DNA of 64,000 nt from Stegostoma tigrinum (Eukaryota): contig NC_081363.1 in NCBI RefSeq assembly GCF_030684315.1, positions 86,904,184-86,968,183 on the forward strand, given 5' to 3'. Shown here piece by piece: positions 1-64,000 of the stretch (positions are counted from its first letter, which is position 1; every line of letters starts with the position of its first letter). The translations under genes were made by a program, and so were the position numbers. Below the pieces are notes generated by a model. The model made no database searches. It saw only the letters and a program-made list of their open reading frames with translations, and had not been told where the DNA came from.

Positions 1-1223
1 GCTGCTTAAAGGCAAATAGGGACAGGTAGTAAATGCTGGCCTAGTCACCGATGCTCACACCCCATGAGCGAATTTTTTAAAAAAGAAGTTTGGTCCTTCT
101 GTTGTTTGCTGTTCTGCAGGTTTGTAAATGCAAGTTGTTTTCAAACATGTGTACAGATGGTGTTACTTTACTGTGTTTTCAGTTGGAAGCAATCTCCTTT
201 GGGGCATGTCAAAATATGGATGAGTCCAAGATATGTAGTTACTCTAGCAGGGATGCTGTGATGTTTATTAAATTCTGTGAACCAGAATTGAAACCACCTA
301 ACGCTGTGTTGAAAGTATTTATGGCATAGATTTTCTGTCCTTTTTTGGTCTGTATGACAGATTAAATTGCCATAAGATATTTACTGGAGAGGTTTGTATG
401 GGCCACGAACACTGGCATTTGAGTCAGTCTTTATATCTTAGGAAGTTCTATATATAATATTTGGATCCTGGGACTGCTAAAGTTTAAACAATATGTTCGG
501 ATGTATATTTGTAGTTGGTCAAAGTACACTACTGTAGTATTATTTTTCTCCAAATGAAGCTAAAGATTCTTTTCAGCAAGCAGGTTGAAGAATTTATTTC
601 TTAAAAGAAAAGAAGATGCAGTGTTTTATTTTAGAGGAAAAAGGAAAGCTCAAAATAACCAGAATTAAATTTAGAGGCTTGAACTACTTGACAAGTCATA
701 AACGACTTGAGTTTTATTTACTGTTCATTTTAACATTTTCAGACATTAAAGTTCATATGTATATTTGAGTCAATTAATTGTTTGATTGATCTGTTTCGTC
801 AAAGTGGTTAAAATTTAAATAAAAAAGAGCAGACCGTGAGGGATATAGGAGAATTTGTCTTAATGGTGCCAGTGGATCATTGAATATTGAATGCAGAGCA
901 TTTGTTCAGCATTTTATAGGGACAGAAGGTCATTCAGCTTTTTGAGCCTGTTCTGCCAAACAGAGATCATAGCTGATCTGTGGCCTAACTCCATATACCT
1001 GTCTTTGGCCCATGTCCCTTTGCTTTGTCTATCTCCGATTTTAAAATTAGCAACTCACCTAGCATCTGCTGCCACCTGTGGAAGAGATTTCCAGCTCTCT
1101 ACCTTGCTTAGTGTGTAGAAGAGCTTTGTCATGTCTTTCCTGAACAGTGTATCCCAAATTTTTAGACAATGCCCCATAGTTCTGGAATCCCCAAACAGTG
1201 GAAATAGTTTATCTATATTTTTC

Positions 1224-1342
1224 AGAGATAGTAGGGACTGCAGATGCTGGAGAATCTGAGATAACAAGGTGTAGAGCAGGATGAACACAGCAGGCCAAGC
1301 AGCGTCAGAGGAGCAGGAAGGCTGATGTTTCGGGCCTAGACT
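1224..1342 (-). mobile_element. Penelope 3' end fragment nested in an old CR1
   Basis: agagatagtagggactgcagatgctggagaatc...gtttcgggcctagac is the reverse complement of the Penelope 3' UTR seen at 28730-28846. Confidence 0.75.
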
Positions 1343-1512
1343 CAATCTACTACACGTCCAAGATGAATCTTTTTCAGCACAGATTCTTTGAATCATTTAT
1401 CATCTACAAAAGAGGCTAGGTCCAAAAGGTACAAAATGAATCTTTGTACTCCAGTCATCTTGATATAAAGACTGCCAATTTTTTTTTTTTAGCTCTCTTG
1501 ATTATATTCTGC

Positions 1513-1653
1513 GACAGCAAGATCTGCAGAGTCAGAATCAATAGTGTGGAACAGAGGAATACGGCAGGATCCTGATGAAGCATATAAACCCAAAACACAG
1601 ACTTTCCTGCTCCTCTGATGCCTGAACTTCTGTATTCCTTCATCTCTATTCTT
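1513..1653. mobile_element. Older inverted Penelope 3' end with decayed HHR (ctgatgaag at 1572)
   Basis: TSD ttgatta(t/c)attctgc at 1498-1512 and 1654-1668; - piece followed by + piece. Confidence 0.65.
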
Positions 1654-2393
1654 TTGATTACATTCTGCACCTGTTCATGATCTTTTAATGATCTATGCAC
1701 CTGAACCCCAGGTCTTTTTGGACATCTGCTGTATTTAACTTGCCATCTAGAAAGTACTCTGATCTATCCTTTGAGTCCAAAATGGATAACCTCACACTTC
1801 CAGTGTCTGCCACAGATGTCTGTTCAATTAGTCTATCAATAATGCTTTGTAGTGTAATGCTATCATCTATGCTGCCTACAAGTCACCTAACTTTGTGTCA
1901 TCAGCAAATTTGGACAGATGACTCTCTCTGCCATTATCCATGTCATTAATAAATAATGTATACAAATAAGTCCCTAGCTCAGTTGTTCGTGAACTCCACT
2001 GGATACATCCTGCAAGTTTGACTACTGCACTCAGAACTTGAGAATACTTCCATTGGCATCCTACATACTTAAAACAAGTGTTGCTGTTGAGAGCCCTGTC
2101 AGAGTGTCTTTGAGTAGAGTTCCTTCACTGCTCATTTAGGTGCACTGTTCCATCTTATTTCAAATGGCCAAGGAACCAGTCTGTATTGCTCAAAATAAAA
2201 GACCAACTGATTTGGTTTTACTCTATTTGCATTGATATAGTATTTTCTACTTGGAGTCCTATAGCATGGAAACGGTCCTTCGGTTCAATTCATCCTCACT
2301 GACTAGACAATCAAATCGTTAGTAAATAATGTGAACATTCGAGGTCTTAACACAGTTTCTTGTGGAACATCACTGGTCAAATCATGTCAATTT

Positions 2394-2509
2394 ATAGAAC
2401 ATTACAGCACAGTACAGGCCCTTCGGCCCTCGATGTTGTGCCAACCTGTCATACCGATCTGAAGCCCATCTAACCTACACTGTTCCGTGTACGTCCATAT
2501 GCTTGTCCA
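2394..2509 (-). mobile_element. CR1 3' UTR fragment
   Basis: atagaacattacagcacagtacaggcccttcggccc; nearly identical to 8081-8200 and 30960-31080. Confidence 0.8.
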
Positions 2510-3248
2510 TTATTGAGTACCATTATCCTAACTTAGTGCCCTTATCAAAAGATAGCATAAAAGCACGGCTTGCGTGAACGTAAAGTATTCGCTCAAATTC
2601 TAGAAGAGGTTTGAATATTGAATATTTGGAAAAATTCATTAGAAAAATAGATTCTGAATAAATAAATGCTTGAGATGTGGCCTCATTACGTGCATGTGAA
2701 TGTTCAAGAATGGAAAGTAAACCTTTATTCTCTGCACAGATTGCATCTTTCAGAATATATTTAAAAATACTTTTAATATGAAAGATGCTCCCTCAAGTTA
2801 ATGGCAGAACCAGTGTAAAAGTTTGATTGTGTTAAGTAATTGATGTTATTATCACCTCCAGTTTTATGATTGGTAGTAATTGGTAGAGCTTTCCTATTGG
2901 CCTGTTGGTAATTGATATGCTGAATACCAGTCTGTGCTTCTTCAAATGTGTTAAAGTTAGCAGCTACCTTGAGTACTTTATTTATAATTGAAAACAAAGA
3001 TACAATTTGTGCCTGTCAGATCTGAAAAGTATTCTGTGCTGAATCTTCCATAGCATAACAACCAGCAGAGAGACTTCTTTTTTAAATTTTTAATAAAGAA
3101 CATTTTGAAACTGTCTTTCAAGTTATTGAGTTGCTCTGAAAAACGTTACACTTTTTCATTGACATTTGTTTGTACAATTGCTTTTCTTTATAAACAGTGA
3201 TAGTTTAAACTACTACTGGTACGCTGAGAGTGAACTTTTGTAATTTTA

Positions 3249-3371
3249 GAGATAGTAGGAACTGCCGATGTGGGAGAATCTGAGAACACGATGTGAAGCT
3301 GGATGAACACAGGCCAAGCAGCATCAGAGGAGCAGGAAAGCTGACATTTTGCGTCGAGGCCTTTCTTCAGT
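3249..3371 (-). mobile_element. Penelope 3' end, 5'-truncated at the HHR core
   Basis: 13-bp TSD ttttgtaatttta at 3236-3248 and 3374-3386. Ends in ttcttcag, the reverse complement of CTGAAGAA. Confidence 0.75.
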
Positions 3372-3694
3372 AATTTTGTAATTTTATACTGGTCTCTTTT
3401 TTTTTAATTAAAAACATGTTCTGTAGTGCATATAATAAATGAATAGTTAGGTTGATATCATTTTACTAAATTCAGCAGTTACCTTTTAGTACTGCCCAGC
3501 AATTAATTTCAGTTCATTGTTTCGTTCTTCTAACTCACTGAATCAAATTTTTTGTTTTGGTGCCAAATTCCTACTCTGCCTGCCACTTTGGGCCTTCAGA
3601 ACAAGTCTTGTGATATTAATTGTACGCCGAAAGAATCTCTCAATGTATGTGAATTTGTTTTTTTTGCACTGAGCAGCTGCATTAGCTTAAATTA

Positions 3695-3880
3695 CAAACA
3701 GATGACGTTGGAAGTACACAGCCTGTCAGTCAGCATCTGTTGAGAGAAAGAAAAGTTCAATATTTCAGGTCTGAAACATTAGCTATCATTTTCTCCCTCT
3801 TGGTGCTTGCTAATCAGCAGGGTATTTCCAGCACTTTTGTTTATGTTACAGATTTCTAACCATTTGCAGGATCTGGCTTT
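3695..3880. mobile_element. Old fold-back Penelope 3' end (family 2)
   Basis: Degenerate inverted arms centred on tttcagg/tctgaaa at ~3770; resembles 7593-7812. Confidence 0.5.
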
Positions 3881-4508
3881 CATATAACTGCAGTTTTATG
3901 GTTATCATGTGGGAAACAGAAACGTGGTTATGCCTAATGTTTCCGTGACCTTTCAAATAATGATATTTCCTTAATTTTTTCTATAATAACAAAGATTTTT
4001 CATTGTAACGCTCCCAGGCTTTGTTCTAAATAATGTTACAGTTTAATAACAACAGCACTTTGTATTTACATGTTTCTTTTTATTATGATAAACTTTCTGT
4101 GGTCTTTCAATGGAGTTTTACAGTGTCAAGTGTTTAAGAGCCATCTTCAAACAAAGAAGGAGTTTTGTTTTGTTTATGGGATGTGGCCATGCTGATAAAG
4201 CCAGGGTTACTACTCATCCCTGAATGCTAGCACATTCTCAAATACAAGTTACCTGCTTGCAATGCTGCATTCTTGGTGGTGTTAGGAGCAGTGAGGTTTG
4301 GTTGTAAGCAGCTAAGACCTAGCCTTAAAGGTGAAGGGAATAATTAAAACTAAGGATGTTCACATGAGCATAAATTTTGACGGTTGTGGTGTTGTAGGAG
4401 TTTAGAGATTGGGGAGAGGTTTGGCTATGAGGATTTTGAGAATGATGAGAATTTTAAAAGTGAAATATTGCTTAGCTAGAGGCAATACAGGTCAAGCAGC
4501 ATAATGGT

Positions 4509-4710
4509 AACAAAGTGTGGAGCTGAATGAACACAGCAGGCCAAGCAGCATCTTAGGAGCACAAAAGTTGACGTTCCGGGCCTTTTCTGATAGTCTAGGC
4601 CTGAAATGCCAACTTTTATGCTCGTAAGATGCTGCTTGCCTGCTGTGTTCATCCAGCTCCACACTTTGTCATCTTGGATTCTCCAGCATCTGCAGTTCCC
4701 ATTATCTCTA
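4509..4710. mobile_element. Short fold-back Penelope 3' end (decayed HHR at the turn)
   Basis: Inverted arms around ~4583-4596. TSD cagcataatggt at 4497-4508 and 4713-4724. Confidence 0.8.
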
Positions 4711-4854
4711 ACCAGCATAATGGTGATTAAATGGGACTTCATGAATCCATCAGCATTCATTTACGTCTGGAGTGTTTCATTTAATTTCAGGTGGAAAAAG
4801 CATCCCTTAGTGTTGACTGACAGTCTTGAAAGGTACCTTTTTTCAAAAAAAAAA

Positions 4855-4983
4855 GAACTGAAGAACTGTGGATGCTGGAATTCAGAACAAGAAGGGTCAC
4901 TGGACCTGAAATGTTAACTCTGCTTTCTCTCCACAGAAATTGCCAGACCTGCTGAGATTTTCCAGAAATTTCTGTTCTTGTTT
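4855..4983. mobile_element. Inverted Penelope 3' end (family 2)
   Basis: A - strand terminal piece (aagaactgtggatgctgg) joined to a + strand piece that starts at gaagggtcactggacctgaaatgtt (HHR remnant). Confidence 0.65.
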
Positions 4984-6076
4984 TTCAAAATCTGATGAAG
5001 TAATATTTCAATATTGTCTATAGTTCAGGCTGGCCTTTCGAGTTAGTTCTGGTGGTCTTTTAACTGGAAATAAATAATCAGCACAGCTCTCCAAGTACTA
5101 TTCTGTTAGTTGGAAATAAATGAGAGCTACACCAGGATTTCGAGGAGACCACACCCTCTTGTTTTTGAGATGCTAAATCAGAACTTCTCAAATATGTATT
5201 TTACCTTCAATCTCTGCATTATTCCTACAGGCCTACAAGGTCTAAATTGACCATATGAAGTGTTGGAAAGTGTAACAGTAAGAGCTGTTTCTGCATTTGT
5301 ATCTTCAGTGCTGCAGAATATTGAAAATTGTATGATGATATCATGTGGTCACTGGTCAGCTGATGGCTGGAGTTGATATAACTTGACCCTTTAAACTCAA
5401 TCTAAACAGCACCTACAGTGCAAAAAGTAGTGTGAATTGTTTCTAAACATCACTTAAGCATGGTTGCTTTGCATTATACTGCTTGAATAGATAAGGTAAG
5501 CTTGATTATTTAGTACATGTTATCAGTGGAATACTTCCACATCAAGCAATACTTGTCACCAGCAGAAATACTGATTGTGCTTTCATGAGAATGGCAAATT
5601 TAAAAGCAAAGTTTAATCAGATGAATATGGGTTTTTAAAAGTATTAAGAAATTAGTTATTTTTTGTACATTGTCCATCAAGAAAAACTGTGTTCATTGTA
5701 CCTTTTAGTAAAATTTGCATAAGTTGGTGAAAAAACAATAGTGAACTAATTGGTTGGAGTTCTTGAGTGAATATAATTAAAATAAATAGATTCTTCAAAA
5801 TGCTGAATTGAAATAATTAGGAAGTGCTGATCTCCATGTTTTCTCAATAAATTTCATAAATGCATGTAGATCACATTCCTAAAGATTTCGACTTGCTTAC
5901 ATGAGAAAATATTGTGCTGGACAAGGCCAGCTATTCTATCAAGCCTGTCTCACATTCATCATGGGTAGACCATCTTGGGCATTCCGTTGTTCGTATAATC
6001 TAGTAAAGGCCAACCTATTCTTTCTGAGGTGCTCTGCCCAAAACTGAGGGTGCAACGTAGTCACTGTCCTATGTTT

Positions 6077-6150
<74 letters not shown>
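6077..6150. repeat. (CT)n microsatellite
   Basis: About 36 CT units, seen directly. Confidence 0.97.
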
Positions 6151-6153
<3 letters not shown>

Positions 6154-7390
6154 GCCCTGTGCAGTGTTCTTTTTCACATAATAATTCAGATTCCTCTTGA
6201 ATGTATGATTGCAGAATGGCAGTACTGCTCCAAAAGGGGTCCCAGTAAGACTTTAAACAATGAAAACACCTCTTCCTACATTTAAAATTTTAGTGATTTC
6301 GTATATCTGAACACACAAATGGTCTTGGAAATTGTTTCTAGCCACTTGCCAGATGTGAAATATTTTGATTTGTCATCCTTGGATCCAAAGTGATGACTTT
6401 ATACTTTGCCACATTCTTTGAACTCCATTGAGCTCCATCTGTCACTGTTTTGATCACTCAGTTAATCTGTCAATCCCAATGTATTACCTTCTGCTCCCAT
6501 AACTTACTACGCATTTCAATTTAGTGTCATTTGCAAATTTGGATATGCAGCTCTCTATTCCTTTATTCAGGTTATGTACATATATGATGAAAGGCTTCAA
6601 ATCAGATTCTTGAAATGCCACTCAATCAGGATACTTATTTCACTACTCAGACTCCTACGTACTGACCAATTTGTCACTTTTATTAATATTCAGATATCAT
6701 GTTTAGAAAAATACTAATGAAGAATAGATGAGTCAATAATTGATGTAAATTTGAGTTTTGAAATAATGGAAATTTATTTAAGGTATCCATAAACAAGTGT
6801 CGCTTTTGTGCTTTATAGACCATAAGATAAAAGTTTCAAATGTAATTGATTCATTTAAAGAGTTTGCTAAGAAAATGGAAACTTTAACAGCTTGTACCTT
6901 TTGTGTAAATGTAGATTTCTTTGTGACGGTCCCTGTTAAACTGTTAGGCTCCTGTCTGATAACACATTGCATGACCCGCAACAAAACAACAAAAAAAAGG
7001 TTGTTTAACTAAAGTTTATCTGGCCTATTTGTCTGTCATTGGCAGAGGGAGAAGTTTCTGTAAATGTTACCTAATCTGAGGGGAATTTCATCCAGTTGTG
7101 TGATAGGTTAATGGCAGATTTTTCTAGTACCATGGAGACTACATAATATCAGTTGTAAAACAAGGTGATCTCCCATTCTTGAAGTTGATGTTTATTAGCC
7201 TATGGGCTCTGCTGCACAGTTTTATTGTTTGGTATAGAATCACTGCTACTGACTAATTTTCCCAAGAGTACACTCATTGAAAAATTGAGTTGAATGCTAC
7301 TGGATAGGACTTGTTAATTATTGCAAATTCCTTAGGGTGTGCACATTATAATTCAGCTGTGGAATATTCTCTCAAGTGGAATGCTGATGA

Positions 7391-7812
<422 letters not shown>

Positions 7813-8080
7813 TTTGGTTCATCTGGGTCATTTTAACACATTTTATTTTTATTTCAGATATGAATAGAAGTATTTATTGTACCATGGTTATCTTGTATTT
7901 CAACAGACATCCATAAGACTTAATTTTGCTTTGTACTTTTTCAGATAAAATTACTTTTATAATGAACAGAATTTCTTTGAGTTGTTGAAGTAATATTTGT
8001 TGTTTTCCAATGTCCTTTTACTTTGTGTATATATTCCATGTCATATCTAAAGCTTCCAAATTCTGTAATTTTCTGACTCC

Positions 8081-8673
8081 ATAGAACTTTACAGCACAGT
8101 ACAGGCCCTTCGGCCCTCAATGTTGTGCCGACCTGTCATACTGATCTCAAGCCCATCTAACCTACACTACTCCATGTACGTCCATATGCTTGTCCAATGA
8201 CAACTTAAATGTACCTAAAGTTGGCAAATCTACTACCGTTGCAGGCAAAGCGTTCCATTCCCTTACTACTCTGAGTAAAGAAACCACCTCCTGACATCTG
8301 TCCTATATCTTTCACCCCTCGATTTAAAGCTATGCCCCCTCGTGCTCGCCGTCACCATCCTAGGAAAAAGGCTCTCCCTATCCACCCTATCTAACCCTCT
8401 GATTATTTTATATGTTTCAATTAAGTCACCTCTCAATCTTCTCTCTAATGAAAACAGCCTCAAGTCCCTCAGCCTTTCCTCGTAAGACCTTCCCTCCATA
8501 CCAGGCAACATCCTAGTAAATCTCCTCTGCACCCTTTCCAAATCTTCCACATCCTTCTTATAATGCGGTGACCAGAACTATACGCAATACTCCAAGTGCG
8601 GCCGCACCAGAGTTTTGTACAGCTGCAGCATAACCTCTTGGTTCCGGAACTTGATCCCTCTATTAATAAAAGC
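8081..8673 (-). mobile_element. Young CR1 LINE 3' end
   Basis: ORF 8266..8550 LERVQRRFTRMLPGM...LRGDLIETYKI...TRGH, plus the 3' UTR. Confidence 0.92.
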
Positions 8674-9139
8674 ATGTTGGTTTGTATTTAATTATAAAAC
8701 ACATTGTTGCTATGACACAAGGTCATCTAGCTCAATTGTCTTTCACCTGGAGTCTAGAAATGAATCGGATTCATTGAAGTGACCTCAATAACATTACTCA
8801 AGTTAAAATTATACTGTCAATAGTCACTGTTTTTGATCCTTGCAACCAAAATTCTCCATGTATAAGAGGTCAATGCTGTGTATAGAATTCCATTTGGAAT
8901 ACCAGCAGAGATGACTTTGAGCAAATTCAGTTATCTGATTGTTTTTTGCAGTTAACACTATTTTGAACAGTCCTCCAGATGCTGCCTTAGAGACATCCTG
9001 ATTCCACTCCTATTTGTTTGTTTGTTTTCTGTTTCTTGTAGTACAACCTGTGCAGCCATACGTTTATACCTCTATCTGAGAAATTAGATAGCTGACTACC
9101 TATTTCTAACTAGCAGTTGGATTGGCTATACAGTGGAAA

Positions 9140-9740
9140 GATCAAATGCTTATCTCCTTTACTGTAAGGAAAATAATCCGTGTCTTTCTGGCATAACTTT
9201 GTAATTTAAAATCCTCCAGCTCTGGAACTATTCTGCTAAATCTCGTCAGTACCCCATCAAAGATTGCATCTAAAGTGTGGTGACCAGAACTGCTAAAAAT
9301 ACTCTAGTTTAGCATAAATAATTTCTGTCTTTGACCCAGAGTCTTTGTTTATGAAGCCAAATGCCCCATACGTTTTGCTGATCATTCTTTATTTATCACA
9401 TAACCTTCAACAGTCAATACACATGAACTTCCAAGTTGCTTTGTGCATAGAAGCTCTAAAGAATTGTACTCTTGATTTGATGTTCCTCTCCGTAACTTTT
9501 CCAACAAAAAGCATCACCCGGCAGTTGTCTACTAAAGTCCATCTGCCTACCTGTTATGCTGGCCTGTGTACATCCTGTTACAAGCAATTTGTATTATCCT
9601 AACTATATTTTGTCACTCTTCCACGTTTGGTATTGTCAGTAAGTTTTGAAACTTCGTTTCATGTTCCAAGATTTAAGTCATTCTTATCTAGAAAAAATGC
9701 ACCAGCCCTAGCATCGACTCTCTGGGAACACCACTCTGAA
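9140..9740 (-). mobile_element. Old CR1 ORF2 fragment
   Basis: - strand SGVPRESMLGL (RT GVPQGS motif) and a QFWSPH remnant. Confidence 0.65.
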
Positions 9741-10084
9741 TGCAAACATCTTGATAGCTATGGGTGATTTGAATGTAAAAGTTAGAGAAAGATGGGGAAA
9801 TGTAGTGGATGTTTATGGACCATGAATGAAGAACAATACAGGGCAGTGCCTTACCTCTGAGGAAAATAAAGCGATTATCTTCAAGCAACAGCCAAAATGA
9901 CTGTACACCTTGAAGAATTCTGATCATCAATGAGATGTACAAAAAATGTCCAAGCATTGACATCGATTTAACCTGCAGGTAATGAAAATAAAGATCAAGC
10001 TGAAAAATCTCAAAGACCTAGCTAACCAAAACAGACTGAAAGGGGAAAATAAAATAACAGCGTGGATGATGTTGATGTTGATGT

Positions 10085-10214
10085 TGATGTTTTGGGTCAG
10101 GACCCTTCTTCGGAAACTTTCCTGCTCCTCTGGTGCTGACTGGCCTGCTGTGTTCCTCCAGCTCCATACTGTGTTACCTTCTGGCTCCAGCATCTGCAAT
10201 TCTTACTGTCTCTG
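10085..10214. mobile_element. Inverted Penelope 3' end preceded by a (GATGTT)n run
   Basis: A - strand HHR remnant (gacccttcttcgg) joined to the + strand 3' UTR ...cagcatctgcaattcttactgtctct. Confidence 0.65.
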
Positions 10215-10989
10215 AAAGAGGAAAATATTTGAACATGGTGTAGAAGCAATGAGCAAGAGTGAAAATTAAGAAATAACCAACCAAGATCTTTAGCGAGGAG
10301 AAAACACAAAAAGACATTGAGAAAAATTAAAACAGTGCATGAAATGCACAGGAGCTGAGACTGTTCAGAGAGGAGCAAGCATCAAGAATGGATGATTGAT
10401 GAAATAGTTGATATGCAGAGAAAAGAAAATAGATTTAAGAACAATAAGGAAGAACGTAACAGTTGAAAGATGTGAAAAGAGTAACCATGGAGCAGCCATG
10501 GAAAACGATTGGGGAAACGTTGTAACATGAGAACAGTGCACAAGAAAGTCAATGTTCAAGGGTGAGAATGAAAGAATAACTCCAATAGTGTTATGTAAAA
10601 AACATGGAAGGTCTGTGTCTCTTTGGCAAAACAATGATAGAGGAACAAGGAGTGGAATAAGCCCAAGAACTGGTGATAATGAAGAGGGAAGTGAATTGGT
10701 ACCATGAGAGGGAAGACAAGGACCAGAGAAAGTAGTGGCACTGGTCAGTGCTGTGGTCCAAAAGATTGAGACAGTAGAATGCCTGAAATCCCCAAATGAT
10801 GTTAATATTGGGATATTGACAGACCTTTTGCAGCGTAGTTTACGAAACAGGATTCCTGTGTGAGGATTTTGTGCAGTCAGGGTTCATTTCGGACTTTTTG
10901 GTTGCTTTGGAAGCTGAGAGCTTGGAGCGAAAGACAAAAATAGAGTTGAGCCATGTTATTAAAATAACTTTAATAATTGCTTTTGAAAA

Positions 10990-11690
10990 CAGTGACCAGT
11001 CTCTCTGAGCAGATTTGGACAGCCATTCAGGCTAACAAGAAAGGAATAAGAGAACATCTTTGAGAGTGCTAATTGAAAGATTACAAAAGTGCAGATGCCT
11101 GGCTGTGTATGCTTTTATAGCCTGAGAAGGTATTGGATGGAGATTAGCATAAGAAAATAATGCAATGTTGAAGATAGAAATTGTTAAAGATGGATCATTG
11201 TGTTATGAGACCTAATAATGGCTTGTCAGACAGCTTAACAAGCAAAGGTGGAGTGTATCAGAGACGTATATGTCCTCTAAAGTATTTAATCTGTACATTG
11301 AAGCTATCGTCAGAGATAGGAAATCCTACCAGGTTGTAATGTGGGTTGAATGTTAACAACTTGATTTTCAGAGTTGATACAATGTAGAGCTGGAGGACCA
11401 CAGCAAGTCAGGCAGCATCAGAGGAGCAGGGAATCAACATTTCAGGTTAAAACCTTTCATCAGGATCTGACGCTGCTTGACCTGTGTTCCTCCACCTCCA
11501 CACTGTATTGACTCTGACAGAAGCATCTGCAGTTCTTGCTATTTCCTTGATTTTCACAGATGCCCCTGCACTGACTGACTGAGTCATAAGAGTTGGGATT
11601 TGTAAAACAAACCAAATCAAGGAATGAGGAGCATGGATCAAGAATGTGAAGAGACAACCAAGACACAATGAAGACAAACTGAGGCCTGAC
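10990..11690 (+). mobile_element. Very decayed RTE-like RT fragment (interrupted by Penelope 11374-11545)
   Basis: Remnants resembling QFGFR..KG.RE.IF..R.LIER and GV.Q....S...FNLYIE. Confidence 0.4.
11374..11545. mobile_element. Fold-back Penelope 3' end
   Basis: TSD cttgattttca(g/c)ag at 11360-11373 and 11546-11559. The turn is at ctttcatcag, the reverse complement of CTGATGAAAG. Confidence 0.72.
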
Positions 11691-11699
11691 ACTGGAAGT

Positions 11700-12220
11700 G
11701 AGAATTGAAGTAAATGGACACATCCTGAAGTTTTATTTTAGTCGATGTACAAGAAAGCATCCCATCTGGATGCTTCAGAGCATGGTGTGGCGACTGCTCT
11801 CCCCAAGATCGCAAGAAACCAGAGACAGTCATGAACACAGCCCAATCCATCTCACAAACCAGCCTTCCATCCAATGACTGTATCCTCTCTGCCTCAGGAA
11901 AGCAACCAAGCTAACCCAAGACCCCTCCCATCTTGGTTATACCCTCTTCCATCTTCTTCTGTTGGGCATAAGATGTAAAATTTTGAATACATGTACAAAT
12001 AGATTCAAGAATAGCTTCCGTTCTGTTATTAAACTTCTGTATTGATCTCTGAAATGTTAATTCTGATCTGTCTGTCTGCCTGCACCTTTCTCTGTGGCTG
12101 TAACACTATATTCTGTACTCTGTTCTACTACCCTGATGCACCTTGTATGGTATGATCTGCCTGTACACATTTCATTGTATCCTGGTACATGTGACAACAC
12201 TAAATCAATCAGTCAATCAA
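11700..12220 (+). mobile_element. Rex1/Babar LINE 3' end
   Basis: RCT.ESI.SGC..AW.G.CS.QDRKK...V.NTAQSISQTSLPS...DPSH.GY.LF.LL..G; terminal (TCAA)n. Confidence 0.75.
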
Positions 12221-12491
12221 CCAGCATATCCTGAAGTAAATGGACGCTTCCTGAACCAAACGGACATGCTTTGGGCAGATCGCCACAGATAATGAAAGAT
12301 GGGCTGTTGAAACCTATAGAAATTTGAAATGACCAATAAGTGAATTAATATCTCTCTGTCGCTGCATTCTCTAAAAGCACTTCTTCCAAAAAGGTGTCTT
12401 TCAATGTAGAAATTCAATATTAGATTGCTTCTTGCTCGTCTCCATCACAAAGCCAAACTTTTCATGATGCACTGATCACTCTCTCACCCAT

Positions 12492-12588
12492 TTCGATGAA
12501 GGTTCATCAAACTTGAAATGTTAGCTCTGCTCTCTATCCACAGATGTTACCAGACCTGAGTTTTACTGGCAATTTCGGTTTTTGCTTC
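12492..12588 (+). mobile_element. Penelope 3' end fragment (family 2, decayed HHR)
   Basis: gatgaaggttcatcaaacttgaaatgttagctctg...cagatgttaccagacctgag matches the 4890-4980 piece. Confidence 0.55.
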
Positions 12589-13432
12589 TTACCCAAATGT
12601 TCAGCCACAGTCACTCAGTCCATTTGGTCGACATCATTCTCTGACATCAGGTTTTGCATCACCTGCTTTCTAGTTTGACTGAGAGCATGTTGATTAAGCA
12701 CAGTTTAGAAATCCCTTTCTCTTGTCCTTTTTGTTAACTAATCAAATCTAAAGTCTAAGTAAAGTCTCCCCATGTTACCACTCTATAGTTCACACACAAC
12801 TCTTGGCTTCTCTGCTGATTTATTCCTTAATCTTCCTCTGTGGCTCAAAATATTCCAAATCCTCTGGTCTTGCCTTTTCACTTCTCACCTCTAATCGAAT
12901 GGATTCTTATGTCTCCAGAACATCGGGCTTTTTATCTCTACCATGTTTACCCTCATTAGTACTGTGAATCTACCTCCTTTTTTTTTCTCCTCCTCCATCT
13001 TCGCTGAACACCTTATTCTTGTACATTTAAGTAGCGAGTCCTCAAATTTCCTGCCAAGCTCAGGTCAATTGCAAGCTGTCTACTGCCACTGGAGTTGAGA
13101 TTGTTTAATCCTGAAATGAATTTGCTTGCTTTACCCATTTACTTTGCCTGAAAAATCAAGACTTTTTTAAAGTGCATAAATCTGAATGAGAACTTGAAGC
13201 CTATTTTCAGACAATTAATAGGCCAGAGGAAAGCATCAGGTCTGGATATTAAGAGGGGAAAAAAAATGACTGAAATGGCAGGAGATGGTAATTGGAATTA
13301 TTGACCTACTTGTTTTTTATTTTTGTGTAAGAAATGACTATTATGCTGGGAAATTTCTAAAAAAAAAACGCATCTGCATAGAGCCCATATCACAATTAGA
13401 AATATTATTTATCATCGTTCTCTTAAAACTAA

Positions 13433-13672
<240 letters not shown>

Positions 13673-13934
13673 TGATGTTCAGGCACTAATTAGGTTGGAC
13701 TAATTCCTTAAACCCTCATCAAATTGTGTAAAATCAGAGAAGACTGTTGGAATGCTTTCACAGTAAAGTAAGACTTCCTCTTGTATCATGCCTTTCATGA
13801 TATGAGGGTGTTTCCAAGTCCTTTACAGATATTGAGGTGAAAATTTTGCTGTACAGTCACTATTGTAGGGAATGCAACAACAAGTTTCTATAAACTGCAA
13901 TTGGTGGTGATGATGATGACCAAGTAAATCACCT

Positions 13935-13997
13935 CTGTTCATCCAGCTTCACACTTTGTTATCTTGGATTCTCCAGCATCTGCAGTTCCCATTATCC
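13935..13997 (+). mobile_element. Very short Penelope 3' terminus
   Basis: TSD tgaccaagtaa at 13917-13927 and 14002-14012. Confidence 0.7.
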
Positions 13998-25999: not shown

Positions 26000-27235
26000 A
26001 AGAAATAGGAGCAGGACTAAGCTATTCAGTCTGTGTTTGTTCAGCCATTCAAAATAAATCACAACTCATATGGTTATGTGTTTAACTCCACTTTGCTTCC
26101 TGTCCCCATGACCACTGACTTCTTTGTCAGTTAGTTGTGCCTTGAATGTGTATTCAATGACCCAAGTCTCCACTGCTTTTTGACAAACAACATTCCAAAG
26201 GGTATCAACCTCCTGAGAAGAAATTCTTCCTCATTTCCATCTTTAATGGATTGTCCCTTGTTTTATTCTATGCCCCTGGTTCTAGATTTCCTTGAGAGGA
26301 AATATCCTCTCCATCTCTACGCTGTCAAACATTTCAAAATTCTGTTTTCCACTAAGATCAGCATTCTTACTTTAAACCCCAACAATTATACCCCAATTAA
26401 ACCCCAACAATTTAGGCAGTCCTGCTCAAATATTTGGGGCAAACCCCAAATCAACCCAGTGATCCTTCTCCGACTACTTCCAATGGAAGTATTTCTCTCC
26501 TTTTTATCCATGTTATGAATATAGATCATAAATAGTTGAAATTCTAACACTGACCCCCATGGCATACTGTCATACAGTGGCCAATCCTTGATCCTTGCTG
26601 ATACATCACCTCCCAACAGTTTCAGCTCTTTTGCAATAACCTTTTAAGTGGCAACTTCTGGGATGCTTTATTGATAGCCAATTACTCTACATCTACTAGT
26701 TCCCTGTTATCCACCCTGTTACATTCTCAAAGAGCTCAAGTAAATTTGACAAGAACTCTTGGTCCTTTCACAAAACCATGTTGACCCTATTGATTGATTT
26801 TATGATTGTTAACATTATGGTACCACTTCCTGGATGTTGACATTTTCCTAATGACAGATGTCAGACTTAACTGAATTTTCTTCTTTGTTTTTTTATGTCC
26901 ATTTCCATTTGATCAAAAGTGTTACTTTTGCAGCTTTCCAATCCACTGGGGCATTTCTAGAATGTAGGAAATTTTTAAAGATTGCAATTAATGGATAGGT
27001 TATCCCTGAAACCACTTCCTTTGAGACTCCAAAAGCAGAAGTTTGATGTGAGAGACTTATCATTTGTCAGTTTTCCTAGTTGTTGCGATTGTTTTAAGTT
27101 GCTGTTTCGGTTTTGAATGCTGGTTTTCTACAATTCTTAAGATGCTTTTTGCACCACTTACTGTGAAAATAATATACTTGTTCAAAATCTCTGCCATTTC
27201 CCTGTTTACCATTATCCATTTCTCAGTCTTAGACT
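26000..27235 (-). mobile_element. Old CR1 ORF2 with internal deletions
   Basis: 3' UTR gtaagaaataggagcagg; remnants of QHGFVKG and PWGSVL. Confidence 0.7.
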
Positions 27236-27641
27236 CTAAAGTAGCACTTTTACAATAAGCTCGTTTTGTGAGGAGGGATTGGGTATTTATCCAGCTGCAA
27301 GAAACAGTTTAACATTTGCTTAAAATGCCTTAACAAAGGTGAACAAATCATCAGGGTTCGCAGTCAATATGACCCGTGCTGCCGATTCTGCAAACTATGC
27401 TGGTGATGATTCCTTCCCTTTCCAGCCTTCTGATTTCTGCTACTTTTGTACGCAAGGCAAATGGCACTGGGCATACCCTGCAGAATCACGGAATTGCTCC
27501 TGGTAAGGTGGCCTTGGCTCATTTTGATAGCCTGTAAACCACCTCAAAGCTTCTAGGTATTTAATTAGGACTTCTTGAAGATAATAAAATGTGAGGCTGG
27601 ATGAACACAGCAGGCCAAGCAGCATCTCAGGAGCACAAAAG

Positions 27642-27673
27642 CTGACGTTTCGGGCCTAGACCCTTCATCAGAG
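27642..27673 (-). ncRNA. Minimal hammerhead ribozyme motif (mirror copy in the left arm)
   Basis: Exact reverse complement of 28717-28748. Confidence 0.7.
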
Positions 27674-28716
27674 AGGGGGATGGGGGGAGGGAACTGGAAT
27701 AAATAGGGAGAGAGGGGGAGGCGGACCGAAGATGGAGAGTAAAGAAGATAGGTGGGGAGGTAGGGAGGGGATAGGTCAGTCCAGGGAAGACGGACAGGTC
27801 AAGGAGGTGGGATGAGGTTAGTAGGTAGCTTGGGGTGGGAGGAAGGGATGGGTGAGAGGAAGAGCCGGTTAGGGAGGCAGAGACAGGTTGGACTGGTTTT
27901 GGGATGCAGTGGGTGGGGGGGAAGAGCTGTGCTGGTTGTTTGGTGCAGTGGGGGGAGGGGATGAACTGGGCTGGTTTAGGGATGCAGTAGGGGAAGGGGA
28001 GATTTTGAAACTGGTGAAGTCCACATTGATACCATATGGCTGCAGGGTTCCCAGGCGGAATATGAGTTGCTGTTCCTGCAACCTTCGGGTGGCATCATTG
28101 TGGCAGTGCAGGAGGCCCATGATGGACATGTCATCAAGAGAATGGGAGGGGGAGTGGAAATGGTTTGCGACTGGGAGGTGCAGTTGTTTGTTGCGAACTG
28201 AGCAGAGGTGTTCTGCAAAGCGGTCCCCAAGCCTCCGCTTGGTTTCCCCACTGCACTGCCACAATGATGCCACCCGAAGGTTGCAGGAACAGCAACTCAT
28301 ATTCCGCCTGGGAACCCTGCAGCCATATGGTATCAATGTGGACTTCACCAGTTTCAAAATCTCCCCTTCCCCTACTGCATCCCTAAACCAGCCCAGTTCA
28401 TCCCCTCCCCCCACTGCACCAAACAACCAGCACAGCTCTTCCCCCCCCACCCACTGCATCCCAAAACCAGTCCAACCTGTCTCTGCCTCCCTAACCGGCT
28501 CTTCCTCTCACCCATCCCTTCCTCCCACCCCAAGCCGCACCCCCAGCTACCTACTAACCTCATCCCACCTCCTTGACCTGTCCGTCTTCCCTGGACTGAC
28601 CTATCCCCTCCCTACCTCCCCACCTACACCCTCTCCACCTATCTTCTTTACTCTCCATCTTCGGTCCGCCTCCCCCTCTCTCCCTATTTATTCCAGTTCC
28701 CTCCCCCCATCCCCCT

Positions 28717-28748
28717 CTCTGATGAAGGGTCTAGGCCCGAAACGTCAG
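28717..28748 (+). ncRNA. Minimal type-I hammerhead ribozyme motif (Penelope-type)
   Basis: CUGAUGA-A-GGG(UCUAGG)CCC-GAAA-CGUC^AG: complete core, palindromic ACGU stem III, GUC triplet. Stem I is only about 2 bp. Confidence 0.7.
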
Positions 28749-29336
28749 CTTTTGTGCTCCTGAGATGCTGCTTGGCCTGCTGTGTTCATCCAGCCTCACA
28801 TTTTATTATCTTGGAGTCTCCAGCATCTGCAGTTCCCATTATCTCTCTCTCCTTGAAGATAGCTGTTTTATGAATTTTTCTTAACCAATTTTGCTCCGTT
28901 GAGCTTGGACCGGAGCGTTTAACTACAGTTGGTGGTAACTGCATCAACTGCTTCTCATAGCACACAGGAACTGTGGTTGTAGCCTTAATTTGTAATGGTT
29001 CCCTGGTATATGTTCTTGGTCTTGCTGAGAACTTGTGCAAATTTAAGGGTTGGAGTCCAGAGCAAATCTTGTTAAAGGGCTGGTTCTGCAATCGCTGATC
29101 AATTAGCTGTGCTGGTATTAACCTCCATTAGAACTGGGTGACCATTTAACCAGACTTTTATTTTGGTTTGGATTTGGATATTGCTAAGCAATTTAAGTGT
29201 TCCAAATCTCATGTAGGTGGACTTTCCGGGATGTGCGCACTCCTGGATTCCTGGCATTGAGCTTCCTTGTTCAAGTCAGGCCTCATAGGACTCCTTTTGA
29301 GTCCATACTGGCCATACAGTGGTGGTACTACAGTAC

Positions 29337-30244
29337 AGATAGGTGGACAGGCAGGTAATACTGAGGAGGTGGGGAAGCTGCAGAAAGATTTAGACAGTTT
29401 AGGAGAGTGGTCCAGGAAATGGCTGATGAAATTCAATGTGAGTAAATGTGAGGTTTTGCACTTTGGAAAAAAGAATACAGGCATGGACTATTTTCTAAAC
29501 GGTGAGAAAATTCGCAAATCAGAAGTGCAAAGGGATCTGAAAGTGTTGGTCCAGGATTCTCTAAAGGTTAACTTGCAGGTAGAGTCCATAATTAAGAAAG
29601 TGCATGTAATGTTGTAGTTTATCTCGAGGGTTGGAATATAAAAGCAGTGATGTGCTTCTGAGGCTTTATAAAGCTCTAATCAGGCCCCATTTAGAATACT
29701 GTGTCCAATTTTGGGCCCCACACCTCAGGAAGGACATACTAGCCCTGGAGCGTGTCCAGCGGAGATTCACACGGATGATCCCTGGAATGGTAGCTTTAAC
29801 ATATGATGAACGGCTAAGGATCCTGGGATCGTACTTGTTAGAGTTCAGAAGGTTGAGGGGAGATCTAATAGAAACTTACAAGATAATGTATGGTTTAGAA
29901 GGGGTGGACACTAGGAAGTTGTTTCCATTAGGCGGAGAGACTAGGACCCGTGGGCACAGCCTTAAAATTAGAGGGGGTAAATTTAAAACTGAAATGAGAC
30001 AACATTTCTTCAGCCAGAGTGGTGGGCTTGTGGGGTTCATTGCCGCAGAGTGCAGTGGAGGCCGGGACGTTGGATGCCTTCAAGGTAGAGATCGACAAAT
30101 TCTTGATCTCAAAAGGAATCATGGGCTACGGGGAGAGTGCAGGGAAGTGGTGCTGAAATGCCCATCAGCCATGATTTAAATGGCAGAGTGGACTTGATGG
30201 GCCGAATGGCCTGCCTTCTACTCCTATGTCTTATGGTCTTATGG
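29337..30244 (+). mobile_element. Young CR1 3' end
   Basis: ORFs 29267..29617 and 29631..30179 (LQKDLD.L.EW..KWLMKFN; RPHLEYCVQFWAP); terminal tcttatgg repeats. Confidence 0.93.
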
Positions 30245-30357
30245 CTTTTTGGCCCACAGTCTGAACATTTTAGCCATTTTGGCCAAGGCTTAGCTTTGTT
30301 TTAGGGTTTTGCTGTGGGCTGATTGAGGGTCTCTGTATATGTCCTGGATATGTCCTG

Positions 30358-30512
30358 ATGTAGAGGTGCCAGTGTTGGACTGGGGTGAACAAAGCCAGAA
30401 GTCTCACATCACCAGTTTATTTGAAACCACCTGATGAAGGAGCACCGCTCTGAAAGCTTGTGATTTCAAACTAACCTGTTGGACTATAATCTGGTGGTGT
30501 ATGACTTCTGAA
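30358..30512. mobile_element. Inverted Penelope 3' end (family 3) with HHR
   Basis: TSD ggatatgtc(c/t)tg at 30346-30357 and 30515-30526. A - piece (cagaagtctcacatcaccag) faces a + piece (ctggtggtgtatgacttctg). Confidence 0.72.
30428..30462 (+). ncRNA. Minimal hammerhead ribozyme motif (family 3)
   Basis: cac-CUGAUGA-A-GGAGC(ACC)GCUCU-GAAA-GCUU-gug: stem II GGAGC/GCUCU, palindromic AGCU stem III, 3-bp stem I. Confidence 0.6.
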
Positions 30513-30954
30513 CAGGATATGTCTTGCATGAGATTGTGTGCTTGTCTACGCTCAAGTGGTGTTCCCCAAACTCAGTTGAACAGGAGTGCGTCTACTATCA
30601 TTGGGTTACCCTGCAGCTTACGTGCTGCATTTTATAATGGCAAACCAACTGTAGTGTCTGTTTGATGTCCAGTTGGGCTTCAGCCATGTAGGTGCTTTGT
30701 ATGGTTATTCATTCAGGGTTAACCCAAAATTATATGCGTCTTAACCTCGTTAAAAATCCCGACATAGGTTCTCCTGGTTCATGAACTGGCGAGTAAAACC
30801 AATGGTATCTTAGAATTAGAGGATGCTTGGAGTTATAATATTTCTTAACTAAATCCATCAGCTCTTGAAAGGTTTTAGTATCTGGACCCTCAGGGAAAGT
30901 TAGGCTCTGAATAACTGAAAATGCTGCAAGTCTGCAAGCAGTCAGAAGAATTAC

Positions 30955-31123
30955 TTAGAATGTAGAACATTACAGCACAGAACAGGCCCTTCGGCCCTCG
31001 ATGTTGTGCCGACCAGTCATACTGATCTTAAGCCCATCTAACCTACACTATTCCATGTACGCCCATATGCTTGTCCAATGATGACTTAAATGTACCTAAA
31101 GTTGGCGAATCTACTACCATTGC
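30955..31123 (-). mobile_element. CR1 3' UTR fragment
   Basis: Nearly identical to 8081-8243. Confidence 0.85.
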
Positions 31124-31276
31124 TTCTCATTTGCCGGGGAAAAATTCTTCGCACGTGCTGGGCCCAGGATCGAATGAGTCAAACTTCCCAAATGATGCTA
31201 GAAATGCTTACCCAACTCAAAGCCAACTGTTGCGAGTGAACTCCCTTCAGGAGTGTACTGTTCTCTTAGGTTCCAC

Positions 31277-31508
31277 TGAAATAACTTCACAGAGGCCTGT
31301 ATCCTGTCATCAAGTCATCCTTTATTTATATGGCCAGTTATTGGAATCTTACCTCCTGGTTCAGAGCCAGCCCCTAGAAAGAGGAGAGACCCTGAGACTC
31401 CTGTTTATATTTGTCAGCCAGGATTTTCTGCTTGACCCAAGTTAATAGCCCCAACTGGGGAACTCCTGTATATTGAGGTACATGGCCAACTTCGTTCCAG
31501 TCACTGCA
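31277..31508 (-). mobile_element. Solo LTR (copy 1)
   Basis: TG...CA termini; on the - strand a TATA-like atataaa then AATAAA; homologous to 58414-58634. Confidence 0.65.
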
Positions 31509-32229
31509 CTGATGATCAATGTTGAACTTTCTATTGATATTTCTCATGACTGTACTGATATCACTCTTGATTAATGAGCTACTCCGCTCTATCTTAATTT
31601 CTTATCCTTCTTAAATGTTAAAACCTTGCATGTTCAGCTACTATAGAGGTCACTTTACAAATATGTCTTTACAACAGCCAACCTGTTATAATGATTTATT
31701 TTTAATGTACTATCAATTCAGTCATCTGTAAATTCTGAATGCATTTATTTAAAAGGCTTAATCTTTTTAACAATTAAGTCTGTAAATATTATGATTGGAG
31801 TCATTTGTAACTATTCAGATTTCATTTTCATCTTCATTCATTTCAAAGTGTTCTAATTCTGTCTTTTTTTTAATCGTGTATATCCTTAGCTATCATCCAG
31901 AAGGCGCCAGAAATATTAGTTTTGTAGAAAAGTATTGAAGATGTGATAAGTTTTCACTGTGGCATGTTTTGCATTACCTGATCCGGTCCTTTCTAATAGT
32001 AACTGACTCTTACTTAATTCTGATTTTTTTTTTTGTTCTGATCTACTTTTACTGCACTATTTGTGAATGTGCTGCTTGTTGGAATAGCAGCTCATTCCAC
32101 ACTTAATGTATTGGTCTTTGCTTATCCTGCTGTTCAAATATGTACTTTTTCTGCATAATGGTAATGTGCCATGTCGGCTATTTGCAGCAATACGTGTGAA
32201 GAATTAGCCAAATTAATAACAATGCAGTT

Positions 32230-32582
32230 GAATTTCTATTTCCCCTGCTTCTATCCTAAGTTAAGTCCTGTTAAACTGTCATCCCTGTGTTCATTGGCTC
32301 TGTGAAACAATGCTTTAATTTTCAAATTCTGATCAATGTTTTCAAATGGCTGTCCTCCGTTGCTGCAATTTTTTCCAACCTTACAACCCATTCAGGTATG
32401 TGTCTTGGTCTGTTCTGACATCTTCGGCATCCCCAGTTGTAATTGTTCCATCATTTGTGGCTGGACCTTCAGTTGCCAAAGCCCTTAACAATAAAATTCC
32501 ATCCCTATAACTCTCATTCTACCTTTCTTTTCTCCAGAGGAACTCCTTAAAATTTGTTTCTTTGAGCAAGCTTTGGTCTCCA
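32230..32582 (+). mobile_element. Old L2-like 3' fragment (related pieces at ~23340-23550 and ~60230-60610)
   Basis: Shared decayed motifs (tttcaaattct..., ccatcatt.gtgg...ttcagttgcc..., ctccttaaaa...tttgagcaagctttggtc). Confidence 0.5.
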
Positions 32583-33003
32583 CAGTTACAAGAATAAGAT
32601 CAATTTCTGTCTGCTGAAGAAATTTGAAACGGTTGCTGGCTAATGATATTACAAGTAGTTGACCAGAGTAAACCACAACAAGTATTTAAAAAGATTGAAA
32701 TTTGTGGAGCAAATAAGCTCTGCTTTGTATTGGAACATTCCATAAGAGATTTCTGTCCATGCCTGATTTGTAAAACTGTAATTGCAGCAGTTGGACTGGG
32801 CTTACTGCTTAACAACTCTCTCTGGGAAGTAAACAATTTACATTTGTATAGATTAATTCATTAAATCGTAATTCACATAGATTAATTTACACAATATTTA
32901 TTGACTTACAAAGATGTTTTTCCTTCTTGTTGCAAGATTAGTGGATGAGCTGTGCTTCAGAATTTGAAGAATGTACGTTTGTTTCAATCATGTCACTTAG
33001 TAA

Positions 33004-33150
<147 letters not shown>

Positions 33151-33706
33151 TAATGCATGCAGAATATCAGCAACCACATAATGAAGCACAGATGGTTTTA
33201 CGTTTTTAATTCCTCTTCTTCCCCTTCTCCCCCCACCACCGTTATTGTGGTATTACTAAAATCAGTACCAACTTCCTCTTTTGATTTTATCTATTTTAAA
33301 ACACAGATGAACTGTAGCATTTATTACTTGGTGTAAATGCAAATAGAATGCCAAAATCCTGGATGCAGGTATTTCCTGTTCCTTCTGGAAGCAGAATGCC
33401 CTTTCCCATTTTATGAGCCAACAAATCACTATCTGCTGCCTATAGATTGATTTTTAGCAGCGGCTGGAAGAGCTATGGCTAGAAATTCATTTTAACCTGC
33501 AAGAACAACATCCATAAAATTCCATTTATTCTCATATAAGGGCCGTGTGTACAAGTGAACTCCAAGGTTTTTGGCCTAAAATGTGATTTTCAATGCACCT
33601 CATGTAAAGGTTGACCCTGTTTTATGCAGAGATTAAAGCCCAAACATTTCAGAACCTAAGTATAATCCTGGAAATGATGATTTGGTTTCATTGTACATTT
33701 GGTACA

Positions 33707-34172
33707 TTGTACAATAGCCTACTGTGGGGAACCTTATTGAATGCCTTGTTGAAATCCATATACACCACATCAACTGGTTTACTCTCATCTACCTGTTTGA
33801 TCACCTTCTCAAAGAACTCAATAAGGTTTGTGAGGCACGACCTACCCTTCACAAAACCGTGCTGACTATCCCTAATCAATTTATTCTTTTCTAGATGATT
33901 ATAAATCCTATCTCTTATAACCTTTTCCAACACTTTACCAACAACTGAAGTAAGGCTCATTTGATATCCTCCAGTCATCTGGCACTATTCCTGTAGACAA
34001 TGACGAGTTAAAGATCAATGCCAAAGGCTCGGCAATCTCCTCCTTGACTTCCCAGAGGATCCGAGGATAAATCCCATCCGGACCAGGGGACTTATCTATC
34101 TTCACCCTCTGAAGGATTTCTAATACCTCTTCCTTGTGAACCTCAATCCCACCTAGTCTAGGACCCTGTATC
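33707..34172 (-). mobile_element. CR1 internal RT fragment
   Basis: ORF 33688..33978 SLTSVVGKVLEK...QHGFVKGRSCLTNLIEFF...DFNKAFNKVPH. Confidence 0.9.
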
Positions 34173-34674
34173 TTAATAGCTCAGGAGTTGGCTATTTCGA
34201 AGGTTCTAACAAAAGACTGCTTTTGACTTGCTGCAGAATATGCATGGTGAAGGTACTGAAAAAAGTGGAGGAGGAAATGGTTGGTTCAAGATGATGAATA
34301 AAGTATTGATCGAATAAACCATTTTGTTGTGAACAGTGTCAACCTTCTTGAATGCTGTTGGAGCTGCACTCATTCATCAAACCTATGACTTGTGCTTTGC
34401 AGATGATGAACAGGCTTTAAAAATTGGGAAGTGAATTATTTGCTGCAGAGTTTTTAGCCTCTGACCCACTGTCGTAGCTGCACCCTTTTTCAGGCTAGTC
34501 CAGTTCAGTTTCTTGTCAGTGGCACCCCACAGGGTGGTGTTTAGGAAATTCTGCATCACTAATATAGTTTGAATGTCTTGGGCAAATGGTTGGATTTTCA
34601 CTTGTTGGAGATGGCCATTGCCTGATGCTTCTGTACTGTGCTGTGACTGTTCCTTGCCTGTATCAGTTATTTCA

Positions 34675-35225
34675 GAATTATAAGAGCAGGGGGGTAGTTT
34701 GAAGCTGTACAGAACTTTGGTTAGGCCATGGCTGGAGTGCTGTGTGCAGTTCTGACCTCCACATTACAGGAAGGATGTGATTACATTGGAGGGAGTACAA
34801 AAGAGATTCACCAAGATGTTGCATGGGAGGGGCTGTTTTCTTTGCAACAAATATGATTGAGGGGGGACCCTGATAGAAGTTTAAGATTGAGGGGCGTTGA
34901 TAGGGGGAATAGAAAGCAGCTGTTACTCATAATTGAAGGGTCAGTTAATAAGGGCCATTAATTTAAAGTGAAAGACAGCAGGTTTGGAGGAAATGTGATT
35001 TAAAAACTTGCACTTAGAAGTTAGTGCGAATCTGGAATGCTCAGCTAGAGAAGGCAGTTGAGGCAGTAAACCTTGGAAACTTTAAGGAGTACTTGGATGA
35101 GCACTTGAAGTTTAATAATATTCCAGGTTTTGGGCCTATTGCAGGAAAGTGGGACTAATGTAGGTATGTTTTTGGCAGTGTAGAGTTTAAGGCCAAAGGC
35201 CCTCTTCTGAACTACTTGATTTGAT
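34675..35225 (+). mobile_element. CR1 3' end
   Basis: LYRTLVRP.LECCVQF..PHYRKDV..LEGVQKRFTKML. Confidence 0.82.
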
Positions 35226-35274
35226 ACAGTTTTTAACCCAAGTCTGAATGTTACCTTGCTGAATTTAGGTATGC

Positions 35275-35625
35275 GGGGGTGAGGTGTTGGCTTAGTAGTA
35301 TTAATGCTGGATGTTAAGCCATAGACCCAGATAATGTCCCGGGGCCCAGGTTTGAATTTCCCCATCTACCATGGTGGGACTTGAATTTTTTAAAAATCTG
35401 GAATTCTAATGTTGATCATGATTCTATCATCAATTGTCAGAAAAACCCATTTGGTTCACTAATGCCCTTTAGGGAAGGAAACTTCCATCCTTACTTGGTA
35501 TGGCCTACATGTGACTGCAGACCCACAGCAATGTGGTTGATTTTTAACTGTCCTCTGTGCAGTTAGGTATAGGCAATAAATGCTGGCCTAACCAGTGATG
35601 CCCTCATCCTACGTATTTTAAAAAA
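35275..35625 (+). mobile_element. tRNA-derived SINE with L2-like tail (tail-only copies at 1-84 and ~18140-18198; partial at ~61985-62170)
   Basis: A/B boxes (tggcttagtagt; ggtttgaattt), tail ggcaataaatgctggcctaaccagtgatgccctcatcc followed by an A-rich end. Confidence 0.75.
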
Positions 35626-35929
35626 AACACTCAAGTATCTGAATTACATGTGTACTGAATACTGTAATTGCCAGCAAACATCCCATTTCAGACCTAACAA
35701 AGGAATCATAGCCATTGACGATACGACTGAAACTGATTGAGCTTAAGACATTACTTTTGAAGATTCCTGCATGTGATGTCCAGAGGCTGACCTGTTTGAT
35801 CTCCAATGACCATGACCAGTTTCATTGTTCTAAATGATACTCAAACTAGTGGAGATTTTTCACCCCAATTCCCATTTACTCAAATTGTATTAGAACTTCC
35901 ATATGCCACACTGTCAAGTGCTGCCTTGA

Positions 35930-37450
35930 TGTTAGGAAGGAGGTTGTGCTAGAAATTTTGAAAAACATGAGGATAGATAACTCCCCTGGGCTACACGGGA
36001 TATATTGAAGGTTTCTACAGGAAGCAAGGAAAAAGACTGTTGCCCCTTTGGCAATGATCTTTGCATCCTCACTGTCCACTGGAGTAGTACCAGATGATTG
36101 GAGGGTGGAAATCCCTTGTTCAAGAAAAGGGATAGGGATAATCCTGGGAATTACAGATCGGTCAGTTTTACTTCTGTGGTGGGCAAATTATTAGAGAGGA
36201 TTCTGAGAGATAGTATTTACAATTATTTGGAAAGGCATAGTTTGATTAGAAATAGTCAAGGCTTTGAGAGGGTCAGGTCATGCCCCACAATCCTATTGAA
36301 GTCTTTGAGGATGTGACAAAACACATTGAAGGCAGAGCAGTGGATGTAGTGTGAATGGATTTTAACAAAGCATTTGATAAGGTTCCACATGGTAGGCTCA
36401 TTCAGAAAGTAAGGAGGCATGGGATTCAGGGAAATTTTAGCTACTTGGATACAAAACTGGCTGTCCAACAGAAGACAGAGGGTGGTAGTAGATGGAAAGT
36501 ATTCAGCCTGGAGCTTGGTGACCAGTGGTGTTCTGCAGGGATCTATTCTGGGACCTTGTGATCTTTATGAATGACTTAATTGAGGAAATGGGGTTTGGGT
36601 GGGTTTGTAAGTTTGTCAATGACATGAAGGTTGTTGGAGTTGTGGGCAGCGTGGAGGGCTGTTGTAGTTTGCATTGACGTTGACTTTGACAGGATGCAGA
36701 GCCAGGCAAAGAAGTGGCAGGTGGAACTCAACCCAGAAAAGTGTGAAGTGTTTCATTTTGGAAGGTTGAATTTGATTGCTGAATACAGGGTAAATAGCAG
36801 GATCTCAGCAGTGTGGAGGAACAGAGGGATCTTGGGGCCCACGTCCATTCATCCCTCAAAGTTGCTACCCAAGTTGACAGGGTTGTAAAGAAGGCGTATG
36901 GTTGTTTTTCATTGGCAGAGAAATTGAGTTTAAGAGCTGTGAGGCTATGCTGCAGCTCTAGAAAACTCTGGTTAGACGACACTTGGAATATTGTGTTCAG
37001 TTCTGGTCACATCGTTATAGGAAAGATGTGGAAGCTTTAGAGAGGGTGCAGAGGACATTTACATGGATGCTGCCTGGACTAGAGGCCAAGTCCATTGAGA
37101 AAAGGCTGAGGGAGCTAAGGCTTTTTTCATTGGAGTGAAGAAGAATGAGAGGTGACTTGATATAGAAGTGTACAAGATGACGAGCGGCGTAGATAGAGTA
37201 GATAGCCAGAGACTTTTTCCCAGGGCAGAAATGACCATTACGAGGGGGCATAACTTTAAGGTGATTGGAGGAAGATGCTGCTGGCAATGGTAGTGGAGTC
37301 AGATACTTTAGAGACTTCTAAGCGACTCTTGAATAGGCACATGGAGGATAGTTAAATGTAAAGTAAATGTAGAGTATGCAGAGCAGTTTGATCTTAGTGG
37401 GATAATAGGTCAGCACAACAATGTGGGCTGTACTGTTGTATGTTCTATGT
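35930..37450 (+). mobile_element. CR1 ORF2 3' half + 3' UTR
   Basis: ORFs PLFKK.DRDNPGNYRSVS, DFNKAFDKVPHGRL, EEQRDLGAHVH; frameshifted. Confidence 0.9.
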
Positions 37451-37674
37451 CAAATGTTTCACCTCTCTTCCGAAATTAAACTTTTCTGCCCATGTTTGGG
37501 TTCTGGAACCATGGTCTTAGCAGAATGCCATCTGACTATTGAAAAATAGGTTATTTCTGAGTATGTACTTCACGCCATTACTTTTCTGATGAGGGAAGAT
37601 TGAGGCAGTAATTGGCTGAACTGGATTGTCCTGCTTTTTGTGCATAGGACATAATTTTAAAAAAACGTAACCCC

Positions 37675-38020
37675 ATAAGATATGGGAGCACAATTAAGCC
37701 ATTCAGCTCAACAGGTTTGCTCTGTCAATTAGTCATGGCTAACATGTTTCTTAACCCCATTCTCCTGCCTTCTTCCCGTAATCTTTAATCCCTTTACTAA
37801 TCAAGAACCTATCAATCTGTCTTAAATACACTGAAGACAGTGGACACCGAGTCAATGAGTTCCACTACCCTTTGACTGAAATATTTGTCCTCATCTCCGT
37901 TCTTAAAGGGTCATCCCATCACTCTGAGGCTGTACCCTCAGGCCGTAGAATCTCCTACTAGTGGAAACATCATCTCATCCACTCTACCCAGTCCTCTTGA
38001 AGTTCTATAAACTTCCCTCA
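37675..38020 (-). mobile_element. CR1 3' end
   Basis: cataagatatgggagcacaattaagccattcagc 3' UTR; MFPLVGDS remnant. Confidence 0.75.
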
Positions 38021-40044
38021 TCATTGAATATGTACTAGCATTGTTGCTTCACTGGAACTGGCTAAGACTGCTGGTAGTTTTGAGTGCTCAGGATTTTACA
38101 GTAGGTTGTTGCCGGATCTTTTCCTTGATTTTCGCTATGTCCAACTGTTCTCTGATATCACGTGGAGTGAACTGAATTGGCTGAAAATTGGTATCTGTAA
38201 TGCTTGGGACTAGAGTTGGATTATCTTCTTGGTACTTCTAGCTGAACATGGATGCAAATGCCTCAGCCGAGTTATCTACACAAACCTCTGCCCTCATTGC
38301 CGATAAGGACATTTGTAGAGCCGGCTCTTCCTACTACTTACTTTATTGTCCATCACCATTTGTGGCTGGAGTAGCGGGTGCTTAGAACTTTAGTTTGTTA
38401 GTTGTGTTACTTGTACAATGGCTTGTATCTGTCTATCACTGCAGCTTCTGCTATTTACTATGTAAGTATTCTCTGTGTTATAGCTTCAGGATGACATCTC
38501 ATTTTTAAGTGTCTTCACTACTGCACCAGTAGCCCCTCATAGAATCAGGATCAAGACAAATCCCAAGTCATTTTATATGTATATTAGGAGCAAGAGGGTA
38601 ATTAGGGAAAGGGTAGGTCTACTCGGACGCCAAGGACAGAATTTGTGTGGAGCCAGAGGGAGTGGATGAGGTCCTTTTTAATGAGTACTTCACATCAGTA
38701 TCCAGCAAGAAGAAAGACATGGATGATTAGTTTAGAGATGAATTTGTTGATATAGTAAGGCATGTCAATATTAAAGAGCAGGAGCTGCTGGGTGCCTTTT
38801 AAAAACACATTTAGGTATCTAAGTCCTCAGGGTCTGGTGGGATCCTTCACAGGATACGGAAGAAGGCAAAGGAGGAGATTGCTGGTGCCTTTACAGAGAT
38901 ATTTTTATCCTCTTTAGCCACAGGCAAGGTCTGTGAAGACTGGGGATTGGCAGTGTTGATGCATTGTTCAAGAATGGCAACATGGATAATCTAGGAAATT
39001 ATAGGCCATTACATCAGTGGTAGGAAGTTATTGCAGAAATTTTTTAGAGACAGGAATTACTTGCATCTGGAGAAGAATGTACTCATTAGGGATAGTCAGC
39101 ATGAATTTGAGGTCTGGCCCGCAAATTTGATTAAGTTTTTCAAGGAAGCGATGAAGATGATTGAGGGGAAAGCAGTGGATATTGTCTACATGAACTTTAC
39201 AAAAGCATTTGACAAGATCCCTCATGATAGGCTGGTCCAGGAGATTAAGTCACTGGGATCCATGGTAAGTTGGCAAGTTAAGTACAAAATTGGTTTGGCC
39301 ATAGAAGGCAGAGGGTAGTTGTGGTCAGTTGTTTTTCTGACTTGTGTTCTGCAAGAATTAGTGCTGGGTGCCTGTTGATTTGGCTGTGATATAATTAAGT
39401 TTGCAAATGACATTGGAGGTGTGGATAGTGAGGAAGGATGTCAAAGGATGCAGCAGGATACAGATCAGCTGGAAAGTTGGGTAGAGAAATGGTAGATGGA
39501 GTTTATTCTGCTCAAGTGTAAGGTGATGCATTTGGTACGTCAAAGCAAGAGGCAAGTATACTGTAAAGTTAAGTGCCCTCAGGAGCATTGATATACAGAA
39601 GAAACTTGGGGTTTAAGTCATAGCTTCCTTTAAATGGATAAGGTGACGATGAAGGCGTATGGCATACTTGCTTTCATTGGTCAGGGCATTGAGTGTAAAA
39701 TTTGCCAAGTTATATTGCAGCTGTTTAAGACTTCTGTAAAGCCATATTTGGAGTACTGTATGCAGTTCTGGTCACTGCATTCTCGGAACAACGTGGAGGC
39801 TATTTGAGAGGGTGCAGAAGAGGTTTGCCTGGATTTTAGTGTATTAACTTTAAGAAGGGGTTCATCAAACTTGGATTGTTTTGCTAGAAAGTTGGAGGCT
39901 GAGGGTCGACCTGCAAGAAGTGTATATAAAATTGAGAGGCATGGATAGCATGGCTAGTCGAACTCTGTCCAGGATGGAAGAGCCAAATACTAGAGGACAT
40001 AAGTTTAAGGTGAGAGGGGGAATGTTTAAAGGAGATGTTGCAAA

Positions 40045-41462
40045 TTAGGGTGGAATGCTGGCTCGGTGATTAGCACTACCACCTCACAACACCAAGGACC
40101 CCAGGTTTGATTCCACACTCGGGTGACTGTCTGTGTGGAGTTTGCACGTTTTCCTCGTGTCTGCATGAGTTTCCTCCCACAGCCCAAAGATGTGCAGGTT
40201 GGATGATTGGCTATGGGAAACGCAAGTTGCATGGGGTCCAGAGTGTATTAGCTAGATGGATAGATAGCCAGCTGGGCAACAGGAGACACAGTTGTAGTGG
40301 AGGGAGTTCTCAAAATGGAGAACCGTGACCAGTGGTGTTCCACAGGGACCCGTGTTGGGACCACAGTTGTTTGTGATATACATGAATGATCTGGAGGAAG
40401 GCATAGATGGTCTGATTAACAAGTTTGCGGATGACCCTAAGATTGGCCAAGCAGCAGATAGTGAAGGGATTTGTCAAAATGCAGCAGAACATAGATTGGA
40501 AAGTTGGGCAGAGAAGTGGCAGGTGGAGTTCAATCCAGGCAGATGCAAGGTGATGCATTTTGGAAAATCTAATTCAAGAGCAAACTACATGGGAAATGGA
40601 AAAGCCCTGGGGAGAATTGATGCACAGAGAGATCTGGGTGCTCAGGTCCATTGTACCCTGAAGGTGGCAATGCAGGTCAATAGAGTGGTCAGGGCAGCAT
40701 ACAGTATGCTTTCCTTTATTGGATGGGGTATTGAATACAAGAGTTGGCTGGTCATATTACAGTTGCATAGGACTTTGGTTTGATGACATTTGGAATACTG
40801 CATACAGTTCTGGTCGCCACATTACCAAAAGGATGTGGATGCTTTGGAGAGGGTGCAGAGGAGGTTCACCAGGATGTTGCCTGGTATGGAGGACACTAGC
40901 TATGAAGAAAGGTTGAGTAGATTAAAGATTATTTACATTAGAAAGATAGGTTGAGGGGTGATCTAATTGAGGTCTACAAAATCATGAGAGGTATAGACAA
41001 GGTGGATAGCAAGAAGCTTTTTCCCCCAGAGTGAGGGACTCCATTACTAGAGGTCACAATTTCAAGGTGAGAGGGGAAAAGGTTAAGGGAGATGTGCATG
41101 GAAAATTCTTTATGCAGAGGGTGGTAGGTGCCTGGAACGTGTTGCCAGTGGAGGTGGTAGATAGCGGGCATGATAGCGTTATTTCAGATGTATCTAGGCA
41201 GGTAGATGAATGGGCAGGGAGCAGAGGGATACAAATCCTAGGAAAATAGGTGACAGGTTTAGATAGAGGATCTGGATCAACGCAGGCTCGGAGGGCTGAA
41301 GGGCCTGTTCCTGAGCTGTAATTTTCTTTTGTTCTTTGTTCTTGTTTCTTTGTTACAGGAATTGGGTAGGGGTGTTGGTATGGGTGGGATGGTCTTCAAA
41401 GCGTCGGTGTGGACTCAATGGGCCAAATGGCCTGCTTCCACACTGCAGGGATTCTATGATTG
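40045..41462 (+). mobile_element. HE1/V-SINE-like element (40045-40230 and 41354-41462) split by an inner CR1
   Basis: Head tggctcggtgattagcactacc...ggtttgattcc; tail ggcctgcttccacactgcagggattctatgatt. Confidence 0.8.
40230..41353 (+). mobile_element. CR1 (inner) 3' portion
   Basis: ORF 40325..40783 SGVPQGPVLGP...KFADD; terminal (ttctttg)n. Confidence 0.92.
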
Positions 41463-42334
41463 TATGCACTAGGGAAGTTTCGTGTTAAACACAGAAAGTA
41501 GTAGTGGCTGAAATCTGCTGCCAGGGAAGGTGGTAGAAGCAGATGTGATAGCCAAGTTTAAGAGGAATTTAGACAGATGTGAACAGGCAGATGGGATTAG
41601 TTTGGAGTGTCATCATGGTCAGTGCACGCGTGGTGGGCCGAAGCGTGTGTTCTTGTGTGCTTGCTTTTATATTGTTTTATCTGATGTCTTGATGATAACG
41701 CTTAAAGTGAGTGTCACACCATGAGATTACGGATTGTAGTTCTAATGTTGCTGATTGCTCACATGTCCATCTTTGAGCTGTTGAATCTGATCTCAGCCTA
41801 TCTTATTTAACACAGTAGAGGTTGCCCTCAGCGTGAAGGTGACACTTCAACCCCACAAGGACTGTTTGAAAATCAATCCTACCAGTGTTATGTCTACGTT
41901 CGGTTAGGGTTAGGAAGGTAATCCCAGCCTGTCCTTATAACTCAATCCCTCCATTCTGAGCAACATCCTGGTTAGGGGTCAGACAATGTAGGTGTTTCCT
42001 CCTTGTGAGGCCCCTCATCACTTGTTGCAGGTCCAGTCTGGCAGATATGCCCCACAGACCTCAACTATCTCAGGGCCCTTTCAGTCCTTCTTCCAATGAT
42101 GTTGAAGGTAGAGAAGTACTGATGTCTCAATTGAAGTTGGCAGTGCAGTAGGTTGTTGACAGCGAGAGATTTACTTCTGGTTTGACTTGGTGTTGGGAGA
42201 CTGAGAATTCTCGGGGCAAAGCCCTAATGACTTTAGTATACCACTGTCCAGGTCTGTTCTGGTGGTTGGACAAGGCTTATCAAGTGATGATAAAAGAGAC
42301 ATTGCTGTAAGTTAACATGTACTGAATATGACTT

Positions 42335-42384
42335 TACACCTTATTATCTCAGATTCTCCAGCATCTGCAGTTCCTACTATCTCT
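42335..42384 (+). mobile_element. Very short Penelope 3' terminus
   Basis: TSD ctgaa(t/c)atgact at 42322-42333 and 42383-42394. Confidence 0.65.
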
Positions 42385-43614
42385 GAACATGACTCTGTCT
42401 GGCTGTTGCTTAACCAATGTATGAGACAAGTCTTCTGATTTTGGCTTCAATCTCCAGATGTTAGTGAAGAGGATTTTGTAAGGTTGACTGGGTAGGGTGT
42501 GCCCTTGTCATTTAGGTTTCTCTGCCTTGCCTTGCTTTTATTCTATTTTGACTACTGTAGTGGTTTAGTACAAATGTGTGGTTTCAGGGAGCAGCTAAGA
42601 ATTAACCACGTTGCAGAGATATGAGCTCAGGTTGAATTCTAAGTGAAATATACACACAAATGCAAGTTATTGTTGCTAATCAGACAAATAATGTGCTCGG
42701 GAAAGTATGGAGTTTGAGTATTATTGGACGTCCAGTTATCCAGATACATGGTGAATATTGCAATTCATTGCTAACCTGCTTTGTTTGTTTTGGGTTGTGG
42801 GTTTCATTAATTGGCAAGGCTGAAATTCAAAACTGAATGTCCTCTGAAATGGCCAATTGAAACAGTTAACTCTTAACTGTGTTGCCTTGGCACTGGACCC
42901 TAAGCATAAGTACAGACAGTTAGGGAGAGCAGAGTTCCTTCTGAGAAAGATGTTACTGAATGTCAGATTGTTTTCTATTGTTCACATACCATATTGAGTC
43001 TTGTCATTGACAGTGAGACTTCAAGGGACCTGCAGTTGAACTATTAATCACAATGCAGTCAGCCTGCGTTCTGCACTTAGAACAAGCTAAAACCATGGCT
43101 ACATTAATTATGTTGCTGAAGATTGGTGGCTCCCCCCAAGATGTTGGATGTTTAGCTACACTGAGACGATATTCTAATGGTTTCTGTGAAATCGAAATGA
43201 AACTTTCTCAGAGTGCAAAGTCATTGTGTCGTTTCTAAAGCAAGTCGTTGTGTTCAGCAAGCATTAGTTTCAGATGCCTAGTAAAATAATTCATTTAACA
43301 AATGTACCAAGACAGCTCGGCTGTCAGAGGATGGCAATCAAGTTGTCTATTCAGTGTTATGTTGTTTTAGCCCAAGGAGAAGATATTTGGAAATCCAAAC
43401 CCATTGCATCCAATTATAATTATGTCCATGTGTTGACCATTGGAATTTTTTTAATACTCTGCAGATTGCTCATGTGCTTAGTGTATGAAGACAAGGGATA
43501 GAGACCATTCTCCTCTCTTGAATCATAAAAACCTTCATTAATTCTGTCAAACTGAGATGATTTAGTAATTATTTCCAATTTTACTCCTCAGCTCTATCTG
43601 GTTGGTTCATGGTA

Positions 43615-44420
43615 GGTTTGATTTGATTTATTATTATAAAATAATACCTAAGCACAGTGAAATGTGTTTTGTTTTGCCAGTAATACAGACAGATAATAAA
43701 TCGAGATCACAGGGTGATTGAACAAAGTGAGGAATGGAAAGTTACGGCTACAAAGAAGGTGTACCAAAAGCAAGATCAGCATTAGATTTGAAATTTGAGA
43801 GGTGCATTCAGAAGTCTAATAACAGGAGGGAAGAAGCTGTTCTTGAACTGTTGGTATGTGTTTTAAGCTTTTGTATCTTCTGACTGATGGAAAAAGTTGG
43901 AAGAGATTATAACTAGGGTGGGAGGGGTCTCTCTGATTTTGGTTGCCTTTCCAAAGCGTTGAGAAGTGTCAGTGGAGTCAATGGATGGAAGGTTGGCTTG
44001 TGTAATTGTCTGTGCTGTGTGAACAACTTTGTGGTTTCTTGCGGCCTTGGGCAGAGCAGTTGCTGTACCAAGCAGTTATGCACTCGGAAAGAATGCTTTC
44101 TATGGTGCATCTGCAAAAGTTGGTGGAAGCCCAATGTGGACATGCTGTATTTCTTTAGCCTGCTGAGGAAGGAGATATGTTATTGTGCCTTCTTGACAGG
44201 CAAATCTACATTGATGGCCCAGGATAGATTGTTAGTGATAGTCGTTTGTCGGAATACTCTCAACCATCTCCACCGCAGCTCCACTGATGTAGATATGGGC
44301 ATGCCCTCTTTGCTTCCTGAAGTTGATGAACATCTATAGTTTTGTTGACTTTGAGGGAAAGATTGTTGTCTTTATGATGCATCACCAAGTATTCTATCTC
44401 TTTCCTGTATCCCATCTCAT
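43615..44420 (-). mobile_element. Rex1/Babar LINE 3' portion
   Basis: - strand DNNLSLKVNKT..., KKAQ..ISFLSRLKKYSMS...; terminal (aaatc)n at ~43615-43630. Confidence 0.8.
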
Positions 44421-45519
44421 CATTGTTTTGGTAAATCAGTATTTTAAAAGGCCAAGCATTTTGGATGCAGCTGACATGGTAAGCTCTTTCTGTTTCTGCT
44501 GTAACTGTCCCACTGTTTGCCAGTGCTAATATGTGTAAAATGAATTGTGTCAAGAGTCCAGAAGCCAGGAATTTAAGTAAGCTCTTTTAGCAAGTTATTA
44601 GCTTGATTGATTGGCAGAAATGTGTACACATAATTTTAAACTTGATTTCTGCTAATGAGATTTTTAAAAATGATTTGCAGAATCTTCCAGAGAAATATCA
44701 GTACAGATTATGAGAGTTTGGAAAGCATTAAACCTGCTTCTGGTTTAATGTAGCGCAGAGTGGAATGCAGCAAAGTAAAATGAACACGTTAAGGTCAATA
44801 TTTACAGTGGTATAGCTTTATACCTCTCAAAATATAAAAAATTTATTTTACTTTGGTGCATTCTAACCTGCGCTACAGTAAACAAGAAGCAGGTTTATGC
44901 TTTCCAAATCCTTGTCATTTGAAGAATAAATTCAGTAATTGACCTTATCATCTGCAGGTGTTCCCCCACCACTCTATGCACTCCCAAGGTGTGCCTTTTA
45001 TTATTTTAGTTGCTTCATGATAACCTTGGCGAGAAGACAAGCTATGTATGACCACTCAACATTGTATTTATCTGCTAAAAATCCGCAAATGAAGCTTCAT
45101 GAACTTTACTTATTAAATCAGATAGATTTGATTTGATTTCTCAATAGTTTACTGCACTTCAGCAGACATGGCAATGTTTTCACTGATTATTCCTCTACCA
45201 CCCTAGATACTCCCTCTTCTGTGAGAATTTTGTAACTTCATCGAAAATGTAAAATGGGTTAAATAACGGAAGTTGTTTAGAGAATATAGTTGTTCAATTC
45301 ATTGTGTCTGTTGCAAAATATAATCATTAGTGGGGACTTGAAATATGTGTAAAATTCCTGGGACTTGGAATTTACAGGAATTTTACATGTATTTAGTCAA
45401 ATCATAGAGTAATACAGTACGGGAGGTCTTTTAGCTGATCTAGTCTATTTTGTGAGCACTGCTGTTCGTTTTGTTGCTCCAGTTTTCATATTTCTGTAAC
45501 TTTTCTTCTCTTTAAAGTA

Positions 45520-45826
45520 GGGCAGCATGGTGGCTTAGTGGTTAGCACTGCTGTCTCACAGTACCAGGGACCTGGGTTTGATTCCACCCTTGGGTGACTG
45601 TCTGTGTGGAGTTTGCGCATTCTCCTTGTGTCTGTGTGGGTTTCTTCCCACAGTCCAAAGATGTGCAGGCTAGGTGGATTGGCCGTCCTAAATTGCCTGT
45701 ACTGTTCAGGGATGTGTAGGTTAGGTGAGTTTCAGGGGCATGGGTCTGGGTGGGATGCTCCAAGATTCGGTGTGCACTTGTTGGGTTGAAGAGCCTGTTT
45801 TCCACACTGTAAAGATTCTATGATTT
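45520..45826 (+). mobile_element. HE1/V-SINE-like element, near full length
   Basis: gggcagcatggtggcttagtggttagcactgctg...gggtttgattcc; V-domain; tail gcctgttttccacactgtaaagattctatgatt. Confidence 0.88.
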
Positions 45827-47473
45827 ATCCAATTAACTTTCAACAGGTGCTATATCCTGCACTCTCCAAATTAGTGTGTTCCAAATCCAAATCAAGATCA
45901 AATTTTTGAGACATTTTAAAAAAAAGTCCTCCTGTTTCCTTTGATCTGCTTTTTGAACACTTCAAATTTGTGCCCCTTGTTTGATCCTTTTGCAATTAAA
46001 AATAGTTACACTTTGTATTTAATATATCTAAATTATTAAATGTTTTCAAAGATCTCCCTAAAATGCCCCTCTCTGCTTTTTTGTGTTCAACAGACGACAA
46101 ACTCAGCATTTCCAGGCTCTGTCTGTTGTCAGCACCACTGCTAGGTGGTGCAGTGACCTGCATGTGCATAAACATAGCTTTGTTCTGCCATGTCATGTAC
46201 GCTGCCTGGAACAAAGATGGTGGTGCCCATGTAATGACAAGCAGTCAAACTTGTGACCATTGGCTGTTTTAGTTTGTAAAATCCGTAGTCATTCTATCTC
46301 CAGCCAGCGTGGAATCAGGCAGATGGTCCACTCTTTTTCATGGTACACTGAACAGTAACCTATGAGACTGCATCTACACAAGACCAGATGATGAGCCTTA
46401 TTGACAAGTTCAATCCCTGGAGTATTGGTCTTAATCCATCAGAGTGGAGAGTATTGCCTTCTGAGCTGAAAGTATAAGTTTCTCCTAGTTACAGAAGTGC
46501 CATTGGTCAGTTACTCTTTTGGAGTTTGGAGAAGCAGCTGCAAAACATGTAAATGACTGGTTCCAATGCACCAAATCCATTTGAGGCCTATTACTTCGTA
46601 AATGCCATAAAGAAAATGTTAGCAGGGCTGCTGTCCAGCGAGGTATCAGCATTTCTGAAGAGATCATTTTAGGTGAAGTAATCGGCACTACCTTTGCTGG
46701 CCATTATGGCATTGCCAAAGTTATTATAACTGCCATCCCGAGAGCTGTTTGGGTATATCTGTTCTGTAATCTCTTCAAAGCTTTCATGCTCATCCTAAAA
46801 CATGTTGCACTAAATTGGGCACACTACTTCAATTAGTATAAAATCTATGATTCTTGAAGATTTAGCATTGCTTCCATACTCTTATACTCACCAACTCTAT
46901 TTGTAAAATCGAGTCTCCCATATGGTTTATCAATGGCTTTGTTAACCTGTACTGCCTCCCATGAGATCAGGAATAGGCCTAATAACTGATGGTTCTCCTC
47001 ACTGAAGATTCATTTCCCACACCCTGACCATCCTGATTGGCACAGATAGCCACCATATACTTATGCAGATCCTCACAGCCTTTGGTGAATCCTTAAACCT
47101 ACCTGTATATGAAGTCTTCAGTTTGCTAAATGATTTTGATTTTATTGAACATGAAGCATTTTGCATTGTTATCTCCTAAGATCAATTCAAGTAATAATAC
47201 TTGATTTTCAAATTTTGATCTTTCGGTAGTAGAGACACAGTTATCAATTGTTTGATAATCTTTTGAACCGTAGTCTCAGTAACAGATTAATGACTTGGAA
47301 CAGCTTGCTACATTCAAAATGTGACTTGTCCATCAAGTTGAATCAAGCTCTGAGTCCAAAGGACTTAATACTGCGGTGGAAAGGAAGGAGGGAGAGCAAA
47401 TTCTGCTTTCCAGGTTCTGATGCCTGATGGCACATCCTTCCCATGCACTCAAAGATTTGTGGGTTGAGATTTA

Positions 47474-47540
47474 CATAGAACAGAGAACATAGAACATAGA
47501 ACATTACAGCATGGTGCAGGCCCTTCGGCCCTCAATGTTG
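47474..47540 (-). mobile_element. CR1 3' terminus with (catagaa)n
   Basis: catagaacagagaacatagaacatagaacattacagc...ggcccttcggccc. Confidence 0.75.
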
Positions 47541-48580
47541 ATTCGGCCTATTCCATCATGTGAAGAACCAAGGTAGAATCTCATCACCACCCTGAGTAGA
47601 TGCTATTGTCAAGTTGAGGGTTAGATGAAGACATCGGCATCATGTTTTATTGGATAATGCTATAGTGAAGTGCCTTAGATATACTCAGAACAGATATGCT
47701 CTTGTACAGCCTCAGAACTACTTCATGGTACCCATTTGTCATGTATCAGTTAAGATAGCTATCAATAACTGATTATCCAAGATTTAAAACATTATTACAT
47801 TGACATGCTATAGAAATTTGTTTATCTATTGAGTGAAAATGCACCTCGATGAAGGTTTTATGGTACTCTAAGTCGTGTATAGATTTTAAAATGGTAAACT
47901 AACCAAAGGAAAAATATTGTGTGCTTGTTGGTTACTGGTGCTAGCACCCCTATTCCTAATTAACTAACTTTACCCATATTATCTACAACTGCAACTTTTG
48001 ATCAAGTCAAATAAATAAACTGGATGGGAAATTAATAATAAAATGTATTTGCTTTAGTCAAATTACTGATTAGTTCCTGTGCTATTAACTTCTGCTTTAA
48101 AAGATTTTCACTTTTAATCCAATTTAAATAAATTATTGTAGTGCACCTTTAACGATGCTTGTCCCAATGATCCCTCTATTGCACTCTGCAGTGCCAAATG
48201 TGTTTCTGTTTCATCCTGGTGCCACTTGTTTGTACAGCAACTGATTGGGAGGCTTTGGGGAAGATGCTGCTGGAGCAGAAAATGTGCAGCTGCAGCTCTC
48301 CAAACTGACACACCAGGCCAAAATTTTTCTTTTTAGGTTTAATGTTTGCCATTGGAAGAATTCCCAAATTCCTGTAACTGATGTGATAGTTACAGCATAG
48401 TTGATATCAAAGGCCACTTCAAATTTGGTTTATTAAGCTGTGGACAATGTGTACTTTTGTTTTTACAAACACTTAAACAGTGAAATGACTTGTAAACAGA
48501 CTTTATCTTTTGTTGGTCCATTTTGCTCATAATAAAAAAAAACTAATGACATGGTTTATCCAGCTTCCTGATAAACTTGA

Positions 48581-48730
<150 letters not shown>

Positions 48731-48795
48731 TGAAGTGCAGAAGTAGAATTCGGCATACGACTGAAAGGTTACAATGATTTCCATTCAGTTAATTA

Positions 48796-48991
48796 CAGGT
48801 AGTTCTGCTGTAACGTGTGTTTTGTTAACGCGAACTGGCTGTAACATGATCAACGATGAGTGAACTCTTTGGATAAAGTGAACTTTGCTGTACAGGTATA
48901 ACAATTTCCCTATAATGCAATTTTCTGTAGTGCAATTTTCTATAGCAAGAGATTATGCAAGAATGCAACTATCCCATTATAGAACTACCTA
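48796..48991. mobile_element. Tc1/mariner (Tigger/pogo-type) MITE
   Basis: TA|caggtagttct ... agaactacct(a)|TA: terminal inverted repeats with TA duplication. Confidence 0.75.
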
Positions 48992-49402
48992 TACTTTCTT
49001 AATGATTTAAGTGGAAGCAAGAACATAATGCTGCATCAGGACATGTTGAGCTTATTGACAACATTTCAACTGATGATCGCATGAGGTACTTCGCAGTTGG
49101 TTTGATTTTGTTTTTACTGCGTGTCTCACAATGCCTGTCATCAGTAGAAGCCATATGAATTAATAAGGTGTGATTAAACATTCATGAGACTGAGCTTGAA
49201 GAGTCCAGCAGCAACAGCAGACTTGCATCTACTGGTATTCGTGTAAGCAATCTGTTCTTTAATCTTTGAGTAATTCTGAGAACTCAAGATAAATCCTAAA
49301 CTACAGCCAGTTATAGCATTTGTATTGCTAACCAGCTGAGTTAGTTAATGAGCATAGCCTGGGAGCTAAACCTGGAACTTTTAGGTCTTAACCCACACAC
49401 AT

Positions 49403-52177
49403 GGATTCAGAACTGGCTGACCCTTAGAAGACAAAGGGTGGTAGTGGACGGAAAATATTTGACATGGTGCTCAGTTACGAGTGGTGTACCACAAGGTTTT
49501 TTTTGGGTCCTGTTCTGTTTGTGATTTTTGTAAATTATGTGAATGTAGGAGTGGAAGGGTGGATTAGTAAGTTCACGGACAATACATAGGTGAGTGGCGT
49601 TGTAGACAGTGCAGAGGGCTGTTCTAGGACACACAGAGACATTGACAAAATGCAGAGCTGGGCTGAGAAGTGGCAGATGGAGTTTAACCCTGAAAAGTGT
49701 GAGGTGATTCATTTTGGAAGGACAAAGTTGAAAGCAGAATACAGGGTTAACGGAAAGATTTTTGACAGTGTGGAGGGCCCAAGGGATCTTGGGGTTCATG
49801 TTCACAGTTCCTGAACGCTTCCACCCAGGTGTATAGAGTTTTTCAGAAGGTTTGAAGTTTTTAAGACGGATGTTGGGGTTAGGGATAGATGTTTGCTTAG
49901 TCTAGGTCAAGTTGACATAAGGAAGGAGGAAGTGTAAGGTATCCTAAAAGACATTAAGGCGGACAAGTCCCCAGGTCCGGATGGGATCTATCCCATGTTA
50001 CTGAGGGAAGCGAGAGAGGAAATAGCCGGGGTCCTAACAGATATCTTTGCAGTGTCCGTAGACACGGGTGAGGTCCCAGAGGCCTGGAGACTTGCTAATG
50101 TTGTCCCCTTTTTTAAAAAGGGCGGCAAGGGTAATCCAGATAATTATCGACCGGTGAGCCTGACGTCAGTGGTAGGGAAGCTACTGGAGAAGATACTGAG
50201 GGATAGGATCTATTCCCATTTGGAAGAGAATGGGCTTATCAGTGATAGGCAACATGGTTTTGTACAGGGAAGGTCATGTCTTACCAACTTAATAGAATTC
50301 TTGGAGGACATGACAAAGTTGATTGAGGGAAAGGCTGTAGATGTCATATACATGGACTTCAGTAAGGCATTTGATTAGGTTCCCCATGGCAGGCTGATGG
50401 AGAAAGTGAAGTCACATGGGGTCCAGGGTGTGCTAGCTGGATGGATAAAAAACTGGCTGGGCACAGGAGACAGAGGGTAGTAGTAGAAGGGAGTTTCTCA
50501 AATTGGAGACCTGTAACCAGTGGTGTTCCACAGGGATCTGTGCTGGGACCACTGTTGTTTGTGATATATGTAAATGAACTGGAGGAAGGTGTAGGTGGTC
50601 TGATCAGCAAGTTTGCTGATGACACTAAGATTGTTGGAGTAGCTGATAGTGAAGGGGACTGTCAGAGATTACAGCAGAATATAGACAGACTGGGGAGTTG
50701 GGAAGATAAATGGCAGATGGAATTCAATCTGGGCAAATGCAAGGTGATGCATTTTAGAAGATCAAATTCAAGGGTGAACTATACAGTAAATGGAAACGTC
50801 CTAGGGAAAATTGATGAACAGAGAGATCTGGGTGTTCGGGTCCATTGTTCCCTGAAGGTGACAATGCAGGTCAATAGGATGGTCAAGAAGGCATATGGCA
50901 TGCTTTCCTTCATTGGACAGGGTATTGAGTACAAGATTTGGCAGGTCATGTTGCAGTTGTATAGGACTTTGGTTCGGTCACATTTGGAGTACTGTGTACA
51001 GTTCTGGTCGCCACATTACCGAAAGGATGTGGATGCTTTGGAGAGGGTGCAGAGGAGGTTCACCAGGATGTTGCCTGGTATGGAGGGTAATAGCTATGAA
51101 GAGAGGTTGAGTAGATTAGGATTCTTTTCATTAGAAAAATGGAGATTGAGGGGGAACCTGATTTGAGGTCTACAAAATCATGAGGGGTATTGACAGGGTG
51201 GATAGCAAAAAGCTTTTTCCCCAGAGTGGGGGACTCAGTTACTAGGGGTGATGAGTTCAAAGTGAGAGGAGGAAAGTTTAAGGGAGATATGCGTTATGAG
51301 AGTGTTCTTTACACAGAGGATGGTGGGTGCCTGGAACGCGTTGCCAGCGGAGGTGGTAGACGCAGACACGTTAGCGTCTTTTAAGATACATTTGGACAGG
51401 TACATGGATGGGCAGGGAGCAAATGGACACAGACCGTTAGAAAATAGATGACAAGTTAGACAGAGGATCTTGATCGGCGCAGGCTTGGAGGGCCGAAGGG
51501 CCTGTTCCTGTGCTGTAGGTTTCTTTGTTTCTCTGTTTCCCCTTGTTTCTTTGTTTAAGATGTGTTAGCTTTCGTTAATTGAGGGATTGAGTTCAAGAGC
51601 TGTGAAGTTATGTACCAGCTATACAAAAGCCTGTTTCGGCCACATCTGGAGTACTGTGTCTAGTTCTGGCCACCTCATTACAGGAAAGATGTAGAGGCAT
51701 TAGAAAAGGTGCAGAGGAGATTTACCAGGATGTTGCCTGGAATTGAGGGAGCGTCTCACGAGGGAAGGTTGAGAGCGCTCGGGCTTTTCTCTTGAGAACG
51801 ACTGGATGAGAGGTGACTTGATAGAGGTGTACAAAATGATCAGAGGTATAGATAGAGTGGACAGCCAGGGCCTTTTTCCTAGGGTGGAGGTGGCTATTAT
51901 TAGGGGGCATAGTATTAAAGTGAGTGGAGGTAGATATAGGGGAGACGTCAGATGTAGGCTCTTCACTCGAGAGTGGTAGGAGCGTGGAATGCATTGCCGG
52001 AAAGGTAAGTGGAGTCTGCCTCATTAGGGGCATTTAAGTGGCTAATTAGATAGGCACGTGGATGATAATATACGGTTGGGGTGGAGGTTAGATTGACCTT
52101 AGAGTTCGGGTAAAAGTTGGGCGCAACGTTGTGGGCCGAAGTCTGTACTGTTCTATGTTCAATGTCCTGTACTATGT
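49403..52177 (+). mobile_element. CR1 (outer; 49403-49850 and 51557-52177)
   Basis: ORF 49590..49814 WAEKWQMEFNPEKCEV. Collinear continuation after 51556 (LAF.N.GIEFKS...RPHLEYCV.FWPPH). Confidence 0.88.
49853..51556 (+). mobile_element. Young CR1 (inner), 1.7 kb of ORF2 RT + 3' UTR
   Basis: ORFs 49995..50378 and 50441..51166 (NYRPVSLTS, GVPQGSVLGPLLF, FADDTK); (tttctttg)n end. Confidence 0.95.
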
Positions 52178-52824
52178 AAACTTTTTGAACCACCTGAAAA
52201 GAATGGGTTTTACTCTTAACGTAGCTGTGGACTTTCCATTAGTGAGCAATTATGGGTTTTGCTCAGTTTTTAAATCAATGTCACCTTTGTCAATGAAATG
52301 TACTGTGATTTAGTGAGTATGGCAATGCGTACATTTAATTAAACATCTTCCAAAGTCAGTACTGTTTAGCGTTAGGAAACCCTTAATGTACAAAAATAAA
52401 CGTCCTTCACAAATCTGTCATCGTCATTGCTAACTATATTGTATGTATCTTATTGGGCCTTAAGTCCCGTAAACTACTATCTTTTCTGTGCTTGAATTAA
52501 GTGGATTATCTTGTATTTTAGATATCTTACTTTCAAAATCCTGCATGAGAAAAGGAATAGAGCCAGACTGTTGGGGAGGAGTCATATGAATGTACCAAAT
52601 AAGTTAAAATGCTAGGAATATCAAAATTAAAATGGCAAAACAGTAGTTAAACAGTAGTAGTAGTAGTTAGAAGGCTGCTGGACTATAGTTGGTGTAGAAT
52701 ATCAGTGTGATCATGGAAAGACAGTTCGCACTTTTGGATAATTATTGGAAATTGAGGTACGTTTTTACATGGAAAGTGGCTAAAGTAACAAACTTAAGAT
52801 GAAGAAACAGGCGTGTTATTGTGA

Positions 52825-53121
52825 TGGCCTGGATTCGATTCCACCATTATGCATGGAGTCTGCGCGTTCTCCCATTTTTGTGTGGGTTTCATCCAGGTGC
52901 TCCAACTGCCCAAAGATGGGCCACATTGAATTGGTGGATAGGCCATGCTAAATTGCCCATAGTATTTAGAGATGTGCAGGCTAGGTGGGTTAGCCATAGG
53001 AAATGCAGGGTTATGGCGATGGGGTGGGTCTGGTGGGACGCACTTGAGAGGGCTGGTGTGTACTCAATGGGCCAAAACGCCTGCTTCCACGCTGGTGAGA
53101 TTCAATGATGATTCTATGATT
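52825..53121 (+). mobile_element. HE1/V-SINE-like element
   Basis: ggattcgattcc B-box, V-domain and CR1-type tail. Confidence 0.8.
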
Positions 53122-53214
53122 AACAGTTTTACGCTTCCCAAAAGAAATGTTGCTCACATGTGGCCCTGTTTGCTTCCTTGCAATCGTTTGTAAATTTGTA
53201 CAATTTGTGGCGAA

Positions 53215-53570
53215 CCCTGGTTGTGATGTGGAAATACGGCAATCAATTTACCGCCAGCTGTCACCAAAGAGCTATGTGATTTTAACTAGAGAAGCTTTTT
53301 AAAGGCTGAATGATTAACATTGGGCCGGTTGGAGGAAGAACTGCACCCCTCTTGTAGAAAGTGTCATAATATCTTTTACCTGGCCAACCCCTCCAACCTG
53401 CACAAAGAACAATTAAATCCAACATTCAAAACTCATCACGTCCATCAATGCGACACTCCTTTAGTACTGGCAGTACAGGAGTGTCAACCAATGTAACTTG
53501 GGTTCCTGAAGACTAGCTTCAATCTAGACATTTTTTGAATGGGATATGTCAACCACTGGTGTGACACCTT
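53215..53570 (-). mobile_element. DeuSINE-like (SacSINE1/AmnSINE1-related) old SINE; tail pieces also at ~13765-13915 (-) and ~17745-17835 (+)
   Basis: - strand cagtactaaaggagtgtcgcattg...gatgag...gtaaaagatattatgacact...aagagg resembles the Deu domain. Confidence 0.55.
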
Positions 53571-53742
53571 TTATCATGAGAAACTAAATAGAAGAGCCAC
53601 TAGCTATTATAAAATAAACACGTATAAGCACCCTTTTGTTTGTTAATGTTACTTAACTTACTGAATTATTAAGTAGGCTGTCGCCTGTTGTTAGTTGATG
53701 TAGCGCAGACACTGTAGCTGAAATTGATCTTAGCATTGTTAA

Positions 53743-54018
<276 letters not shown>

Positions 54019-54339
54019 TGAAGAATAACACTGATTCCTGTGGCCTGCAGTGTTTTATTTGCTCGAATAGTAAATATCAATGTCTTCTCCTGAGCCCAGC
54101 TGTGATCAGGAACTTGCCACGAGCCAGCTCCCCATGTATGCTGTGTAGCGAATGTGTAAACTATTCATGAAGCCTGTCAGCACAATTTTGCTACCTATAT
54201 GGCAGAGTGGAAATTTTCCGGCTCTCGCGCTCTCGCTCTCTTCATAAAAAAAATGAATAAGTGGAGACATAATGTTCTATTATACCACGTTGACATGTGT
54301 TCGTATAATTGGAGACTGCATCACTTAACCATTAGGGTT

Positions 54340-54715
54340 TTCTTTTAATTCACTCTTGGGCTGTGGGTGTCGCTGGCTCAGTCAACATTTATTGCCCATT
54401 CCTAGCTGCCTTTCAGAAGGTGCTGGTAAGCCGTTGTCTTGAGCCGCTGCAGCCCATGTGTTGTAAGTTGACCCACAATACCCTTAGGGAGAGAACTTAC
54501 GGAGTTTGATCCAGCAACAGTGAAGGTATGGCGATATACTTCCAAATCAGGATGGTGAGTATCTTGGAGGGGAACTTGGAGGTGGTGTCCCCATATTTCT
54601 GCTATCGTTGTCCTCCTAGATGGAAGTGATTGCGTGTTTGGAAGGTGCTGTTTAAGGATGTTTGGTGAATTTATGCAATGCATCTTGTAGATACCTCACT
54701 ATTGCTACTGAGCAT
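54340..54715 (-). mobile_element. L2-type LINE 3' end
   Basis: ORF 54402..54683 (LKQHLPN...FTVAGS.S..SLP...GLQRLK..A.QHLLK); tail shared with the SINE at 35275. Confidence 0.75.
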
Positions 54716-54769
54716 CAATTCTGGAAGGATTGGATCTGGTGCGAACCAAGGGGGCTGCTTTGCCCTAAA

Positions 54770-55025
54770 TGTGCTTCCAGGGAATTCCTAGAAGCCTGGT
54801 ACTCCACTAAGAAAGCTATCAAGAAACACACAGAGCTAGACTCCATATTCACCCCATTGCGAAAGAAAACCGGGAGTGAGGTAGTCCGGTTCAATGGACA
54901 CCAGAGTTTAAATAACAGGCGGGGAAACACAGCAGCACTCATCGGAAGCTGCACTGATGATGTTACCTAGCAGGGTAATGAAATGCCTGTGGAACAATGA
55001 ACCAGCTCGGCGAACCAACTGATCA
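54770..55025 (+). mobile_element. Penelope (Poseidon-like) 3' end, family 4, with CpG-decayed HHR at 54951-54991
   Basis: ORF 54662..54970 contains REFLEAWYS...KHTELDSIFTPL, a GIY-YIG C-terminus. It is followed by gca-CTGATGA-T-GTTACC(TAGCAG)GGTAAT-GAAA-TGCC-tgt. Confidence 0.72.
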
Positions 55026-56601
55026 CTAGTTTCAAAAAGAGGCAGATGTATCATTCTGTACTCTTCCATTATAAGGAGTTGTTTGAGAATCCTTAGCTAG
55101 GGAGCTATGGCTGCTTTTCAAATAGTACAAGACACGTATTTGTCCATTTTCTGTTGCAGGTTGACAAAAGTATTGGTCAAAAGGTGTTCCAATTTACAAT
55201 CCATCAAATCTCACTTAGATTCTCTAATGTAGAATTAATAAAATGTGGACCTAAAAAGACCAGTAATGTTGTTGGGTCTTTCAGGCCAGTGCGAGGGACC
55301 CCATCTCTTTTGAATTTAGTTTCAATTACAAGGCTTGCTGAATTGAGTTATATTAGGAAGATGTTCCTTGTTCAAGACTAATGACTCAGCAGTACCTCTA
55401 ATGAGTTTACCTATAAATTGCACAAAATCTCCACACATTCTCTCTCATACGGGCATTTTCTATCTCTCTTGTGTGCGTGTGCTTTCTCTCTCTTGCCCAC
55501 ATGCTCTGCCCCAAGGGTGTGGGAGTTCTGCTCTTCTCTGTCCTTCTCACTTTCTGTTGTTCTGCCACTGTGTTTTGTAATAGCTGTCACCTCAAGTCTA
55601 AGATACCTAATTGATTAAGATAAGATAGCGTATCTTTTTGTAGTATCTGAATAATTCTACTAATAGCATCCTGTTTGGCCACTGAGTGTTTTTAGTAAAA
55701 CAAATCTTTAAGACCTTGGAAAATAACTAAGCTATTGCGCAGGTCCTCGGCCCCTATAAGGGGCAGGTTGTAGAGTGATAAAATAATAGACAATTCTGAT
55801 GATGGCAATACCCAAATAAAGCATGATTTTCCACAGCTTAGCAGGATTGGCCAAACTCTTACAATTCGGAATGCTATTAATCAATGTGTCAAAACCCTGC
55901 TATGTAACAGAGTTGAGTTTTTATTTGCAATAATTAAGATGTTATTTTCAAAATTATGCCTTTTACTGCAGTGGTGTGATGATAATGTTTGTAAATAAGT
56001 GTCTGCTGCTCCGTGGAGAAAAATAAGCTGGGAAGATCTGTTTTACAAAATAACTTGGCATCACTATTCATTTCAATTCAAATAAAGTACGCCTGTGAAA
56101 TATTGAATGTGGTACAGTGCTATAGAAGGGTGTAAACCCAAAATTCAACAAACACCTTTCACTATTTTCTTCCTCGTCAGTAGTTTTGATCTCTCTGGTT
56201 GTTTTGATCTCTTACTTAAGGGTTTGGTATGTCTATGGATTATTTTTGTAGTATTTGAAAACATTTAAAACCATGCATGTAAACTTTTCAGAGGAAATAT
56301 AGACTATTTATTATTGACCATTTATTTGCATTTATTCAGTAAACTTATGATTCATTAATGATACTTCAGAGTGCCATGTTTTTGTCATTCATTCCAAAAT
56401 GTATGTCTTGCAAAGCTGAAAAACAATAAAATATGTCAAATTCCATGTTGCCATCAACACTGATTTCCTGGCGGTATTCTCAACTTGAAGATCAAAACTC
56501 ACTTGAGCTTCACTGCAAGAGTTCTGAAATTTTAAGATCATTGGTTCTAATCACAGTCAGTTATTATCTTTTCTGTCACCATCCCAGAGCCCTGTGTCTG
56601 A

Positions 56602-56823
<222 letters not shown>

Positions 56824-58413
56824 TGAGTAGGATACCGCTGGAAAATTGTTCTAAGCCTAAGGCGATATTTGAGAATTTCAATCTGTTGAAGGTATATCTC
56901 TCAATATAGCAGTGTTCCCAACTAAGCACTGTTTAGTCATTTGAACAATGCTCAAAGTCTTCTTGTGGATCACAGCCCTGAAGAACAAATGGGTTCACCA
57001 TGGTGTGTTAAGTGCAGCAATACCTGCTGGTTAAAGACCTAGAATCGATCTAATACTTGGGATTCAGTTGCCAACCGATTATTTGGAATGGCTGCAGGGC
57101 GAGCTATCTCACAAGACACCATGTGAGATGCATACCACTTGTTTGTGTTTACAGTGAAAGTTGGTGTCTAATCTTGCTCAAATCAGTCTTTGCAGTTGAA
57201 GCTAATAAATTTGCCCAGAAATAGTGAAACGTAATGAAAACATCAGTATAAATATTCAGAAAGGAATAAAGATTAAATCTGTTTGCAGAATTTTAAGTTG
57301 TTCCATATCTCTACAAGCTCCATTATCAATTACACTGTGAGACAATGTTCTTGCTTCATTTTCCCAGTACGTAGGTGAAATTATGTCATTACCCATTAAA
57401 TTAAGTACAAATTCCAAAAATGGAAACCGTGAACTTGAACCTAACAAAAATTATTGGGCAAAGTCTGAAGCACATATCCGAGACAAAATTCCCTAAATAA
57501 AGCTTGGGTAAGAGGCACAACAGTAAATTATTTATCGTAGAATCACTTGATCAGACATTTGTGACTGACCCATGTTTTAACTATATATAATCTATTTAGT
57601 CCCAGGACAAATTTAGTCTGAGAATCAAACAATCTGCTTAACTGTGGAGGGACAGTTGATCTCTATCCTACCATCTTATTTGGTTTACTGAACAAAAACA
57701 GTGTCCATCTTAACTTGTTTTTGAAATAGCTATGTTAATGATGTGTGTCTGAAGCCACACACATTTAAAACAAAGTCTAAAGAGGACAAAAAGTCCAGCC
57801 TTTATATCAGGCGACCACTCTAACTTTAGTACCATATGCTGTGTTTATCTTCCAAGTAAGTTTTAGAAACTTAGTAATTTTAGTTAGGCCTTGAAAGGTT
57901 TCTATTTAATGTTTTAAAAAAAAACATTTCAATGATCTTGTGTGTCCAACATGCATTTTCTTGCTGATTCTTATATCTTCTTAATTCCTTTCCAGATTCA
58001 AAATTGTAGAACTCCTGGCCTTTTCATTCTTCCATCTCTTACTGTTTCTAAGATCAAATCTTAGCAATGTTTAACTACTTCATGAGTTAAAATGCCATTC
58101 AGGCTCTACATCCAGGACTATCCCTTAAATATGTTGATGCTCCCTGGCAGTGATGTGTTAAATTTGATGGAATAGATGTCTATAGTACTATGTTTAGCTT
58201 GCTAGATATGGTGCAAGTTTTCTTGGGATTCATGATACTAGGGGCAGGTCATGGAATGATTGCTATTAAATGATGGTTTAGGTCAGAAGCTATGGAATAA
58301 ATTTATTGATGATAATAATAGGTACACAGTAATGAGATAATACTGATTACAGTAGTTTAAGAAACTTGACTTAAATTATCCTAATAGGAAAGTAACAAAT
58401 TGTGTGATCCCTG

Positions 58414-58634
58414 TGAAATAACTCCACAGAGGCTGGTATTCCATCATCTTTATTTACATGTGGAGAATCCTTGTCACTGATCGAGCTTTCTCAGAACCAG
58501 TTCATGGAATGGACAGGATATTTGACACTCTTGTTCTTATCTGTCAGCCAGGGAGCCCTGCCTAGACCAGGTTAACAGCCCAATTAGGGATCTATTCTAA
58601 GCTCCACCTGGCATACCTTGCTACAATCATCTCA
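58414..58634 (-). mobile_element. Solo LTR (copy 2)
   Basis: tgaaataactccacagagg...tttattta...tgtcagccagg...caatcatctca; same layout as 31277-31508. Confidence 0.65.
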
Positions 58635-58894
58635 CTGCATAAATTCTCTTGGTAAGATGAAACCTGGATCAGTCTGCAACACAAGCTGTATTCCAGCTAT
58701 TCTCGGATTAATGTAGTTTCCAAGCTTCATCTGATGACCTCAGAACTGAATAATACTTTCTGATGTATACTTTTCTTCATTCTTCTTCAGCAGCAAAAGC
58801 AATCAAATATACTTTTATTTTAAAAGACTCAAATGCAGCTGAAATTTGTAAATGGAATCAAAGACAAAAGGAATGTTGGGAACTGTGCGCTGGA

Positions 58895-59168
58895 GTGATG
58901 TCCAATTACGTCTAGCTTGATGATATTCTGCACCTTGGGTGAGGGTGACTGACACTTAATGATGTCCTGCACCCTTTGGATGGGCGCATCATGGTTCATT
59001 GACTATCTACACATTTTGTGATACAAGTGACCTGGGCTGAATGATGTTTCTCACTTTAGCGTGGGGGCAGCCTAGTTTGAAGATGTTCTTTACCTTGCGG
59101 GGAGCAACCTGGCTCTATGATGATCTGCACACAGAGTGAGGAGAGCCTGGGCTCAGTGATGTTCTCAA
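58895..59168. repeat. Degenerate ~39-bp tandem array (about 7 units)
   Basis: Units begin at 58920, 58959, 58999, 59041, 59080, 59117 and 59156 with consensus ATGATGTTCTGCAC.TT.G.GTG.GG...CCTGG.T.. Confidence 0.75.
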
Positions 59169-59624
59169 TGCAGTTGTCCTTTGTTTCTTGTTTCACAAGT
59201 CAGTTGGTCGAGTGTTAATTGCCAAAAAGAATTTTAACATATTTGAATTACAATTAGTACTACTAACAAAATTGACATGAAATAAATAGAGTCATATATA
59301 GCATGGAAACAGACCCTTCAGTCCAACGAGTCCATGCCAACCATAATCCCAAACTAATCTTAAAGCTCATTGTAAGTTATTGCAGTAAGAATTTTGCAAT
59401 AGTAATTTTGTGTTGATGACCTTGCAGAAAGAGCAGTCTTCAGTCACATAAATTGGAGTGATCTTGATTGTTTGCAAAAAGTGATATTTGGAACCTCTGG
59501 TTATGGAAACAAGGGAAAGGGCAAAGTCTTTTACTGGGGCTGACTCCAGTGCTGTCCTTGGCACTCTTTCACCTAACGCTTCATAAACTTGGTCATCCAA
59601 AACTCAGCTGCTTTACATTGAAAC

Positions 59625-60210
59625 AGAAAATAGGAACAGGAAGAGCCTCCTCTGTCATTCAAATCAGTAGCCTGTTCTTGCCTTTTCCCGCATCTTTTGA
59701 TTCCCTTCAGCCCCAAGTGCTTGAATGCTTCAGTCCCAAGTTCAACTCCTTGAAATTATACAGTGTTTTGGTCTCAACTGCTTTCTGTGCTTTCTAATCC
59801 CACAGCTTCACCAGTCTTTAGGTGAAGAAATTTATCCTTGTTTCAGCCCTTCACCCTTAGACAGTGACCCTTGTTTCTGGATTGTTGGGGATATCCATTC
59901 TGCATTACCCTGTCTAATCCTATTAGAATTCAGTGGGTTCTATGAGATTCCCCGAATTCTGCTGAACTGCAGCAAATATAATCCTAACTAACTCAACCTC
60001 CCCTCATGTCAGTCCTGCCATCCGAGGAATCAGTTTGGTGCATGTTCACTGCACTCGCTCTGTAGCAAGAACAGACAAATTCCAGGTATGGTTTTACCAA
60101 TGCCCTGTGTAACTGCAGTAAGACATCCTTGTGTACTCCAATCTCTTGCTTTAAAGGCCAGCAGACCATTTGTCTTGACTGCCTACTAGATCTACGTGCT
60201 TAACTGCATG
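59625..60210 (-). mobile_element. Old CR1 3' portion (short CR1 tail also at 59286-59360)
   Basis: gaaaataggaacagg 3' UTR; - strand EFSRIRGNLIET...DRV, LVKPYLE remnants. Confidence 0.75.
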
Positions 60211-62165
60211 ACCTCATGAACTCCCATTCACTATTGATAGCTGACCTAAATTGTTTCATGATCTGATATTGCATGATTTTAACAATTGTTGCTTTTACAT
60301 CTCTCCTTACCCTCCTCATCTTTGATTTTTCTCCAGCCCTGAAACTCATCTAGTTTCTTTCACTCCTCTAATTCAGATCATCTCCACATCTCCAGTTTTA
60401 ATTGTGCCATCATTGATAGTCATGCTTTAACTGCCTAGGCTTGAAACTCTGGAATTCTCTTTGTAAATCTCGTTGCTTCTCTTCTATCCTGTCATTTAAG
60501 ACCCTTCTTAAAACCTACTTCTATGGCCAAATCTTTGGTTGTCTTTTCCTAATAAAGTGATTTGATGTCAGGTTTAGTTTGCTAACTCCTTTTGAAGTGT
60601 TTTGGGATAATGTAAATGTAGCACCTGTAGGTGGCAACAGATAGAAATAAAAGATAAGTGCAAACAAAGAAACTTTAAACAAAAGATAATATAGATTGGG
60701 AGTGGAGCAAAGGAGGAGGATAGACTTAAAATTGGGAGATGGAATGAACCAGAATCAATAAAAAAGGAAAATAAAAAGTTTTTAAACATTAAAGAATTTT
60801 TTATTTTTCTATTACAGAGAGAAAGCAACAGAAAGAAAGAAACTCAGACACAGTATATGGGATCTGCACAGACAGGCTTCACTGTGGACTGGGGGCTAGT
60901 CGAACTTGCTTTAAACTCAGAATTAGGAAAGCTGACGTGAAACTTTAAGTAAAAGGATCACTTTGGAGCCCTGATGAAGTATATTCTCTGGTGGAAATGC
61001 CTAATTGAAATGGGGTGTTACAGAACAGCTGGTGTTCAACTTTCAAAGTACACAAATAAAATGTTTACCATTAACAAATTTAATAAGGTTTATCTTATTT
61101 CATTTGTTAAATAGCAAAAAAATGAAAGAATACGTAAAATATGACCCTGAGCACAATCGGGGCAAAATATCATTTTCCCACTTGTGAAAGGGGTGTAAGA
61201 CAAATTTTATTTAAATATGTACATGTTGATTTTTAAGTCAAGCTGCACCACCCCTTGTCATTCCAAACATCATCAAAGACAAAAAACACTTTGTTACTAG
61301 TTGCATTCCCTGAATAGCTCTGCAGCAGCTTAGTGTTATAATGCCAGTTATACAGCTGATCATTTGCTATTGCCGTTTCAGGAAGTAACATTAAGAATCT
61401 AAAGGAAGAAGAAAGCATTCAGATTACTGAGCACTTCTATTATCTATATGCTGTGGCAAATCACATTGAGAGAGTACAGAATATCCAAAGGAGTTTTGAA
61501 GGCAGGGCTTCCCAAAGTAAGATTGGGACCCCAAGTACGTTGTGAACTAAAACTTTGGGGGCACGAAGTCTGAGCGAACAAAGGCCGCAGTGGCGTTCGT
61601 CCCATTCCCTCAAGGTGTTTTCTTGTCTGCACCTTGCTCTCATATGCCTTCTCCCCACCCACCTCTGATGTGCAAGTTCACTGAGGGGCCGCAATAATTT
61701 TTGAACCTTTAAATGGGGTCACAATGGGAAAAAGTTAGGCAACACTTCTAAAGGATGTGAAGTAAAAGATAAACTGAACCAAAGGAACATAGGAATGAGA
61801 AAATGAGACTTAGTCTGGAATAGAATAATATTAACGATGTTTTGAATGAGTTGAAGTTTATACAAGTTGGGGGCTCTATCTACAGAGCATAAAGAGTGGT
61901 TTAGTGTGAATGTTATGTGTAATTTTTTAAACCAAGTAAGATGAATACCATAGCCTATAAGGTATTTATAATGCATTCTTGTTTTTGAACTAGTAATCCA
62001 GAAGCCCAGATTAATGTTCTCGAGACAGAGTTCAAATCCCACCATTGAAATTGGGGAATTTAAATTCAATTAAAATCTGGAATGGCAAAAAAATCAAATT
62101 GGTGTTAGTAATGCTGACCATAAAACTACAACAGTGTCCTAAAACTATTTGGTTCATGCTTTAGG

Positions 62166-62601
62166 GAAGGAAGGTTGAATAGATTTAGGATTATTTTCAT
62201 TAGAAAGACGGTGATTGAGGGGGGGGGACCTGATTGAGGTCTACAAAATCGTGAGGGGTATAGACAGGGTGGATAGCAAAAAGCTTTTTCCCAGAGTGGG
62301 GGACTCAATTACTAGGGGTCATGAATTCAAAGTGAGAGGAGGAAAGTTTAAGGGAGATATGCGTGGAAAGTACTTTATGCCGAGGGTGGTGGGTGCCTGG
62401 AACGCGTTGCCAGTGGAGGTGGTAGACGCAGACACGTTAGTGTCTTTTAAGATATATTTGGATAGGTACATGGATGGGCAGGGAGCAAATGGACACAGAC
62501 CGTTAGAAAATAGATGACAGGTTAGACAGAGGATCTCTATCAGCGCAGGCTTGGAGGGCCGCAGGGCCTGTTCCTGTGCTGTAGGTTTCTTTGTTTCTTT
62601 G
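62166..62601 (+). mobile_element. Young CR1 3' end
   Basis: ORF 62215..62517 GDLIEVYKIVRGIDRVDS...; nearly identical to 51100-51530. Confidence 0.92.
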
Positions 62602-63177
62602 AATCCTGAAAATAATTTTTAAAAAATTAATCACAAATTGAATTATGTAATTTTGGTATTTAGTGACGTCATGACAATTTAGTAGTTTGGGAGTTAGTGA
62701 AGTGCAATAGGTGGGGAATTTTGGGTCATGAGCACAAGTTGATAAAAGCCTGTATTTCTAAAGTACTGACTTTATTTTTGCAGGACGTGTCAGTCACTGT
62801 TATTTTCAGGAATAAATAAATGTCTGCCAAGTGTGTGCCCGAAAGCTTTAAAAGTACGGAGAACTGGGATGAAAGGCTGAAGATTAAATGAAGGAATAGG
62901 TTTTTTAAATCATTGCTCGATCGTGGCAAGCTAGAACATTCAAGGAATAGATAATTTGGTAGTAGTTTCTGGGACTGAGCTGTGTGCTGCCTAAGTAGAA
63001 TTAAATTTTCAGAGCTGATTTGTTGCCTACGTAATCTGCAGGACAGAGATTGTTAGCTCATGGCCGAATTTCAAATTGGCCCATTTTTGCATTGTTGGAG
63101 TGATTTGGATTGTTAGGGCTCCAAATAGAGATTGCTCATGGGCATGTTATTGAGATCTATGATTTCACAATACATTT

Positions 63178-63472
63178 ATCTCACAGCACCAGGAACCTGG
63201 GTACGATTCCACCCACAGGTGACTGTGTGGTGTTTGCACGTTGTCCCCAAGTCTGTGGGATTCCACCAGGAGCTCCAGTTTCCTCCCACAGGCCAAAGAT
63301 ATGCAGGCTAGGTGGATTGGCTGTGCTAAATTGCCCCAAATGTTCAGGGTTGTGCAGATTAGGTGTATTAGCCATAGGAAATGCAGGGTTACAGTGATAG
63401 GGAAGTGGAATGGGTTGCTGTGAACTTGTTGGACCGAAGGGCCTGTTTCCACACTAGGGATTCTATGATTCT
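63178..63472 (+). mobile_element. HE1/V-SINE-like element
   Basis: ctcacagcaccaggaacctgggtacgattcc...gggcctgtttccacactagggattctatgatt. Confidence 0.85.
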
Positions 63473-64000
63473 TTGATATGTCAAGCGCAGTTTGTTAAAT
63501 AAATATTTTAAACAGTCTTGTCATTTAGTCAGGGTAGGAAATGAGATACAATGATTATTGTTTGGTTCAAATCCAGCAATAATATTTAGTCACATGTATA
63601 TTTAGGACCTATATTGAAACGAAAGAGGGAAAGTACATTAAGCTCTTAGAGCAAATTGGTAAACTTGACTGCATTATTATCATCATAAATTCCTGCATTG
63701 CCCAATGAACACCAAATGGGAAATAATTTCTGTGTTCTTAAATTTTCTACAACGTACGTTAGATGCTACACTGCATGTGTGAATATAGTTCTCTCATCTT
63801 AAACCATACACTTCTGTAAACAGTTTAAAAAAATTAGCAATTTTTATTTTGTACAGCTGTAAAAGCAAATTATTTTCCTAACTTTGTGTTAAAATTCTTC
63901 CACCACTCTTCCCCCATCACCAAACCCTTTCTTCATTAAATCATCTTGCAGGTTGCATCAGTTTTTGGTGATAGTGCTTTGGTTCCAAGTCTGACTGACT

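Follow-up and report, generated by a model that had tools for sequence, protein, structure and literature searches.

Short Penelope-like insertions in the Stegostoma tigrinum genome end preferentially at one position: their 5′ ends pile up at a one-sided wall 4–5 nt upstream of a hammerhead ribozyme core, and not at the cleavage site or at the 3′ foot of the structure. From the sequence patterns set out below, we consider it probable that this wall is a transcription start, that the mini-elements ending there are run-off ('strong-stop'-like) cDNAs, and that the hairpin-shaped insertions are two separately primed cDNAs. An earlier note on the window (the whole stretch of 64,000 nucleotides analysed) had described turning points at the hammerhead and ascribed them to the ribozyme; the observation is genome-wide, and the mechanism needs revision. 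Throughout, position 0 is the sense-strand C that opens the CUGAnGA motif, and negative positions lie upstream of the hammerhead core.

By their sequence, the insertions are the 3′ ends of Neptune-type Penelope-like elements (PLEs; RT plus GIY-YIG). The mini arms are continuous with an RT/GIY-YIG ORF, whose domains are established for family A only: in its ORF (L068) Pfam returned RVT_1 (E=2.5e-5) and GIY-YIG (E=0.0015), both below the curated cut-offs, and catalytic motifs were seen by eye. Pfam gave no match for the two ORFs of the window itself. The RT–EN linker carries C-x4-C-x2-C, agreeing with the CX2-5CxxC motif of Neptune, which PMC8557442 gives as common to Neptune and Nematis. A full unit runs from hammerhead to tail, short leader and ORF; at L137 the tail leads into an ATG ORF at ~+167, and the pseudo-LTR occurs in a partial tandem, its tail running on into the ORF 5′ region. 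Locus L123 is without the element's 5′ end. The optional 30–40 bp tail, inverted 5′-truncated copy and target-site duplications (TSDs) of variable length are those of EN+ Penelope-like elements. All 12 reference sequences contain CUGAnGA and GAAA cores, a helix II with a bulged base and an NUH site. Helix II has 3–5 bp and its sequence differs among families A, B and C; helix I has 4–5 bp in B and C2 and only 2 bp in A1; the palindrome available for a dimer helix III is 6 nt in B and C and 4 nt in A. An Rfam scan of the window matched no hammerhead model. The landmarks in the window are as follows.

28685..28691, plus strand: TATA-like heptamer at -34, with no second such site within 150 nt 5′ of the core in family A.
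28715..28718, plus strand: the wall (-4..-1), a putative transcription start carrying, in A1, an initiator of TCT type; these bases double as the 5′ strand of helix I.
28719..28746, plus strand: minimal type I hammerhead motif (CUGAUGA, 5-bp helix II, GAAA, CGUC), cleavage predicted after 28746.
28811..28846, plus strand: tail between two fixed 3′ ends (~+93 and ~+127), read as two putative RT start sites.

The insertions in the window are listed next, with arm limits in element coordinates.

1224..1341, minus strand: single tailed arm, family A, consensus +10..+127; a TSD was looked for and none found.
1513..1649, unstranded: old head-to-head pair, family A (E2-type), plus arm from 0, minus arm ~+46; flanked by a 19-bp direct repeat with 2 mismatches.
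3248..3374, minus strand: single tailed arm, family A2, -4..+127, exactly on the wall; 13-bp TSD.
3695..3860, unstranded: old family B-like pair, turn +17/+21, outer ends approximate.
4508..4709, unstranded: family A1 pair, tail-less +14..+89 (minus), tailed -6..+127 (plus); TSD 15 bp, 1 mismatch.
4855..4983, unstranded: family B pair, tailed +88..+128 (minus), tail-less +3..+97 (plus); TSD 10 bp; the tailed arm stops at about the starting point of the tail-less arm.
7592..7808, unstranded: family B pair, tail-less -3..+97 (minus), tailed +12..+127 (plus); TSD 10 bp, 1 mismatch.
10052..10213, unstranded: family A2 pair, degenerate minus arm to -3, tailed plus arm from +28, the predicted cleavage site; TSD 16 bp, 1 mismatch.
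11368..11545, unstranded: family A (E2-type) pair, tail-less 0..+96 (minus), tailed +42..+121 (plus); TSD 11 bp.
12492..12611, plus strand: family B-like single tailed arm, -2..+117, ending at the wall.
13933..13996, plus strand: family A1 single arm, +61..+124, 15-bp TSD; short of the hammerhead and so a counter-example.
16574..16692, unstranded: family A1 pair, tailed +94..+127 (minus), tail-less +7..+90 (plus); TSD 17 bp; the tailed arm's stop coincides with the tail-less arm's start.
21077..21282, unstranded: young family A1 pair, tail-less +14..+88 (minus), tailed -5..+127 (plus); TSD 14 bp; 3 nt of microhomology at the turn.
23235..23332, minus strand: family A2 single tail-less arm, -1..+96.
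27578..28846, unstranded: young long head-to-head pair of 1.27 kb, tail-less -608..+93 (minus), tailed -466..+127 (plus), containing part of the GIY-YIG coding region; turn -608/-466, far from the hammerhead; TSD 13 bp, 1 mismatch.
30366..30511, unstranded: family C pair, tailed +55..+109 (minus), tail-less ~-4 to at least +80 (plus); TSD 12 bp, 1 mismatch.
42332..42384, plus strand: family A2 single tailed arm, +75..+127; 12-bp TSD.

The ten inverted insertions and three single arms reported earlier are thus all present, and they form three groups (A, B and C), in keeping with the claim of at least three sequence families. Direct repeats of 11–19 bp, some with 1–2 mismatches, flank seven of the ten pairs (the earlier note gave 12–17 bp for seven); the repeats at 4855 and 7592 are of 10 bp, and a search for a direct repeat around the 3695 pair found none. 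The further-reaching arms of the ten pairs end at 0, +17, -6, +3, -3, -3, 0, +7, -5 and ~-4, the shorter ones at scattered positions from +12 to +94. Automatic detection recovered eight pairs in the window (4508, 4855, 7592, 10083, 11368, 16577, 21077 and 30366); local alignment alone picked up the two old ones, at 1513 and 3695. The earlier note had omitted the pair at 27578–28846, the single arms at 13933 and 42332 (the latter outside its range) and the wall-ending arm at 12492.

An unbiased sample was taken from 74 fixed-position 10-kb stretches of the genome, yielding 145 family-A arms (family C is small here, with 13 arms), and 5′ ends were counted zone by zone per nucleotide or kilobase at risk. 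In family A, 45 of the 145 arms end at -6..+6 (45 ends in 1096 nt at risk, 41/kb), and the two sides of this zone run at 5 and 3 ends per kb (p<1e-18). The zone +7..+60 has 33 ends in 5759 nt (p 7e-19), while -100..-7 has 13 ends over 4563 nt (p 2e-21), which bears out the proposed enrichment of breakpoints at the hammerhead; family B has 14 ends in 217 nt at -6..+6. Simulation with uniformly planted ends gave no false peak (A, 92 planted and 92 found; B, 52 planted and 70 found). Per-subfamily stop rates, biased because long arms are assigned to the longest reference, were left out as a test. The family-A peak is one-sided: -6..-1 has 30 ends in 423 nt, -26..-7 just 4 ends over 1102 nt, and towards 3′ the counts fall off gradually. 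The rate stays flat from the 3′ part of the hammerhead (4.8 per kb) over the cleavage site (6.2) and through helix II (5.1), and it rises only at the far 5′ edge. Among arms reaching +6, 15/45 tailed and 30/58 tail-less arms stop at the wall, indicating that it is tied to sequence and not to length.

The same position recurs in other material. All eight non-spanning matches in a genome search with family B begin at -5..-1 and none at -18..-6; of 11 matches that run on into the ORF, 8 begin at -8..+3; and of the five young long copies (out of 23) that end within the fetched stretch, four do so at -4..+5. In whole-genome contigs of runs X11 and X8 (one sample), the loose ends that, among those listed, have long unlike flanks are 28718 (699 and 478 contigs), 28811 (629, 406) and 28846 (560, 394), and 28718 also recurs in run X1, from another organism (30 contigs); this run, like X2, consists of contigs of presumed RNA, in which a start is not visible. 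Neither arm lies at the wall in 13 of 41 mini pairs. The majority of young copies cross it, the sequence continuing past -40 in 18 of the 23 long ones, and of the 145 family-A arms 57 either end further upstream than -6 or reach the limit of their stretch. A transcription start at the wall would therefore call for longer transcripts or strand transfer as well. Our literature search found no report of the wall, while inverted Penelope copies were already known.

Promoter-like motifs are arranged around the wall. Using the Pol II TATA/initiator consensus motifs (including TATAWAW and YYANWYY), we found that A1, A2, B and C2 have a TATA-like box ~30 nt before an initiator of Inr or TCT type; where this initiator lies on the wall, the box stands 29–31 nt before an Inr (A2, B) or a TCT motif (A1), and one B copy with a short deletion has a TATA-to-initiator spacing of 26 nt. 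The box of family A departs from TATAWAW at one base. The initiator motifs are degenerate: in that family, 150 nt contain 1–5 matches of the Inr type and as many as 7 of the TCT type. Family D has an Inr, and a search for a TATA match there found none. Family C2 separates the initiator from the ribozyme, helix I ending at -5 while both motifs sit 4 nt further upstream (TATA at -39, Inr-like A at -8 in TCACT, one mismatch to YYANWYY), and its wall is likewise shifted. Among the score-ranked short C2 matches, 7/8 begin at -10..-7 (4/5 if three that are possibly long variant copies are set aside), where the expected share is 0.10–0.16 for a wall at -4/-5 and 0.83–0.86 for one at -8/-9. On these counts the C2 wall appears to track the initiator rather than helix I. 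Against this, the family C copy in the window stops close to -4. A proxy for a cap-derived extra G at junctions scored 7/18 (p=0.14). Penelope transcripts are reported to begin within the pseudo-LTR (PMC2377424). The D. virilis element is described as having a TATA-less promoter with a start well upstream of the ribozyme (PMC2377424, PMC4209133), so that a TATA/Inr pair at the hammerhead is not a general arrangement.

Exactly one arm is tailed in 42 of 47 hairpin pairs, and the arm reaching further 5′ is the tail-less one in 26, the tailed one in 11 and neither in 5 (p=0.02); the tailed arm stops where the tail-less begins in 4/52. TSDs of 9–18 bp, 67% A+T in composition, flank 27/50 pairs compared with 10/300 controls. 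Junction gaps span -10 to +31, with similar sizes at the wall and elsewhere. Among 86 pairs no identical junction was found, in agreement with the suggestion of repeated de novo formation, and we found no pair whose arms belong to clearly different subfamilies. Long pairs turn anywhere along the element, which shows that inversion needs no hammerhead. Hairpins occur at ~56 per Mb (41 in 0.73 Mb), or ~180,000 if the sample is typical.

According to the model, a TATA-plus-initiator promoter in the pseudo-LTR would start the RNA 4–5 nt upstream of the core, so that the ribozyme would form the first 35 nt of the transcript. The element's protein would nick both target strands 9–18 bp apart and prime two cDNAs, at ~+93 and ~+127; the fixed ends at these positions are observed, and priming is deduced from biochemistry on PAc (Poseidon of Anolis), which cuts and extends both strands from two sites bounding the tail and still inserts when its hammerhead is mutated (PMC11167929). 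Being primed near the RNA 5′ end, the cDNAs would run off after ~97 or 131 nt, some dropping earlier. Microhomology or filler would then link the two cDNA ends into a head-to-head hairpin in which just one of the arms is tailed; alternatively, a lone cDNA would be joined to the target as a single arm. Here the junction types are observed and the joining process is deduced from them. On this best reading, it is the start of the RNA, and not any action of the ribozyme, that places the turn at the hammerhead.

The earlier note had the hammerhead structure or its dimer stalling reverse transcription, and a folded or protein-bound hammerhead, or a two-RNA dimer, could make RT pause and release at the 5′ end of helix I. 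RNA structure is expected to stop RT at its 3′ foot, yet the rates at +7..+60 are flat up to the far edge; moreover, A1 keeps the wall with a 2-bp helix I (20 ends in 723 nt), the upstream RNA of A is weakly paired (0.11–0.25), a promoter-like TATA/initiator pair sits at the wall, and the C2 wall appears to follow the initiator. For a pause speak the coincidence of wall and helix I 5′ end in B and A2, the reported protein assistance of the PAc hammerhead (PMC11167929), and a stop chance that, as expected of a pause site, is similar in 3′ and ORF-linked 5′ copies of a young family (4/33, an underestimate owing to long-arm assignment, and 4/23). On balance we regard it as unlikely. Self-cleavage, which would create an RNA 5′ end for run-off, is very improbable: the main wall lies 32 nt upstream of the cleavage site, family A has no peak at +25..+31 (5 ends in 809 nt, p=0.38), and B has no significant shoulder (p=0.20). 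Family A does show, in a post hoc test, a weak shoulder just 3′ of the cleavage site (14 ends at +28..+41, with 7 in each adjoining bin of 14 nt, p=0.048; with E2 included, 18 versus 7 and 7, p=0.006), 3 of 11 ORF-linked matches begin at +33..+38, and one arm of the 10085 pair begins at +28. The +25..+31 rates refute cleavage as the main cause and leave it at most a minor source, in agreement with the earlier note, which held that simple cleavage does not explain the boundary.

The same note also proposed that one cDNA folds back and copies itself; the rotifer paper instead attributes head-to-head junctions to self-priming of an antisense transcript at a palindrome (PMC3846280), unlike the two-cDNA reading here. 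Head-to-head geometry, short overlaps at many junctions and some near-palindromic wall junctions fit either version, but a fold-back copy cannot gain a tail, so the tailed arm should reach furthest, whereas the tail-less arm does so in 26/37 untied pairs. With variable junction gaps and single arms with TSDs sharing the same wall, we give fold-back little chance. Scarcely more credible is a bias of cutting or joining (element endonuclease, host nuclease, splicing, or microhomology with A/T-rich targets). The wall is ATTT in A2, and PAc prefers ATT (PMC11167929); B has AG at -4/-3, and the D. virilis intron ends at helix I (PMC4209133); the TSDs are A/T-rich. Yet a more A/T-rich tract at -34 has no peak, A1a (CTCT) still has the wall, family A lacks AG there, 56 single-arm flanks share no common upstream exon, and among 139 wall flanks only 1 matches element sequence from further upstream at length. 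That the insertions are DNA-transposon MITEs, or copies of a few hairpin masters, has a negligible probability in spite of their hairpin shape and fixed outer ends. The ends are unequal by the ~35-nt tail, TSD length varies, junctions do not recur and arms continue into the RT/GIY-YIG ORF; equal TIRs, a fixed TSD and amplification of a single structure are all absent, and a class II origin is rejected, in line with the Penelope-like, retro-derived origin first proposed.

Taking the wall as the probable transcription start, we tentatively raise the possibility that PLE pseudo-LTRs are regenerated as retroviral LTRs are, by transfer of strong-stop cDNA to the RNA 3′ end. RT would be confined to starting at the pseudo-LTR/ORF junction, close to the 5′ end of the RNA: PAc requires, beyond both of its start sites, 172 nt of ORF, and in the present elements what follows the tail is found only in the 5′ copy. 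The 97- or 131-nt cDNA would move to the identical 3′ stretch and continue into the TATA-bearing 3′ UTR and the ORF, and on a second arrival at the start would transfer again, giving a partial tandem with the promoter restored. Compatible with this are the shared wall of short and ORF-linked copies, the seamless crossing of it by 18 of 23 long copies, tandem units restarting at the wall (3 loci) and a jump from -4 to -615 at L031. Read-through multi-unit transcripts may fit the same data. If transfer occurs, the minis would represent transfers that failed, and would preserve in fossil form a step that copying cannot omit.

Several known systems share parts of this scheme. In L1 twin priming both target strands prime and the inverted junction shows microhomology, as here; in L1, however, the site at which the second primer engages is internal and varies, and the arms cover separate stretches, whereas the present arms have two fixed starts and are copied from a shared stretch. 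Retroviral strong-stop synthesis is primed near the RNA 5′ end and runs off at the transcription start, the stretch being repeated at the 3′ end; here, unlike there, nicked chromosomal DNA would prime, with no tRNA or integrase, and the run-off product itself would integrate. EN+ PLEs resemble the present elements in RT with C-terminal GIY-YIG, pseudo-LTR with promoter, inverted arm, tail at one end only and variable TSD, and a TATA and Inr-like motif is noted in the rotifer pseudo-LTR; most pairs here, however, are ~200-bp minis without ORF, and a fixed 5′ wall is not described in the available parts of these papers (PMC8557442, PMC3846280, PMC2377424). PAc likewise has two RT starts bounding the tail, although it belongs to the Poseidon clade and its ORF begins inside the hammerhead, the ATG here lying ~167 nt downstream; genomic 5′ truncation points are not mapped in the available text (PMC11167929). 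The minimal hammerheads of metazoan PLEs have the same core and bulged base before helix II, and a short helix I and palindromic positions 15.2–16.2 that are matched here to a degree varying with the family (2 bp of helix I in A1, a 4-nt palindrome in A); most are solitary, some lying 100–700 bp apart on opposite strands, and cleavage with circularisation was proposed (PMC4209133), whereas most of the present copies have their end 32 nt 5′ of the cleavage site.

According to PMC2377424, no copying mechanism for PLEs was obvious beyond tandem formation. The wall, present in very many copies, would be a genomic readout of the template end and hints at how Penelope-like elements are copied and the pseudo-LTR rebuilt; it connects the hairpin architecture with the pair of start sites known in vitro, speaks against template ends arising mainly by hammerhead cleavage, and makes the strand-transfer model testable in vitro. 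The hairpins could pass for MITEs or miRNA precursors in annotation, and the Rfam scan of the window returned two sub-threshold miRNA hairpin matches and two weak others. Non-LTR retrozymes are also non-autonomous, hammerhead-bearing PLE derivatives, amplified as units in head-to-tail tandems, while those here are one-off head-to-head insertions (bioRxiv 10.64898/2026.07.22.740005); the window copies, being head-to-head or single, were not assigned to them. Tandem arrays of retrozyme appearance are also present in this genome, at separate loci.

The 5′ ends of the PLE-derived arms (an arm being one copy of the 3′ end of the Penelope-like element) pile up in a wall at about -4/-5, just 5′ of the hammerhead core, where position 0 is the C of CUGAnGA on the sense strand; this wall is real and statistically strong. 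It was measured in 74 stretches, each 10 kb long and placed at preset round coordinates of the 3.2-Gb host genome (80 chosen, 6 non-existent; 740 kb, 10,200 N), using family references made by script. Including the window, 377 arms were found; of those outside it, 257 retained an intact 3′ end. For the main test we kept the 177 with a known upstream reference (145 of family A, 32 of family B), leaving out 80 (G 44, E2 15, C 13, F 7, D 1). For family A, the interval -6 to +6 held 41 ends per kb at risk (45 ends in 1096 nt), against 5.1 at +7 to +24, 6.2 at +25 to +31 and 4.8 at +32 to +60 on the 3′ side, and 3.6 at -26 to -7 and 2.8 at -100 to -7 on the 5′ side (p 7e-19 and 2e-21 for the two sides). 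Family B showed the same peak (14 ends in 217 nt; p 4e-7 and 9e-4), bearing out the suggestion of the earlier note that breakpoints are enriched at the hammerhead. Simulated uniform ends produced no spurious peak in family A (92 planted, 92 recovered) and in family B a 1.35-fold excess (52 planted, 70 recovered) that is smaller than the one observed. The flanks of 56 single arms near the hammerhead shared no sequence, and therefore the peak is not due to an unrepresented upstream variant. It is a tendency, not an absolute: 42 of the 145 family A arms stop 3′ of +6 and 57 go past -6, while in 41 mini pairs (short, ORF-less, two arms head-to-head) neither arm lies at the wall in 13, one in 18 and both in 10. 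PLE-derived arms make up ~8.7% of bases in the sampled stretches, a few low-complexity false matches included.

The peak is one-sided, with a sharp wall at -4/-5 and a sloping 3′ side, and the wall is unchanged between arms with and without the tail (~+93 to +127) despite their length difference of ~35 nt. A genome search with family B returned 39 non-self matches, 31 spanning the query and the other 8 beginning at -5 to -1. Among ORF-continuing copies, the 11 main matches starting inside the query began at -8 to +3 (8) or +33 to +38 (3). We further took 23 young long copies in listed order, leaving aside the locus of the query itself and three copies whose start at +45 to +49 could already be seen: 18 reached beyond -40, 4 ended at -4 to +5 and 1 near -30. 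Starts at ~+45 to +49 were seen in four young long copies (locus L137:476; in the genome, G000:C1:112153381, C28:38485723 and C2:139875209), a cluster that may be an ascertainment effect because the query itself began at +45. Contigs of sequencing runs X11 and X8, from one sample, were aligned over 28260-28847 of the window; among the loose ends listed, breaks with long unlike flanks fell at 28718 (699 contigs in X11, 478 in X8), 28811 (629 and 406) and 28846 (560 and 394), and run X1, from another organism, also broke at 28718.

A genome search with the long pair recovered young copies sharing up to 99% identity, with an ORF coding for a reverse transcriptase (RT; YIDD), a C-x4-C-x2-C linker and a GIY-YIG domain (Pfam RVT_1 E=2.5e-5, GIY-YIG E=0.0015, both short of the curated cut-offs); this linkage was established for family A. 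A linker motif of this type marks Neptune and Nematis PLEs in the available text of PMC8557442. The 5′ part of the ORF occurs at at least 39 loci with 99% identity, so the family is young. At locus L137 the unit begins with the hammerhead region, followed by the tail, a short leader and an ATG ORF at ~+167. All 12 of the 12 references that have a core fit the minimal hammerhead as outlined in the accessible part of PMC4209133; Rfam did not detect the hammerhead of these elements.

Core-promoter motifs (TATA, Inr and TCT in their usual definitions) lie in register with the wall. Within 150 nt upstream, A1, A2 and B each have one TATA-like site, at -33 to -35 (at -30 in one B copy carrying a short deletion), and with +1 at -4 or -5 the initiator is an Inr in A2, B and D and a TCT motif in A1; family D had no TATA match. 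What we observe is an element with two fixed ends, a wall and this motif geometry. We consider it probable that transcripts start at the wall and that minis are joined run-off cDNAs: reverse transcription would prime 97 or 131 nt inside the transcript, run off its 5′ end, and the products would be joined head-to-head or to the target. Copies passing the wall would call for longer transcripts or for RT to switch template. A cap-derived extra G was not evident, the proxy for it giving 7/18 (p=0.14). More tentatively, a retrovirus-like strand transfer could rebuild the pseudo-LTR, a reading that is directly testable.

A pause of RT at helix I is an unlikely source of the wall. Helix I is 4-5 bp long in B and C2 and 2 bp in A1. 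In C2 it ends at -5, the TATA box lies at -39 and the Inr-like motif has its A at -8, a site noted ahead of the C2 genome search. That search gave 39 non-self matches, 31 of which begin at query positions 1-8, like long copies; the others, read without flanks, begin at -10 (3, which could be long variant copies), -9 (2), -8, -7 and -2, two of them with an inverted partner immediately adjacent. In simulations, the range -10 to -7 received 0.83-0.86 of matches when the wall stood at -8/-9, and 0.10-0.16 when it stood at -4/-5. Inside the window, the C copy belongs to another subfamily and has its end near -4. A wall produced by cutting, splicing or a joining bias we regard as improbable.

Fold-back or antisense self-priming, the first of which the earlier note had named alongside stalling and template switching, is very improbable. 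A self-folding cDNA cannot gain a tail, so this model requires the tailed arm to extend furthest 5′; yet it was the tail-less arm that reached further in 26 pairs, against 11 for the tailed arm and 5 tied pairs (p=0.02). In 4/52 pairs the end of the tailed arm falls roughly where the tail-less arm begins, as expected if both arms prime on one RNA. Hammerhead cleavage as the main cause is highly improbable, as the note had already argued: there is no peak at the cleavage site (p=0.38), and no more than a post hoc shoulder at +28 to +41 in family A (p=0.048; 0.006 with E2; p=0.20 in family B). That these are MITEs can be practically dismissed. The 86 pairs contained three recurring coordinate combinations, one being the same locus twice and two having different junction letters, so that no truly identical junction was found at different loci, in line with repeated de novo formation; TSDs of variable length (9-18 bp) flanked 27/50 pairs, compared with 10/300 random controls. 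The absence of shared junctions and the variable TSDs indicate one-off products. Both outer ends were intact in 47 pairs; of these, 42 had exactly one tailed arm, 4 had none and 1 had two. Junctions ranged from a 10-nt overlap to a 31-nt filler, and long pairs turned at any point, which makes inversion general to these elements.

According to the available text of the published work, PAc cuts and extends both strands, with two start sites bounding the tail, and its hammerhead mutants insert normally (PMC11167929); PLEs as a rule show inverted 5′-truncated copies that carry the tail at one end (PMC8557442, PMC3846280, PMC2377424); Schistosoma has hammerhead pairs on opposite strands, 100-700 bp apart (PMC4209133); and hammerheads can cleave as dimers (PMC4209133; review PMC6765202). 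Excerpts likewise describe transcription from inside the pseudo-LTR from a TATA-less promoter in D. virilis, a TATA plus Inr-like motif in a rotifer element, and tandem retrozymes derived from PLEs (bioRxiv 10.64898/2026.07.22.740005). Our literature search, mainly of titles and the beginnings of abstracts with few subscription papers, turned up no description of a 5′ wall at the edge of the hammerhead, of such a wall matching a core promoter, or of PLE strong-stop products.

Retrozyme-like head-to-tail arrays of hammerhead-tail-ORF-start units, some with a mid-array inversion, were seen at L128:6750-8434, G000:C11:34441065-34447227, C18:66777663-66778547, C4:72971425-72972168 and C38:44006969-44007775 (periods ~440, 315, 536, 422 and 311 bp). 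Two-unit tandems, judged from coordinates only, have both units starting at the wall at G000:C10:82218265-82218634 (-1/-1), C22:55278418-55278787 (-2/-2) and C1:177224076-177224403 (-8/-9). At L031:1967-2115 a same-strand jump leads from -4 straight to -615 of the same element.

The window corresponds to G000:C12:86904184-86968183. All thirteen insertions listed in the earlier note are present in it; automatic pairing recovered eight of the inverted pairs, and local alignment added the two old ones at 1513 and 3695. Direct repeats do flank seven of the ten pairs, with lengths of 11-19 bp rather than 12-17 bp; two others have 10 bp and for one of the ten none was found. The proposed boundary near the core holds for one arm per pair (-6 to +17), the other ending anywhere from +12 to +94. 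The list had lacked a 1.27-kb inverted pair (27578-28846) whose turn lies at -608/-466, as well as two single arms, one with its end at +61 and the other at +75. Other features of the window are:

2390-2520, 8080-8630 and 30960-31120: repeated fragments of another family, LINE-like by eye
29330-30245: longer fragment, LINE-like by eye
10052-10090: degenerate left arm of the 10085 pair, a short GATGTT unit in ~4 repeats
7384-7493, 13457-13598 and 17894-18003, (+) strand: exon-like stretches with kinase-like translations, each ending in a GT donor
4531-4647 and 7600-7770: two hairpins whose scores against Rfam miRNA precursor models fall short of the gathering threshold

The three exon-like translations form consecutive-looking pieces of a protein kinase domain, which we take to resemble tau-tubulin kinase, so the insertions sit in introns. 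Intronic hairpins such as those two could give double-stranded RNA.

Follow-up and report, generated by a model that had tools for sequence, protein, structure and literature searches.

Endonuclease-bearing (EN+) Penelope-like elements (PLEs) of the Neptune/Nematis type possess a single reading frame for a reverse transcriptase (RT) together with a GIY-YIG endonuclease at the C-terminus, form partial tandems with pseudo-LTRs (pLTRs) that contain a hammerhead, and are flanked by a target-site duplication (TSD) (PMC8557442; PMC3846280; these sources, like the others below, in their available portions). A CX2-5CxxC motif in the RT–EN linker defines the Neptune/Nematis clades (PMC8557442). The published layout of PLEs includes an inverted, 5'-truncated copy adjoining the 5' end and a tail of 30–40 bp at one end (PMC8557442; PMC3846280), while features of the cycle are described as 'still undefined' (PMC8557442) and an antisense template has been proposed (PMC3846280). 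In the case of PAc, the Poseidon element of Anolis, the lizard protein cleaves and extends both strands in vitro from two start sites that bound the tail, initiates without homology and is predicted to be a dimer (PMC11167929); a term search of the available text found no discussion of inverted insertions or microhomology. The family described here shares all the structural features listed for the Neptune/Nematis elements and shows no structural difference from them as described in those portions; its inverted arm often reaches 0.5–2 kb into the ORF.

The twin-priming model of LINE-1 (L1) 5' inversion reportedly goes back to an original paper of 2001. In L1 twin priming, as given in the available text of bioRxiv 10.1101/2024.12.14.628481, priming by the second target end takes place at an internal site of the same RNA, after which the products are joined head-to-head; the two cDNAs copy non-overlapping parts of the RNA, one of them from the poly(A).

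The window, namely the whole 64,000-nucleotide stretch of Stegostoma tigrinum DNA analysed here, contains a ~1.3-kb palindrome in an intron of TTBK2, with the following features:

17899–18003, + strand: upstream TTBK2 kinase exon (DFG)
27574–27583, + strand: left copy of the TSD, 10 bp, CTTGAAGATA, whose last 6 nt (27578–27583) match the element too
27578–28250, - strand: tail-less, longer arm, including the 139-nt unpaired spacer
27644–27671, - strand: minimal hammerhead core of the left arm, the mirror of 28719–28746
28112–28250, - strand: spacer, i.e. the extra 5' reach of the tail-less arm
28251–28846, + strand: tailed, shorter arm
28719–28746, + strand: minimal hammerhead core of the right arm, with CUGAUGA, a bulged A, GAAA, a palindromic ACGU and the GUC site
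28813–28846, + strand: Penelope-type tail, 34 nt, on the right arm only
28847–28851, + strand: 5 extra nt that lengthen a CT repeat, between tail and target
28852–28861, + strand: right copy of the TSD, CTTGAAGATA
33058–33123, + strand: downstream TTBK2 kinase exon (GTVRY)

This palindrome is genuine. Between the arms (27578–28111 and 28251–28812), 534 of 534 aligned bases match, with no substitutions and three gaps: 15 nt (right-arm 28620–28634), 12 nt (right-arm 28533–28544) and one homopolymer C (right-arm 28441) are absent from the left arm. The tail-less arm contains the C-terminal part of the GIY-YIG endonuclease frame, the 3' region and the hammerhead motif. On the - strand, the endonuclease frame runs on through the spacer; the truncation of the element falls immediately past the GIY-YIG motif, so that the motif itself is missing. 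The junction between the spacer and the tailed arm (28250/28251) is blunt, without microhomology, and the 5 extra nucleotides beyond the tail would reflect slippage at priming. The first-pass annotation had correctly described the near-perfect arms with left-arm deletions of 15 and 12 bp and a homopolymer difference of 1 bp, the coding spacer, the ~34 nt confined to the right arm and the 6-nt overlap of the TSD with the left arm; its single insertion event, with the 3' end copied twice, is likewise supported. Its placement in TTBK2 also holds, since the + strand exon scores 69 bits against TTBK2 in the PDB vs 55 bits against TTBK1; the palindrome-bearing intron spans 15 kb (18004–33057). The window copy is ~97% identical to a sister copy, L115. 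The TTBK2-locus palindrome represents a Penelope-like retrotransposon of the endonuclease-bearing type that inserted recently, head-to-head and with its 5' part truncated.

Contigs from short reads span the palindrome's left junction in both samples examined and its right junction in one of the two (none in S2); on the element side they reach 24–25 nt, under the 31-letter bridging threshold. For three other individuals, bisulfite runs exist that could yield the methylation of the family. The short bridging and the missing right-junction contig in S2 would suit an artefact of assembly, or a single insertion whose DNA was rearranged later. Such an origin is scarcely credible, as the arms differ by three indels and the tail, the TSD encloses both, junction contigs exist, and dozens of loci, whose TSDs all differ, show the layout again. 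An empty-site allele was not seen in the contigs of the two samples or in a second organism, where the layouts are swamped by repeats and holes prove nothing.

Two other identities were rejected. A MITE or terminal-inverted-repeat DNA transposon does not agree with asymmetric ends, arm lengths from ~65 bp to 3 kb and the lack of fixed symmetric termini. The two left-arm deletions do not mark a separate subfamily: among the 40 matches listed, no second copy carries both and the 12-nt deletion alone recurs in 10, and each of the two deletions (12 nt and 15 nt) recurs alone elsewhere.

Elsewhere in the window, older short head-to-head insertions of the same Penelope family are situated at 21077–21282, 4508–4709, 16577–16692 and 11377–11535, each, by eye, with one tailed arm and a flanking duplication of 12–17 bp. 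Lone short copies of the 3' end, 75–92% identical, lie at 1224–1341, 3248–3370, 10117–10213, 13933–13996, 23256–23332 and 42341–42384. Meanwhile, fragments of a LINE reverse transcriptase frame, which we take to be of CR1 type, are found at 29261–30179, 40298–40783 and 49938–51166; the LINE fragments of the window form dispersed inverted pairs (~75%).

The Penelope-like identity proposed at first sight is supported by the RT and GIY-YIG domains, the pLTR and the tail of the sister copies. In L115, a 166-bp direct repeat (pLTR) at both ends accompanies a frame of 1075 residues, and pLTRs from partial tandems also exist in L114, L121 and L122; these four (L115 at 1571–5363, - strand) are full-length or tandem copies. 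In Pfam searches, RVT_1 is followed by GIY-YIG within one ORF in both L115 (1075 aa; E 2.5e-5 and 0.009, respectively) and L125 (E 3.6e-4 and 0.002), all below the curated cut-offs. In both L041 and L115, the GIY-YIG motif is preceded by a C-x4-C-x2-C linker. The family is an EN+ Penelope-like element, apparently of the Neptune/Nematis type, as judged by this linker motif. In the full-length copies an AUG lies within the hammerhead core, as in PAc (PMC11167929), and opens a frame of just 13 codons. In L148 and L134, past position 1707, the tail directly abuts another 5'-truncated sense copy with the same element start, forming a partial tandem.

An unedited 35-mer from the endonuclease region has 25,612 exact matches in the genome, corresponding to more than 25,000 arms; among the first 100 matches listed, neighbours within 4 kb are head-to-head in 18 cases, tail-to-tail in 1 and tandem in 2. 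Simple head-to-head pairs were found at 23 of 30 loci sampled with a tail-independent query, exactly one arm being tailed in 23/23, and head-to-head pairs in 26 of 40 young copies of a second sample; the sister samples are the top matches by identity and hence biased to young copies. The head-to-head, one-tailed layout is the normal, majority product of the family among young copies. The rarity first implied for the palindrome is thus not supported, the layout being both published for PLEs and the majority form here.

At the outer ends, 42 of 44 inverted loci have one tailed and one tail-less arm, and two tails are present in L108 and L122. Among 15 further pairs, four of which have an outer end beyond the sequence examined, two tails are present in L130 and L143, neither with a TSD by eye. 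In L108, L130 and L143, all head-to-head, each arm has a tail and a target duplication cannot be seen; such two-tailed pairs may arise by another route. For the TSD statistics (n = 38), six of the 44 loci were dropped, namely L032 and L055 with an imperfect or ambiguous TSD and the complex L108, L118, L121 and L122. The TSD measures 10–19 bp, with a median of 14. The tail-less arm overlaps it by a mean of 2.03 nt, vs 0.67 when shuffled among loci (0/5000) and 0.36 at random host sites; microhomology of at least 2 nt exists at 25 of the 38 tail-less ends and none at 8. Furthermore, a T is found three bases 3' of the presumed nick at both boundaries (24/38 and 25/38; p about 1e-5, uncorrected, with an assumed background of 29%), the pattern expected from two like cuts. 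By their polarity, each of the two arms has one target 3' end as its primer.

The central junctions were compared in 40 pairs (leaving out L108, L118, L121 and L122; where exact extension stopped at a nearby change, the BLAST boundary was used for some ends). The longer arm is the tail-less one in 19 and the tailed one in 20, and the arms are equal in 1. The arm ends lie no more than 40 nt apart in 12 of the 40 vs 1.6 expected (0/100,000); among the 15 new pairs, the same distance holds in 5 vs 2.3 (p = 0.045) and one of 15 nt or less in 4 vs 1.0 (p = 0.008). Coinciding arm ends sit at a different element position at each locus. The 34 central junctions that could be resolved (10 more could not) comprise 5 with microhomology of at least 2 nt, 10 with 1 nt, 6 that are blunt and 13 with inserted bases, a pattern that resembles end joining or template jumping more than self-priming. 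At the TTBK2 locus, the shorter arm is the tailed one and the spacer forms part of the tail-less arm, which excludes a simple fold-back of the tailed cDNA; such a fold-back cannot make the tail-less-longer class (19/40 pairs, including the TTBK2 locus).

The lizard Penelope has been named as a massively edited repeat (PMC5625713), and the same is said for frog (PMC10636886); upstream G depletion is the common ADAR mark, and an A-preferring group has been described (PMC5625713). The present family displays the same clustered A-to-G changes with upstream G depletion, but the edits in the available portions of those sources are RNA reads, whereas here they are fixed in genomic copies and common to both arms. 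Clusters of sense-strand A>G without private T>C occur in 3 of 98 loci sampled regardless of editing, A>G accounting for 31/32 private changes in L050, 16/17 in L102 and 13/18 in L099. A search in which a single A of the pattern was set to G returned 58 matches and led to 11 more hyper-edited loci; its matches with two changes at 85–96% identity are mostly older subfamily variants, not edited copies. The 14 sense A>G hypermutated loci (L050, L099, L102, L207, L209–L217 and L220) carry up to 55 changes per arm, and in one example 54 of 60 private changes are A>G. In the 14 arms (425 edited and 1028 unedited A), the edited fraction is 0.44 after A, 0.44 after U, 0.23 after C and 0.16 after G, the depletion of a 5' G relative to A and U being marked (p = 3e-6); there is no preference for a 3' G in these arms (0.26, p = 0.25), and a 3' A is slightly enriched (p = 0.03). 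Strand, clustering and context indicate that ADAR likely made these clusters.

At 71 informative sites across 39 pairs, the minor letter is common to the two arms in 89 of 140 cases, vs 12% when shuffled. In seven edited pairs, 151 of 167 changes are common to both arms (54/55, 37/37, 26/27, 4/4, 20/30, 8/9 and 2/5), vs 808/3847 (21%) between loci. In L210, the tail-less arm is longer by ~1.7 kb and all 37 changes are shared, and for the edited motif of L099 the genome contains exactly two matches, one in each arm. The arms at the TTBK2 locus contain no private A>G. This sharing suggests that both arms were copied from one sense RNA per insertion. Discordant A>G between arms was rejected as proof of two passes: CpG decay explains the three sites checked by eye because each follows C.

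The arms of L054 disagree at 9/9 informative sites, and those of L209 and L220 differ in their 3' parts. This discordance, together with the predicted dimer of the lizard protein (PMC11167929), would suit a protein dimer that brings two RNAs, one per nick, the likeness of the arms then stemming from one source locus or gene conversion. Two RNAs should, however, be edited independently, yet the 151 of 167 edits are shared over up to 1.5 kb; the equal arm ends at positions that differ between loci and the one-tail rule (23/23) also argue against this reading, which is improbable. In L054 (2414–3156), L209 and L220, one arm changes midway to the haplotype of another subfamily, by template switch or gene conversion.

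The mirror (antisense) search gave 15 matches and revealed T>C clusters at two loci, in each case within internal inverted pieces. As the sense pattern has 11 free positions and the antisense one 5, the raw 58 vs 15 is not usable as a test. One case is L194 (932–3035) with L195 (1–2123), with T>C 6/7 in both arms, and the other L244 (2378–3013), with T>C 20/22. At L194/195, ~420 bp of non-element sequence is duplicated in both arms; this locus is possibly a retrotransposed transcript of an older inverted insertion plus flank. The T>C pieces at both loci fit transcripts of older inverted insertions, but demonstrate that antisense-oriented sequence is copyable. T>C flags on L224, L229 and L191 were discarded as old diverged pieces. 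For rotifer elements, an antisense transcript that primes itself was proposed to give the head-to-head form (PMC3846280), and the T>C pieces at two loci would speak for such a route. They are, however, internal inverted passengers that fit a transcript ending in the sense tail, and sense-strand A>G is found in 14/14 hyper-edited main arms; junction pairing is scarce, and the microhomology at the target end points to target priming. An antisense template is very improbable in this family. Template-strand evidence from edited copies, as used here, was not found in the available portions of PMC8557442 and PMC3846280. Among the papers listed in the literature search, most subscription journals lying outside its scope, none deals with twin priming in PLEs or with edited genomic PLE copies, and a prior mention of either is possible.

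We consider it rather probable that both nicked target strands primed reverse transcription on one sense RNA and that the two cDNA ends were then joined. The endonuclease would make two staggered nicks separated by ~14 nt, the length of the TSD. One target 3' end would prime at the end of the RNA tail, and the other ~34 nt further in through a few paired bases, consistent with the microhomology at the tail-less ends. Both primers would be extended on the same RNA, to which the shared edits point, and the trailing strand would displace the leading cDNA. The cDNA 3' ends would be joined directly or with a few added bases, as the blunt and base-bearing junctions suggest, and the second strands filled in. 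Read-through transcripts of the palindrome could then fold into long hairpins as the presumed dsRNA source for ADAR, and some edited RNAs would be reinserted, giving the edited genomic copies observed. Of the two routes first put forward, cDNA fold-back or double priming, the latter is favoured, and the former falls at this locus in its simple, tailed-cDNA form.

Similar to L1 twin priming (bioRxiv 10.1101/2024.12.14.628481), the second target end would prime internally on the same RNA with a head-to-head join, and the microhomology of the L1 type is present (2.03 vs 0.67 nt, n = 38). Compared with L1, the start sites are only ~34 nt apart and the copies overlap almost fully, resulting in a palindrome; the TTBK2-locus arms overlap over 534 bp and have no poly(A) start, unlike the non-overlapping cDNAs of L1. 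As in PAc (PMC11167929), both strands would be cleaved and extended, with two start sites bounding the tail, but each insertion of the present family uses one start site per strand. PAc initiates without homology and, in the available text, offers no account of inverted arms (PMC11167929), whereas 25/38 ends here have at least 2 nt of homology.

The main rival to two passes on one RNA is a fold-back in which both nicks prime but only one cDNA grows, folds or jumps back, copies itself and meets the short cDNA. The shared edits are compatible both with two passes over the RNA and with a single pass after which the first cDNA is itself copied, and they could also have been homogenised by gene conversion from arm to arm. 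Such a fold-back accounts for edits that are identical between the arms, for the surplus of near-zero loops and for the private variants common to both arms in about 10/39 pairs; the two-tailed, TSD-less L143, whose arm ends are equal, also speaks for it. A 4-nt duplication of L032 is confined to its two arms (with 40 of the 507 candidates scored); it is consistent with cDNA copying or conversion and speaks against two passes. On the other side, pairing is scarce at the central junctions (at least 2 nt in 5/34), and at the TTBK2 locus the longer arm, the would-be template, has two deletions absent from the shorter, with no substitutions. Two passes are favoured there because copying the long-arm cDNA would have transmitted the deletions, unless they arose later; they could indeed be later slippage, which would count against two passes. 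On balance, the fold-back is unlikely, although it deserves serious weight, and double priming on one sense RNA is retained as the preferred reading.

Within the pre-mRNA of TTBK2, a single hairpin (-1260 kcal/mol) comprising the entire element is predicted, separated from the splice sites by 9.6 kb and 4.2 kb. The ~530-bp dsRNA hairpin envisaged in the first-pass annotation is therefore upheld as a prediction; ADAR-like editing has left genomic fossils at the family level, but not in the arms of the locus itself, which lack private A>G, and any role of this hairpin as an ADAR or Dicer substrate is putative. The predicted hairpin pairs the hammerhead motif along its entire length; therefore, with the motif buried, the host transcript is unlikely to be cleaved. 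The most likely role of the insertion in TTBK2 is that of a neutral passenger within the intron.

A descriptor scan of the hammerhead found the conserved core, helix II (4–5 bp with the bulged base) and the palindromic helix III, the same core, bulged base before helix II and palindromic helix III as in the minimal hammerheads of metazoan PLEs (PMC4209133). Helix I has only 2 bp, short of the 4–5 bp of the minimal hammerhead; it resembles that described for D. virilis, unlike the 4–5 bp of the Schistosoma families (PMC4209133), and 2 bp are also found in 129 of 160 family motifs scanned. Opposite-strand pairs 100–700 bp apart, as in the window palindrome, were previously reported in Schistosoma (PMC4209133). 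Rfam gave no match at the gathering score in the whole 64-kb window and none at E ≤ 10 in 27400–29000, and the hammerhead region folded alone showed no signal over shuffles (z 0.1–0.8). Only one sense copy exists in any single transcript of the palindrome, and minimal hammerheads of this sort cleave weakly and as dimers (PMC4209133). Where a ribozyme had been claimed on each strand, the core motif does stand on both arms, but as a minimal motif only, whose self-cleavage is putative.

The TTBK2-locus insertion is real, young and ordinary, and its element is of a kind already known; what makes the family interesting is its edited pairs. These pairs argue for one sense RNA, are countable genome-wide without bench cost, and make the family a natural experiment on how PLEs form inverted, one-tailed insertions. 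More generally, PLEs may copy one RNA twice with two enzymes a tail length apart, one target nick serving as primer for each, so that their insertions are mostly born palindromic and feed ADAR, and edited RNA re-enters the germline; this generalisation is tentative, and we place it slightly short of an even chance. If true, the edits would tag single molecules like natural barcodes, establishing which strand is the template and how many templates there are in the transposition cycle. The family, with more than 25,000 arms reaching the endonuclease region, many of them head-to-head, is likely a major source of intronic dsRNA in Stegostoma tigrinum and a likely route from RNA editing to heritable DNA change.
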